Positions 1-61,700 are shown, numbered from the whole stretch's first letter. The stretch: DNA of 61,700 nt, filler included, from 7 parts of 7 records of this genome joined end to end with filler, not necessarily neighbours in it; one strand, 5' to 3'. The notes: generated by a model from the sequence alone, not told the origin. Numbers and translations are program-made.

Positions 1-414
1 GAGTATATGTTGTCCGACCTTCAAAAAAGTTTGAACTCCAATGAAATGGCACGAAGAAAGTTCCGTGATATTGCCGTCATCAGTGGAATGGTTTTTACGG
101 GCTATCCCGAGAAAGGAGTCAAAATGAAGCATCTGCAAAGCAGTTCGGAATTGCTGTTTGATGTGTTCCGTGATTTTGAAGATGATAATCTGCTCTATCA
201 GCAAGCCTATAGCGAAACTTTTGAGCATCAATTGGAAGAAGGTCGACTACGATTGGCCTTGGAGCGAATTGCACAACAAGATATAGTTTGGAAACAATGC
301 TCCCAACCTACGCCTCTCTCCTTCCCAATTATTACGGATAGGCTACGCGAAAAACTATCCAACGAAAAATTGGCGGACCGCATCCAACGGATGGTGAGTA
401 AACTAACCAAATGA
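1..414 (+). CDS. Ligase-associated DNA damage response DEXH-box (Lhr-like) helicase, C-terminal fragment
   Basis: EMARRKFRDIAVISGMVFTGYP...LLYQQAYSE...PTPLSFPI resembles the C-terminus of Lhr-core helicases; lies directly upstream of a PdeM-type gene; 5'-truncated by the window edge. Confidence 0.85.
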   Translation, partial: EYMLSDLQKSLNSNEMARRKFRDIAVISGMVFTGYPEKGVKMKHLQSSSELLFDVFRDFEDDNLLYQQAYSETFEHQLEEGRLRLALERIAQQDIVWKQCSQPTPLSFPIITDRLREKLSNEKLADRIQRMVSKLTK

Positions 415-434
415 CCAACAAACATCCAAGCACC

Positions 435-501
435 TGTCATTACGTGCCCCGACACGGAATCTCTCTCATCCGAGTGATACTGGAACAAGTTCAGCATAAC
501 G
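435..501. repeat. REP-like composite palindrome (copy 1 of the pair flanking pdeM)
   Basis: TGTCATTACGTGCCCCGACACGGAATC..ATCCGAGT..GATACTGGAACAAGTTCAGCATAACG; aligns by eye with 1317-1380. Confidence 0.85.
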
Positions 502-509
502 CGAGAAGG

Positions 510-617
510 TGTCATTTCGAAATGAGGAGGGCAACGACGATTGAGAAATCCCATTCATTCCAAAACACATTGAAAAAAAAGATTTCTCACGCTCCCGCTG
601 GTCGGTTCGAAATGACA
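510..617. repeat. REP-like inverted doublet
   Basis: Outer ends TGTCATTTCGAA / TTCGAAATGACA and inner ends TGAGAAATC / GATTTCTCA are reverse complements; related units at 4877-4952 and 6302-6328. Confidence 0.9.
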
Positions 618-624
618 ATTGAAC

Positions 625-632
625 TAAATTTG
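625..632 (+). promoter_or_regulatory. Bacteroidota -7 promoter element for pdeM
   Basis: TAAATTTG fits TAnnTTTG, 15 nt before the ATG at 648. Confidence 0.55.
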
Positions 633-647
633 TAGTATCGAAGGCAA

Positions 648-1280
648 ATGAGACAAAATATTCAAATACATAATCAAGAGTTTCAACTGCACCCTTTGGG
701 TGGATTGTTTTGGGAGGAAAAATCACTCTTACTGATCAGTGATGTACACTTGGGCAAGGTATCCCATTTCAGAAAATTTGGAGCTGCGGTACCAAGAAAG
801 GCCATTCACAAAAACTTTCTGCTTTTGGATAAACTCGTTTCGGATTTTCAGCCTTTTCAAATCTGCTTTTTGGGCGATCTGTTCCATTCATCGCTCAACA
901 AAGAATGGGAATTGTTTGAGAATTGGGTAGGCAAAACACCTTCCGAAATCCTTTTGGTGGCAGGCAACCACGACATTATTGCCCCCGAAAAGTTCAAACA
1001 ACTTAAGATTTCAATATTTCCAGAGTTGGTTATTGACTCTTTTTTATTGACCCATCATCCCGAAGAACGTGAGGGCTATTTTACGTTTTGCGGCCATATT
1101 CATCCTTCCATTAAACTCAAAGGTTTTGGAAGGGAACACATCAAATTGCCCTGCTTTTTTAAATCCAACAATCAAATGATTCTCCCAGCTTTCGGTCAAT
1201 TCACGGGCACCCATTCCCTTGACCCTAAAGATTCGGATGAAGTTTTTGCCATTGTTGAGGATAGTATTATTAAGGTTTAG
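648..1280 (+). CDS. pdeM: Ligase-associated DNA damage response metallophosphoesterase/endonuclease PdeM
   Basis: Calcineurin-like motifs SDVHLGK, LGDLFH, GNHD, THHP, GHIHP and LPAFG; follows the Lhr-like helicase. Confidence 0.9.
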   Translation: MRQNIQIHNQEFQLHPLGGLFWEEKSLLLISDVHLGKVSHFRKFGAAVPRKAIHKNFLLLDKLVSDFQPFQICFLGDLFHSSLNKEWELFENWVGKTPSEILLVAGNHDIIAPEKFKQLKISIFPELVIDSFLLTHHPEEREGYFTFCGHIHPSIKLKGFGREHIKLPCFFKSNNQMILPAFGQFTGTHSLDPKDSDEVFAIVEDSIIKV

Positions 1281-1305
1281 ATTCTTCGCTCTCCTCAGAG
1301 TGACA
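1279..1305. repeat. REP-like unit overlapping the pdeM stop codon
   Basis: AGATTCTTCGCTCTCCTCAGAGTGACA, similar to 6271-6297 AGATTCTTCGCGGCGCTCAGAATGACA. Confidence 0.8.
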
Positions 1306-1316
1306 TAAGTAAAGAC

Positions 1317-1380
1317 TGTTATTCCGTGCTTGACACGGAATCGTATCCGAGTGAGACGCTGAAACAAGTTCAGCGTGACG
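1317..1380. repeat. REP-like composite palindrome (copy 2)
   Basis: Hairpin ATTCCGTG-CTTGA-CACGGAAT, then ACGCTGAA-ACAAG-TTCAGCGT ending in GACG; same ATCCGAGT spacer as 435-501. Confidence 0.9.
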
Positions 1381-1424
1381 ATAAGAAACTCAAAAAAACA
1401 TTTTTAGTACAAGTTTTCGCGGTT

Positions 1425-1432
1425 TATCTTTG
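1425..1432 (+). promoter_or_regulatory. Bacteroidota -7 promoter element for mfd
   Basis: TATCTTTG followed by C, 17 nt before the TTG start. Confidence 0.65.
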
Positions 1433-1449
1433 CCGCAAAGTTTTTTGGA

Positions 1450-4400
1450 TTGACCAAAACCCTAATTCCCAAATTATTTGAACAGTCTCCCCAACTCGGG
1501 AAACTGAGGGAGATTATTGCCCAACCTCTCGACTCCGCTCGAAGTGATAGTCAAAAAATAAGCCTTAAAGGGCTTGTAGGTTCATCCCTTTCATTTGTGA
1601 TTTCAGAAACTTTCAAGTCTGCCGAATCACCATTCTTGCTGATTTTGAACGACAAGGAAGAGGCTGCTTATCTTTTGAATGATTTGGAGCAGTTGATTGG
1701 AGAAAAAGATGTGCTTTTTTATCCCGGAAGTTATCGAAGGCCTTATCAAATCGAGGAAACGGACAATGCCAACGTACTTCTGCGTGCCGAGGTATTGAAC
1801 CGCATCAATTCCAGAAAAAAACCGGCGGTAATCGTTACGTATCCCGATGCCCTTTTTGAGAAAGTGGTGACCAGAAAGGAACTGGACAGAAACACCCAAA
1901 AAATTAAATTGGGCGATGAAATCTCGTTGGATTTTTTGAACGAAGTGCTGTTTGAATATCAGTTTAAGCGGGTGGATTTTGTAACCGAACCCGGTGAATT
2001 TTCTGTTCGCGGCGGTATCGTGGATGTTTTCTCCTTCTCGCACGATGAACCTTATCGCATCGAGTTCTTTGGGGATGAAGTGGACAGTATCCGAACTTTT
2101 GATGTGGAAACCCAGCTTTCCACGGACAAGGTGAAGAAAATTACCATTATCCCAAACGTAGAAAATAAGTTTACCGAAGAAATACGGGAAAGCTTCCTAA
2201 AATATATATCCGCCAACACGGTGGTCTTTGCGAAAAACCCTGCGCTGATCTACGATCGCATTGATTCCTTTTTTGAAAAAGCTGAGGAGAGCTTTGCCAA
2301 GTTGAGTCAAGAGATCAAACACGCGAAGCCCAAGGAACTCTTTTTGGATTCAGCTTTGTTGAAAGGGCAGTTGAAGGATTATTTATGTTTTGAGATTGGT
2401 ACTTCGACTCCGCTCAGCAACCAAAATACAGGAGAAATGGTCACTGAGCGAAGTCGAAGTGACATCATTCAATTCAACACCAAACCCCAGCCAGCTTTCA
2501 ACAAAAAGTTTGATTTGCTCATTGAAAATCTTAATGACAATCGGGATGCGGGTTACAGCAACTATATTTTCTGCTCCACCGAGCAACAGGCTAAACGCTT
2601 TCACGACATTTTTAACGAAGTGGATGAAACGGTGCACTACCAGACCATCATTTTTCCGTTGTACCAAGGTTTTGTGGACCAGAACCTAAAGATTGCGTGC
2701 TATACGGACCACCAAATTTTTGAGCGGTACCATAAGTTCCATTTGAAGAATGGCTACGCCAAAAAGCAAGCCATCACGTTGAAGGAACTCAACAAACTGG
2801 AAATCGGCGATTATGTGACCCACATTGATCATGGTATCGGCAAGTTTGGTGGGTTGCAAAAAATTGATGTGGAGGGCAAAAAGCAGGAAGCCATCAAACT
2901 AATTTATGGCGACCGTGATATTCTCTACGTCAGCATCCATTCGCTGCATAAAATTTCCAAATACAACGGCAAGGACGGAGCACCTCCCAAAATATTCAAA
3001 CTGGGTTCCGCAGCTTGGAAAAAACTAAAGCAAAAGACCAAGGCAAGGGTCAAAAAGATTGCTTTCGACCTTATAAAAGTCTATGCCAAACGGCGATTGG
3101 AAAAAGGATTTCAATATGCCCCGGACAGCTATTTACAGTACGAATTGGAAGCCTCTTTCTTATACGAGGATACTCCGGACCAAGAGAAAAGCACTCAGGA
3201 TGTAAAGAAGGATATGGAGAGCGAACGCCCTATGGACCGCTTGATTTGTGGGGATGTTGGTTTTGGGAAAACAGAAGTCGCGATACGGGCTGCGTTTAAA
3301 GCCGTGGACAACGGCAAACAGGTGGCTATTTTAGTTCCCACCACGATTTTGGCTTTTCAGCATCATAGAACATTTTCCGAACGATTGAAAGAAATGCCGG
3401 TAACGGTGGATTACCTCAACCGTTTTAGAACAGCGAAGGAGAAAAGGGAGACCCTAGAGAATTTAGAAAGTGGGAAAGTGGATATCATTATTGGAACGCA
3501 CCAGTTGGTCAACAAAAATGTAAAGTTCAAGGATTTGGGCTTGCTCATTGTGGACGAGGAACAGAAATTCGGGGTTTCCGTAAAAGAAAAACTGCGTTCC
3601 ATCAAAGAAAATGTGGATGTGCTTACACTGACCGCCACACCGATTCCAAGGACGCTACAGTTCAGTTTGATGGCCGCTCGTGACCTTTCCGTCATCAATA
3701 CGCCGCCACCGAACCGGTACCCTATCGAAAGCCACGTGATTCGATTGAATGAGGACATTATCCGTGATGCCGTGTCCTACGAAATCCAACGGGGCGGACA
3801 GGTGTTCTTCATCCATAATCGCATTGAGAACATCAAAGAAGTAGCTGGGATGATTCAGCGTTTGGTGCCCGATGCCAAAATTGGGATTGGACACGGACAA
3901 ATGGAGGGCAAAAAACTGGAAACCTTGATGCTTTCCTTTATGAACGGTGAGTTTGATGTTTTGGTTTCGACCACCATCATTGAAAGTGGTTTGGACGTGA
4001 CCAACGCCAACACCATTTTCATTCACAACGCCAACAATTTCGGTTTGAGCGACCTTCATCAGATGCGCGGACGTGTGGGCCGAAGCAACAAAAAGGCTTT
4101 CTGCTATTTTATCACACCACCTTATGAAGTGATGACCACCGAGGCCCGAAAACGTATCGAAGCCCTCGAACAATTCACAGAGTTGGGCAGTGGTTTCAAC
4201 ATTGCGATGAAGGATTTGGAAATTCGTGGTGCCGGTGACTTGTTGGGAGGAGAGCAGAGTGGATTTATCAACGAGATTGGATTTGAGACCTATCAAAAAA
4301 TACTGTCCGAAGCCATAGAGGAGCTCAAGGAAAACGAGTTCAAGGAATTGTATGATGAAGTTGAGGGCGATAAGGAAAAAGTATATGTAAAAGAGATGCA

Positions 4401-4872
4401 GTTGGACACGGATTTTGAACTGCTCTTCCCCGATGATTACATCAACAATATTACCGAACGCTTAAACCTCTACACCCAATTGAACGATGTAGAGGACGAG
4501 GAAGGCCTACAGAAATTTGAAGCGCAATTGGTGGACCGTTTTGGCGAGTTGCCCGAGCCTGTAGTGGATTTGATGAATTCCGTCCGTGTTAAATGGATCG
4601 CCACTCACATTGGTTTGGAAAAGGTGATCATGAAGAAGGGCAAATTTATCGGTTACTTTATTGCGGACCAGCAATCCAGTTTTTACCAAAGTGCCGTGTT
4701 CACCCAAGTGCTGCAATATGTACAGAGCCATCCCCAACAGGCCAAGCTTAAGGAAAAACAGACCCGAACAGGTTTACGGTTACTGTTGACATTTGACAGA
4801 ATCACTAGTGTGGACAAGGCGTTGAAGGTTTTGGCGCCTTTTACGCCACAAGAACAAAATGTTTCAGCATAG
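1450..4872 (+). CDS. mfd: Transcription-repair coupling factor
   Basis: 1140 aa; UvrB-homology N-terminus, CarD-like RID (GDYVTHIDHGIGKF), GDVGFGKT, DEEQKFG, TATPIPRT, QMRGRVGR and TRG motif DLEIRGAGDLLG. Confidence 0.98.
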   Translation: MTKTLIPKLFEQSPQLGKLREIIAQPLDSARSDSQKISLKGLVGSSLSFVISETFKSAESPFLLILNDKEEAAYLLNDLEQLIGEKDVLFYPGSYRRPYQIEETDNANVLLRAEVLNRINSRKKPAVIVTYPDALFEKVVTRKELDRNTQKIKLGDEISLDFLNEVLFEYQFKRVDFVTEPGEFSVRGGIVDVFSFSHDEPYRIEFFGDEVDSIRTFDVETQLSTDKVKKITIIPNVENKFTEEIRESFLKYISANTVVFAKNPALIYDRIDSFFEKAEESFAKLSQEIKHAKPKELFLDSALLKGQLKDYLCFEIGTSTPLSNQNTGEMVTERSRSDIIQFNTKPQPAFNKKFDLLIENLNDNRDAGYSNYIFCSTEQQAKRFHDIFNEVDETVHYQTIIFPLYQGFVDQNLKIACYTDHQIFERYHKFHLKNGYAKKQAITLKELNKLEIGDYVTHIDHGIGKFGGLQKIDVEGKKQEAIKLIYGDRDILYVSIHSLHKISKYNGKDGAPPKIFKLGSAAWKKLKQKTKARVKKIAFDLIKVYAKRRLEKGFQYAPDSYLQYELEASFLYEDTPDQEKSTQDVKKDMESERPMDRLICGDVGFGKTEVAIRAAFKAVDNGKQVAILVPTTILAFQHHRTFSERLKEMPVTVDYLNRFRTAKEKRETLENLESGKVDIIIGTHQLVNKNVKFKDLGLLIVDEEQKFGVSVKEKLRSIKENVDVLTLTATPIPRTLQFSLMAARDLSVINTPPPNRYPIESHVIRLNEDIIRDAVSYEIQRGGQVFFIHNRIENIKEVAGMIQRLVPDAKIGIGHGQMEGKKLETLMLSFMNGEFDVLVSTTIIESGLDVTNANTIFIHNANNFGLSDLHQMRGRVGRSNKKAFCYFITPPYEVMTTEARKRIEALEQFTELGSGFNIAMKDLEIRGAGDLLGGEQSGFINEIGFETYQKILSEAIEELKENEFKELYDEVEGDKEKVYVKEMQLDTDFELLFPDDYINNITERLNLYTQLNDVEDEEGLQKFEAQLVDRFGELPEPVVDLMNSVRVKWIATHIGLEKVIMKKGKFIGYFIADQQSSFYQSAVFTQVLQYVQSHPQQAKLKEKQTRTGLRLLLTFDRITSVDKALKVLAPFTPQEQNVSA
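1525..1549. repeat. Intragenic REP-like unit in mfd (encodes PLDSARSD)
   Basis: CCTCTCGACTCCGCTCGAAGTGATA; TCGA-CTCCGC-TCGA hairpin sharing the TCGACTCCGCTC core with 2401-2423. Confidence 0.65.
2401..2460. repeat. Intragenic in-frame REP-like doublet in mfd
   Basis: 23-bp inverted arms ACTTCGACTCCGCTCAGCAACCA / TGGTCACTGAGCGAAGTCGAAGT (3 mismatches) with a 14-nt spacer; similar to intergenic units at 4985-5008 and 6344-6367. Confidence 0.85.
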
Positions 4873-4876
4873 GATT

Positions 4877-5033
4877 AGATTTCTCACATCCGTTCGAAAT
4901 GACAAGTAAGCACTCGTAGTCATTTCGACAGAGCGTAGCGACGAGAAATCCCAAGTAGCCAAGATTCCGTGTCATACTTCGACTCATTTCGACTTCGCTC
5001 AATGACCAGCGCTCAGCATCCGCACAGAATGAA
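4877..5033. repeat. REP-like cluster: inverted doublet (4877-4952) plus nested element (4962-5033)
   Basis: GATTTCTC..TTCGAAATGACA / GTCATTTCGA..GAGAAATC doublet, followed by three interleaved palindromic units. Confidence 0.9.
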
Positions 5034-5034
5034 T

Positions 5035-6192
5035 TTAAAAAGCCTCATACACCTGCTTCACAAACTCCCCGATTTTTGAAGGTTCCAGCCAGCGCGTCAC
5101 AATGACCAAACCACTTTTTTGATCCACCACAATAAAGTTGCCTCCAAAACCTGCGGCGTAGAACACATGTTCGGGAACACCATCCCAGTGGCGTCCTCCT
5201 TGTTGGTTCAGCCACCACATATAGCCATAATTCACATTGGGCACAGAAGGCGTAGTGGCTTTTTTGATCCAATCTTCGCTGATGATTTTCTCATTTTCCC
5301 ATATACCATTGTTTAAAAAAAGTGTTCCAAAACGGGCCATATCCTCTGTGGAGATAAAAAGTCCAGCTCCAGAGTGCCCACCACCGGTCACGGATTTCAT
5401 CTGTATCCCATCGACTACGGTCCAAGCATCTTCGTAGCCAAACCAACGCCAAGTTGTGGTCGCCCCGATCTTATCCATCACCTCTTCTTTGAGGACCATG
5501 GGCAGCGGTTTTCTCCACACATGGGTCAACGAATAGGCCAATACGTTTACGCGAACATCGTTGTACTCCATTACCGTACCGGGTTCGTTGAGCTTTCGGA
5601 ATTTCCAATCGTCCAGACCACCTTCACTCGGTGGACGGTCCGCCCAATCCTTACCGCCCCACAATTCCCCTGACCAGTCTGAATTTTGTTGCAATAGGTG
5701 TTCCCAAGTTATTTTGGAGTTGTGCGCACCATCAAAAGTTCCATCCCAAATGTAGTCCCCCACTTTATCCTTGGTATCGTTGATCAAACCTTGGTCTTCG
5801 GCCAGTCCAGCAACAGTGGATAAAAAGCTTTTGGTGACACTGAAAGTCATATCCACACGTTTGGTGTCTCCCCAAGAAGCCAGCAGGTAGCCATTTTTCA
5901 TAATCATACCTGCTGGACCGCCTCGCTTTTTGGTAGGCCCCAGAATTTGATGAAAAGGTTCATGTTTGAAGCCTTCCAATATGGCAATACGCAAATCTCT
6001 GGAACCTGAATATTCATTGGCATTGGCGTATTCTACCGCCTTATCCAAAGCTTCTTGATTCCATTTAAATTGTCCCTTTTCTGCAGCTTTCCACGTTTCG
6101 TAGCGTTGTGGGAAATTGATTTTTTGGGCGTTGACAGTAAAGGTTGTGGTGAACGCAACAAGAAGTGCTGCTGCAACTAGGGTGTTTTTCAT
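5035..6192 (-). CDS. Secreted serine hydrolase, beta-lactamase (class C/NylB-like) family
   Basis: Signal peptide MKNTLVAAALLVA; SxxK motif FSVTKS; MEYND, DMARFG, YGYMWW and AAGFGGN. Start moved to 6192 because the longer ORF runs through repeats. Confidence 0.85.
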   Translation of the reverse strand: MKNTLVAAALLVAFTTTFTVNAQKINFPQRYETWKAAEKGQFKWNQEALDKAVEYANANEYSGSRDLRIAILEGFKHEPFHQILGPTKKRGGPAGMIMKNGYLLASWGDTKRVDMTFSVTKSFLSTVAGLAEDQGLINDTKDKVGDYIWDGTFDGAHNSKITWEHLLQQNSDWSGELWGGKDWADRPPSEGGLDDWKFRKLNEPGTVMEYNDVRVNVLAYSLTHVWRKPLPMVLKEEVMDKIGATTTWRWFGYEDAWTVVDGIQMKSVTGGGHSGAGLFISTEDMARFGTLFLNNGIWENEKIISEDWIKKATTPSVPNVNYGYMWWLNQQGGRHWDGVPEHVFYAAGFGGNFIVVDQKSGLVIVTRWLEPSKIGEFVKQVYEAF

Positions 6193-6270
6193 TTTTGAGG
6201 TTTGGTTTGGACCAGAAAGGTAGTGATTGTTGGGGAATTTAGCCTTTGTCAATTCAAAGGATATTTTTAT

Positions 6271-6393
6271 AGATTCTTCGCGGCGCTCAGAATGACAAAT
6301 CAGATTTCTCACTGCGTTCGAAATGACAATTAGCACTTATGGTCATTTCGACTTCGCTCAATGACCAGCGTTCAGCATCCGTAAAGAATGACA
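6271..6393. repeat. REP-like cluster; 6302-6393 is a shorter direct copy of 4877-5033
   Basis: AGATTTCTCAC..GTTCGAAATGACA..AGCACT..GTCATTTCGACTTCGCTCAATGACCAGCGTTCAGCATCCG..AGAATGACA. Confidence 0.9.
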
Positions 6394-6399
6394 GTACTG

Positions 6400-8382
6400 C
6401 TAAAACCGTTTTTTATGAACCTGATCACCCTCTTTGTTGTAATAGCGCCAAGTGCCCACTTGCTCATCATTGCGGAAACGGCCACGGATTTTTTGGGTGC
6501 CGTCGGGATAGAATGCTTCGTAACGACCGTGCTTTAGGCCATCCTTTAAATCCACCTGAAACCGAATGTTCCCGTTGGCATATTTTTTACTAAAGGACTT
6601 GGCATTCAAATCATTGGGGTAAATGGGCCTTAAATCAAAAACCGCATCAGTGATTTCTGTGGATGCTGTACTTTGATTTGTGGTCACAACTTCAGTCTCG
6701 GGTTGGGCCATATCCATCGCCTTTTTCACCTCTTTCACATCCTGATAATTGAGCACCAATATGCTTTCAAACAAGTCATCTTCTGGGGACAATTGCAATC
6801 CTACTTGGGGGAAGCAGATAATAAAATCCTTGTTCTTCCGCATTTTTTGTTTGGTAGATGCATCGGCCAGAGCGTACATATTATCAAACAACAAAGGCAC
6901 ATTGCTGTAAACAAACACCGTGGACTCTGAATCGAATTGTTCATCAAAATTTTTGAACTCCTCCGAAGTCGCCAGGATATCGCCCTCCGATACTTTATCA
7001 ATTATACCCTTTAGGGTATTGGGACTGTCACTAAAAATCACAAAGTCATCAATTTGGGTAAAGTAAGGTTTGTCAAACTCATCAAACCTACCGCCCAACA
7101 ACATCTTAAAGAAACCCTTGATGGACAAAAAGTTGATTTCATAATCCTTATAGTTGACCGCCTTGAACTTTACAGGCGTCTTTTTACGGATCTGCTCCAC
7201 CACAAAATCCAAATTGGTCTTGGCATCTTCCGCATCATTGGCTTTGAGCACCAGCGCCACATCATTTTTACCTTTAGTAATGTGGGATTTAATCTGAAGC
7301 ACGCCAATTTCGTCACCAATCCAACTTACAAAATTCTCTTTTACATCAATCTTTAGGAATTTTTCCACTTTGGCAATTCCCTTTTGATAGCTCTCGAACT
7401 GTTCGGGATCGTTCTGCTGGACCATCTCAAAATTCTTGTAGAACTCAGAAAAACTATCAAATCCATAGCTGATATAAAGTGCCGTGCTGTTCGGCGCCAC
7501 TTGGGGAATGGAGCGTTCCGCGGTGCCCGATTTTTGCAACGCCTCCAAATAGTATTCGTTTACGGCGCTAATGTTGGTGTATCCATTGGCGGTCAATGTG
7601 CTGTTCTCGTCCAAATCAAAATAAAATCCAGAGAACAAAAAGTTTTCACTTACACGGTTTACCCAATCGGAAGGTTTATCGGAATACATTTTAACGTAAT
7701 CATCAAAATAATGGTATTGCACATACATTCGGAAGAGATCTTCGTGGCCCACTTTTCGGTTGATTTCCAAAAAATTAAGGTTTCGGCCAAGCACAGGTTC
7801 CTCATACTGATCTATGGAAGCCTCTACCAAGGTGTGGGTATACGAGGCCACCAACTGGTTTTTGATGAAGGCCAGATACATCGTTTCCTTGCTCTCACGA
7901 TTGTGCACTTCTAAAATCTCGTGTTCGTGGTAAATCCGTTTGCTCAGCACATAGCCATCGTCCAGTAAAGTGTTCAAATAGGTTTTGAGCAGTTGCAGTT
8001 TGGCAATGCGCTTCAAATCCAGCACGTAGAAAATTCCATAATCCTTCGGGGAAATCATATGGATGGAAATGAACAGGGAACGATTATCGAAAAACTCGAA
8101 CAACTTGTGGTTATCATTGAAAATCGTATCCACCTTTTGAATGTTCTCGGTAAGCTCTGAAAAATAATCGTTCTTTTTGAGGTGGTGCCAACCTTCACTT
8201 TGGCTGACTTTTTCCCAACTTTCCACGGGCTGTTCCGATTCAATAATGAAAACTGCATCCTTCGGAATCAGATAAATGGACTGAAGATTGGTCTTGGGAG
8301 ATAGAATAAAAATATAGGCCAAATAGCACAAGTACAGCACAAACAGGCCCAACAAACCGAAAAGAATCCTTTTTTTGGTCAT
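6400..8382 (-). CDS. Membrane-anchored DUF3352-like protein with C-terminal MORN-variant repeats
   Basis: 660 aa; N-terminal TM helix; SWIGDEI segment; C-terminus YANGNIRF..KDGLKHGRYEAFYPDG..GTWRYYNKEG. Confidence 0.65.
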   Translation of the reverse strand: MTKKRILFGLLGLFVLYLCYLAYIFILSPKTNLQSIYLIPKDAVFIIESEQPVESWEKVSQSEGWHHLKKNDYFSELTENIQKVDTIFNDNHKLFEFFDNRSLFISIHMISPKDYGIFYVLDLKRIAKLQLLKTYLNTLLDDGYVLSKRIYHEHEILEVHNRESKETMYLAFIKNQLVASYTHTLVEASIDQYEEPVLGRNLNFLEINRKVGHEDLFRMYVQYHYFDDYVKMYSDKPSDWVNRVSENFLFSGFYFDLDENSTLTANGYTNISAVNEYYLEALQKSGTAERSIPQVAPNSTALYISYGFDSFSEFYKNFEMVQQNDPEQFESYQKGIAKVEKFLKIDVKENFVSWIGDEIGVLQIKSHITKGKNDVALVLKANDAEDAKTNLDFVVEQIRKKTPVKFKAVNYKDYEINFLSIKGFFKMLLGGRFDEFDKPYFTQIDDFVIFSDSPNTLKGIIDKVSEGDILATSEEFKNFDEQFDSESTVFVYSNVPLLFDNMYALADASTKQKMRKNKDFIICFPQVGLQLSPEDDLFESILVLNYQDVKEVKKAMDMAQPETEVVTTNQSTASTEITDAVFDLRPIYPNDLNAKSFSKKYANGNIRFQVDLKDGLKHGRYEAFYPDGTQKIRGRFRNDEQVGTWRYYNKEGDQVHKKRF

Positions 8383-8455
8383 TTTTCCAAAAAGTGTCTT
8401 TTTCTAGAACGAAGAAGATTTCGTTTTAGTTTAGACCGAGAAAAGGAATCTTAAA

Positions 8456-8734
8456 TTATAATGATTTTAAATCCTTGATGGTTTTGAAAGCAACGTCTAC
8501 CTGTTCATCGTTCACCAAAATGGTAAACTCATTGGTCGTAGAGATGACCTCGTAGAGAACAATGCCTTCCCAAGCCAATCGCTGAAAGATGAAGTAGTAG
8601 ATTCCAGGAACCGAGACGTTCTCTGCGGGCAACTTCACGGTAATGGAGGACAGCCCCTCCGCTTTTTGTGTGCAGCGTTCCATTTTAAAGTACTTCTCCA
8701 CTACACCATCCATCACATTGCTGATCACAATATT
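8456..8734 (-). CDS. ACT-domain protein (aspartate kinase regulatory-like), C-terminal fragment
   Basis: LSSITVKLP..VPGIYYFIFQRLAWEGI..EVISTTNEFTILV resembles an ACT fold; truncated by the linker. Confidence 0.7.
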   Translation of the reverse strand, partial: NIVISNVMDGVVEKYFKMERCTQKAEGLSSITVKLPAENVSVPGIYYFIFQRLAWEGIVLYEVISTTNEFTILVNDEQVDVAFKTIKDLKSL

Positions 8735-8735
8735 G

Positions 8736-8835
8736 NNNNNNNNNNNNNNNNNNNNNNNNNNNNNNNNNNNNNNNNNNNNTTAATTAATTAANNNNNNNNN
8801 NNNNNNNNNNNNNNNNNNNNNNNNNNNNNNNNNNN
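8736..8835. other. Artificial contig linker
   Basis: 44 N + TTAATTAATTAA (six-frame stop) + 44 N; composition shifts across it. Confidence 0.99.
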
Positions 8836-9310
8836 AGCGAACAAGCGAATCCGTCACATCCCGAGTGTAGGGCGTCAGCACGCTGACTTTCTTTATCCCC
8901 AAAGCGCCAAAGGCATCAACGGCCGCAGAACTGGGCGTCACACAGGGCGTGCCCGGTTTTGCGCTGTTCATGTGTTCGGCAACCTTGTCGTTCCCCAGAA
9001 CCACAGAGGCCGCCGTACACCCATAGACCAGGACGTCCAGTGGTTCATCTGGCAGGATGTTCGCCGCCGCCGCCGCCAGACGCGGTCCGGTCCGCAGCAG
9101 GCTTTCGTGGGTCGTCGGATTTTCAAACCCGATGCGGTTGACGTAAACGCCGACCTGCTGGCGATGCAATACGCGCGCAAAATCCGCTTCCGTTGTGTGG
9201 TCCGTGGCCAGCACCACCAGCCCGATCCGCTTTGCGATTGCTTTTGCATCAAGCCTGGCTGTCACGGAGGAAATGGAGGATTGGACATCCAGCGTCACGG
9301 CGCCGCTCAC
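8836..9310 (-). CDS. eutA: Ectoine utilisation protein EutA (Asp/Glu racemase, maleate isomerase family), 3'-truncated
   Basis: RIGLVVLATDHTTE, YGCTAAS, VLTPY; the GTG start overlaps the usp stop (GTGA); operon context. Confidence 0.85.
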
Positions 9311-9744
9311 ACAACAAGTACCGGACATTTCGAGAGGCTTGTCACTTTGTGAGAGACACTCCCCAGCAAGAACCCCTCGATCGACCCCATGCCACGGCTG
9401 CCCATAACAATCAGGTCATTCTTATGCTCTTGCGAAAAGCTGACGATTGTCCGGGCCGTGGGACCCCCTTTGACAAAGGCTCTGATCTTTTCGCAGCCGC
9501 TTTCGCGCGCAATGGAAGCGCCGCGCTCGGCGACCTCCTTGGCATGCGTCTTCATGATCTCGTCAACATCGTCGGGTTTTTCCGCGTCATTCACATACAT
9601 GGATCCTTCCAGCACGGAATGGTGTCGATAAAGTGTCAGAACTGTCAGTTCCGCACCACTTAGCTTTGCCAGTTCCGCCCCTTTGCGCAACGCGGATTGC
9701 GATCCTTCGGAACCATCAAAGGCGATCAGTATTGATTTGAACAT
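9307..9744 (-). CDS. Universal stress protein (TeaD/Usp-type, TRAP-associated)
   Basis: ILIAFDGSEGS, DLIVMGSRG, LGSVSHKV, CPVLVV. Confidence 0.93.
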   Translation of the reverse strand: MFKSILIAFDGSEGSQSALRKGAELAKLSGAELTVLTLYRHHSVLEGSMYVNDAEKPDDVDEIMKTHAKEVAERGASIARESGCEKIRAFVKGGPTARTIVSFSQEHKNDLIVMGSRGMGSIEGFLLGSVSHKVTSLSKCPVLVV

Positions 9745-9757
9745 ATCCGTGCTCCGT

Positions 9758-11044
9758 TTACTTGGCGAAGGCGACGTCGCGCAGGAACAGCGCGATCTGC
9801 GGGAAGAAGATCATCAAGACCGAGACACTCAGAAGCATGACCACGAAGGGCGGGGTGCCGCGGATCACGTCCAGATAGGGGCGTTTAAAGACCGCAACGG
9901 CTGTGAAGATATCGCATCCAAACGGCGGCGTGGCCGAACCGATGGCGGCCTGCAATGTGATCAGCGTGCCCACAAGGATCGGATCAAGACCCGTCTTTTC
10001 AACCACCGGCGCAAAGATCGGGACAAAGATCAGGATGACCACGATCGGATCAACAAACATGCAGCCAATGAAAAAGGCGATGGCAATGGTGAAGAGCACA
10101 CCGATCTGCCCCATCTCATCAACACCGATCGCGCTTAGGATCTGCTGCGGAATTTGCGCAAAGGACAGCACCCAGGCAAAGGCCGCCCCTGCGCCGACAA
10201 GGATAAAGACCACAGCCGTGACCATGCCCGTCGACAGGGCGACATGGTACAAATCCGTTATCTTCATCGTGCGGAAAATAAATGTCTCAAGGATAACCGC
10301 ATAGGCCACGCTGATCGCAGCGGCTTCGGTCGGGCTGAAGATGCCGAAAAAGATGCCGCCAATGATCAGAACCGGGAACCCGAGCGGCCACAGGGCGCGT
10401 CTCACCGAAGTGAGCCGTTCGCTCCAGCTGGCCTTTGGTTCGGTCGGGACGTTGTTAATCTTTGCATAGACCATGCTGTAAATCGAAAACATGAACAGGA
10501 TCAGCAATCCGGGGCCGAGGCCCGCGATGAACAGCTCGGGGATCGAGGCTTTGGCTACGACACCATAGATGATCATGCCGATACTGGGCGGGATCAGAAA
10601 GGCGATGTCACTTGAGTTGACGATCAGGGCCAGCACGAACGAGTCCTTGTAGCCGCCTTTCAGCATCCGTGGTCTCAGCGGCGTGCCGACGGCCACAACT
10701 GTGGCCTGGGTGGAGCCCGAGACGGCCCCGAACAATGCGCATGCCGAAGCTGTACTGACAGCCAGACCACCCCGGATGTGCCGGATAAAGGCCATCACCA
10801 TGTCGATCAGCCGCCCGGCAGATTCCCCGCGCGTCATGACGTCGGCGGCGAGGATGAACATCGGCACAGCGATCAGCGAGGAGGGCCGGATACCCCCCAG
10901 CATCTGCTGGATCATGAATTCGGTTTTGTCGATCGTGCCAAATAGTTCGATAACGCCGATAAACGCCCCGGCTATCAGCGGAACCATCATCGGAAAGCCC
11001 ATAAGCAGAAGCACGATCATCACGGAAAACATCACGAGTGCCAT
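9758..11044 (-). CDS. uehC: TRAP transporter large permease (ectoine/hydroxyectoine, UehC/TeaC)
   Basis: DctM motifs AVPMFIL, LIPPSI, FSPTEAAA and TPPFG. Confidence 0.9.
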   Translation of the reverse strand: MALVMFSVMIVLLLMGFPMMVPLIAGAFIGVIELFGTIDKTEFMIQQMLGGIRPSSLIAVPMFILAADVMTRGESAGRLIDMVMAFIRHIRGGLAVSTASACALFGAVSGSTQATVVAVGTPLRPRMLKGGYKDSFVLALIVNSSDIAFLIPPSIGMIIYGVVAKASIPELFIAGLGPGLLILFMFSIYSMVYAKINNVPTEPKASWSERLTSVRRALWPLGFPVLIIGGIFFGIFSPTEAAAISVAYAVILETFIFRTMKITDLYHVALSTGMVTAVVFILVGAGAAFAWVLSFAQIPQQILSAIGVDEMGQIGVLFTIAIAFFIGCMFVDPIVVILIFVPIFAPVVEKTGLDPILVGTLITLQAAIGSATPPFGCDIFTAVAVFKRPYLDVIRGTPPFVVMLLSVSVLMIFFPQIALFLRDVAFAK

Positions 11045-11046
11045 CG

Positions 11047-11619
11047 TTAAAGCTCCAATTCCAATTCCTGCGCATCCGCCTCGCGCAGGTCGGTTGCCAG
11101 GTAGATTTCAGGTTCCTGAAGATTGCGCAGAAAGGTCAGCGCGTATTGAATGCCCGTCACAAAAAGGCCAATCGGCACCCAAAGATAGCTGATATAGATC
11201 GGTATCCCGAGCGCCGGATAAACCCGCCCCTTGGCCTGCAGGCTGATGATGTATTGCACCGCATACCAGGCGAGAACCAGCAGCAGAACGGCGGTCACCG
11301 CAGTGATGATGATGATCAGGATTTTTCTGGCCCGCTCCGGCAGCGCATCGGAGATTGCGGACATCCGGATATGCCGCCCATGGCGTGCCGCGTAACCAAT
11401 TCCGGCAAAGGTCACCAACAGGATGAAGATGCTGTTCAGCTCTTCGGCAAAGATGATGGAATGGTTGAATACGAACCTGCTGACCACATTGGCGATGGTG
11501 TTGATTGCCATCAGGATCACGCCGGTCGCCATGATGATCCGTTCGAGCGCGGCGATGCCGCTGTCGATGGTATCAATAATACCGGCCAATCCCGCCCGTT
11601 TTTGCGTCGTATTGCTCAT
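11047..11619 (-). CDS. uehB: TRAP transporter small permease (UehB/TeaB)
   Basis: Four TM segments, AEELN and RHGRHIRM; GGGGAG RBS before the ATG at 11619. Confidence 0.88.
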   Translation of the reverse strand: MSNTTQKRAGLAGIIDTIDSGIAALERIIMATGVILMAINTIANVVSRFVFNHSIIFAEELNSIFILLVTFAGIGYAARHGRHIRMSAISDALPERARKILIIIITAVTAVLLLVLAWYAVQYIISLQAKGRVYPALGIPIYISYLWVPIGLFVTGIQYALTFLRNLQEPEIYLATDLREADAQELELEL

Positions 11620-11693
11620 GGTTACTCCCCGCGGACATGTGCCGACTTGGTGGCACGCCCCGTTCTTGCATTTCGAGCCTGTCAGTAAAGTCG

Positions 11694-11726
11694 TTGCGGG
11701 CCCGGACATCCGGTCTGGGCCCGCAA
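11694..11726. other. Intercistronic stem-loop between uehA and uehB
   Basis: TTGCGGGCCCGGAC / GTCTGGGCCCGCAA inverted repeat with no clear U-tract. Confidence 0.6.
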
Positions 11727-11766
11727 TTGGCCGATTTCCGGCGCGCGATGCGCCCGATTTGGCAAA

Positions 11767-12786
11767 TTACTGCTGGGCTGCAGCCAGGTCTTTCTTCATC
11801 TGCTCCAGGATCGCCGCGCCACGCTCGCCTGCACGTTCCACGAACGCCTCCTCAACCGCTTTCGCGCGCTCCTTGAAGGCTTCGCGTTCTTCCTCGGTCA
11901 GCCGAACGATGGTGTAGTCGGGGTTGGTTTCCTTGATCTTGGCCAGACCGGTTGCATCCAGCTCGACCGCGACATCTAGGATATAGTCATGTGCTGCCTG
12001 GGATGCGTTCTGAACCAGTTCTTTGTCCTCGTCGCTCAGCCCGTCATAAAAGTCGGCATTGGCCATGACCGCAGTGGTATATTGACCGTGGCCTGTATAG
12101 GTCATCACCTTGGTCAGGTTGTCGAGCCCATAGGCTTCGATCCAGATGGCCGGGTTTTCCTGCCCGTCAACCATGTTGGTTTTCAACGCGCCGATCAGTT
12201 CGCCCCATGCCATGGCAATCGGCGATGCGCCGAAGGCGGTATAGGTTTCCAGCAGCAGCGGCGATGTCATGGTGCGGATTTTCATCCCTTCCAGATCCTC
12301 GGGCGTGCGGAACTCTTCCATCGTTGTGACAACCTGTTCGCCTTCAGGGAATACCGCCAGAAGCTCAAGACCCTGCTCACGATAGATGCCATGGAACATT
12401 TCGTTGATGGCGACGCTTTCCTTGAAGAATTTGCGTACCACCTCAGGGTCCGTCGGCTGGATATAGGGAACCAGGAACGCCTCGGCTTCGGGGATCAAAG
12501 CGCCGGTGAAGCCGGGTGATTGGTCGATGAACTGCAGCAGACCGGCTTGGGCCTGTTCCATGGCGTCAGCGGATTCGCCGAGCGAGCCAACTGGATAGAT
12601 CTGCACTGTATGGTCAGAATTGGCTTCGATTTCTTCTTTGAATTTGGTTGCAAACAATCCTTGCGGATCTGTCAGACCTTCTTCCATGGCATAGCGCCAG
12701 TTGTCGGCATGTGCCATGCCTCCCATCAGCAACGCCGCCATCAGCGGGGCGCACATGCGCAACGTCGTGCGTGCGATTACAGTCAT
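11767..12786 (-). CDS. uehA: TRAP substrate-binding protein (UehA/TeaA)
   Basis: Signal peptide ending AHA-DNWRYA; DctP motifs EDLEGMKIRTM and VDGQENP. Confidence 0.9.
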   Translation of the reverse strand: MTVIARTTLRMCAPLMAALLMGGMAHADNWRYAMEEGLTDPQGLFATKFKEEIEANSDHTVQIYPVGSLGESADAMEQAQAGLLQFIDQSPGFTGALIPEAEAFLVPYIQPTDPEVVRKFFKESVAINEMFHGIYREQGLELLAVFPEGEQVVTTMEEFRTPEDLEGMKIRTMTSPLLLETYTAFGASPIAMAWGELIGALKTNMVDGQENPAIWIEAYGLDNLTKVMTYTGHGQYTTAVMANADFYDGLSDEDKELVQNASQAAHDYILDVAVELDATGLAKIKETNPDYTIVRLTEEEREAFKERAKAVEEAFVERAGERGAAILEQMKKDLAAAQQ

Positions 12787-12865
12787 ACTGTTCTCCCAGT
12801 TATCATTTGTTCAGTTTGCGATATCACATCAGTTTCCGAACATTGAACTGTGAGTCAATTTATTT

Positions 12866-12881
12866 ATTGTTGTGGGACAAT
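12866..12881. promoter_or_regulatory. Putative EnuR operator upstream of uehA
   Basis: ATTGT-N6-ACAAT inverted repeat beside a minus-strand TTGACT (12853-12858); related box at 14271-14284. Confidence 0.6.
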
Positions 12882-12882
12882 C

Positions 12883-14277
12883 CTAAGAAGCGAACTGCGG
12901 AAGCGGCTCGCGCGGGCGCGACAGCAAGGCGGCCAGCAGTCTGAGCGCCTGTCGAAAACGGTCTGCGTCACGAATGCTGCCCAAAGAAACTCGCACGGCA
13001 TTTCTGGGTGCGGATTTGGGCGCAAGGAACGGGGACTCCGGTGACACAGCCACATTCAATTGCCGGGCATGGGAACTGAAGGAGGTCGAATCCCAGTCCG
13101 GCGGGAGTTGCAACCAAAGATGCAGCCCGGACGGATGACCCTTCCAATTGAATCTGGAAAGCTCCTGTGACGCAATGCTGTATCGCTTTTCAAGCTCCAC
13201 CCGCTGCCAATCTGCCAGCGCCTGCGCTGTGCCGTCTTCCACCCAGCGCGACGCCAGTTCGCAGATCAGTGGGGTCGCCATCCAGCCAAAGACCATCAGC
13301 CGGGCCGTTATCGCCGGTAACAGGTGGTCCGGCGCGACAGCATAGCCCGCACGCAACCCGCTGACCGTGCATTTTGTGAAACTCGTCAGATAGATCGAAA
13401 GTTCGGGCGCGAATTGCGAAACCGGCGTCTGGCGATCCAGCGCGACCGGGCCGAACACGTCGTTCTCAATTATGTACAACCCGTGTCGGCGCGCAATTTC
13501 CGCAATCTGCCGACGTCGTTCGTCGGGCATCATATGCACATTGGGATTGGCCAAAGATGGTAGCAGATACAAGGCCTTGGGTGAAAACTCTGCACAGGCT
13601 TTCTCCAATTCACCGGGCAGAATACCATGCTCATCAGTTTCCAGGCCAATATGGCGATATCCAAAATATGCCGCGCTCGAAACCAAAAGATGGTGGGTTA
13701 CCATGTCCGACAGGATGACATCACCGGGGCGCAGGACTGCAGACAGTGCGGCAGACAAGCCGTGCGTTACCCCATTCGTCATCAAAACCGTTTCAGGGCG
13801 CGTTTCGAGGCCACATGCCGATAGCCATTTGACACCGATCTTCCGGTGCCTTTCGTGGCCGATATTGGGCCGCGTCGAAAGGTAAAGCGCTGGGTCAAGA
13901 TCGGCTTGCATCGCTTTCAGAGTCGACTGCATCGCGTCGACATGCATGCGATTGAACAATGGCCGTGAAATGGACATATCAAACAGGGTTTCCGGTTCGG
14001 ATTCCAGCTTGAAGGGCTGTTCCTCGGACTTGACTGAGTCCACGACATAGCTGCCGCGTCCAATCTGACCGTCTATCAGGTTCTGGCGGCGCAGGATGTC
14101 ATAGGCCTTGCTGACGGTATTCACGCTCAGCTTCAGATCATCGGCCAGCCGTCGATGCGTTGGTAATTTCCCTCCATGTGACAGCCGACCGTCATAGATT
14201 GCATCAGCAATGGTCTGAGCAAGGCTGGTGTGCAGCGGGGACTTGAGCGAATCTCGGGAGGGCAACCAATTTGTCAT
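12883..14277 (-). CDS. enuR: MocR/GabR-family PLP-dependent regulator of ectoine utilisation
   Basis: GntR wHTH (LPTHRRLADDL..VSKAY) plus aminotransferase domain (ENDVFG, SFTK, GLRAGY); heads the ueh-usp-eutA cluster. Confidence 0.88.
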   Translation of the reverse strand: MTNWLPSRDSLKSPLHTSLAQTIADAIYDGRLSHGGKLPTHRRLADDLKLSVNTVSKAYDILRRQNLIDGQIGRGSYVVDSVKSEEQPFKLESEPETLFDMSISRPLFNRMHVDAMQSTLKAMQADLDPALYLSTRPNIGHERHRKIGVKWLSACGLETRPETVLMTNGVTHGLSAALSAVLRPGDVILSDMVTHHLLVSSAAYFGYRHIGLETDEHGILPGELEKACAEFSPKALYLLPSLANPNVHMMPDERRRQIAEIARRHGLYIIENDVFGPVALDRQTPVSQFAPELSIYLTSFTKCTVSGLRAGYAVAPDHLLPAITARLMVFGWMATPLICELASRWVEDGTAQALADWQRVELEKRYSIASQELSRFNWKGHPSGLHLWLQLPPDWDSTSFSSHARQLNVAVSPESPFLAPKSAPRNAVRVSLGSIRDADRFRQALRLLAALLSRPREPLPQFAS

Positions 14278-14284
14278 GCGACAA
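14271..14284. promoter_or_regulatory. Putative autoregulatory operator overlapping the enuR start codon
   Basis: TTGTC-ATGC-GACAA palindrome with the same TTGT-N6-ACAA spacing as 12866-12881. Confidence 0.55.
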
Positions 14285-14314
14285 TATTGTTCAATCAACC
14301 GGACCATACAAGGG

Positions 14315-14414
14315 NNNNNNNNNNNNNNNNNNNNNNNNNNNNNNNNNNNNNNNNNNNNTTAATTAATTAANNNNNNNNNNNNNNNNNNNNNNNNNNNNNN
14401 NNNNNNNNNNNNNN
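14315..14414. other. Artificial contig linker
   Basis: 44 N + TTAATTAATTAA + 44 N. Confidence 0.99.
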
Positions 14415-14791
14415 AATTCGCCAAAGAACGGCTGCACGTCGCGGATCTGGGTCTGGCCCTTTGATCCGGCGGTCGAGTAGCGCACGTGCCCGATGGCCAG
14501 TTGGCCGGGCAGCGTGTCCATCAGCGACTGACGGGTGAAGTTGTCGCGCACATAGCCGAACCGGCGGGCGGAGTTAAATCCGCCCAAGTCGGGATGGTAG
14601 GCGACGATGCCACCGGCCTCTTGCCCGCGATGTTGCAGGGCGTGGAGGCCAAGGGCTACGAAGTTCGCCGCGTCGGCTACGCCGACGACGCCGAAGATAC
14701 CGCACTCTTCCTTGAGTTTGTCGTCGTTGTCCGGATCGCGGACCGCGTCGAAGTCAAAAGGATGGGCGGGAGGAAATATGGCGTCGGGCAA
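14415..14791 (-). CDS. purF: Amidophosphoribosyltransferase, N-terminal fragment
   Basis: Propeptide, then EECGIFG, LQHRGQEAGG and GHVRYSTAG; TTG start inferred from a GGAG RBS. Confidence 0.93.
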
Positions 14792-14913
14792 GGGGGCAGC
14801 TCCGAATCCGTTGTGCATGTGCAGCATGGTGTAGTGCCCGAGGGCACGAATGTCACGAAACGATTACATCATTTAGTCAGAGCGCGATGCCATGTGTTTC
14901 GGCCTGCGTTTTA

Positions 14914-15471
14914 TTACGGGGCGTCGCAGACACTGACCAGTTGTTCGTATTGTGCGGTGATCCAGCCAAGCGCCTGTTCGGGGTTCTGTTCCTCGATCCG
15001 GTCGGTGAACTGGGAAAACACCGCCGCAGAGCGCGAGTCGTCGATCATCGTGATGTCCTGTGCGGTGATCACGGTCTCGTAGACGAAAAAGGCGATGGCC
15101 ACGAGCAGGATGCCGCGCGCCACGCCAAAGAAGAAGCCAAGCGCCTGATCCAGCCCACCCAGCGCCGAGCGTTTGATGATGGACGAAAACAGCGGGGTGA
15201 ACAGGGAGACCACCACCAGCGCGACGGTAAAGATCGCCGCGAAGCTGGCGATCACGGCCAGTTCGCAGCTGTCGGCGAGAAATTCGCCGATGACGGGGAT
15301 TTCCTTGACCAGCGGTTGCACCTGATCGGCGAAGAGAAAGGCCACCACGGCGGCCACGACCCAGCCCAGAATGGCCATCGTCTCACGCACCAGCCCGCGT
15401 GAGTAGGCCAGCAGGGCCGATAGCAGAATGATGACGCCCACCACGCCGTCAACGATTGTAAACCCGTCCAT
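14914..15471 (-). CDS. cvpA: CvpA family (colicin V production) protein
   Basis: RGLVRE and LDQALGFFFGVARG; radA-cvpA-purF synteny. Confidence 0.92.
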   Translation of the reverse strand: MDGFTIVDGVVGVIILLSALLAYSRGLVRETMAILGWVVAAVVAFLFADQVQPLVKEIPVIGEFLADSCELAVIASFAAIFTVALVVVSLFTPLFSSIIKRSALGGLDQALGFFFGVARGILLVAIAFFVYETVITAQDITMIDDSRSAAVFSQFTDRIEEQNPEQALGWITAQYEQLVSVCDAP

Positions 15472-15543
15472 CTGCCTCACTCGCCTCTTGTCGCCTGGCC
15501 GCGCGCGGCCCGTGTTCTGCCTGTCATAGCGGTTCTGCCGGGT

Positions 15544-16911
15544 CTACCCGGCGCCAAAGACCTCGCCGACGAAGGTGGTCAGGTCGGGCATCCGGGACAG
15601 CGCCATGCCGTCCGATGCCGTGGCCTTGCCCCCTTGCGGCAGAATCGCCTTGGAGAAACCAAGTTTCTGCGCCTCTTTCAATCGGTTTTCCGACTGGCCG
15701 ACGGGACGCAGGCTCCCTGATAGGCTGATTTCTCCGAAAACGACAGTATCGGGGGGCAGGGCGGCGTCCTCGCGCGCGGAAAGTAGCGCAGCGGCCACAG
15801 CCAGATCGGCGGCAGGTTCGCTGACCCGCATCCCCCCCGCGACGTTCAGGTAAACATCCAGCCCCGCAAACGGGATGCCGCAACGCGATTCGAGTACCGC
15901 CAAAATCATCGCCAGACGGCTGCCGTCCCAGCCCACGACCGACCGGCGCGGCTGCGAATGCGGGCTGGGCGAGACCAGCGCCTGAAGCTCGACCAGCAGG
16001 GGGCGCGTGCCCTCGACCCCGGCAAAGACCACCGACCCCGGCGCGGGCTGGCCGCGTTCGGACAAAAACAGCGCCGAGGGGTTGGCGACCTCTGACAATC
16101 CGCCGCCTGTCATCTCGAACACGCCGATTTCGTCGGTGGGGCCAAAGCGGTTCTTGACCGAGCGCAGGATGCGGAACTGGTGGCCGCGCTCTCCCTCAAA
16201 ATACAGCACCGTATCGACCATGTGTTCGACGACACGAGGACCGGCCAGTTGGCCCTCTTTGGTGACGTGGCCGACCATCATGATAGAACTGCCGGTGCTT
16301 TTGGCGAAGGTGGTCAGCTCATGCGCCGCGGCGCGGACCTGACTGACAGATCCGGGGGTGCTGTCGACATTGTCGGCCCACATGGTCTGGACCGAATCGA
16401 TGATGGCCAGATCGGGGCGGGTTTCATCCAGCGTGGTCAGGATGTCGCGCAGATTGGTTTCCGTCGCCAGTTTCACCGGCGCCTCTGCCAAATTTAACCG
16501 TTGGGCGCGCAGGCGGATCTGGGCGCTGGCCTCTTCGCCCGAAATATAGACGACCTTTAACCCGGCGTTGGCAAAGGCCGCGGCGGCCTGCAAAAGCAGA
16601 GTGGATTTGCCGATGCCCGGATCACCCGCCATCAGCACCGCGCTGGAGGGCACCAGCCCGCCCCCCAGAACGCGGTCAAATTCATCCATGCCGCAGGCGG
16701 TGCGCGGCGGCGGAGACTCTTTGGCGGAGAGATCGGTCAAGGCAACGGCGCGGCCGCGCGATTTGCCCAAGGTCTTGCCCGATGGTCCCTGGCTGAGGGG
16801 CTTTTCCTCGGTGATGGTGTTCCATTCGCCGCAGGTTTCGCAGCGACCTGACCATTTGGTGGTGGTGGCGGCGCAGGACTGACAGACGAAACGGGCGGTG
16901 GCTTTGGCCAT
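15544..16911 (-). CDS. radA: DNA repair protein RadA/Sms
   Basis: C4 zinc finger CQSC..CETC, GDPGIGKS, KNRFG and a Lon-like C-terminus. Confidence 0.97.
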   Translation of the reverse strand: MAKATARFVCQSCAATTTKWSGRCETCGEWNTITEEKPLSQGPSGKTLGKSRGRAVALTDLSAKESPPPRTACGMDEFDRVLGGGLVPSSAVLMAGDPGIGKSTLLLQAAAAFANAGLKVVYISGEEASAQIRLRAQRLNLAEAPVKLATETNLRDILTTLDETRPDLAIIDSVQTMWADNVDSTPGSVSQVRAAAHELTTFAKSTGSSIMMVGHVTKEGQLAGPRVVEHMVDTVLYFEGERGHQFRILRSVKNRFGPTDEIGVFEMTGGGLSEVANPSALFLSERGQPAPGSVVFAGVEGTRPLLVELQALVSPSPHSQPRRSVVGWDGSRLAMILAVLESRCGIPFAGLDVYLNVAGGMRVSEPAADLAVAAALLSAREDAALPPDTVVFGEISLSGSLRPVGQSENRLKEAQKLGFSKAILPQGGKATASDGMALSRMPDLTTFVGEVFGAG

Positions 16912-16937
16912 GGAGACTCCGTGAGTGTCGGGGGCGT

Positions 16938-16989
16938 CGGGGCAGGGTCGCCTAAGCCCCATCCGGGGCAGGGCGGCTTATGCCCCATC
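16938..16989. repeat. Tandem 26-bp direct repeat (2 copies) upstream of radA
   Basis: CGGGGCAGGGTCGCCTAAGCCCCATC / CGGGGCAGGGCGGCTTATGCCCCATC, 22/26 identical. Confidence 0.75.
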
Positions 16990-17042
16990 GCGGGCGGGAG
17001 GCCAATGACTCCCTCGGCCTTTGGTCTGTCACCGGGGTCTTT

Positions 17043-17504
17043 TTACAAAGAAGGCTCCGGTGTGCGGCGCTTTTCGATGAAGCCCAGCATTATCGAGGTG
17101 AGGATGCAGGCGGTGAACAGGTACAGCCCCCACGCGGGTTCGACGCGGCCCACGCCCATGCCCTTGGACAGGGTGATATAAAGCGCGATCAGAAAGATGT
17201 CGGCCATGGCCAGTTTGCCGATGATTTCAAGCACCGGCAGGCTGCGGCGGTCGAGCAGGTCGAACTGCACCAGCGCCAGCCCCAGCGTTTTGATCAGCGG
17301 TGCAAAGAGCGCAAACAGGGTGACGATCAGGGCCAGAAAGATGTCGGATTTCCACAGCGATTGCAGGCCCGAAAGGATGCTGATTTCGCTGAGACCAAAC
17401 AGCGGCATAAAGCCCGCGCGCAACAGCGGCGCGTACCATGACAGCGGGTACAGCAGGAACAGCGCGAGGTTGAGCCAGCGCAGGTGGTGCCGCCAATTGG
17501 TCAA
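17043..17504 (-). CDS. Paraquat-inducible protein A-like membrane protein (single domain)
   Basis: SILSGLQSLW, GKLAMADIFLIAL, WGLYLF; TTG start overlaps the upstream stop. Confidence 0.75.
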   Translation of the reverse strand: MTNWRHHLRWLNLALFLLYPLSWYAPLLRAGFMPLFGLSEISILSGLQSLWKSDIFLALIVTLFALFAPLIKTLGLALVQFDLLDRRSLPVLEIIGKLAMADIFLIALYITLSKGMGVGRVEPAWGLYLFTACILTSIMLGFIEKRRTPEPSL

Positions 17505-17887
17505 GAGACCCACCACCACAGACCCAGCAACGCCAGCAGCATCAGCCCGTGAACCACGTCGATCCAGCGTCCTCGCGCGTCTGGGGACAGGGCGCTGAGC
17601 ACAAACAGCGCCGAGGGCACCAGCAGCGCGGTGATGCCGCCCTGTCCTGCCATTACGCGCGCGGCAGAGGCGTAGAGTGGGCCGTCATTCAGGCCGATGG
17701 CGGGGGCGAATACGGTGACAACGCCACCGAGCGCGAGCGCAAAGGCCGCCAGAGCGGGCCAGCGTGACAGGCCACGGCCCAGAAGCAGGCGAAGCGCGGC
17801 CAGTACCGTCAGGATTTCGAGGTAGAGGAATTTCTTGGCGAACAGAAAGAACAGGATCACCGGGTCGGGTTGAAATGGCAGGCTCAC
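17501..17887 (-). CDS. Hypothetical membrane protein
   Basis: 128 aa with 3-4 hydrophobic segments; 4-nt start/stop overlaps with both neighbours. Confidence 0.65.
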   Translation of the reverse strand: MSLPFQPDPVILFFLFAKKFLYLEILTVLAALRLLLGRGLSRWPALAAFALALGGVVTVFAPAIGLNDGPLYASAARVMAGQGGITALLVPSALFVLSALSPDARGRWIDVVHGLMLLALLGLWWWVS

Positions 17888-18069
17888 CGGACAGCCTCAA
17901 TCGGGCCGGTGGCGCTGCCAGAGATGAACTGGGCCACATAGGGGTCGCCGCTGCTGTCCAGTTGCGACACCGGGCCGGTCCACTGGATGACGCCGTCGTG
18001 CAGCATGGCCACCCGGTCCGAGATGGCGCGCACGCTGGTCATGTCATGGGTGATGGTCATGGCGGTGGC
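17884..18069 (-). CDS. ABC transporter ATPase (MlaF/Mkl-like), C-terminal fragment
   Basis: Translated manually (absent from the ORF track): ATAMTITHDMTSVRAISDRVAMLHDGVIQWTGPVSQLDSSGDPYVAQFISGSATGPIEAVR*. Confidence 0.85.
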   Translation of the reverse strand, partial: ATAMTITHDMTSVRAISDRVAMLHDGVIQWTGPVSQLDSSGDPYVAQFISGSATGPIEAVR

Positions 18070-18169
18070 NNNNNNNNNNNNNNNNNNNNNNNNNNNNNNN
18101 NNNNNNNNNNNNNTTAATTAATTAANNNNNNNNNNNNNNNNNNNNNNNNNNNNNNNNNNNNNNNNNNNN
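18070..18169. other. Artificial contig linker
   Basis: 44 N + TTAATTAATTAA + 44 N. Confidence 0.99.
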
Positions 18170-18351
18170 ATCATTTCTTCGTTGTTGGATTTGGTCACTT
18201 CGACGGTGTGGCCAGTCTCGGCCTCAAACATCTCGATGACCTCGTCGGGGGCATAGCCGCCCCAAGTCAGCAGCCGAAGCGTGTCGGCCGACGCCGCCTG
18301 TGCCAGGCCCAGTAGGGCGAGGCAGGTCGTGGTTAGCAATGTCTTGGTCAT
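18170..18351 (-). CDS. Polyamine-type ABC substrate-binding protein, N-terminal fragment
   Basis: Signal peptide ASA-DTLRLLTWGGY..FEAETG..SNNEEM (PotD/PotF-like). Confidence 0.8.
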
Positions 18352-18615
18352 GGTCTTCCCCTGTTTTTGTTCGGATCGTGTTTTGCCACAGGATGCGCAG
18401 CGTTTACCGAATGGTCAAACTTTTTTGACGAGCCTCGGCCTTATGGGCGATGTTCTTGTCAGTTATGTGAACAAAGAACTGCCACGCGACTTTGCCCGAG
18501 ATGTCCGAACCTACGTCGCGCACAGTTTGCACGGCACCCCCCCTGTACGGGAAAACAGTTGTTGCGTGTCGTGGACACTGGCAAGGATGGTCATCGATCA
18601 GAACGGAGGCCGGAC

Positions 18616-19905
18616 ATGGAATTTATCGCAAAGGCGACTGCTATGGTGGGGGGTGCCGTGGCGCTGCTGCGTCGCGTTGGCGCGCCGTCACATCAGGCCA
18701 TGGGCGCCAGCCCGCAGATCCCCGATGCCCGCAAACAGGGTATCATGACGCTAAAAATGCCCGTCGCCCAAGGCTGGAAAAACGGCCACGTCCCCACCTG
18801 CGCGCCCGGGCTCAAGGTCAACGCCTTTGCCTCCGGACTGGAGCACCCCCGTTGGATCGAGGTCCTGCCGAACGGCGATGTCCTCGTCGCGGAATCGAAA
18901 GAACAGGCGGGGCCGCCCAAGACACTGATGGACCACGCGGCACAGGCGACAATGCGACGGGCCAAGGCGATCGGCGTCAGCGCCAACCGCGTGACCCTGT
19001 GGCGGGATGCAGACGGCGACGGGGTGGCCGAAATCCGCGAGGTGTTTGTCGAGATCCAGAACCAGCCCTTTGGCATGGCGCTGATCGGGAGCCGGTTTTA
19101 CCTCGGCAACACCGATGGCATCGTGGTTTTTGACTATACGCCTGATGCGACGTCGCTGACCGGGACCGGGCAAAAGCTGGTCGATTTCAAACCGCATGGC
19201 CACTGGACCCGCAGCCTGATCGTGTCACCCGATGGCACCAAGATCTACGCTGGTGTCGGGTCGTTGTCGAATATCGGCGATCAGGGCATGGAGGCAGAAC
19301 AGGGGCGCGCCGCAATCTGGGAACTGGATGTCGAGACCGGCGCAGCCCGTATCTTTGCTTCGGGGCTGCGCAATGCGGTCGGCATGGCGTGGGAACCGAC
19401 AACCGGCGCGCTTTGGACGGTTGTCAACGAACGCGACGGACTGGGGGACGAAACGCCGCCGGATTACCTGACCTCGGTGCAAGAGGACGGCTTTTACGGC
19501 TGGCCCTATTGCTATTGGGGAGACACGGTAGACGACCGGGTCACACAGGACGCCGCATTGGTCGCACGCGCGATCAAGCCGGATTATGCATTGGGCGGGC
19601 ATACGGCGTCGCTTGGTCTGTGCTGGATGCCTGCAGGAACTCTGCCAGGATTCGGCGACGGCATGGTGATCGGGCAGCACGGATCATGGAACCGCTCCAA
19701 ACTGAGCGGATACAAGCTGATCTTTGTGCCCTTTGAGAACGGCGCCCCCAGCGGCCCGCCGCGGGACATTCTCAGCGGCTTCTTGTCCGACGATGAAAAG
19801 ATCGCCTACGGACGTCCCGTCGGCGTAACTCTCGGCGCGGACAAGAAGTCGCTCCTGATGGCGGATGACGTGGGTGACATCATCTGGCGCGTTACCGGCG
19901 CATAA
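18616..19905 (+). CDS. PQQ-dependent sugar / L-sorbosone dehydrogenase family protein
   Basis: GLEHPRW, HWTR, GLRNAVG, NERDGLGD, FYGWPY and GRPVGV; GGAGG RBS before 18616. Confidence 0.88.
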   Translation: MEFIAKATAMVGGAVALLRRVGAPSHQAMGASPQIPDARKQGIMTLKMPVAQGWKNGHVPTCAPGLKVNAFASGLEHPRWIEVLPNGDVLVAESKEQAGPPKTLMDHAAQATMRRAKAIGVSANRVTLWRDADGDGVAEIREVFVEIQNQPFGMALIGSRFYLGNTDGIVVFDYTPDATSLTGTGQKLVDFKPHGHWTRSLIVSPDGTKIYAGVGSLSNIGDQGMEAEQGRAAIWELDVETGAARIFASGLRNAVGMAWEPTTGALWTVVNERDGLGDETPPDYLTSVQEDGFYGWPYCYWGDTVDDRVTQDAALVARAIKPDYALGGHTASLGLCWMPAGTLPGFGDGMVIGQHGSWNRSKLSGYKLIFVPFENGAPSGPPRDILSGFLSDDEKIAYGRPVGVTLGADKKSLLMADDVGDIIWRVTGA

Positions 19906-20011
19906 GCGTTTGGCCGCAAGGCTAATCGCATCCAGTTCCGCGCCAAGAGCGCAGCGCAGATCGATCCCGGACTGCTGCGCTGCGCACCACATCCGTCGGG
20001 CAAGCGCTCCT

Positions 20012-20683
20012 TTAGCCGTCGATACTTTGCGCCAATACGCGGCTGATCACCGTCAGGCTCTCGCCACTTTCCGCCTTCCACGCATTGAACGCGGCCTGCA
20101 CCGCCGCCATCGCCTTTTTCGAGGTCGGCTCCTTGTCGATCACGCCCTCTGCCTCCAGCCGCGCCACCACGGACGGCGACAGCACATAACTTTCCTTGCC
20201 CAGATACCGCAGCGCGTAGGCCCCTGTGGCCCCGCCCAGACGCGAACCGTTCTTTTTCAACCACTCCAACAGCCCGGCGAAATCCTCAGCCGGCCAATCG
20301 CCGATCTTGCGCCCGAAACTGCCCGCCTCGGCGGCGACCTCCTGAATAAAGGCGGCGTTGTGCTGGATCGCCTCGACCTTGGGCGGGCTGCGCACGATGC
20401 GCGGATCGTCCAGCAATTCGTCGAACCAGTCTTCGGACATCACGGCCACACGCCCGACATCAAAGTTGTAGAAGGCCTCTTCGATGCCGACCCACTTGTT
20501 TTCCACAACCTGCCAACTGATCCCGGCCTGAAAAATCCCGCGCGCCATTTGCGCCAGCCAGCGGTTGTCCGGAATGGCGGCAAGGTCATCCGCGCTCAGC
20601 ACCTTGGGCATATCCGCCAGCACCGCGTCCTTACCGCCTTTGCGGTCTGCCGCGATGTTCAGGATCTCTTGATATGTCTGCAT
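20012..20683 (-). CDS. DNA-3-methyladenine glycosylase I family protein
   Basis: IFQAGISWQVVENKW..EAFYNFD..LLDDPRIVR..KVEAIQHNA. Confidence 0.8.
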   Translation of the reverse strand: MQTYQEILNIAADRKGGKDAVLADMPKVLSADDLAAIPDNRWLAQMARGIFQAGISWQVVENKWVGIEEAFYNFDVGRVAVMSEDWFDELLDDPRIVRSPPKVEAIQHNAAFIQEVAAEAGSFGRKIGDWPAEDFAGLLEWLKKNGSRLGGATGAYALRYLGKESYVLSPSVVARLEAEGVIDKEPTSKKAMAAVQAAFNAWKAESGESLTVISRVLAQSIDG

Positions 20684-20804
20684 GGTTCCCTCCGGGTATG
20701 ACCGGCCAGACAGTGGCAGAGCCCGTCAGGTCATGAAAGCCCTCATTGAGCGGGGCCGCGCACAGCGCTACGCTTACATCACATTCACGACAGGGCTTGG
20801 GCAG

Positions 20805-21104
20805 ATGGACCCGGATACATCACTGACGGATTTCAGGATGCGCGACGGGTCGCGGAACTTTCTGACCCTGCCGATCCTGAAATCGCCCGGCCAGCTTTGG
20901 CGCAGCCTGAGGCGGCTCAAACACGTCAAGCGCAAGGCAAACGTCCAGTCCGTCACCGACGCGTGGATCACCTTTTCCTGGCGCGGTTGGGAGATCGCCA
21001 TTCACGACCCCTACGGCGAATACTGGTTCTTTGCAGAAGATCCCCAAACCCCGGACGACGTACTGGAAGAGATCCGCCAGCATTTCCTGAAAGCCGGGCT
21101 GTGA
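20805..21104 (+). CDS. Hypothetical protein
   Basis: Fills the gap between the glycosylase gene and thrS; protein-like composition (AWITFSWRGW..DPYGEYWFF); start uncertain. Confidence 0.55.
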   Translation: MDPDTSLTDFRMRDGSRNFLTLPILKSPGQLWRSLRRLKHVKRKANVQSVTDAWITFSWRGWEIAIHDPYGEYWFFAEDPQTPDDVLEEIRQHFLKAGL

Positions 21105-21179
21105 CGCCAGCCCCGACACAGCTTGACAGCTCCACTCGACAGGCGCAAAAGCAGGCCCGCAAAACATAACCCGCAACCG

Positions 21180-21196
21180 GGCGTTCCGTGGGCGCC
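21180..21196 (+). promoter_or_regulatory. Putative thrS translational operator (anticodon-arm mimic)
   Basis: GGCGT-TCCGTGG-GCGCC: 5-bp stem and 7-nt loop with central CGU, 8 nt before the GAGGAG SD. Confidence 0.45.
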
Positions 21197-21219
21197 AAAC
21201 TGACGAGGAGTTGAGGCTG

Positions 21220-21615
21220 ATGGCCCAGATTTCCCTGACCTTTCCCGATGGCTCAAAACGCGACTTCGACAAGGGCGTGACCCCTGCCGAAGTGGCTGCG
21301 AGCATTTCCAAATCGCTTGGCAAGAAGGCGATTTCCGCCACCGTGGGCGACGCGCACTGGGACCTGCAATGGCCGATCGAGGCTGACGCAGATATCGCGA
21401 TCAACACTTTGGCCGATGAGGCACCCGCGCTGGAATTGATCCGGCACGACCTTGCGCACATTATGGCGCGCGCGGTGCAGGAACTGTGGCCCGGCGTCAA
21501 AGTCACCATCGGTCCGGTGATCGACAACGGCTGGTACTACGACTTTGACCGCGAAGAGCCGTTCACCCCCGAAGACCTCGGCGCGATCGAAAAGAAGATG
21601 AAAGAGATCATCAAC
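21220..21615 (+). CDS. thrS: Threonine--tRNA ligase, N-terminal fragment
   Basis: TGS domain [11 protein letters not shown]; editing-domain motif [26 protein letters not shown]. Confidence 0.96.
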
Positions 21616-21715
21616 NNNNNNNNNNNNNNNNNNNNNNNNNNNNNNNNNNNNNNNNNNNNTTAATTAATTAANNNNNNNNNNNNNNNNNNNNNNNNNNNNN
21701 NNNNNNNNNNNNNNN
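21616..21715. other. Artificial contig linker
   Basis: 44 N + TTAATTAATTAA + 44 N. Confidence 0.99.
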
Positions 21716-22855
21716 ACCACACCGACCGTAGAAATAGCGGTTCCTATGGAAAAGGCCGATGGAGGAATTATCCTTACGGCCAGCCATAATCCAAAGCAAT
21801 GGAACGCCCTTAAACTTCTAAATGAGAAAGGGGAATTTTTGGATGCAGCCCAAGGTGCCAAAATATTGGAAATTGCAGAAAAGGAAGCCTTTAATTTCTC
21901 AGAGGTAGATGATTTGGGAACCGTTAATAGGAATGACTCCTATATCGATATCCATATAGATGAGGTGTTAGACCTTACTTTAGTGGATGCGGATGTTATA
22001 CGTGCGGCCAAGTTTAAAGTAGTGGTAGACGGGGTAAATTCTACCGGTGGCATTGCCATACCTAAACTTTTAAAGGAATTGGGGGTAGAAGTAGTGGAGC
22101 TGTACTGTGATCCCACAGGGCATTTTCCCCATAACCCAGAACCTCTAAAAGAACATTTGGGAGATATTTGTGAATTGGTGGTAAAGGAAAAGGCCGATTT
22201 CGGAATCGTTGTGGATCCGGATGTGGATCGCCTGGCGTTCATCACCAATGAAGGGGAAATGTTCGGGGAGGAATATACTTTGGTAGCCTGTGCAGATTAT
22301 GTATTAGGAAAAACCAAAGGAAATACTGTTTCCAATCTATCCTCTTCAAGAGCCTTAAGGGATATTTCTGAAAAACACGGTGGCACTTATGAAGCCGCTG
22401 CCGTAGGTGAAGTAAACGTGGTGACTAAAATGAAGGCCAATAAGGCCATTATAGGTGGTGAGGGCAATGGCGGTATTATTTATCCTGAAAGTCATTATGG
22501 TAGGGACTCCCTAGTGGGGACGGCCTTATTTTTAATGTTGATGGCGGAAAGGGGAGGTACCGTAAGCGAACTAAGAGCCAGTTACCCTAGTTATTTTATG
22601 AGCAAAAAGAAGATTGAACTTACACCTGGCTTGGATGTAGACGGTATTCTAGTGGCTATGGCGGAGAAATATAAAAATGAGGAAATTTCTACTATTGACG
22701 GGGTAAAGATAGATTTTCCGGAGAATTGGGTACACTTGCGTAAATCCAATACGGAGCCCATCATCCGAATCTACACGGAAGCCAAAAGTCAGACCGAAGC
22801 AGATGGCTTGGCAGATAGAATAATAGGCGAGATAAAAACGGTAGCAGGAATCTAA
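21716..22855 (+). CDS. glmM: Phosphoglucosamine mutase / phosphomannomutase, 5'-truncated
   Basis: TASHNP, DPDVDR, GEGNGG, RKSNTEP. Confidence 0.88.
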   Translation, partial: TTPTVEIAVPMEKADGGIILTASHNPKQWNALKLLNEKGEFLDAAQGAKILEIAEKEAFNFSEVDDLGTVNRNDSYIDIHIDEVLDLTLVDADVIRAAKFKVVVDGVNSTGGIAIPKLLKELGVEVVELYCDPTGHFPHNPEPLKEHLGDICELVVKEKADFGIVVDPDVDRLAFITNEGEMFGEEYTLVACADYVLGKTKGNTVSNLSSSRALRDISEKHGGTYEAAAVGEVNVVTKMKANKAIIGGEGNGGIIYPESHYGRDSLVGTALFLMLMAERGGTVSELRASYPSYFMSKKKIELTPGLDVDGILVAMAEKYKNEEISTIDGVKIDFPENWVHLRKSNTEPIIRIYTEAKSQTEADGLADRIIGEIKTVAGI

Positions 22856-22871
22856 TAGATTAGTATAAATA

Positions 22872-22907
22872 AGGGTCGGAAAACACATATTTTCGACCCT
22901 AATTTTT
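22872..22907 (+). terminator. Putative intrinsic terminator after glmM
   Basis: AGGGTCG(G)AAAA / TTTTCGACCCT stem followed by AATTTTT. Confidence 0.55.
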
Positions 22908-22917
22908 AATTGTGAAA

Positions 22918-23706
22918 ATGAAATATCACCTCTCAAAATTACTTCTTTTCGTTTTTGTTGGAAGCACTTCTTATTGTAGTTTAGCACAGGCAGATACACT
23001 AAGGGTGATGAGTTTTAACATCCTACATGGGGCCACGACCAAGAACGATTTTAATTTGGATACCATTGCAGGAGTGATTAACTACTACCAACCTGATTTG
23101 GTGGCTCTACAGGAGGTCGATTTTAGAACGAAAAGAGCCAAAAATTACGATTTGCCCACAGAATTGGGAATGCGAACAAAAATGGCCTCGTTATTTGCCC
23201 GAGCCATGTATTATGATGGAGGGGAGTATGGAGAAGCGGTGCTATCAAAATTTACTTTTATTGGCAGTGAGAATTTGGCGCTGCCCCATTTGCCAGATTC
23301 GGAACCCAGGGCTGCCTTGGTTACTAGGGTAAAAACCAAAAAAGGGAATACCATTCAGTTTGTGGGTACGCATTTGGATCACTTGAAGGATGAAACTGAT
23401 AAGGTAATGCAGGCCAAGGCTATCATTGCCCATTTAGGGGACACGGAATTCCCGACTTTGTTGGTGGGCGATCTCAACGCAGTGCCTAATAGCAACCCTA
23501 TAACTATCCTTTCCGAAAAATTCTCAAAACCCAAACACCCCAATGCTTGGAACGGCACTTTTCCAGCAACCGGTCCCAATATTTGTATTGACCATATCAT
23601 GTATAATCAGCCCGAAAAATGGCAGGTGTTGGATTATGAGGTATTATGTGAGAATTATGCCAGCGATCATTGTATCGTAATCGCAACTCTGGTATTTACT
23701 CCTTAG
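22918..23706 (+). CDS. Secreted endonuclease/exonuclease/phosphatase (EEP) family protein
   Basis: Signal peptide; MSFNI, LQEVD, THLD, GDLN, IDHI, SDH. Confidence 0.9.
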   Translation: MKYHLSKLLLFVFVGSTSYCSLAQADTLRVMSFNILHGATTKNDFNLDTIAGVINYYQPDLVALQEVDFRTKRAKNYDLPTELGMRTKMASLFARAMYYDGGEYGEAVLSKFTFIGSENLALPHLPDSEPRAALVTRVKTKKGNTIQFVGTHLDHLKDETDKVMQAKAIIAHLGDTEFPTLLVGDLNAVPNSNPITILSEKFSKPKHPNAWNGTFPATGPNICIDHIMYNQPEKWQVLDYEVLCENYASDHCIVIATLVFTP

Positions 23707-24691
23707 CCAGTTGTTCGTTTAAGTAGGCTCCACGTACCAATTTGGAAGTCTGGTGTTCACCGGTATGGCTCCAACCCGGAGGCATAATAATATAAAGGAG
23801 TCTATTCTTTAAACCGGGTGCTTTGGCTACATCTTTAAAAAGGGCAACAAATTCGCCGAAATAAACATCCAAGAAGTTGCCACTATCCATTTTACGGGTA
23901 ATGCCGTATTCTATTTGGATATCATGTTGTTCCTCTTGATAAGTCCCAAAAACCTTGTCCCAAATATTCAATAAATTACAGAAATTGGTATCCATGTACA
24001 GTGGGTTTCTGGCATGATGCACCCTATGATGGGAGGGTGTTAATATTATCTTGTTCAAAAACCCCATTCTGCCATCTTTCATCAAATTTTCACCAACATG
24101 GATAAATGCGCCATAGGTACCATCTATAAACATGATCAAAAAGAGTAGAACCGGCTCAACACCCAATAGTATACATACCGTTGTTCTAATGGCATCGGCA
24201 TAAGGGGCCTCCAGAAAAAAATGCGCATGGGTTACGGAAAGGTTCATTTGTTCCGGTGCATGGTGGGTAGAATGCAAACACCAAAAAAGTCGCACTTTAT
24301 GCCCCCAATAGTGGTAGAGGAAATGACCAAATTCCCAAACAATATATCCATAAATAAACCAGTACCAGGTCATTTTGGTCTGGAATAGGGCATAGGGTTG
24401 TAACCACCCAATAATAAGGGTCACCATGGCTATGGCTATAAATCGGCCAATAAACCTATTGAACACATAGATGAGGAAGTTAACTTTGTACACCTTGGTA
24501 TTAGGTTTTTTATATACCAGACCAAGGATGAATTCCAATAGCAATAGCAAAGGGATTATGGGGTAAATTAGGGATACAACACCATCGTAAGTAGAGAAAA
24601 CGCTATAATCTCCGGCTTGCAACAATTCCAGTGCCTGACTTATTCCCAAAAATCCAACGACCTCGTCATATAGGGTACCTAAAATTTCCAT
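23696..24691 (-). CDS. Sterol desaturase / fatty acid hydroxylase family protein
   Basis: His boxes HYWGH, HSTHH and HHRVHH; NF..LLNIWDKVFGT. Confidence 0.9.
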   Translation of the reverse strand: MEILGTLYDEVVGFLGISQALELLQAGDYSVFSTYDGVVSLIYPIIPLLLLLEFILGLVYKKPNTKVYKVNFLIYVFNRFIGRFIAIAMVTLIIGWLQPYALFQTKMTWYWFIYGYIVWEFGHFLYHYWGHKVRLFWCLHSTHHAPEQMNLSVTHAHFFLEAPYADAIRTTVCILLGVEPVLLFLIMFIDGTYGAFIHVGENLMKDGRMGFLNKIILTPSHHRVHHARNPLYMDTNFCNLLNIWDKVFGTYQEEQHDIQIEYGITRKMDSGNFLDVYFGEFVALFKDVAKAPGLKNRLLYIIMPPGWSHTGEHQTSKLVRGAYLNEQLAKE

Positions 24692-24857
24692 AATAAGTTG
24701 ACTTTTTATAAATAAGGTAATAATATATTTATAAACGAACAATTTTACCACTAATTTAGACCAACGTCAATGCTGGACATCCAAAAGGTGATTCAATGGG
24801 CAGTAAATACACAAATAATAAAGTTTATCGCGCGGGGATGTGCACGTTGTACGCTCG

Positions 24858-26780
24858 TTATTTACCTATAATTATGAAATCGCAGCGTCTGTTGGCCAGA
24901 TGGTCTTCATTGCTGCAGGGAACACCGTTGGCGCAATTATTGATCAACCGCGACTCACCATAGCCTATGGCGCTCTCAATTCTTGAGGGATCAATTCCCA
25001 TATACACAAGATATTCTTGGGTAGACTTGGCCCTGTTGTTGGAGAGTTCCAAATTAAAGGTGTCCGATGCCCGTGAATCGGTATGGGCTTCAATTTTAAT
25101 TTTTACGCTTGGGAAAGCGTTCATAAAGCTTACTATCTTGTCCAGTTCTGCAGCGGCCTTATAGGTAATGTTATGTCGGTTCAGATTAAAGAATATAGGG
25201 TTTACCCTAACTTTTTCCATACCTCCTTCGTTGACTACAAAACTTGAAAAGGGGGTTAACACGGTATTATTGATATCTATAAAATGGTTAGGCGAATCTG
25301 CATTATTCACCATCTGGATTTCCTGTTTGTATTCCAGTTTAAAAAAGGCAAATATATGATTCACGCTGGGTGATAAAGCTACTTCAAAATTACCCTGTTG
25401 ATCGGTAGTGGTTTCCAAAACCAATTCTTTTTCCTGATTATATACCTTTATCTTAACCTCCGGGATAGGTGATTGGCTAATTTCGTCCTTTACGGTGCCT
25501 TTGTAGACCATCGTTTCGGCTATTTTGTTAAAGGCATATAAGTCGTCATCACCCTTGCCATCTATCCTATTGGAAGAAAAATAACCGGTATTTTCAGAAT
25601 TGTTTACGATAAAAGCAAAATCATCCATATTGCTATTAATGGGTATTCCCATGTTTTTTGCCATTCCAAACCCATTCTCGGATTCAATTTCAGCCTTGAA
25701 AATGTCGAGTCCACCTAGTCCAAAGTGACTGTCCGAAGCAAAATATAGGTATTGGCCTGCTATAAATGGAAACATTTCCCTTCCAGGAGTGTTAACACTG
25801 GGGCCAAGGTTGGTGGCCGGACCCAATTTTCCATCCTCCCTGATATCTACGTAATAAATATCGGTTTCCCCAAAACCTCCGAACATATTGGAAACAAAAT
25901 ATAGTCGCTTTCCATCCTCGGTCAGGTAAGGATGTCCAAAAGAGTATTTGGGATTATTGAATTTTAATGAAACGGCCCCCACAATGGAATCGCCTTTCAC
26001 CTCTCCCCGTAAGATCTGCATATTGGAAAATCCTTTTGGATTTACTTGTAAGTCGTTGTCTTTTAAATAGTTTTGGGTGAAATAAACGGTTTTATAATCC
26101 GAAGAGTAGGTAAGTGTTCCTTCGTGAAATGAAGATTGAATATTGGAATGCAATTTTTGCACGTCTTTTAGTTCACCTGTGGTAGTATCCCTCTTGGCCG
26201 TCAAAATGGACAAATAGGGCTGCTTGTTCCATGAATACTCCGCATCTTCCGAAGACTCCGGTGCCCGACTGGAAGAAAATACAATGGCATCTTTGTAATA
26301 CATTGGGGCAAAGTCCGATAGGGGCGAATTTATTTCCAAATTCCTTATTTCGTAAGTGGGAGTCTCGCCTATAAGGCTGTCCAAATATTTTTCCTGCTCC
26401 AAAATGGTGGCAAGTTTTAATTCATCGTAATTATAGTATTCCCTTATTAGGTTGTTGGCAGTAATATATTCCTGACAGGCCTTAAGGCATTGTACATATC
26501 GTATAAAAGTTACTTCATCCACTCTTTTTTCCTTAAGGGCATAAAGTTTTTCGTACCAAATTTTGGCATTGGCATAGTCGTTTATATTGAAATAGCTTTC
26601 CGCCAGTCGCTCCACAAATAGGGGCTTTGGCCGTTTCTTATTAGATTCGAGCTGTTGGTAAACATTAATGGCTTCTATGAAATTCAAATTTTGAAAATAT
26701 TCGTTCGCCTCCGCTCTGGTATTCTGTGCCAGAAGGATATTGGTTAGGAAAAGGGCGAATATGGGTAGGATTATCTTCAT
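24858..26780 (-). CDS. PorE-like OmpA-family protein (TPR, WD40/PD40, carboxypeptidase-regulatory-like, OmpA_C)
   Basis: TPR N-terminus, LYFVSN..GFGETDIY repeats, AHTDSR..N..LS..RA and NRRCDF. Confidence 0.88.
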   Translation of the reverse strand: MKIILPIFALFLTNILLAQNTRAEANEYFQNLNFIEAINVYQQLESNKKRPKPLFVERLAESYFNINDYANAKIWYEKLYALKEKRVDEVTFIRYVQCLKACQEYITANNLIREYYNYDELKLATILEQEKYLDSLIGETPTYEIRNLEINSPLSDFAPMYYKDAIVFSSSRAPESSEDAEYSWNKQPYLSILTAKRDTTTGELKDVQKLHSNIQSSFHEGTLTYSSDYKTVYFTQNYLKDNDLQVNPKGFSNMQILRGEVKGDSIVGAVSLKFNNPKYSFGHPYLTEDGKRLYFVSNMFGGFGETDIYYVDIREDGKLGPATNLGPSVNTPGREMFPFIAGQYLYFASDSHFGLGGLDIFKAEIESENGFGMAKNMGIPINSNMDDFAFIVNNSENTGYFSSNRIDGKGDDDLYAFNKIAETMVYKGTVKDEISQSPIPEVKIKVYNQEKELVLETTTDQQGNFEVALSPSVNHIFAFFKLEYKQEIQMVNNADSPNHFIDINNTVLTPFSSFVVNEGGMEKVRVNPIFFNLNRHNITYKAAAELDKIVSFMNAFPSVKIKIEAHTDSRASDTFNLELSNNRAKSTQEYLVYMGIDPSRIESAIGYGESRLINNCANGVPCSNEDHLANRRCDFIIIGK

Positions 26781-26790
26781 AGTTCTTAGC

Positions 26791-27720
26791 TTAGAAAAAT
26801 CTAGGTGAACGGGCATTTGGCCCCCATCTTGGCATTAAGTACTTCAATATTATTTCGTGCGACCCCTGATTGTAATCGCCAAGATCTGAAATGCTATAAT
26901 CATACGAATAGCCCAGAAAAAAGTTTTTGGAAACCTGAAATCCTGCCAAGGCACTATAACTGTCATTTAACCTGTGGGAAGCTCCCAAGGTAAATTTTTG
27001 CAGGAATAGTACATTTAGGGAGGCGTCTATGGTTGGAGGTGCATTATCTATGACCTTGACCAAAACAGAAGGTTTAAGCTTTAGGGCAGCGTTGATATCC
27101 AAAACATAACCACCTATAAAATATATATGATTGTCCCTGTGGATCAAGTTTTTGTCGCTAACTACATTGGATTGATTAATAAGTACGTTGGGAATGGAAA
27201 ATCCAATATACCAATTATCATTATATACATATATTCCAGCTCCAATTGCGGGAAGGGCATTGTAATAGTTGTCATAACTAAATAGAACATCATCCTGATC
27301 GTAATAGTTGCCTTTGGAATAATCTACTTCAAAAAAATCGATCCCAGCATTTATCCCTAACGACATTTTTACTTTTTTGCTTAAGTTTAGATAGTAAGAA
27401 AAAACCGCATTGGAACTAAACTCGGTCGATGGTCCAATGTTATCCTTAAAGATGTTGACCCCAAGTCCAATTCTATTATTAATGATTCCCGAAACTGTGA
27501 GTGCCTTTGTTTCGGGAGCTCCGTCGATCCCTATCCATTGGGCCCTGTAACTCAGGGTGGCATCCATACGGTTATTCTCGTTAACGTATGCAGGATTTAT
27601 GGTAGAGGTGTTGTACATATACTGGGTATATTGTGGCAGTTGCTGTGCCAATAGACTACCTCCGCTAACAAGGATAAGCAGTGTAATGAGCTTTAGGAAT
27701 TTTTTATGGGGGATCTTCAT
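26791..27720 (-). CDS. Type IX secretion system PorP/SprF family membrane protein
   Basis: QQLPQYTQYMYN..INPAY, YRAQW.G..GAP, GYSYD, GSHEI. Confidence 0.93.
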   Translation of the reverse strand: MKIPHKKFLKLITLLILVSGGSLLAQQLPQYTQYMYNTSTINPAYVNENNRMDATLSYRAQWIGIDGAPETKALTVSGIINNRIGLGVNIFKDNIGPSTEFSSNAVFSYYLNLSKKVKMSLGINAGIDFFEVDYSKGNYYDQDDVLFSYDNYYNALPAIGAGIYVYNDNWYIGFSIPNVLINQSNVVSDKNLIHRDNHIYFIGGYVLDINAALKLKPSVLVKVIDNAPPTIDASLNVLFLQKFTLGASHRLNDSYSALAGFQVSKNFFLGYSYDYSISDLGDYNQGSHEIILKYLMPRWGPNARSPRFF

Positions 27721-27745
27721 CTATAAATTTAAAGTGTAAAGCTCA

Positions 27746-29041
27746 TTAGTCTTTTCTTAAAAATAGCCAACCGGTTTTGTTTTCACTTAAGCCGTCGGTT
27801 CTTAAAATATAAAAGTAAGTTCCAGTGGGCAAGGGGTTTCCTTTGCCTATAGTGCCACTTACATTGGCCAGTCCTCTCCAATCATTTTGGTAGGCCTTTT
27901 GCTGATAGACTAGGTCACCATATCTGTTAAATATTTGGAGTTCCGACTCGGGGAAAGTTTCTATACAGTCTATTCTGAAATAGTCGTTTTTCCCATCGTC
28001 ATTGGGTGTAAATTCATTGTATATGGTAATACAGGATGGTTCCAAAGTAATTTCAGCACTATTGTTCTGCGAATTTTTATCCGCAGGAAAGGAGGTTTCG
28101 ATGAGTGAATTACTACTGTAACTACCATTGGGCATAGCCTCAACTTCAAGGTTCAAAACCGCAGTTGCCTTGGCTTGTAATGATGAAAGGCTCCAAACCT
28201 TGTTCGTTGCATCAAAGTTACCCTGGGAGGTTTTCGCATTAACATAACCAAAACCCGTGTCCAATTGCTCTTTGATCACTATATCGTTGAAATTGGACAT
28301 TCCTTCGTTTTCAACAGTAATGGTCAAAACTACTTTTTCCCCTATCATCGGGTGTTTGTTACTGACCGTTTTGTTAATTTTTAAGTCTGATGGCCCATTG
28401 ATCTTAACCGTAACCATTAGTCTGTTGGTACTTTCACAAGTTGAGGAAACTTGGGCTGCAAAATATTGCCTTCCATTTTGCAAAGGGGTATCAAAATCCA
28501 GTACTTTGCCTTCCAGGGCAGTGTTGTACCAAACAACATTGATTGGCTCCACCTCCAAATCGCCGACAGTCGGATTTTGACCAATCGCAAAAACTTGGAC
28601 ATTACTTGAAGTAGTTGGGGTGGAAGGGGCATGTAGGATGACGGAAATTGCCAAACGTTGTTCACTTTCCTTGCCATCCAATAATTGTGCGGCGTAATAA
28701 GTTGAATTATCTATTAATAGGCTGTTAGGGGCCAATGGATTGCCGTGGGAGGCACTGTTATACCAGACAATGTTGGATTCATTTATTTGAATAGCGCTTA
28801 AGGTGGGGCGGTCGAACGCGCAAAATTCCTGTTGGGTATTTTTAGTGGTAGGGGGAGATACCTCCAGTATATGATCCGCGTCCATAGAATGATCATAAAA
28901 ATGAATGCTTTCGGTCTTAATGAGCTCCGGATTTATTTTTGGAATTGAGTAACATTGCTCTTGCCCAGCCAGAAAGACTACAAGGCAAAAAAATAAATCC
29001 AAAGTAAACCGGCCGATAGTTGTTTTGGTGTAAAATCTCAT
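27746..29041 (-). CDS. T9SS type-B cargo (two Ig-like repeats, DUF11-like domain, gliding-motility-associated CTD)
   Basis: Repeats N(I/V)VWYN..Y(Y/F)AAQ..ES..RL; DLKINKTV..NN; CTD FTPNDDGKNDYF..IFNRYG..W.G..LPTGTYFY. Confidence 0.88.
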   Translation of the reverse strand: MRFYTKTTIGRFTLDLFFCLVVFLAGQEQCYSIPKINPELIKTESIHFYDHSMDADHILEVSPPTTKNTQQEFCAFDRPTLSAIQINESNIVWYNSASHGNPLAPNSLLIDNSTYYAAQLLDGKESEQRLAISVILHAPSTPTTSSNVQVFAIGQNPTVGDLEVEPINVVWYNTALEGKVLDFDTPLQNGRQYFAAQVSSTCESTNRLMVTVKINGPSDLKINKTVSNKHPMIGEKVVLTITVENEGMSNFNDIVIKEQLDTGFGYVNAKTSQGNFDATNKVWSLSSLQAKATAVLNLEVEAMPNGSYSSNSLIETSFPADKNSQNNSAEITLEPSCITIYNEFTPNDDGKNDYFRIDCIETFPESELQIFNRYGDLVYQQKAYQNDWRGLANVSGTIGKGNPLPTGTYFYILRTDGLSENKTGWLFLRKD

Positions 29042-29179
29042 TTACGGCTAATAAATTTGGTTCTATAACGCAGAAAAAAATAAATTATTTAGTTTTTTGA
29101 GAATTATCCTTCGCAGCAAGGCCCACATAGATGGGCTTTTCAGAGAATTAGGAAGGAATTATTATCAGATAATACAAGT

Positions 29180-30067
29180 CTATTGGAATTCCACAGGTAC
29201 TTTATTTCGGTGTTTCCAACGTTTGTGCGTCCAAAGGTAGTACTCCGGTTTTTCCCGTATCTGATCTTCGGTCAACCTAAGAAATTGGTCAGTAATTTGA
29301 TGTTTTTTGGTCTGCTTGCCGGAGGTGGTAATGGGGATGAATTCCGCTTGGTAATACCCTCTTTTTACTTTGGAAACCTTAAGGAAGACCACTGCTAGGT
29401 CCAATTTTCTGGCCATGCTCTCGGGCCCATTAAAAATGGGTACCTTAACGCCCATAAATTCGCTCCAATACTGTGCCCTTTTTACTTGGGGGGATTGATC
29501 GCTCACCATACCATAGGCAGAATTTACCCCATTTTGGACATTTCTATATACTGTTTTTACGGTTTCCTGTTGGGTAATTAGGGTGGTGTTCCATTTGGCC
29601 CTTATTTTCTTTATTAAATCGTCAAAATAGGAATTCCCAATTTTTTGGTAAACGGCATATCCTTTGGCATTCACATAATTGTTAATGCTCACGTTCCACT
29701 CCCAATTGGCGTAATGGGAACATACGATAAGAACACTTTTATCTTTAACGATGTCCTGAAGTACTTCAATATTAATGATCTTATAGCGTTCCTTTAGCTC
29801 CTCTTTGGATAGGTTCAAGGTCTTCACCATTTCCAGGAACATATCGCACATATGACGGTAGAATTCCTTTTTAATCTTTTTTAATTCCTTTTTTGACTTG
29901 CCGGGAAAGGCACGTGCAAGGTTTTCGGATACGACCCTTTTGCGGTAACCAACAACATAGAAAAGCACAAAAAATACAAAGTCCGAGAAAAAGTAAAAAA
30001 GTCTAAAAGGTAATATGGAGATAAGCCATAGGAGGGGATATACTAGAATATAGACCAGAAATTGCAT
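29180..30067 (-). CDS. Lipid A biosynthesis acyltransferase (LpxL/HtrB family)
   Basis: HYANWE, SDQ, PEYYLWTHKRWK. Confidence 0.92.
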   Translation of the reverse strand: MQFLVYILVYPLLWLISILPFRLFYFFSDFVFFVLFYVVGYRKRVVSENLARAFPGKSKKELKKIKKEFYRHMCDMFLEMVKTLNLSKEELKERYKIINIEVLQDIVKDKSVLIVCSHYANWEWNVSINNYVNAKGYAVYQKIGNSYFDDLIKKIRAKWNTTLITQQETVKTVYRNVQNGVNSAYGMVSDQSPQVKRAQYWSEFMGVKVPIFNGPESMARKLDLAVVFLKVSKVKRGYYQAEFIPITTSGKQTKKHQITDQFLRLTEDQIREKPEYYLWTHKRWKHRNKVPVEFQ

Positions 30068-30083
30068 GCAGATATAATTAGGG

Positions 30084-30101
30084 CAAATATAGCTATATTT
30101 G
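30084..30101. promoter_or_regulatory. Back-to-back Bacteroidota -7 promoter elements
   Basis: Perfect palindrome CAAATATAGCTATATTTG gives TATATTTG on each strand between divergent genes. Confidence 0.65.
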
Positions 30102-30125
30102 AACCCAAAAATAATAGTTTTCTTC

Positions 30126-30776
30126 ATGAATAACATTCATCTTGCTACCATTGCCATCATGGCTGCCAATGTCCTTGCCTCCCTAAAAGGTTTTAATAAC
30201 ACTACCTTCTTTGAACGTTACAAGTTCGGTGTCGGAGCTATTCAGGCAGGACAGAAAGATAGGATGGTTACATCAGGTTTTTTGCATGTTGACCTTTCCC
30301 ATCTATTTTTTAATATGTTTACCCTTTACTTTTTTGCAGATGTGGTCATTGATTGGTTTGGTCCCAGTAAATTTCTTATTCTTTATTTTATCAGTCTAGT
30401 TGCCGGAAGTTTACTGGCATTATACTTTCATAAGAACGAACCTTACTATAGTGCCGTCGGTGCCAGTGGGGCGGTAACCGGTATATTGTACTCGGCCATC
30501 CTGCTGGAGCCTGGGATGCGATTGGGAATTATGTTCATTCCTATACCTTTACCAGCTTATGTTTTAGGAATCCTCTACTTATTTTACTCTATCTATGGAA
30601 TGAAAACACGCTTGGGGAACATTGGGCACACCGCACACTTTGGGGGTGCCATTGGTGGGTATGTAGTTACCTTGTTATTTAAACCCGATCTTCTTGTGAC
30701 AGATAGTTTAATGGTGCTTTTATTGGCTTTGCCAATTGTGCTACTTTTTATTCTGGGGAAAATGGGCAAGATATAA
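30126..30776 (+). CDS. Rhomboid family intramembrane serine protease
   Basis: SGFLH..HLFFNM, GASG, HTAHFGG. Confidence 0.94.
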   Translation: MNNIHLATIAIMAANVLASLKGFNNTTFFERYKFGVGAIQAGQKDRMVTSGFLHVDLSHLFFNMFTLYFFADVVIDWFGPSKFLILYFISLVAGSLLALYFHKNEPYYSAVGASGAVTGILYSAILLEPGMRLGIMFIPIPLPAYVLGILYLFYSIYGMKTRLGNIGHTAHFGGAIGGYVVTLLFKPDLLVTDSLMVLLLALPIVLLFILGKMGKI

Positions 30777-30880
30777 GGGGCATATTATATACGGCAACTC
30801 TATAAGATTTTCATACAGGAGCGAAGCTGTTGACGATTCCAGTATTTATACAATTTTTTATATCAGATCCGGATAAAACT

Positions 30881-30916
30881 AAAAAAGAGGCTGCCTTCTT
30901 AGACAGCCTCTTTTTT
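30881..30916. terminator. Bidirectional intrinsic terminator
   Basis: AAAAAAGAGGCTG-N-CAGCCTCTTTTTT between convergent genes. Confidence 0.9.
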
Positions 30917-30937
30917 ATGTAAAATTCTGTTTTTATC

Positions 30938-32068
30938 TTACTGCAAAAGTTCTGAAATTTTCGACTCCAATTCAGGGCCTCTTAGGTTTTTTGCTACAAT
31001 AACCCCGTTTTCATCAAGGATAAAGGTAGCAGGGATGGCTTCTACATTGTAAAGTTTGGCCACGGCATCGTTAAAGTAATCCAAACTGGATATATGGTTC
31101 CAGCTAAGTTTGTCATCTGCAATCGCCTTTTTCCAATCTTCTTCCTTTCTATCCAAGGAAACACCAATAATGTTAAGTCCCTTGGAGTGGTATTTGTTAT
31201 AGATGTTGACCACATTTGGATTTTCAACCCTACAAGGTTTACACCAGGCGGCCCAAAAATCGATGATGGTCACTTTTCCCATGGCTTCTTTCAAGGACAA
31301 TTCCTTACCGTCTGGGGTAGGTCCTGAAAAGTCGGGGGCAGTAGCGCCTATTGCCGTACTCTTACCTTTTTCTTCCCTGGCTTTGGCAGCTTCCAAACTT
31401 TTTAAAATGTTTTTGGCAGGCAGTGTTTCCTTTATCTCTGGTGTTAGGGCATCATACATTTTTTGTGCTTCTTCGCTCTCAATAATTCTTGTACCAATTC
31501 CTTTCTCTATCAACAAAGCGGAAATAAGACCATTTGGATTGTTCTTAATGAAATTCAATTCAAAATTCTTAAATTCTTCTTGAAGCTCTGCAAACTCGTC
31601 ACGCAAAGAGTTTACGGTAGCTTCATTTCCGCCCATATTGGCGTTTTGCATATCCCTTTGGATGGACATTGCCTGATCGGATAAAGCCCTTGATTCACTT
31701 AGATAGTTAAAGAAAATATTATTTTGTTCAGTTCCTTTGACCTTGGCAAAATTTAAACTATCCTTTTGGGCAGTTAGTTCTATTTCACCTTTTTCGGCAA
31801 CAACGGGGGTATAGCCTTGTACCTTATCAATAAAAACATACATTAAATCGGGCGAATCAACAGGACCACTAATTGTAAACTTACCGTTTTCAACTGTAGT
31901 GGTGTCAATATCATAGGGCTGATTATTTTCATCAATTTTTCTTATAAATATTTGGGTACCGTTTTCCACATCACCGGTTAAAGTTCCATTCAATACAAAA
32001 CCTTCAGGTTTACTGTTGCACGCTATAACTCCTACAAGAACAGTAAGGGATAATAATATTTTTTTCAT
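30938..32068 (-). CDS. TlpA/AhpC-TSA family thiol-disulfide oxidoreductase lipoprotein (DUF4369-like N-terminus)
   Basis: Lipobox VIAC; DFWAAWCKPCR; AIPAT; TACATTTG -7 box at 32090-32097. Confidence 0.9.
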   Translation of the reverse strand: MKKILLSLTVLVGVIACNSKPEGFVLNGTLTGDVENGTQIFIRKIDENNQPYDIDTTTVENGKFTISGPVDSPDLMYVFIDKVQGYTPVVAEKGEIELTAQKDSLNFAKVKGTEQNNIFFNYLSESRALSDQAMSIQRDMQNANMGGNEATVNSLRDEFAELQEEFKNFELNFIKNNPNGLISALLIEKGIGTRIIESEEAQKMYDALTPEIKETLPAKNILKSLEAAKAREEKGKSTAIGATAPDFSGPTPDGKELSLKEAMGKVTIIDFWAAWCKPCRVENPNVVNIYNKYHSKGLNIIGVSLDRKEEDWKKAIADDKLSWNHISSLDYFNDAVAKLYNVEAIPATFILDENGVIVAKNLRGPELESKISELLQ

Positions 32069-32177
32069 TGTTTTTTCTTTTAATTGCCGCAAATGTACTT
32101 ATATATGAGTAATAAAAAAAGCCATAAATGCTACAAGAACATTCATGGCCCAATAAATTAGTAATTAGTTAATTGTA

Positions 32178-32687
32178 TTAAAACTGATAGCGAATACCCA
32201 AGGCTATATCGAAATCAAAATTATCAGAGAAGTCTTTGTAGCCTACTATCCCTATTTCAGGTCTAAAATCCAATGAAATTAGTAAAGGAATATCAAAGTT
32301 GTATTCTATACCAATATCCCCGGCTGCCAAAACAAATAGTCCGCCATCGGGTGTATAGAAACCTCCATTGCCATTGGGTCTTGATGCGAAATCTACACTT
32401 CCTAGACCACCACCGGCACCATAGTACCAGTTGAAATTTCCATCCAATGGCCTAACCCACTGGTAAAGGGCCGTTAATTTAAAAGCATCAAAATAACGGC
32501 TATCCCGCCATCCAAGGTTGGCTTCCAATCTGTTGTCGCGGTCCAAAGATTTTTGATAGGAAATTTCTGCACCAAAACCATCACTGTCTCCCAAGCGTAG
32601 ACCAATGGCGTGATCGGATATTTCCTGGGCACTCATAGAGAACCAGGAGCAGAACATAAATAGGGTAAATAATTTTAAAATTTTCAT
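32178..32687 (-). CDS. Small outer-membrane beta-barrel protein (hypothetical)
   Basis: Signal peptide, amphipathic strands (AIGLRLG, GIEYNF..LSLDFRP-like) and C-terminal IRYQF. Confidence 0.75.
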   Translation of the reverse strand: MKILKLFTLFMFCSWFSMSAQEISDHAIGLRLGDSDGFGAEISYQKSLDRDNRLEANLGWRDSRYFDAFKLTALYQWVRPLDGNFNWYYGAGGGLGSVDFASRPNGNGGFYTPDGGLFVLAAGDIGIEYNFDIPLLISLDFRPEIGIVGYKDFSDNFDFDIALGIRYQF

Positions 32688-32778
32688 AAGTGTTCTAAAG
32701 TTAATTAATGTAAAAATTAAAAATTCATTATTAATCTGAAACAATAAAACTTAATTTAGTGCCCAAAATTGTTTTGAG

Positions 32779-35691
32779 TTGGATAAAAATATGCTAAATA
32801 AATTAAAAGGTGATTTAGAGGGCGATTTGTTTGTGGACAAATTAATGACCACCCTATATGCCACCGATGCTTCCGTATATAGAAAAATGCCAATGGCAGT
32901 GGCCTACCCGAAGACTGAAGAGGATATAAGAAAACTAATTCTTTTTGCAGGAGAGCACAAAATTGGTTTAATACCTAGAACAGCAGGAACCTCCCTGGCC
33001 GGACAATGTGTTGGGGACGGTATAGTAGTGGATGTCTCCAAAAATTTCACCAAGATTCTTTCTGTTGATGTAGATAAAAAACAAGTAACTGTCCAGCCAG
33101 GGGTTATCCGCGACGAGCTAAATCTTTATTTGGCGCCATATGGCCTATTTTTTGGACCCAACACTTCTACTTCCAACCGCTGTATGATAGGCGGAATGGT
33201 AGGCAATAACTCTTCAGGGACCACCTCCATACAATACGGGGTTACCCGTGATCAGGTGGTATCCCTACAGACCTATTTATCCGATGGTAGCAAGGTAGAA
33301 TTTAAAGACCTGTCCTTGAACGAATTTCTGGGCAAAATGGCCTTGGATAATTTTGAAGGAGAAATTTACAACAGTCTTCATAAAGAGCTAAGCAATAAGG
33401 AAATACAGGCGGAAATTTTAAAGGAATTTCCCAAACCCCAGATACATAGACGCAATACCGGATATGCTGTGGACGAGTTGCTCAAGAACAATATTTTTGG
33501 GGATAGTACCCAAGGCATAAACCTATGTAAATTATTGAGTGGGAGTGAAGGTACCTTGGCCTTTACGACAGAAATAGTGCTTCAATTGACCGAGTTGCCG
33601 CCAAAACTTTCCGCAATGGTGGTTACCCATTACAAAACTTTGGAAGATTGCTTGTTGGACGTTGCTCCCCTTATGACCCACAATCTGCATACCTGCGAAA
33701 TGATGGACAAGGTAATTTTGGATTGTACTAAAAATAACCGTACCCAATTGGAGAACAGATTTTTTGTGGAAGGGGATCCCGCAGCTTTATTGATGCTGGA
33801 GGTTAAAGCGGATACCGAAGAAGATTTGGACAATCAACTTCAGCAGTTATTGGAGACCGTTAAAAAGTCGGGATTGAGCTATGCCAGCCCTATATTAAGG
33901 TTGGCCGATGTGAATAAGGCAATAGAACTTAGAAAGGCCGGATTGGGCCTTCTTGGAAATATAGTTGGAGACCGAAAGGCGGTTGCCTGTATAGAGGATA
34001 CTGCGGTAGCCTTGGAAGACCTAAAGGATTTTATAGGGGAATTCACCCAAATAATGAAGGACTATAAGCAGGATGCGGTCTACTACGCCCATGCTGGGGC
34101 AGGGGAGTTGCATTTAAGACCGATCTTAAATTTAAAGAAATCTGCAGATGTGGCCTTGTTCAGGTCCATTACTACAGACGTGGCCAAACTTACCAAAAAA
34201 TACCATGGATCCTTTAGCGGGGAACACGGTGATGGAATTGTAAGGGCCGAGTTTATTCCACTAATGATCGGACAGAAGAATTATGAGCTCCTTAAACGGG
34301 TAAAAACCTATTTTGACCCACAAAATATTTTCAATCCAGGAAAAATTGTGGATGCCTATCCCATGGACGAGTCCCTGAGGTATGAAATTGACCGCGAAGA
34401 ACCGGAAATAAAAACCTTGATGGATTTTTCCGATAGTGAAGGCATTCTAAAAGCGGCCGAAAAATGTAATGGTAGTGGGGATTGTAGAAAGACACATTTG
34501 GTATCCGGAGCCATGTGCCCCAGTTATCATGCCACCAAAAATGAAAAGGATACTACAAGAGGCCGTGCCAATACCCTGCGCGAATTTTTGACTTCTTCGG
34601 AAAAGACGAATAAGTTTAACAATAAGGAGCTAAAAGAAGTTTTTGATCTTTGTTTAAGCTGTAAGGCCTGCTCCAGTGAATGCCCCAGTAATGTTGATGT
34701 GGCCACACTTAAAGCTGAATTTCTTTATCAATATCAGGAAGAGAACGGGTACCCCTTAAGGGCGAAGCTTTTTGCCTATAATACCAAGCTGAATAAATTG
34801 GGAAGTAGTATGGCAGGTATTACCAATGCCATGTACGATTCCAAAATATTTGGCGGATTGCTTAAGAAGTCGGTCGGAGTTGCAGAGCAACGTAGTCTGC
34901 CAAAAGTCTATAAGTTCGATTTTGATAAGGAGCTTCAAAAAGCTAAGGTTCAGGTAAATACGACCAGGTCCAAAGTTGTGCTGTACATAGATGAATTTAC
35001 CAACTATTTGGATGTTGATCTGGGTAGGGATGCTATTGAAGTGCTGACGCGATTGGGGTATGAGGTGGAACTTTTTTATGCAGAGAGTGGAAGGACCTAT
35101 ATTTCCAAAGGATTTTTAAAGCAGGCCAAAAAATTGGCGATTGAGAATGTGGATAAACTTTCGCAGCTAGCCGAAAAGGGACTTCCAATAATTGGATTGG
35201 AACCTTCCGCCATACTTACGTTTAGGGATGAATATAAGCGATTTGGTTTAGACAAAAAGAAGATGGATGCCGTTGCTGCCAATTCTTTTTTAATAGAAGA
35301 ATTTTTGGCCAAAGAAATTCAGATAGGTGTTTTAACATCCGATCTATTTACCCAGGAAGCCAAGACTGTAAAGATCCACACACATTGTCATCAAAAGTCA
35401 ATTTCCAATCAAAAGGTAACCTTCGACATATTGAATCTTCCAAAAAATTATACTGTTTCTATAATAAGTTCCGGATGTTGTGGTATGGCAGGGTCCTTTG
35501 GTTATGAAAAGGAGCACTATGAGGTAAGTATGCAGGTAGGGGAGCTAAAATTGTTTCCGGCCGTTAGGAAGTCCGCAGAGGATGTGATCATCGCTGCCAA
35601 TGGCACCAGTTGTAGGCATCAGATCTTTGATGGTACCCAAAGGAAGGCAGTTCACCCTATTACCGTTTTGAAGGAGGCGCTTATTGCCTAA
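32779..35691 (+). CDS. FAD-linked oxidase with 4Fe-4S and CCG domains (YdiJ/GlcD-GlcF-like)
   Basis: YATDAS, GTSLAGQ, GSEGTL, SGEHGDG, CLSCKACSSECP, CCGMAG. Confidence 0.92.
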   Translation: MDKNMLNKLKGDLEGDLFVDKLMTTLYATDASVYRKMPMAVAYPKTEEDIRKLILFAGEHKIGLIPRTAGTSLAGQCVGDGIVVDVSKNFTKILSVDVDKKQVTVQPGVIRDELNLYLAPYGLFFGPNTSTSNRCMIGGMVGNNSSGTTSIQYGVTRDQVVSLQTYLSDGSKVEFKDLSLNEFLGKMALDNFEGEIYNSLHKELSNKEIQAEILKEFPKPQIHRRNTGYAVDELLKNNIFGDSTQGINLCKLLSGSEGTLAFTTEIVLQLTELPPKLSAMVVTHYKTLEDCLLDVAPLMTHNLHTCEMMDKVILDCTKNNRTQLENRFFVEGDPAALLMLEVKADTEEDLDNQLQQLLETVKKSGLSYASPILRLADVNKAIELRKAGLGLLGNIVGDRKAVACIEDTAVALEDLKDFIGEFTQIMKDYKQDAVYYAHAGAGELHLRPILNLKKSADVALFRSITTDVAKLTKKYHGSFSGEHGDGIVRAEFIPLMIGQKNYELLKRVKTYFDPQNIFNPGKIVDAYPMDESLRYEIDREEPEIKTLMDFSDSEGILKAAEKCNGSGDCRKTHLVSGAMCPSYHATKNEKDTTRGRANTLREFLTSSEKTNKFNNKELKEVFDLCLSCKACSSECPSNVDVATLKAEFLYQYQEENGYPLRAKLFAYNTKLNKLGSSMAGITNAMYDSKIFGGLLKKSVGVAEQRSLPKVYKFDFDKELQKAKVQVNTTRSKVVLYIDEFTNYLDVDLGRDAIEVLTRLGYEVELFYAESGRTYISKGFLKQAKKLAIENVDKLSQLAEKGLPIIGLEPSAILTFRDEYKRFGLDKKKMDAVAANSFLIEEFLAKEIQIGVLTSDLFTQEAKTVKIHTHCHQKSISNQKVTFDILNLPKNYTVSIISSGCCGMAGSFGYEKEHYEVSMQVGELKLFPAVRKSAEDVIIAANGTSCRHQIFDGTQRKAVHPITVLKEALIA

Positions 35692-35722
35692 TTGGTTTTA
35701 TTAGTGAAACTCAATTTTGAGA

Positions 35723-35822
35723 NNNNNNNNNNNNNNNNNNNNNNNNNNNNNNNNNNNNNNNNNNNNTTAATTAATTAANNNNNNNNNNNNNNNNNNNNNN
35801 NNNNNNNNNNNNNNNNNNNNNN
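35723..35822. other. Artificial contig linker
   Basis: 44 N + TTAATTAATTAA + 44 N. Confidence 0.99.
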
Positions 35823-37190
35823 GCCCAGCGGACGCATGTTCCAGTTGGTCATCGAGAAGGGATACTTGGTCCAGTCGTTCCAGAAAGTGGAGCCGGGCAG
35901 CACCGTGCGCTTCACCTTGAAGCCAGCCTCGCGCAACTGGGCGGCAATGGCGTCACCCGTGTTCTTGTGCCAGTCCTCGTCCACGGTGATGAGCTCGTGC
36001 TCATAATCCATCTGGCCGGCTTCTTCCATCAGGGCCTTGGCCTCGTCCAGATTGCGTTCCAGCCTGGGCAGTTCGGCATATTCGGGGTGGATCGGGCAGA
36101 CATGATGGTTCTCGGCCACCTCGCCGGCATTGTTGTAGCCGAGCGCCAGAACCGTCGTGTTGTCGACGGCACGCTGCAGGGCGCGGCGCACCTTCTCGTC
36201 GTCATAGGGCGCATTGTCGACATTGGTGCGCGCCACGATCGTTGTTGCCGTGGTGACCTCCGATTTCACCAGCCCCAGAGAGTCCATAATATCCACGAAA
36301 TCGGCAGTCGTTTCGTAATTGGTGTGGATTTCTCCGGATTCAAAGGCACTGACGGTCGCGGAGGGGTCCGTGCCGTAATCGATGAACTCAATGCCATCGA
36401 GATAGGCTTCGCCGCCCCACCACTTGCCATCCGCCCGCTTCTTGAGTTCCACTCGGTTGCCAACCTCGTAGGACACGAGCTCGAAGGGACCGGTGCCAAT
36501 GGGATTGGCGACGAAATCGCGGCCCGTTTCGTCGAAGCTTGGGTGAACGATAAGTGCCGGATAGTCCGACATGCCGGGAATGATGGAAATATCAGGTGCC
36601 GACAGGTTCAGCTTCACCGTCATGTCATCGACCTTTTCGATGGCCCCCTCGCGCGCCTTTTTGGTCTCAGAATCAACGAGGGAAGCCATGCGGGCCGGCA
36701 TGGAGTTGCCCTCCACGGTCTGGTCGCACCAGCGGTTGAAGTTGTAGATCACGTCATCGGCGGTGAAGGCGTCGCCATTGTTCCAGGTAACGCCCGGACG
36801 CACGTGAAGGATGTACTCGGTTGCATCGTCGTTGACTTCCCAGCTTTCGAGAAGCTTGCCCTCAAAGGTGAAATCGCGGGTGTACTTCACCAGCGGCTCG
36901 AGCGTCTGGCGCATGGCGTTGGCGATTTCCGACCAGTCGGCCGTGCGCGGATCTTTCGGGTCCTTGATGAACATGGCGACGCGCAGTATGCCGCCCTTTT
37001 TCGGCTCCTGAGCCATTGCATGTCTGGGGGCTGCCAGGCCGAGCATACCGTAAGCTGCTGCCGTCGATGCGCCGAGCGCGCTTGCGAGCGCAAGAAACTC
37101 ACGCCGGTCCATTCTGCCGGCACGTGCCTCATTCGCCATATCGGCGACGCGGGCCGGCACCTTCTCGCCATTGCTCTTGAAAAACGTCAT
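35823..37190 (-). CDS. Peptide/nickel ABC substrate-binding protein (family 5, Tat signal), 3'-truncated
   Basis: MDRREFL Tat motif; G..FTADDV, PIGTGPF, VRRALQ; GGGAG RBS before the ATG at 37190. Confidence 0.9.
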
Positions 37191-37478
37191 CGACGCACTC
37201 CCATTATCTGCCGTTTTCGGTTCGCTATTAGCATTTCCCATCCCGCCCCCGATGTCAAAATTCCCCGGGGTTCGAGAGGCAAATTCTGCAATTTTTTCGA
37301 CAATCTCAATGACGGATTTGCGACAGTATTGCCGCAAAAATTACACGAAGAGCCGATTTCGCAACAATAGGTACGATTTAATCCTGACAAATCTTGACTT
37401 CGGGGAGCACGCTGTCCCGGATCCGCCCCTGCCTGCTAATTGACGCTGTCTCTGCCAGTTGCTAAGCGGTTTCGGTTC

Positions 37479-37664
37479 GCTTGAGGTGCTCCGGCAGGTG
37501 TCCGCCCGCCGGAGAAAAGGGAACACGGAACGGTCATTTTTATGAACCGCAGCCGTGGCTGCTCCCGCAACTGTGAGCGCTGAGGTGCCTCTGATGCCAC
37601 TGGGTGCAAGACCCGGGAAGGCGAGACCACCGACGAAGCGCGAGCCAGGAAACCTGCCTCAAGC
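37479..37664 (+). ncRNA. Cobalamin riboswitch
   Basis: P1 GCTTGAGG / CCTCAAGC; AAAAGGGAACACGG; GCTCCCGCAACTGTGA; GCCACTG..GGGAAGG; GAGCCAGGAAACCTGCC; lies upstream of a TonB-dependent receptor. Confidence 0.93.
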
Positions 37665-37803
37665 CGTCACCGACCGGATGCGGGATGCTTCCGGGGCTGT
37701 GGTTCTCGCAGTGGTGGCGATTGTCATCGCTGGCGGGGAGACCGAACTTTGGCGTCTGTCGCTCTCCAGCAAATCAGAAAATGTTGCTCGCTGGAGGAAA
37801 TGC

Positions 37804-39358
37804 ATGCTTTCAAACCGACACCGAACCTCTTTCCTGTTCAGTGCATCAGCGCTGATACTGGGCTTCTCCACGCTCACCACGCAGGCTGAAGACTTCGAGC
37901 TCGACACACTGGTCATCACCCCCAGCCGCACCCCAACGGAGGCCTCCAAAGTGGGCTCCACGGTGCAGGTTATCGAGCGCGAGGAGATCGAGGAGCAGTC
38001 TCTGCCTCTGGTGGTGGAATATCTTGACCTTCTGCCGGGTGTAAGCCTGTCATCGCCAGGGGGCGTGGGCGCGGAGGGCAGTCTGTCGATCCGTGGCGCA
38101 CCACGCCGCTACGTGAAAACCCTCTACAACGGCATCGACATTTCCGACCCGACCAGCACCCAGGTGCAGACATCCTACCAATATCTCCTGTCCGGGGGGC
38201 TACAGAGCATCGAAGTCCTGAAGGGCTCGCAGAGCACACTCTACGGCTCCGACGCCATTGCGGGAGTGATCAGCCTGTCAACACTGGACGACGTCGAGCC
38301 CGGCATCACCCACATCCTTCACGGTGAAGGTGGTTCGCATGGCTCGTTTGGGGGTTCCTACGGTTTCAGAGCTGGCAGCGAGCAGTCGAAACTCTCCATC
38401 AGCGCCACGGGCTTCCGCACCGACGGCATCTCGGCCGCAGCCTCCGGCACCGAGCGCGACGGCTACGAGAACATCACGTTCGATGCGAACGCCGAACATG
38501 CGTTCTCCGAAGTCTTCTCCGTCTTCGGGTCGGCGCTTTATATCGACGCAGAGGCCGAGTTCGACAATCAGGGTTTCGGCACTCTTCTGCCGAGTGACAA
38601 TCCAACGGCCACCAACCACAGCAGACAACGCGCAGGCCGCGCCGGTTTCAATCTCGACCTCATGGACGGCCGCTTCCGCAACACGGTCTCCGTGCAGGCC
38701 TTTGACCTCGAACGGTCGATTACCGGCACGGGCTTCGATGGAACCTATAACGGTCGCCGCTACAAAGCCGACTATCAGGGCGCTTTTGACGTCAATGACT
38801 GGTTGGTCGTTCAGGGCGGCGCAGATTACGAGCGCCAGAACGCGGTCTTTCCTTCCGGCCTGTTCAATCCCGAAATTGATTCCAGTTTCTGGATTGCCGG
38901 GGTCTGGGGTGAAGCCATCGCCACACCGTTGGAAAACCTGACGCTGACCGCCGGTATCAGACAGGACGAACACAGCGAATTTGGGGGGCACACCACATAT
39001 CGCGCGACTGCGTCCTATCTTTTCGATCAGACCGGGACGCGCCTGCACGGCTCCATGGGAACCGGCTTCCGCGCGCCGAGCCTCAACGAACTCTTCGGTC
39101 CCTTCGGCGCAAACCCCAACCTTCGGCCCGAAACCAGCTTCGGCTTCGACATCGGCGTTGAGCAGCGTTTCTGGAATGGAGCGGTGGTCGCCGATCTCAC
39201 CTACTTCCAGCTCGAGATAGACGATCTGATCGGCTACACGACGCACTATGAGCATATCGCGGGCACGTCGCGCCAGCGCGGCGTCGAGGCCTCGCTCCGC
39301 TATGTCGCGACCGACTGGCTGGTCCTCACCGGCGCCTATACCTATACACACACGGTAG
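37804..39358 (+). CDS. btuB: TonB-dependent cobalamin receptor, 3'-truncated
   Basis: Signal peptide; TonB box DTLVIT; plug IEVLKGSQSTLYGSDAIAGV; GFRAPSL..NPNLRPE; downstream of a B12 riboswitch. Confidence 0.88.
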
Positions 39359-39458
39359 NNNNNNNNNNNNNNNNNNNNNNNNNNNNNNNNNNNNNNNNNN
39401 NNTTAATTAATTAANNNNNNNNNNNNNNNNNNNNNNNNNNNNNNNNNNNNNNNNNNNN
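39359..39458. other. Artificial contig linker
   Basis: 44 N + TTAATTAATTAA + 44 N. Confidence 0.99.
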
Positions 39459-39529
39459 TGGTAGACACGACGGATTCAAAATCCGTTGGGGTAAAACCCG
39501 TGGCGGTTCGAGTCCGCCCGCCGCTACCA
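39459..39529 (+). tRNA. tRNA-Leu(CAA), 5'-truncated
   Basis: TGGTAGAC D-loop; ACGGA-TTCAAAA-TCCGT anticodon arm; long variable arm; GGTTCGAGTCC; ends ACCA. Confidence 0.92.
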
Positions 39530-39567
39530 TTTACGATCCGCACAGTGCGGTGTAAACAGTCCATCCA

Positions 39568-41791
<2,224 letters not shown>

Positions 41792-41851
41792 CCGCGGGAT
41801 AAGCCGATTCTGAACCGCTACCTGAACTTTTCTTAAAAACGGAGATAGTCA

Positions 41852-42214
41852 ATGAAATCAATCAAGTTACTTGTTGCTGCACTCTTTGCTGCGATGCCGG
41901 CACTGGCCATGGCACAGGATGCGGGTGCCCAGGGTATGGGAGTGATGGGGCAGGTGATCTTCTTTGCCGGCTTTATCCTGATTTTCTATTTCCTGATCTG
42001 GCGTCCCCAGTCCAAGCGTGCGAAAGAGCACAAGGCGCTGATGGCTGGCCTGAACAAAGGCGATGAAGTGGTTACCTCCGGCGGTGTGGCCGGCAAGATC
42101 ACCAAGGTTTCCGATGACTTTATCGTGGTTGAAATCGCTGACAACGTTGAGATCAAGGTTCAGAAAGTTGCTGTTGCAGCGGCACTTCCGAAAGGAACTC
42201 TGAAGGACATCTGA
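41852..42214 (+). CDS. yajC: Preprotein translocase subunit YajC
   Basis: FYFLIWRPQ, GDEVVTSGG, LPKGTLK. Confidence 0.96.
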   Translation: MKSIKLLVAALFAAMPALAMAQDAGAQGMGVMGQVIFFAGFILIFYFLIWRPQSKRAKEHKALMAGLNKGDEVVTSGGVAGKITKVSDDFIVVEIADNVEIKVQKVAVAAALPKGTLKDI

Positions 42215-42294
42215 TCGACCGGTTTTCGACTCAGGTCTGAATTTGCCAAGCTGAAACATCACAGCCGGCCGACTGGCCGGCTTAAAGGGACCCC

Positions 42295-44169
42295 ATGCTG
42301 AACAAGTATCCGCTCTGGAAAAACCTGGTTATCGTGATCGCGCTGGTGATCGGGTTCGTCTATGCCTTGCCTAACGTCTTTCCTGACGACTTTGCCGTAC
42401 AGATCACCGGTGCCCGGAGCAGTACCGAAGTCGATCAGCGGATTCTCGACAGGGCTGTTGATGCACTCGAAGCCAAGGGGATCCAGGTCAAGGAATCCGA
42501 GTTGCAGGAGCGCGACGCCCTGATTCGCCTGAACGACGCCGAATCCCAGCTGAGGGCTCGGCCGGTAGTGCAAGAGGCGCTTGGAAGGGATTATCTGGTA
42601 GCCCTGAATATGGCGCCGTCAACACCGGGATGGCTGGAAAGCCTGGGTGCGGGCCCGATGAAGCTCGGCCTCGACCTGCGTGGTGGTGTTCACTTCCTGT
42701 TGGAAGTGGATATGGAAACCGCCGTCGACCAGCGCCTCGAAGCCATGTCTGGTCAGATCAAGCGCGAATTGCGTGAAGAGCGTGTGCGCTACCGCGGTGG
42801 CGATGTGGAAGGCAACCGTTCCATTGTTCTGAGCTTCCGCGACGAAAGTTCCCGCAGCGAAGCATTTGACCTGATCCGTGACCAGTATAACCAGTTCCTG
42901 CTCGATGAGCAGACAGAGGAAGGTGAGTACCTGCTGGTGCTGTCTATGTCGGAAGCCGAAGTGAAGTCCATACAGGACTACGCACTGGAGCAGAACCTGA
43001 CCACCATCCGTAACCGGGTCAACGAACTTGGCGTGGCGGAGCCTCTGGTGCAGCGCCAGGGTGCGGACCGCATCATTGTGGAATTGCCTGGTGTGCAGGA
43101 TACCGCTGCGGCAAAGCGTGTACTGGGTGCTACGGCCAATCTGGAGTTCCGTCTTGAGGCCCGCCAGGATGCGTCATCAGCTGATATCGAGACGTTCCCG
43201 TTCCGTGACAACCCTAACCGTGAAGCCCGTCTTGAGCGTGAAGTGATCGTCACCGGTGACAATGTCTCTAACGCACAGCAGGCCTTCGACGAGAACGGCC
43301 AGCCACAGGTCAACATCACCATGGACTCCGTGGGCGGCGATCTGATGAACCGTGCAACCCGCAACGCCATTGGGCGTCGCATGGCGGTCCTGTTTATCGA
43401 ATACCGGACAGAGACGGAAGAAGTGGTTGTGGATGGTGAAACCCGCACGGTCGACAACCGCGTTGTCGAAAAGGGCATCATCAGCCTGGCGACGATCCAG
43501 TCTGCGCTGGGAAGCAGTTTCCGGATTACCGGGCTGGATTCCATCCCGGAAGCGGCGGAGTTGGCATTGCTGCTGCGAGCCGGTTCGTTGGCTGCGCCAA
43601 TGTACTTTGTTCAAGAGCGGACGATTGGTCCCAGCCTTGGGCAGAAGAACATTGATGCCGGCATGATGTCGGTCCTGCTCGGCTTTGTGTTGGTTCTCTG
43701 CTACATGGTGGTGTACTACCGTGGCTTTGGTGTGATCGCCAACATTGCGTTGACGCTTAACCTGATGCTGCTGATCGCCTGCATGTCGATTCTCTCAGCA
43801 ACCCTGACGCTGCCGGGTATTGCCGGTATCGTGCTGACGGTGGGTATGGCGGTTGACGCCAACGTGCTTATCTTCGAGCGTATAAAGGAAGAGTTGAAAT
43901 CGGGCATACCGCCGCAGTCGGCGATAAACTCCGGTTATTCCCGGGCCTTCGTTTCGATTTTTGATGCCAATATCACCACCCTGTTGGTGGCGGTGATCCT
44001 GTTCGCCATGGGGTCCGGCCCGGTGAAAGGGTTCGCGGTGACACTGTCGATCGGTATTCTTACGTCGATGTTCTCCGGGCTGATGGTCAGTCGCAGCATC
44101 GTAAATCTTGTATACGGCGGTCGACAGGTTGAAAAGCTGTCGATTGGGGGGAAACTGGCCAATGTCTGA
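42295..44169 (+). CDS. secD: Protein translocase subunit SecD
   Basis: LGLDLRGG, RVNELGVAEP, IGPSLG, GMAVDANV. Confidence 0.98.
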   Translation: MLNKYPLWKNLVIVIALVIGFVYALPNVFPDDFAVQITGARSSTEVDQRILDRAVDALEAKGIQVKESELQERDALIRLNDAESQLRARPVVQEALGRDYLVALNMAPSTPGWLESLGAGPMKLGLDLRGGVHFLLEVDMETAVDQRLEAMSGQIKRELREERVRYRGGDVEGNRSIVLSFRDESSRSEAFDLIRDQYNQFLLDEQTEEGEYLLVLSMSEAEVKSIQDYALEQNLTTIRNRVNELGVAEPLVQRQGADRIIVELPGVQDTAAAKRVLGATANLEFRLEARQDASSADIETFPFRDNPNREARLEREVIVTGDNVSNAQQAFDENGQPQVNITMDSVGGDLMNRATRNAIGRRMAVLFIEYRTETEEVVVDGETRTVDNRVVEKGIISLATIQSALGSSFRITGLDSIPEAAELALLLRAGSLAAPMYFVQERTIGPSLGQKNIDAGMMSVLLGFVLVLCYMVVYYRGFGVIANIALTLNLMLLIACMSILSATLTLPGIAGIVLTVGMAVDANVLIFERIKEELKSGIPPQSAINSGYSRAFVSIFDANITTLLVAVILFAMGSGPVKGFAVTLSIGILTSMFSGLMVSRSIVNLVYGGRQVEKLSIGGKLANV

Positions 44170-45118
44170 AGTTGAGAAGAAACCTATCGATTTTATGGGC
44201 TTTCGGAAGATTGCTTCCGTTGTGTCCATTGCGCTGATTGTTGCTTCCATTGCGTTGCTGGCAGTGCGCGGCCTGAACCTCGGGCTGGACTTTACCGGTG
44301 GTACCTCCGTTGAGCTGGAATACCAGCAGGCGCCCGCTCTGGACAATGTTCGCCAGACGTTGGAGGGTGCAGGATATGAGCAGTTTGTGGTCCAGAACTT
44401 TGGTTCGGACACCACAGTGCTGGTGCGGATGGCGGAGTCCGAGAACGACAAGTTGGCCGCTGAAGTCACGGCTGCGTTGTCGGCTGGTGGTAATGAGCTT
44501 GAACTGGTGAGCTCCGAATTTGTCGGCTCCCAGGTTGGCGACGAGCTGAAGGAAGACAGTGGTCTGGGAATGCTCATCGCGCTGGCAGTTGTGCTGATTT
44601 ACGTCGGTATGCGGTTCCAGTTCAAGTTCGGTATTGCCTCTGTTGTGCCACTGGCCCACGACGTCATCATTGTTCTGGGTGTGTTTGCCCTGTTCCAGTG
44701 GACGTTCGACCTCAGTGTGCTTGCAGCGTTGCTTGCGGTTATCGGTTATTCCCTTAACGATACCATCGTGGTGGCGGACCGGATTCGCGAGAATTTCCGC
44801 AAGATGCGTGAAGGGGGCTCCGAGCACATCATCAACGAGTCCATTCACCAGACCATCAGCCGGACCATCAACACGTCTGGTACGACATTGGTGGTGCTGT
44901 TCGCCCTGTACTTCCTTGGTGGTGAAGCGATCAACAACTTTGCACTGGCTCTCATCATCGGTGTGGTGGTGGGTACCTACTCATCCATCTATGTGTCAGC
45001 AAACCTGCTGGTTGCCCTGGGTGTGGCACGGGAGGACCTGATCGTTCCGCCGAAGGAAGGTCTTGCTGGGCAGGAAGAGGAAGAAGAGCAGCCGCCCGAG
45101 TGGTTGAACCGGATGTAA
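44162..45118 (+). CDS. secF: Protein translocase subunit SecF
   Basis: GLDFTGG, GYSLNDTIV..DRIREN, GTYSSI. Confidence 0.97.
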   Translation: MSEVEKKPIDFMGFRKIASVVSIALIVASIALLAVRGLNLGLDFTGGTSVELEYQQAPALDNVRQTLEGAGYEQFVVQNFGSDTTVLVRMAESENDKLAAEVTAALSAGGNELELVSSEFVGSQVGDELKEDSGLGMLIALAVVLIYVGMRFQFKFGIASVVPLAHDVIIVLGVFALFQWTFDLSVLAALLAVIGYSLNDTIVVADRIRENFRKMREGGSEHIINESIHQTISRTINTSGTTLVVLFALYFLGGEAINNFALALIIGVVVGTYSSIYVSANLLVALGVAREDLIVPPKEGLAGQEEEEEQPPEWLNRM

Positions 45119-45131
45119 GTCGGTCAGCCAC

Positions 45132-45170
45132 AAAAAAGCCGCAACACCAAATGGGGTTGCGGCTTTTTTT
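45132..45170. terminator. Bidirectional intrinsic terminator
   Basis: AAAAAAGCCGCAAC-N-GTTGCGGCTTTTTTT between convergent secF and suhB. Confidence 0.92.
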
Positions 45171-45194
45171 ATGCCTGGCCGTTGGCCTTTATGC

Positions 45195-45992
45195 CTAGCG
45201 AGGCAGTCGGCCCCGGAACGGGTGAAGTGTCTTGAGTACTTCACGGAACAGCTTGGGGTTTGCGACGATCAACTGCTTTGCTTTCTCCGTTGAGGGGTTG
45301 CCGGAGAAATCGCCGGTCAGAGCGCCGGACTCCAGTGCCAGCGTGACGCCGATGGCCAGGTCAGCCGGCTCAGGACGGAAAATGACAGCGGCGTCCAGAT
45401 GGCCGGAAGCAACCCGGGCGATATCAAGGGCCACGCAACCTGCGGTTCGGAACATGCTGCTGTCACGGGCCAGCAAGGATGCCATCTCGCCCCACATCAG
45501 TGGGTCGTCAGAAGAGCGGGTCTGGTCGAGAAGATTGCTGACCACGGCTGCACGGTCGGCATGCTTGACGTCGCTGGTACGCACCCGCCGACTGTTTAGT
45601 GCAGCACCGTGGCCGCGACTGGCAGAGTATTCCTCACCGGTGACCGGATTGATCAGCAGCAGGTTCTCGGTGCGGTTGTTTTTCTTTTGCAGCAACGCAA
45701 CGGCGAAGTCAGGAATGCCGCGCAAAAAATTCTCACGTCCGAGTACCGGGAAAATGTGCCAGCTCTTGTCGTTACCGTCGGCGTCCGCCTCATTCAAAGG
45801 AGCGATGGCGTGGTCCTTGTAGGCTTTGTCGAGCTGTTCGGAAAAATTGTCGTAAATGGACTGTTCGACCCGCTCCAGTTGCTTGCGGCGGTCTTCGCTG
45901 TCGCCGTTGGGTTCCTGGCGTTCGAAGTGTGCTTTCAGATAGTCGGACCCCTGACGCGCGACGCGCAGGGCCATTTTGATTGCTGGTTGCAT
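45195..45992 (-). CDS. suhB: Inositol monophosphatase-family protein SuhB with degenerate active site
   Basis: Overall IMPase pattern (NF.RGIP.FAVA, A.RG.GA.LN, G..ALD.A.VA.G.LD, ESGAL..DFSG); divergent from trmJ as for suhB; DPLDGT motif absent. Confidence 0.85.
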   Translation of the reverse strand: MQPAIKMALRVARQGSDYLKAHFERQEPNGDSEDRRKQLERVEQSIYDNFSEQLDKAYKDHAIAPLNEADADGNDKSWHIFPVLGRENFLRGIPDFAVALLQKKNNRTENLLLINPVTGEEYSASRGHGAALNSRRVRTSDVKHADRAAVVSNLLDQTRSSDDPLMWGEMASLLARDSSMFRTAGCVALDIARVASGHLDAAVIFRPEPADLAIGVTLALESGALTGDFSGNPSTEKAKQLIVANPKLFREVLKTLHPFRGRLPR

Positions 45993-46176
45993 CTGAGTGT
46001 TCATTATCCGGGTGTGTGAAGGCCGCATAGCATATCAAAAACTGACCCGCCTTGTATGTTTTTCCACTCCGCAGTGTCACGGATGGCGCTGTATCAGGGC
46101 ATGTCCGGAGAGGCGGGGAAGGGGGTAGATCTGCTATCATGCGCACCTTTCCAGTTTTTACAGAGATTCTACCGCC

Positions 46177-47031
46177 ATGCACAAGCCAGCTAAGCCCCTG
46201 GAGGGCCCTGACACCTACAACGACCAGATCCGGATTGTCCTGGTTGAGACGTCCCATTCCGGTAACATCGGTGCGGTCGCCAGGGCCATGAAAAACATGG
46301 GGCTGGGAAACCTGTGGCTGGTAAATCCTGTGTCTTTTCCCGATGAGGCCTCCTACGCCCGTGCAGCGGGCGCTTCCGATATTCTCGACAAGGCCACGGT
46401 TGTTGCGACTCTGGACGAAGCCATTGCCGATTGTGTGTGCGTTATGGGTACCAGCGCGAGAGGGCGAAAGGTCCCCTGGCCGGTTATCGCTCCACCAGAC
46501 GCAGCGGCCAAGGCTTCGCAGCAGTCAGAAGCGGGGCAGGTGGCGCTGGTCTTTGGGCGTGAGAACCATGGGCTGAGCAATGAAGAGTTGCAGCGTTGTC
46601 ATTTCCACATTCATATCCCGTCAAATCCCGATTACAGTTCCCTGAATCTGGCCATGGCGGTTCAGGTAATGTGCTATGAATTGCGTATGCATTATCTAAA
46701 AGGCCTTGAAGGTGGCGACGGCAGCCCATATCTCAAGCCTATGATGGTGCCCGGCGATGAAGGTTGGGATGTGCCGCCCGCGCCTGTCCGCGATGTTGAG
46801 GGTTTTTTCAGTCATCTTGAACAGGTGCTTGTGGATGTCGACTTTCACCGCCGGGACAATCCCCGTCAGTTGATGACGCGGCTGCGGCGGCTGTTCCAGC
46901 GTGCCGGGCTGGATCAGATGGAGATCAATATTCTTCGGGGAATACTGACTGCCGTACAGAAATCGGCTGGTGCTGCGGATACCGCAAAAAATACGTCAAA
47001 GGCTGGTTCAACGGCCGGTGAACAGGAATAG
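46177..47031 (+). CDS. trmJ: tRNA C32/U32 2'-O-methyltransferase
   Basis: [45 protein letters not shown]. Confidence 0.95.
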
Positions 47032-47035
47032 GGTT

Positions 47036-47809
47036 ATGTTTGAACGTCTAAGGGAAGATGTGAACAGCGTGTTTCATCGTGATCCCGCCGCTCGCAATAC
47101 TTTCGAAGTGCTGACCAATTACCCGGGTTTGCACGCGCTCCTGTGCCACCGGTTCTCCCATTGGCTTTGGGGTCTTGGCCTGAAGTGGATTGCACGAACG
47201 TTTTCTTCGATCGCCCGTTGGCTGACTGGCATCGAAATTCATCCAGGTGCCACGATCGGGCGGCGTTTCTTTATCGATCACGGCATGGGTGTTGTCATTG
47301 GTGAGACCACGGTGATCGGTGACGACGTCACGCTTTATCAGGGCGTTACCCTGGGAGGGACCAGTTGGAACAAGGGTAAGCGCCATCCGACGCTGGGTGA
47401 CGGTGTTGTGGTGGGTGCCGGTGCCAAGATCCTCGGGCCGTTTACGGTGGGCGAGGGCGCCAAGATTGGCTCCAACTCCGTGGTGACCAAAGAGGTTCCG
47501 CCTGGCGCGACGGTTGTCGGTATTCCTGGTCGGGTTGTGGTGAAGCGCAAAGGGGAAGATGACGCCCGGCGCAAGGAAATGGAAGAACGCATGGGCTTCG
47601 ATGCCTATGGTGTGACCGAGGAAATGCCGGACCCGGTAGCCCGGGCCATGCGCAGCCTGCTGGATCATATGCATGCTGTGGATGACCGCATTGAGAATAT
47701 GTGCAAAGCGCTTCGCAAGGTGAACAGTGAATACCAGAACGGCGAGTTGCCGCCGCTGCAGGAGGAGGATTTTGACTGCGTGCGGGACGACGAGCCGTCG
47801 CAACGGTGA
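47036..47809 (+). CDS. cysE: Serine O-acetyltransferase
   Basis: [25 protein letters not shown] hexapeptide repeats. Confidence 0.96.
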
Positions 47810-47842
47810 ATACTTGACTGTTTTGGTAGGTCAATTCATACT
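47810..47842 (+). promoter_or_regulatory. iscR sigma70 promoter with overlapping type-1-like IscR site
   Basis: TTGACT-17-CATACT; ATACTTGACTGTTTTGGTAGG resembles type-1 IscR boxes. Confidence 0.65.
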
Positions 47843-47886
47843 CGGCGTTGTTAAAGCCGAATCAATCCCTGACCGGGGCTGACGTT

Positions 47887-48384
47887 ATGAGACTGACCAC
47901 CAAAGGCCGCTATGCGGTGACGGCAATGCTGGATCTCGCCCTTCATGGGGATCAGGGGCCGGTGAGTCTGGCTGACATATCTGCCCGGCAGGAGATTTCC
48001 CTCTCGTATCTCGAGCAGTTATTTTCCCGCCTTCGCCGTCACAAACTGGTGACGAGTATCCGGGGCCCTGGCGGTGGTTATCGCCTGAGCCGTGAGGCAG
48101 ACTCCGTCTTTATTGCGGAAGTTGTCGACGCGGTCAGCGAATCCCTGGATACCACCCGTTGCGGCAACAAGGGTGATTGCCAGAATGGCGAGAAATGCCT
48201 GACCCACCACCTGTGGTCTGATCTCAGTGATCAGATTCATCAGTTCCTCAGTGATATCAGTCTTGGGGACCTGATGCGCAAACGGGAGATTCAGGTGGTT
48301 GCCGATCGGCAGAACAGGCGCCATTCAGACGGCGACTCACAGACGATTAACACCGAGCGCCTTACGGATCAGGCGCCGGCCTGA
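47887..48384 (+). CDS. iscR: Fe-S cluster assembly transcriptional regulator
   Basis: [16 protein letters not shown]; three Cys plus His (C..C..CLTH) retained. Confidence 0.96.
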
Positions 48385-48404
48385 ACGACTATCCTGAAAC
48401 TTCT

Positions 48405-49553
48405 ATGAAAAAGCCCGTCTATCTGGATTATGCGGCCACCACGCCCGTAGACCCTGCCGTTGCCGAAGAAATGGTCAAATACCTGACGCCTGATGGTGTG
48501 TTTGGCAACCCTGCCTCACGCTCCCATGGCTTTGGCTGGCAGGCCGAAGCCGCCGTTGAAGGTGCTCGCCGTCAGGTGGCCAGTCTGATCCATGCAGACC
48601 CACGTGAGATTGTGTGGACGTCCGGCGCTACCGAGTCCGACAACCTCGCCATCAAGGGTGCTGTTACAGGCAAGAACAATCCGCACATTGTGACATCGAT
48701 GATTGAACACAAGGCGGTGCTTGATACCTGCAAGTGGCTTGAAGGGCAGGGTGTTGAGGTGACCTGGCTGAAACCGGGCGCGGACGGGCGGGTGTCCTGT
48801 CAACAGGTTGAAGATGCGCTCCGGGACAATACCGCTTTGGTCAGCCTGATGATGGTCAACAATGAACTGGGTAGCCAAACGGATATCGCCGCCATCGGTA
48901 CCATGCTTCGCGAACGCGGTGTGCTGTTTCATGTGGACGCGGCGCAGGCGGCTGGCAAGACCGAGGTGGATGTGGGAGCCATGCCAGTGGATCTGTTGTC
49001 CTTGTCGGGGCACAAGGTATACGGGCCCAAGGGTATTGGCGCCCTCTATGTGCGGCGTTCTCCGGACGTGCGAATTGAATCGCAGATTCATGGCGGTGGT
49101 CATGAGCGGGGCATGCGTTCCGGCACACTACCTACGCACCAAATCGTCGGCATGGGCAAAGCCTTTGATCTGGCCGGCGAAAAACTCGAGCAGGAGAAGA
49201 CGCGGCTGGAATCCCTGCGGAAGCGTTTCATGTCGGGCCTTGAAGGTCTTGAGGGCGTGACGCTTAACGGCAGTGCCGAACATCGGGTGCCGGGTATCAT
49301 CAACCTCTCGTTTGCCGGTGTCGATGCGGAATCCCTGATGCTGGGATTGCGTGAATTGGCGGTTTCGTCTGGTTCGGCCTGTTCTTCGGCCACTATTGAG
49401 CCTTCGTTTGTACTCAAGGGCATTGGGCTGGATGATGAGCAGGCGCATCGAGCTCTCCGGTTTTCCTTTGGACGCTTTTCGACGGAAGAGGAGGCAGACT
49501 TCGCAGCGGCGCAAATCGTTGACGTTGTAACCCGTCTCCGTTCAGTGCGGTAG
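48405..49553 (+). CDS. iscS: Cysteine desulfurase
   Basis: [31 protein letters not shown]. Confidence 0.93.
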
Positions 49554-49620
49554 GCAGTTGCCTCCGGACTGCGTATAATCCCAACCCTGAAATTTTTCTG
49601 AACCTGAATGGAGATAGATC

Positions 49621-50049
49621 ATGTCAAATGAGCGCACGCTCTCGATTATCAAGCCCGATGCAGTCGCAAAAAATGTGATCGGCGAAATCTACACACGCTT
49701 CGAAAAAGCGGACCTGACCATCGTCGCTGCGAAAATGATGCACCTGACCCAGGAGCAGGCAGAAGGGTTCTACGCCGAGCACAAGGAGCGCCCGTTTTTC
49801 AATGATCTGGTTGCGTTCATGACCTCCGGCCCTGTGGTTGTTCAGGTTCTGGAAGGCAATGGTGCTATCCTGAAGAATCGTGACCTGATGGGAGCAACCA
49901 ACCCCAAGGAAGCGGAAGCAGGCACCATTCGTGCCGACTTTGCATCTTCAATTGACGCAAACGCTGTTCATGGTTCAGATTCCGCCGCGTCAGCTGAGCG
50001 CGAAATTGCGTATTTCTTTAATGATAGTGAGATCTGCCCGCGCGGCTGA
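49621..50049 (+). CDS. ndk: Nucleoside diphosphate kinase
   Basis: [15 protein letters not shown]. Confidence 0.98.
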
Positions 50050-50060
50050 TCAGGCTGTAT

Positions 50061-50084
50061 CGGGCCGGACATACGTCCGGCCCG
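50061..50084. other. Intercistronic stem-loop between ndk and rlmN
   Basis: Perfect 10-bp stem CGGGCCGGAC-ATAC-GTCCGGCCCG with a poor U-tract. Confidence 0.55.
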
Positions 50085-50111
50085 TATTGGTTATTTGATT
50101 GAGGTTATGAA

Positions 50112-51224
50112 ATGACAGCTGTTGCTGAGAAAACCAACCTTCTGGGAATGCCCAAGGCCAAAATGGAGGCCTTTTTTGAATCCCTGGGGGAGAAACGTTT
50201 CCGCGCAACACAGGTGCTGCAATGGATTCACCAGCGCGGGGCCGATGACTTCGATCAAATGACCAATATGAGTCGGGTGCTGCGGGAAAAGCTGAAGGCC
50301 GTTGCGGAAATTCGTGGGCCGGAGGTGGTGTACGACGAGTCCTCCAAAGACGGTACTCGCAAATGGGTCATGCGCATGGACAACGGCAACAGTGTTGAAA
50401 CCGTGCTCATACCTGACGGCGAGCGCGGCACGCTGTGCGTATCGTCGCAGATTGGCTGCAGCCTCGATTGCACGTTTTGTTCGACGGGCAAGCGTGGATT
50501 TAACCGCAATCTTACCGCTGCCGAAATCATCGGGCAGGTCTGGGTTGCGCGTAAGGCGTTCATGCCATTTGAACCCGGCCCGGACCGCCCGATTACCAAT
50601 GTGGTAATGATGGGGATGGGTGAGCCGTTGCTGAACTTCGACAACGTTGTCGATGCCATGAACCTGATGATGGAGGACCTGGCGTACGGCATTTCCAAGC
50701 GACGTGTCACCGTCAGCACCTCTGGGGTGGTTCCGGCACTGGACAAATTGGGTGAAGTTACCGATGTTTCACTGGCCATTTCGCTCCATGCGCCCAATGA
50801 TGAGTTGCGTAACCAGTTGGTGCCGTTGAATAAAAAGTACCCTATTGCGGAGTTGCTGGCAGCGACGCGTCGTTATCTTGCACGTCTGCCTGACAAGCGG
50901 AAGGCAACCATTGAGTACACGGTCATCGAAGGCGTTAATGATCAGCCTGAGCACGCCAGGGAACTCGCTGTTGTTCTTCGCGGCCTGCCGTGCAAGATTA
51001 ACCTGATTCCGTTCAATCCGTTTCCCGAGAGCGATTTTCGCCGTCCCAGTAACAACGCGACCCGCCGTTTCCAGGCAGTCCTGAACGAGGCCGGCTTTAT
51101 CGCCACGGTGAGAACCACTCGGGGTGATGATATCGATGCAGCCTGTGGTCAGCTGGTAGGGATGGTGGAAGACCGCACCAAGCGTAGTCAGCGTTATATC
51201 CAGGTGCAGCAGGTCAGTCCGTAA
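50112..51224 (+). CDS. rlmN: Dual-specificity RNA methyltransferase RlmN
   Basis: [30 protein letters not shown]. Confidence 0.98.
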
Positions 51225-51270
51225 ACCCGGTGCCGATATGCACCTTCCAATTCAAGAGGAATTGCCGACT

Positions 51271-52077
51271 GTGACATTTATTCCAGTGAAAAGGATGCGA
51301 GCTGCGCTTGTCGTGGTATTGCTGGCGATGTTTGTCGCAGGGTGTGTGACCAATACCGATAGCCGGTTTGCCCGCGAGGCAGATCGCGACAAGGCCGTCA
51401 GGAATTATGTCCAGTTGGGTACCGCCTACATCGGCCAGAATAATCTCGAAAGAGCCCGGCATCACCTTGAACGAGCGCTAGAATTGTCTCCCGATGACCC
51501 CGGGGCGCTGGCAGCCATGGGGCTGATCTATAACGCCGAGGGCGAACCGGAACTGGCTGAGCGGTCGTTCCGGGAGTCACTCGATAGTGATCAGGGCTAT
51601 ACCCGCGGGCGTGTTTATTATGGTGCCTTCCTGTACGGTGCGGGCCGATTCGAGGACTCCCGTGAACAGTTTCTGGCCGCGTCCAGGGATACGTCCTACA
51701 ACGACAGGGCATCCGTGTTTTTCAACCTCGGATTGACGGAAGAGAGAATTGGCAACCTTGAGGGCGCCACGACGGCGTACCGGCGCGCCGTTGAATTATC
51801 CCGTGGTGATGCAAAGTCACTGCTTGCGCTGTCACGGACGTTGGTCGAATCCGGAGAGCTCCAGGCCGCCTCTCGTCACTACGGCCGCCTGATGACGTTG
51901 ATGCAACGGAACCAGAATCTCCGCCATTCTCCTGAAAGTCTTTTTACCGGCATCCGCATTGCCCGGCATCAGGGCGACAGGAACCGGGAATCGAGTCTTG
52001 CGCTCCAACTGAAGAACAATTTTCCAAACTCTGTCGAATACCAACAATACAGGGTGATGACATCCAATGGACAGTGA
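51271..52077 (+). CDS. pilW: Type IV pilus biogenesis/stability lipoprotein PilW (PilF)
   Basis: Lipobox VAGC, TPR repeats, rlmN-pilW-rodZ synteny; start approximate. Confidence 0.88.
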   Translation: MTFIPVKRMRAALVVVLLAMFVAGCVTNTDSRFAREADRDKAVRNYVQLGTAYIGQNNLERARHHLERALELSPDDPGALAAMGLIYNAEGEPELAERSFRESLDSDQGYTRGRVYYGAFLYGAGRFEDSREQFLAASRDTSYNDRASVFFNLGLTEERIGNLEGATTAYRRAVELSRGDAKSLLALSRTLVESGELQAASRHYGRLMTLMQRNQNLRHSPESLFTGIRIARHQGDRNRESSLALQLKNNFPNSVEYQQYRVMTSNGQ

Positions 52078-53125
52078 TGACGCACAACAACCGTCGGGCC
52101 TGAGTGAGCCTACGGGCCAGTTGCTCAAACGTGCGCGTGAGCAGAAGGGGCTCAGTGTTTCCGCCGTGGCCGATGCCCAGCATCTTCGCCCGGCGATAAT
52201 ACAGGCGATAGAGGACGGGCATTATGAACAGATCGACAGTGAACTGTTCCTTAAAGGCTATGTCAGAACCTACGCACGACAGGTTGACCTTGATCCGGAT
52301 GCGGTGATCGCGACGCTGGATGAGGAGCTCGAACCGCTACGACAGCAAAAAGTGCAGGCAGAAGAAGCGAATCCGCTGATTGATATCGAGCGTCGCAGGC
52401 GTCGCAAGCGCCGCGTTGCAAAGTTTCTGCTTCTCCTGCTGGCCATAGCAGTAATTGCCTTTCTCGCATTGCGCTTTATGGGCGAATTGGACGGTATAAC
52501 AGGCGACACGACGGAACCGGCTGTGTCCTCGGAAACGGCTGCTCCCGCGCAGCCTGAACCGTCCGAAGAGACGGTGTCGGTGGACGACACTGTCGATACC
52601 GAGTTAGCCGAGCCTGGAACCGAGGAAGAGGCCGATAGGCTATCCGCGCCGGTTGATGAAGCGTCGATCGTTGAGGACAATAGCGAGTTGGCAGAGCTGC
52701 CTGAGGACCCTCAGGTGAATGAGCAGGTCTCTGGCTCTCCGGCCCCGACGGTTGAAGACGATTCCGCTCCGGCTGCGCAACCTGCTGTCGATGAGATTGA
52801 TGAGAGCCAGGTTCCGGTGGTGACCAGTGAGCCGGAGCCAGCGTTTCAGGAGAGCGCCCAGCCAACGGCTGCCGTCGGCAGCGCTCGCCTGGAAATGACA
52901 TTCAGCGATGAGTGCTGGGTTCAGGTAACCGATTCGGCGGGCAATCGCCTGGTGGGATCCCTGCAACGGGATGGTGACAGGATTAATGTATCAGGCAGGC
53001 TGCCCATCGACGTTGTTGTCGGCGCAGTCGATGCCATCGAATCTATAAGATTTGATGGCCAACCGATTGACCTTTCCGGTTATCGGGTCGTCAACAACCG
53101 AGCAGAATTCTCGCTGGATATCTGA
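52067..53125 (+). CDS. rodZ: Cytoskeleton protein RodZ
   Basis: HTH ([17 protein letters not shown]), basic stretch plus TM, acidic linker, DECWVQV domain. Confidence 0.9.
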
Positions 53126-53160
53126 ACGTTTCGAACCCTCTTTTGCGGTTAGCAGGCTAT

Positions 53161-54279
53161 ATGAATCACGAATCTCCGATCAAAAGACGCAAATCACGCC
53201 AGATAATGGTAGGCGATGTTCCCGTGGGTGGCGATGCGCCTATTGCTGTCCAGAGCATGACCAACACCAACACCTGTGACGTGGATGCAACCGTTGGCCA
53301 GATCCGCGCCCTGCAGGAGGCTGGAGCGGACATTGTGCGGGTATCCGTGCCTACAATGGATGCTGCGGAAGCGTTCGGCAAGATTCGCTCAATGGTGTCG
53401 GTACCATTGGTGGCTGACATCCATTTCGATCACCGAATTGCTCTGCGGGTGGCGGAACTGGGTGTTGATTGTCTTCGTATCAACCCGGGTAATATCGGTC
53501 GGGATGACCGTGTCAGCGCCGTGATCAGCGCCGCGCGGGATGGCAATATCCCGATTCGTATTGGCGTCAACGCAGGCTCGCTGGAAAAGGCACTGCAGCG
53601 TAAGTACGGGGAACCGACACCCGAGGCTCTGGTTGAGTCGGCCATGCGCCATATCGACATTCTCGACCGTCATGATTTTCAGGACTTCAAGGTGAGCCTG
53701 AAGGCCTCAGAGGTCTTCATGACGGTGGCGGCATATCGTCAGATTGCTGCACAGATAGAACAACCCCTGCATTTGGGCATTACCGAGGCCGGTGGCCTTC
53801 GCTCCGGGACAGTGAAGTCCTCTGTTGGCCTGGGCATGCTGCTGATGGACGGCATTGGGGATACCATCAGAGTATCGCTCGCGGCAGACCCGGTGCAGGA
53901 AATCAAGGTCGGCTACGATATTCTCAAAAGCTTGCGCCTGCGCAGCCGGGGTATCAACTTCGTCGCGTGCCCAAGCTGCTCACGCCAGAATTTCGATGTC
54001 ATCCAGACCATGAATGACCTTGAGGCTCGTCTGGAGGACGTCAACGAGTCCCTGGATGTTGCCATCATTGGCTGTATTGTAAACGGGCCGGGCGAGGCCA
54101 AGGTTGCTGACCTGGGCTTGACCGGCGGCAGCCCCAAGAACCTGTTCTACGCGTCGGGCAAGCCTAATCAGAAGCTCGACAATGCCAACCTGACCGACGA
54201 CCTGGAACGGCTGATCCGTGAGGAAGTGGCGCGTCGCAAGGAAAAGGAAGAAGCGATCATTACCCGCTCGGCCGACTGA
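53161..54279 (+). CDS. ispG: (E)-4-hydroxy-3-methylbut-2-enyl-diphosphate synthase
   Basis: [30 protein letters not shown]. Confidence 0.98.
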
Positions 54280-54319
54280 GAGCAGATCGTCAAATCACCG
54301 ACACAGATAAGGTAGTAAC

Positions 54320-55600
54320 TTGGCTAAGATCCAGGCAATCCGCGGGATGAACGATATCCTGCCAGAGCAGACGCCGGTGTGGCAGTTTGTGGAAGACACG
54401 GTCAGGAAAGTGCTTTCCCAGTACGGTTATCAGGAAATTCGCATGCCGGTGGTTGAGCAGACTGACCTGTTCAAGCGCTCTATTGGCGAAGTGACAGATA
54501 TCGTTGAGAAAGAGATGTACACCTTTGAGGATCGCAACGGTGACAGCCTGACCCTGCGCCCCGAAGGTACGGCCGGCTGCGTGCGTGCCGCCGAAGAACA
54601 CGGTCTGCTTTTTAATCAGACCCGCCGGCTTTGGTACACCGGCCCCATGTTTCGTCATGAGCGCCCCCAAAAAGGCCGTTACCGTCAGTTCCACCAGATC
54701 GGCGTGGAATGTTTTGGCATGACCGGCCCGGATATTGATGCTGAGCTCCTCGTGTTGACGGCCAGGCTCTGGCGCGCGCTAGGACTGAGTGAACACACCC
54801 GCCTGGAAATCAATTCCATAGGTACGTCTGCTGCCCGTCGGGAATACCGCGAGGCGCTGGTCGCGTACCTCTCGGATTACCGGGAGCAGTTGGACGAAGA
54901 CAGCCAACGGCGTCTTGGCTCGAACCCGCTACGCATTCTGGACAGCAAGAACCCGGATACCCAGAGACTTCTGGTGGACGCGCCTCGTCTGGATGATTAC
55001 CTCGACGACGAGTCTCGGGATCATTTTCGGCAACTGCGCTCGTTGCTGGACGCGGCTGGCATTGAGTATACGGTGAATCCAAAGCTGGTTCGCGGGCTCG
55101 ACTATTATGGCAAAACTGTATTCGAGTGGATTACCGACAGCCTGGGTGCCCAGGGGACGATATGCGCCGGTGGTCGCTATGATGGGCTGGTGGAGCAATT
55201 GGGAGGCAAGCCCACGGTTGCGGTCGGTTTCGCCATGGGGCTCGAACGACTGATCCTGCTGCTGGAAACGCTTAACCTTGTGCCAGACAGTGCCAATGGC
55301 AATGTCGATGTGTATGTTGCGGCTATGGGTGAATCCACCGTGGCACCCGCGTTGGCGCTGGGTGAATCCCTTCGCAACGCTTTGCCGGGCGTAACGGTTA
55401 TGGGGCACTGTGGCGGCGGCAGTTTCAAGAGTCAGATGAAAAAGGCTGATCGCAGTGGCGCCCGTTACGCGGTCATTCTGGGTGAGAATGAGGTTGCCAA
55501 CGGGACGGTCGGCCTTAAGCCGTTACGGTCAGACGAGGGGCAACTAGACGTTGCTCAGGGTGATCTGGCCGCGACGCTTGAAGAATTGCTTGGCCGCTGA
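54320..55600 (+). CDS. hisS: Histidine--tRNA ligase
   Basis: [34 protein letters not shown]. Confidence 0.98.
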
Positions 55601-55650
55601 TGGCGCGCCGACGAGTTACAGCATAATAATCATCTATTGCAGGAGTCATC

Positions 55651-56307
55651 ATGGCTGAAATGCGTACTGAGGAAGAAACGGTCCAGGCAATCAAGGACTG
55701 GTGGAAGAAGAATGGCAGCTCGCTCCTGATTGGCGTCGGTGCGGCGCTGGCGATTGTTTTCGGGTGGCAGGCCTGGCAGAACCATCAAATGCAGCAGCGT
55801 ACGGAAGCGGCTTCCCAGTTTGCCGAGCTGATCAATGCCTATAGCGATGAGACAGATGAAAATCGCGCAGATACCGTTGCCTACGTGGCCGAGAACCTGC
55901 GAGAAGAATACAGCGACAGCGCCTTCGCTGTTTATGGCATGTTGATGCTTGCTCGCCAACAGGTTATGGACCAGGGCGATCCGGAAGGGGCGATCGAGTC
56001 CCTGACCTGGGCGCAGGAAAAAGCCGGCGAAAGCGGAGCGTTGGCAATGGTTATTCGCAACCGCCTGGCCCGCGCCCAGTTCGCGGCGGAGCAGTACGAA
56101 GAGGCTTTGGCAACCATTGAGGGTACGGACAATACCGGCAGTTTCGGCGCTATTTTTACCGAGCTTAAAGGCGATATCCTGCTAGCCCAGGGTAATCGTG
56201 AGGGGGCTCGTGAAGCGTATCTGGCGGCCCGTGAAATGAACCAGCAGGGTCGTAGCGGCATTCTTGAGCTCAAGCTATCCGACCTTGGTGTTGAGGAGGG
56301 AGCCTGA
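55651..56307 (+). CDS. yfgM: YfgM family ancillary SecYEG translocon subunit (TPR_21)
   Basis: TEEE.V..IKDWWKKNG plus TM; ELKGDILL; hisS-yfgM-bamB synteny. Confidence 0.9.
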   Translation: MAEMRTEEETVQAIKDWWKKNGSSLLIGVGAALAIVFGWQAWQNHQMQQRTEAASQFAELINAYSDETDENRADTVAYVAENLREEYSDSAFAVYGMLMLARQQVMDQGDPEGAIESLTWAQEKAGESGALAMVIRNRLARAQFAAEQYEEALATIEGTDNTGSFGAIFTELKGDILLAQGNREGAREAYLAAREMNQQGRSGILELKLSDLGVEEGA

Positions 56308-57479
56308 TGCCCTGGTTGGTTAACGGGCATACCAGACTCTTTTCGCTTGCGGGTATGCTGACACTGGCTGTCCTTGCAGGATGTAGTACCAGCGACACCT
56401 TTGAGCAACCTGCACCGGTTCCGGAGATTTCATCCAGTGTCGGGCTTGAGCCTGTCTGGAGTATGGGTGTTGGGGACGGGCATGATGACAACTTCCTGTA
56501 CCTCGCCCCTCTGAACACCGGAGACCGTTTGTATGCGGCATCAGCCGATGGCGAGGTTTATGCCGTCGGCTCCGAAAACGGCGAGGTATTCTGGTTCCGG
56601 GATCTTGACGAGGAAATCAGTGCCGGCGTTGGTGGCGATCAGGGAAACCTGTACCTGGTCACCCGTGATGCTGAGCTGATGGCCCTGTCGCGCGAAGATG
56701 GTTCTGCGCTTTGGCGGCAGCCATTGCCCAACGAAGTGTTGGCATCCCCCCAGTCCAACGGGCGCCTGGTGGTGACACAGACCATTGATGGCAAGGTGCT
56801 GGCGTTTGATACCGCCTCCGGGGAGCAGGCATGGCAATACGACAGTGATGTCCCGGTCCTGTCAATACGTGCAGCGGCGTCGCCGCTTGTCGGGGCAGAC
56901 CTTGTGCTGGCTTCACTGGCCAACGGCAAGCTCATGGCGATCTCCACTGAGACCGGCCAGCCCGTTTGGCAGTATGAAGTCGGCCAGCCGCAGGGCCGTA
57001 CCGAGCTTGAACGGCTTGTTGATGTGGCCGGTGAGCCGCTGATTCTAGAGAGCGCAGCGATGATTGTGGGCTATCAGGGCAAGCTTGCGCTGGTTGACCT
57101 GCAAACCGGACAGGAAATCTGGAGTCGTCCCGCCTCCAGCCTGCAGTCACCAATGATCGGCAACGGTAATATTTTTGTCGCGGGTGCCAACGGCGATATC
57201 ACGGCCTACCGCGGTTCCGACCGTCGCGAGCTGTGGGTTCAGGACCGGTTATCCTGGCGGCAGCCAACGCAGCCGGTTGTCTATGAGGATTACCTGTTGA
57301 TAGGTGATTTCGAGGGCTACATTCATATGTTGTCGTTGGAAGACGGCAGCCTGGTGGGTCAGCTTGAATTTGACGACGAGGGCCTGCGGGTGCCTTTCCA
57401 GCGCCTGCAGAACGGTAACCTTCTTGTGTATGGCAATAGCGGTAAACTGTCGGTATTGAAACTCCGGACGCTCGACTGA
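56307..57479 (+). CDS. bamB: Outer membrane protein assembly factor BamB
   Basis: Lipobox LAGC, PQQ-like propeller repeats, GRTELERLVDV. Confidence 0.94.
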   Translation: MPWLVNGHTRLFSLAGMLTLAVLAGCSTSDTFEQPAPVPEISSSVGLEPVWSMGVGDGHDDNFLYLAPLNTGDRLYAASADGEVYAVGSENGEVFWFRDLDEEISAGVGGDQGNLYLVTRDAELMALSREDGSALWRQPLPNEVLASPQSNGRLVVTQTIDGKVLAFDTASGEQAWQYDSDVPVLSIRAAASPLVGADLVLASLANGKLMAISTETGQPVWQYEVGQPQGRTELERLVDVAGEPLILESAAMIVGYQGKLALVDLQTGQEIWSRPASSLQSPMIGNGNIFVAGANGDITAYRGSDRRELWVQDRLSWRQPTQPVVYEDYLLIGDFEGYIHMLSLEDGSLVGQLEFDDEGLRVPFQRLQNGNLLVYGNSGKLSVLKLRTLD

Positions 57480-57541
57480 GTGCTCCTTTCCGGCCCTATC
57501 GCTGTGAAGCGCGGGCCCTGTTTAATGTGTAGCGAAAGACT

Positions 57542-58966
57542 ATGACCCCTGTAATTGCTCTTGTCGGGCGCCCCAACGTGGGCAAATCGACACTGTTTAA
57601 TCAAATGACGCGGTCCCGGGATGCGCTTGTAGCGGATTTCCCCGGCTTAACCCGTGATCGTAAATACGGTGAGGGCAATTACGAAGGGCAGCGCTTTATC
57701 GTGATTGATACCGGTGGCCTGACCGGGGGTGAGGAAGGCCTGGACGCTGAAATGGCCCGCCAGTCCATGCAGGCTGTCGAGGAAGCTGACATTGTCCTGT
57801 TTCTGGTAGATGGCAAGGCCGGCCTCAATGGCGGCGACGAACTGATTGCTGCCCATCTTCGGAAAACCGGCAAGCGGGCGCATCTGGTGGTCAACAAGAC
57901 GGATGGCCAGGACCCCGACATCGCCGCTTCCGATTTCTACGGCCTGGGCTTCGAGTCCACCTATCTGATTGCCGCCTCTCACAACCGGGGCATTCGCTCC
58001 ATGCTGGAAGAGTTGCTGCCGTCCGAGGAAGAGCGTGAAGGACAGGACCGTGCCGATCGTTATCCGGGCATACGCATTGGTATTGTCGGGCGACCGAACG
58101 TGGGCAAGTCAACATTGGTCAACCGCATGCTCGGAGAGGACCGGGTGATCGTCTATGACATGCCCGGCACCACCCGGGATAGCGTTTACATCCCGTTTGA
58201 ACGCATGGATAACCAGTACACACTGATCGATACGGCCGGTGTGCGCCGGCGCAAGAATGTCAGTGAGGTGGTGGAGAAGTTTTCCATCATCAAGACCCTC
58301 CAGGCTATCGACGACGCCCATGTGGTCATCCTGGTTATCGACGCCCGGGAAGGTCTGGTGGACCAGGATCTTCATCTGATTGGCTTTGTTCTGGATGCCG
58401 GCCGTTCCCTGGTGATTGCGGTCAACAAATGGGACGGCATGGACCCGGACGACCGGGCCAAGGTAAAAGAGCAGGTTCAGCGCCGCCTGGACTTTCTTGA
58501 TTATGCTGACAAGCACTACATATCTGCCCTTCACGGCTCCGGTGTGGGCGTCATGTACGATTCGGTTCACGCCTGCTATGAGTCAGCGATGGCCAAGTGG
58601 CCGACCAATCGCCTGACGGCCATCCTCCAGGATGCTACCGCCCAACATCAGCCGCCGCTTGTGCAGGGGCGTCGAATAAAGCTGCGGTACGCCCACCAGG
58701 GTGGGTCCAACCCTCCAGTGATTGTGGTGCATGGAAATCAGACTGACGCGTTGCCAGGGGCTTACAAACGCTATCTGGAGAATACCTTCCGTAAAGTGCT
58801 GAAGGTCAATGGTTCTCCCATTCGCTTCGAGTTCCGTTCCAGTGAAAACCCGTTCGCTAATAAGGTTAGCCGGCTTACGCCGCGTCAGAAGGTCAAACAG
58901 GACAATGACCTGAAGAAAGGGCGGCCGGTACGGAAGAAAGCGCGAATGAAGAGCAAGAAACGCTGA
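57542..58966 (+). CDS. der: Ribosome biogenesis GTPase Der
   Basis: Two GRPNVGKST domains, DTGG/DTAG, NKTD/NKWD. Confidence 0.98.
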
Positions 58967-59009
58967 AACGATCCGACCGTCGGGGCAGCGCCAGGCAGTC
59001 GGTGCTGCA

Positions 59010-61424
59010 TCAAAGGGCGCGATGGTTGGTCTTTAGCCACTCCTGAAACTCGTTTTCGGGCATCGGCCTGCTGTAGAAATAGCCTTGTGAATAGTCACAG
59101 CCTTCCTGTTGCAGGAAGTGTGTCTGGGCTTCTTCTTCCACGCCTTCTGCAATTACACTCAAGCCAAGACTGTGGGCCATGTTGATAATGGCCTTCACCA
59201 GCGAGGCGTCCTCCCGCTCCTTCATCACGTCCTGAACAAAGGATTTGTCGATTTTCAGAGTATCGAAAGGGTAGCTCTTGAGGTAGCTGAGCGCCGAATA
59301 GCCGGTACCGAAGTCATCAACTGACAGGCGAATGCCGGATTGATCGAGCTGCCGCAGGATATCGGCGGTTTCTATGGTGTTATCAAGGATCAGTCGCTCA
59401 GTGATTTCCAGTTCCAGTTGCTGGGGGGGCAAACCGCTGGCTTTGAGAGCATTCATGACGGTGTCGACAAAGCCCGGATCCCTGAATTGCCTGGGAGATA
59501 CGTTGACTGAAATACCGATGTCCGTACCAGTGGACTCTTTCCAGCGTATGGCCGCCAGGCAGGCTTCCCGTAACACCCATTCACCAATCGGCGTTATCAG
59601 GCCGGTTTCTTCCGCCAGGGGTATAAACCGGTCGGGCATGACCATACCCATACCGGGGTTATTCCAGCGCAGCAGGGCTTCGGCAGAGCACAGTTGTCCG
59701 GACTCAGTGCGAACAATGGGCTGGTAGTAGAGCTCAAACTCTTTTTGCTCCAGGGCCCGGCGCATCAGCGATTCCATCTGCAGCCGTTCATGGGAGACTT
59801 CCGTCATTTCCGGAGCAAAGAGAGCATAGGCACTTTTACCCTTGTGTTTGGCCTGGTACATGGCGGCATCGGCGTGTTGAAGCAGGGTGCCGCTGTTATC
59901 GGAGTCGTTCGGGAAAACGGAGATACCGATACTGGTGGTTACGAACACTTCCTGGCCATTCAGCAGGTAAGGAGGGGCAAAGGTCTTGAGGATACGCTCT
60001 GCCACCTGTGACGTCGCCTCGGGGCCCGTCAGGCCGGGCAATATTACCAGAAACTCATCACCACCAAGCCTGGCGACGGTGCTGGTACCCCGAAGGCAGC
60101 TGGAAATCCGTCGTGCGGCCTCTATCAGGAGGTTGTCGCCGGCGTCGTGCCCAAGGGTATCGTTAATGTGCTTGAAGTTGTCCAGGTCGAGAAACATCAC
60201 GCCAACCAGGGAGCTTTCGCGTCTTGCCTGGGCCAGGGCCAGTTTCAGGCGATCCAGGGCGAGCATCCGGTTGGGAAGCCCGGTCAGGATGTCGTAGTTA
60301 GCCTGTCTGAGCAGTTGTTGCTCGTAGCGCTTGCGAATGCTGATATCTTCGCCAAGAATCAGGTAGCCGGTGGCTTCGCCCTTGGAATTCTTGATGGGGG
60401 TTACGATCAGTTGTTCCCAGAAGCGCTCACCGTTCTTGCGAACGCTGTTGATTTCCCCCTGCCAGACCCCCACGCGTTGGACCTGAAGTCGGATGGATTG
60501 CCACAGTTGGCGGTTTTCTCGATGGGCCTGTGCATCCTCGGATAGCACGCCCGGGTGTTTCCCGGCGATGGTGGCAGCGTCGTAGCCGGTGAGCTGGCTG
60601 AATTTCTGGTTGGCGTATTCGATACGCCACTGGCGATCACAAATCAGCACCGATGACGGGCTTTGCTCAATCGCCTTGGAGAACTTTCGGATTTCCTGGG
60701 CATCGCGCTCCTGTCGCTCGAGGTCATCGTTGAGACGTTCCCGCATCTGGTTGATGGCAACGGTGACCTGGGCCAGTTCGTCATTTCGATTCAGTTGGGT
60801 GTCCGGTCGGTCCAGTTCAAGCGGGTCTGACAGGTTGTTGAGTGAGAAATTGCGGGCGTAGTTGGCCATGGTGGTCAGGTGCCGCGCAATGAAGTGCTGG
60901 AAAATCCAGATGATCAGGATCGAAACGAAAAAGGTCTTCAGGAACTGGGTGGTCAGCACCACTACGACTTTTTGGCGCATGTCCGAGAACACCCGCTTCA
61001 GATCGGCGGTGATGGTCAACTGACCCAAACTGAACATTTCATCACCCTGGTGGGTGAGCTTGAACGTATGGCTGATTGTCTGGGCGTTGCGAGGGATTTC
61101 GCCCATGACCAGTTCGGAATCCGGTTCAATTTTGAGGCGTAGGTGAACGATGTCTGGCAGGCTGAGTATGCCTTCGAGCTGGGTCTGTAGGAGTTTCTGA
61201 TCCAGCGCCCATAGGCTGCGGGCCAGACTGGAGGTATAGCCGGTTTCGACAACCATCATGCGCCTGTCGATCTGCGACAGGTCCTTCCGGTAATCCGAGT
61301 ATATCTGGATAGCTGAAGAGATGAGCGTGAACAACGAGCTGAACAACAGGATGTATGCGAGCAGCCTGAAGGACAGGGGAGACCCGGTTCGAAATCGTTG
61401 CAGGCGAGTCAACAGTTTTTGCAT
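59010..61424 (-). CDS. Membrane sensor with HAMP-PAS-GGDEF-EAL domains (c-di-GMP enzyme)
   Basis: Two TMs, HAMP (DELAQV..INQM), PAS, LGGDEF, EAL, DDFGTGYS, EGVE. Confidence 0.93.
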   Translation of the reverse strand: MQKLLTRLQRFRTGSPLSFRLLAYILLFSSLFTLISSAIQIYSDYRKDLSQIDRRMMVVETGYTSSLARSLWALDQKLLQTQLEGILSLPDIVHLRLKIEPDSELVMGEIPRNAQTISHTFKLTHQGDEMFSLGQLTITADLKRVFSDMRQKVVVVLTTQFLKTFFVSILIIWIFQHFIARHLTTMANYARNFSLNNLSDPLELDRPDTQLNRNDELAQVTVAINQMRERLNDDLERQERDAQEIRKFSKAIEQSPSSVLICDRQWRIEYANQKFSQLTGYDAATIAGKHPGVLSEDAQAHRENRQLWQSIRLQVQRVGVWQGEINSVRKNGERFWEQLIVTPIKNSKGEATGYLILGEDISIRKRYEQQLLRQANYDILTGLPNRMLALDRLKLALAQARRESSLVGVMFLDLDNFKHINDTLGHDAGDNLLIEAARRISSCLRGTSTVARLGGDEFLVILPGLTGPEATSQVAERILKTFAPPYLLNGQEVFVTTSIGISVFPNDSDNSGTLLQHADAAMYQAKHKGKSAYALFAPEMTEVSHERLQMESLMRRALEQKEFELYYQPIVRTESGQLCSAEALLRWNNPGMGMVMPDRFIPLAEETGLITPIGEWVLREACLAAIRWKESTGTDIGISVNVSPRQFRDPGFVDTVMNALKASGLPPQQLELEITERLILDNTIETADILRQLDQSGIRLSVDDFGTGYSALSYLKSYPFDTLKIDKSFVQDVMKEREDASLVKAIINMAHSLGLSVIAEGVEEEAQTHFLQQEGCDYSQGYFYSRPMPENEFQEWLKTNHRAL

Positions 61425-61670
61425 GTCCTATACTTCGGCCACCCTGGCAGGTTTCAATGAGCATGGTCAGACGGTGTTCTCAGGACTATAGCAGCAGTTT
61501 CTTGCAAATGCCTCGCAAATACAGGAAAAATCGGGAGAAATGTGTCACTGTTCAGGATTTGTTAATGTCTTGGGAGCGGGCAGTGTTCGGGGGCGTTGAA
61601 CGCCTGCGCATGCGGGACTGATCAGGTGGGAGTGCAGGGTGGACCTGCAAAGAAAAAGAAGCTGAAAAAA

Positions 61671-61700
61671 TGGCGTCCCCTAGGGGGTTCGAACCCCTGT
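61671..61700 (-). tRNA. tRNA-Glu, 3' end only
   Basis: Reverse complement ACAGGGGTTCGAACCCCCTAGGGGACGCCA matches the T-arm and acceptor of gammaproteobacterial tRNA-Glu; anticodon lies outside the window. Confidence 0.85.

Follow-up and report, generated by a model that had tools for sequence, protein, structure and literature searches.

How does one short palindromic repeat come to lie intact between the two halves of another, which itself separates the halves of a third? The question is posed by positions 4962-5033 of the 61.7-kb stretch of DNA analysed here (the window), where a 24-nt unit lies within a 23-nt unit within a 25-nt unit. The explanation preferred here, and held with moderate confidence, is a stack of REP-like mini-hairpin repeats in which single units were inserted in loops, followed by block copying and erosion.

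The nested locus and its setting

The window consists of seven contigs joined by six linkers (N runs around TTAATTAATTAA, at 8736-8835, 14315-14414, 18070-18169, 21616-21715, 35723-35822 and 39359-39458) and does not represent one locus. The GC content of the seven contigs, from ~40% to ~60%, suggests an assembly that is mixed or binned. Every repeat unit discussed is held by contig 1 (1-8735, ~43% GC), and motif scans found no paired unit ends in the window's other contigs. Contig 1 encodes a helicase C-terminal fragment, a metallophosphoesterase, Mfd, a beta-lactamase-family protein and a DUF3352 protein. The closest relatives of its Mfd are Flagellimonas, Allomuricauda and Muricauda proteins (97% identity over the part searched), and on these sequence grounds the contig is assigned to a Flagellimonas/Allomuricauda flavobacterium. 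An Rfam gathering scan of the whole window returned only a cobalamin riboswitch (RF00174, 106 bits) at 37467-37675 (+), in a contig other than contig 1, and matched no repeat unit; a permissive Rfam scan of contig 1 gave eukaryotic matches at chance level only. The units are outside every curated RNA family. In another contig, a 54-nt direct repeat (57554-57607 and 58076-58129, 78% identity, 522 nt apart) probably reflects two similar domains within one gene.

The nested locus occupies a 162-nt spacer, towards which mfd (1450-4872, plus strand) and the beta-lactamase-family gene (5035-6336, minus strand) converge. Since repeat units overlap the GTG listed as the start of the latter (6336), translation probably begins farther downstream. 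A spacer between convergent genes fits the usual habitat of REPs, and it is possible that the units act as transcript-end hairpins. Throughout contig 1, units of 24-28 nt each occupy five intergenic non-coding stretches and two in-frame sites in mfd. The layers at the nested locus are these:

4962-4974 (+), left arm of the outer unit (L1), AGATTCCGTGTCA; 12/12 against the left arm of 1316-1343 (-)
4975-4984 (+), left half of the middle unit (L2), TACTTCGACT; matches 2400-2409 inside mfd
4985-5008 (+), intact 24-nt inner unit (L3), CATTTCGACTTCGCTCAATGACCA; identical copy at 6342-6367
5009-5021 (+), right half of the middle unit, GCGCTCAGCATCC; 11/13 against 2410-2422
5022-5033 (+), right arm of the outer unit, GCACAGAATGAA; 9/11 against the right arm of 1316-1343 (-)

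The original prediction of three nested layers is borne out, the sequence being as described. When both strands of contig 1 were searched for an exact prefix and a suffix with at most two mismatches, 15-80 nt apart, 4962-5033 was the sole match for each split layer, while none of 500 dinucleotide shuffles held any split pair for the outer or the middle layer; the nested reading at 4962-5033 is therefore not due to chance. The inner unit also has a complementary (inverted) copy, 92% identical, at 2438-2463.

It had further been claimed that each unit was inserted at the centre of a hairpin, and here the layers differ. The intact outer-type hairpin at 1316-1343 (-), CGATTCCGTGTCAAGCACGGAATAACAG, folds into an 8-bp stem with a 5-nt loop at -8.0 kcal/mol (z -6.2, 0/200 shuffles), and the position of the 47-nt insert is that of this loop and of the 6-nt loop in the second intact copy at 435-462. 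The inner and middle units together thus occupy the 5-nt apical loop of an outer unit that is a true 8-bp hairpin, and the inner unit occupies the core centre of the middle unit. The inner unit with its flanking G forms a 7-bp stem at -4.7 kcal/mol (z -3.7, for the 6341-6367 copy; about -3 to -3.7 for the inner unit in general). The middle unit does not fold alone (-0.4 kcal/mol, z +0.6), so that for this layer the term hairpin centre holds by homology only; the claim stands for the outer loop and recurs independently in Mfd, as described below. At both junction pairs of 4962-5033 there is neither a target-site duplication nor a terminal inverted repeat. The 24-nt insert falls inside the loop triplet, on the complementary strand after its first or second base, the assignment of one base being ambiguous.

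A single selected long hairpin was considered as a reading of the entire stack and dropped: folded over 4958-5036 on either strand with standard DNA parameters, which probably omit special GNA triloops and tandem G.A pairs, the composite is no better than its shuffles (z +1.1 plus, z +0.45 minus). Its tag is degenerate, with TTC before ATTCTGTG.

Unit design, paralogous arrays and known repeat families

The units of contig 1 follow a single plan: between the ends AGATT and AATGACA, two complementary triplets, which vary among units, enclose a core. In many of them this core is TCGAC-NNN-GCTC; on the complementary strand it becomes GAGC-GNA-GTCGA, with a TGTC tag and an AT-first stem ahead of it. 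Examples are AGATTTC...GAAATGACA (580, 4877, 6302), AGATTCT...AGAATGACA (6271) and AGATTCC...GGAATAACA (1316-1343). The stem triplets covary across families (TTC/GAA, TCT/AGA, TCC/GGA), and inner-type stems likewise pair GTCATT with AATGAC at 4984-5008 and 6341-6367 versus GTCACT with AGTGAC at 2438-2464; compensation of this kind favours a selected stem. Closed by C-G, the GNA triplet may be likened to the GCGNAGC mini-hairpins that are described as very stable in the available parts of two reports (PMC13037366, PMC3201870). The other units are listed below, F1 and F2 denoting types of unit.

435-462 (-), second intact outer-type hairpin; 6-nt loop, TGTC tag
510-617, two F1-type units forming a head-to-head doublet; the one at 510-551 is on the minus strand, that at 580-617 on the plus strand
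1279-1305 (+), F2-like unit AGATTCTTCGCTCTCCTCAGAGTGACA
1316-1343 (-), intact outer-type hairpin; 8-bp stem, 5-nt loop
1353-1383 (-), CGTC-tagged hairpin CGTCACGCTGAACTTGTTTCAGCGTCTC; paralogue at 468-501
1524-1552 (+), unit translated as PLDSARSD, in frame in mfd at its N-terminal variable site
2399-2424 (+), unit GTACTTCGACTCCGCTCAGCAACCAA of the doublet in the next line, reference for the middle unit; encodes TSTPLSNQ
2399-2466 (+), in-frame inverted doublet of L2/L3-type units in mfd; encodes TSTPLSNQNTGEMVTERSRSD
4877-4904 (+), F1-type unit AGATTTCTCAC-ATCC-GTTCGAAATGACA in the same spacer as the stack; paired, at its right end, with the left end of the unit that follows
4919-4951 (-), F1-type unit in the opposite orientation; holds the first copy of the direct repeat TCATTTCGAC
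6271-6297 (+), F2-type unit AGATTCTTCGCGGCGCTCAGAATGACA in the paralogous spacer
6302-6328 (+), F1-type unit; paralogue of 4877-4904
6341-6367 (+), second copy of the inner unit; 94% over 49 nt
6368-6392 (+), orphan right halves of the middle and outer units; left halves absent

The reference copy of the middle unit, which had been taken as an intact stand-alone unit, is indeed present at 2399-2424 (+), but lies inside the mfd frame as one arm of an inverted doublet of 23 bp (2399-2466; -21.1 kcal/mol, z -8.1). The proposal that nesting crosses repeat families likewise survives in part. The outer unit belongs to a sister family of the middle and inner units, with which it has the ends AGATT...AATGACA in common; the middle unit, judged by its sequence, is a member of the inner unit's family, and what had appeared as three families at these loci thus amounts to two.

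The paralogous spacer upstream of the beta-lactamase-family gene shows what can become of such a stack. Blocks 4984-5032 and 6343-6391 agree over 49 nt at 94% (3 substitutions), and affine-gap pairwise alignment, used since MAFFT set the gap badly, equates spacer 6298-6392 with 4873-5033 minus 64 nt between the two copies of TCATTTCGAC. It is because these 64 nt are missing between direct repeats that spacer 6298-6392 holds only the inner unit and right halves. The half-stack indicates that the composite travels and decays as a block, and that the layers need not have formed at 4962-5033; the three-layer stack may have reached this position ready-made. A two-unit module is similarly common to spacers 430-505 and 1308-1390. 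As a further observation, the beta-lactamase-family gene is bordered on each side by paralogous repeat arrays (4873-5033, 6298-6392) in direct orientation.

Among known repeats, the nearest are the REPs with CGTC/TGTC tags, which are defined, in the available text of the survey that describes them (Di Nocera et al. 2013, PMC3733652), by an unpaired terminal tag (CGTC, TGTC or CCTC), an 8-9-bp stem starting with A-T/T-A, and a short tail that is mostly CCA, with loops of 4-5 nt and head-to-head dimers, and which occur in Bacteroidetes and Spirochaetes. The outer unit of the window reads on its minus strand TGTC/TGTT-ATTCCGTG-CTTGA-CACGGAAT. TGTC precedes the stem, on the complementary strand, at 435-462, 580-617, 4877-4904, 6271-6297, 6302-6328 and 6381-6392, with CGTC at 1353-1383 and TGTT at 1316-1343. 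The outer unit has an 8-bp stem, AT first, and a loop of 5-6 nt; AT or CA comes first in F1, F2 and L3 units, which, unlike the published repeats, have 5-7-bp stems around the 12-nt core TCGAC-NNN-GCTC and no plain loop. The CCA tail is absent, tails being CT, CG or CC; only L3 ends in ...GACCA, and there CC is within the stem. Compared with the published description, the units appear REP-like, and the outer one fits the CGTC/TGTC architecture well. Unit-in-unit stacking, by contrast, does not figure in the available text of that description (PMC3733652).

REP and REPIN elements in general are short extragenic palindromes, often inverted doublets, on which a single-copy HUH Y1 enzyme acts in trans at ssDNA hairpins, and RAYT subclass 2.6 is found mostly in Bacteroidetes and has atypical secondary structures, as described in the available portions of three papers (PMC3116915, PMC2817692, PMC6006769). 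Inverted doublets exist in contig 1 at 2399-2466 and at 510-551 (-)/580-617 (+). None of the contig 1 units listed has the GTAG foot tag. The apparent mobile entity of the window is a single 24-nt hairpin and not a doublet, and loop nesting, too, sets the window apart from those REPIN descriptions as far as their available text extends (PMC3116915, PMC2817692, PMC6006769). Rickettsia palindromic elements (RPE) resemble the mfd sites in being palindromic repeats lodged in-frame in genes that still function, and the available summary, which equates RPE-4 and RPE-6 with CGTC REPs, describes no layering of the kind seen here (PMC3733652). The features of MITEs (15-30-bp terminal inverted repeats and target-site duplication) are not seen, there being no duplication and the units measuring 24-28 nt. 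RPE-1 is far longer than these units, at about 100-150 nt. Cyanobacterial SDRs offer a likeness of another kind: the SDR1/SDR4 repeats of Nostoc, reportedly described by Elhai et al. in 2008, are said to be predicted hairpins of 21-27 nt with compensatory changes, nested within themselves or each other and thought to be mobile. As so defined, they share with the window and with the 24-nt layers of Mfd the nesting of short units within each other; they differ in phylum and in sequence.

Layered sites in Mfd and copies in other genomes

Whether units enter loops in other lineages can be judged from Mfd orthologues, in which the units are translated. At the linker site (the segment from EIG to IQFNTKPQP), 114 of the first 120 Mfd relatives could be parsed, and fell into length classes of 12, 14-16, 20, 22-24, 29-30, 35-36, 39 and 43 residues with recognisable unit translations. 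At the N-terminal site (1524-1552 in the window), 100 of 137 Mfd proteins were parsed, as follows:

15 aa, 14 proteins: no recognisable unit
19 aa, 61 proteins: about one third with a PLDSAR-type unit (the window's type), the others without a recognisable unit
23 aa, 22 proteins: VTSSxV[ED]K in 19, degenerate in 3
31 aa, 3 proteins: VTSS, then 8 extra residues, then xVEK or xVDK

The 31-aa forms are VTSS+TSAKLSTG+S[VI]EK (P0113, P0109) and VTSS+CHPELVEG+AVDK (P0022). At the linker, P0113 alone has VTSS+PSSDLRTG+SVEKQ, where P0109, P0111, P0114, P0117 and P0107 have VTSS[AG]VEKQ; P0109 is without the linker insert and adjoins P0113 on a tree built after removal of both variable sites. Three two-layer forms, in four proteins, have thus gained exactly 8 residues (24 nt) at the same point of the VTSS|xVEK unit, with three different inner sequences, TSAKLSTG, CHPELVEG and PSSDLRTG, one of them inverted. 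The pattern TSxxLSxx of TSAKLSTG is that of TSTPLSNQ, encoded by the window's unit at 2399-2424, and CHPELVEG, going by its residue pattern, is a unit in the opposite orientation. Resolved only to within a codon at the protein level, the junctions apparently coincide with the 5' edge of the loop codon; the window differs, its insert being inside the loop triplet. Read in this way, the zero-, one- and two-layer intermediates that the original prediction had looked for in the spacer exist in the mfd gene instead, and the Mfd orthologues give independent support for loop insertion.

Insertion in place is not the only process at these sites. Linkers of P0028, P0031 and P0032, and likewise those of P0039 and P0042, are mosaics in which the left part comes from one type and the right part from another, which points to recombination between units. 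Allele states do not follow the tree, the window's type standing beside one-layer alleles, and the nearest tree relatives of P0022 carry the 19-aa form and not the one-layer form; allele exchange therefore shapes these sites as well. Across the 137 relatives, the two sites (1524-1552 and 2399-2466) are hypervariable, with unit-sized steps and mosaics. In-frame units in mfd bring to mind the published finding that genes of DNA repair are enriched in in-frame REPs; the available text of the survey lists REPs in-frame in nucleotide-excision and recombination genes (PMC3733652). As a separate matter, the predicted N-terminal extension of P0075, a Flagellimonas Mfd, starts with MRFRVKHGMT and resembles the translation of an outer-type hairpin that precedes mfd, like the one at 1316-1343 in the window.

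Units of the F1 type are spread far more widely. A scan of genome contigs for two F1 ends with a gap of 4-34 nt matched at least 133 stretches, and the matches listed include Flavobacterium, Mucilaginibacter, Bacteroidales, Clostridia, Chloroflexota, Planctomycetota, Acidobacteriota, delta-proteobacteria and others, with no Flagellimonas among them. The fetched loci hold at least 192 unique instances of the pattern, 81 with a centre of 7-8 nt; among the matches listed, 28 of 54 centres of length 7 read xC-GNA-Gx on the complementary strand, and many fetched loci carry several F1 copies or head-to-head minus/plus pairs 50-70 nt apart. Centre lengths, GNA centres and multiple copies together indicate that the F1 matches are not chance. 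A count of the nested signature (a core with the left half before it and the right half after it) in 1.06 Mb of fetched loci, none from Flagellimonas, found 53 intact cores and 1 nested case, that at 4962-5033, against 0.34 expected, a comparison without power.

A plasmid search with the spacer matched one record, from Treponema, and a unit of a Treponema saccharophilum plasmid (GGTCATTTCGACTACGCTCAATGACCAG) is 1 nt from the inner unit of the window. Record NZ_AP025290.1 (L133) holds at least two copies (~17077-17104 and 20000-20027), each between other hairpins of the same style, and blast against it matched 4 places in the record. In a delta-proteobacterial locus (L024, 10001-10049 (+)), the centre of an F1 unit holds a reversed unit of the TTCGNC..GCTCAG type, a nested case from another phylum. 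A Clostridia MAG (L052) has F1 units with the same left flank and centres of 8 or 32 nt (1443-1493 (+) versus its short copy at minus-strand offset 5473, ~1277-1303 on the plus strand); the additional 24 nt consist of a small hairpin and, after it, a repeated CTTCGG, seemingly a target duplication, which is not seen in the window. L003, 2821-2871 (-), belongs to the same observation. That the 24-nt step is constant in other phyla was considered and rejected, the differences between centres within genomes not being multiples of 24; only L052 fits.

Origin of the stack and its implications

On the preferred reading, that of loop insertion followed by block copying and erosion, the mobile entity would be a single hairpin unit of ~24 nt, copied, with no visible target-site duplication, into a hairpin already present and extruded on ssDNA, at its single-stranded apical loop. 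The most likely candidate agent would be a HUH/Y1 (RAYT-like) enzyme that acts in trans and has its gene elsewhere in the genome, a proposal drawn from the available parts of the REP/RAYT and IS200/IS605 literature (PMC6006769, PMC3116915). Arrays would then have been block-copied and eroded by recombination between short shared cores, which would explain both the half-stack at 6341-6392 and the mosaic Mfd linkers. A search for the transposase gave no RAYT/HUH gene among the 5 ORFs of contig 1, no Y1 transposase beside F1 units in the 101 of 199 neighbouring ORFs covered by a Pfam scan, and 0 matches to a crude HUH+Y regex. That the inserts are whole units, foot to foot, with a constant step and in both orientations, fits a discrete mobile unit better than it fits slippage or crossing-over. 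A stronger version, in which the ~24-nt mini-hairpin, with its TGTC tag, AT-first stem and apical triplet of the GNA type, itself transposes, specific for the apical loops of other hairpins in its superfamily and in either orientation, building fractal stacks and adding 8 residues per hop in Mfd, with one enzyme shared across phyla, may be entertained only tentatively.

Recombination could also have acted alone, with old BIME-like modules block-copied and reshuffled through shared cores and nesting arising as a by-product. Much in the data is consistent with this, including the shared blocks (49 nt at 94%, and the module common to 430-505 and 1308-1390), the 64-nt deletion between direct repeats, the mosaic Mfd linkers and the Mfd allele states that depart from the tree. 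Deletion or crossing-over at direct cores, however, yields chimeras and not an intact unit between the halves of another; further, the three two-layer Mfd forms add 8 residues at the same point with three inner sequences, one inverted, and a first nested copy would in any case need an origin, so that this account is improbable as a full explanation. Slightly less probable still is template switching, in which a polymerase stalled at an extruded hairpin copies a nearby unit and returns, with no transposase required. Junctions that lack a target duplication or terminal inverted repeat suit such a process, as does the failure to find a transposase in contig 1, the 101/199 neighbouring ORFs or the HUH regex scan, and the common cores could act as microhomology; switching through shared cores would nevertheless predict variable core-to-core junctions, whereas the insert is always a whole unit, foot to foot, of a constant 24 nt and in both orientations. 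Assembly error or chance resemblance in a metagenome-assembled contig might be suspected in a window that chains seven contigs of mixed GC and at a locus so rich in repeats. Against it are the 0/500 shuffles with either split match, the reappearance of the stack's right part, with 3 substitutions, at 6343-6391, the independent nested forms in proteins of other assemblies and the shortness of the units relative to typical assembly k-mers, which make it a very remote prospect.

How REP-type repeats spread is understood only in part, and for the CGTC/TGTC superfamily no dedicated transposase was known to the 2013 survey, as far as its available text goes (PMC3733652). The same text already places REPs within palindromes in Anabaena variabilis (GTAG-15), Thermomicrobium roseum (GTAG-23) and Halothiobacillus neapolitanus (CGTC-1), and, these and in-frame REPs in repair genes having been published (PMC3733652), the idea that the mechanism lacks precedent must be given up. 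No literature on layering in Flavobacteriaceae or on this unit family was found by a search outside which most subscription journals and supplements lay. For nesting as such, the cyanobacterial repeats reportedly offer a further precedent. Were block copying and recombination the whole of the matter, the locus would be an ordinary mosaic repeat cluster. If loop insertion is true, the series of alleles without a unit, with a unit and with a nested unit would supply a concrete target rule (the apical loop) together with a defined substrate, and would reveal selfish hairpins that lengthen a conserved repair protein by 8-residue steps with its function unbroken. If the single 24-nt hairpin is what transposes, it would be among the smallest mobile DNAs known. 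On that same reading, the near-identical units in Flavobacteriaceae, in a Treponema plasmid and in many other phyla would imply one widespread enzyme with a structure-defined target.
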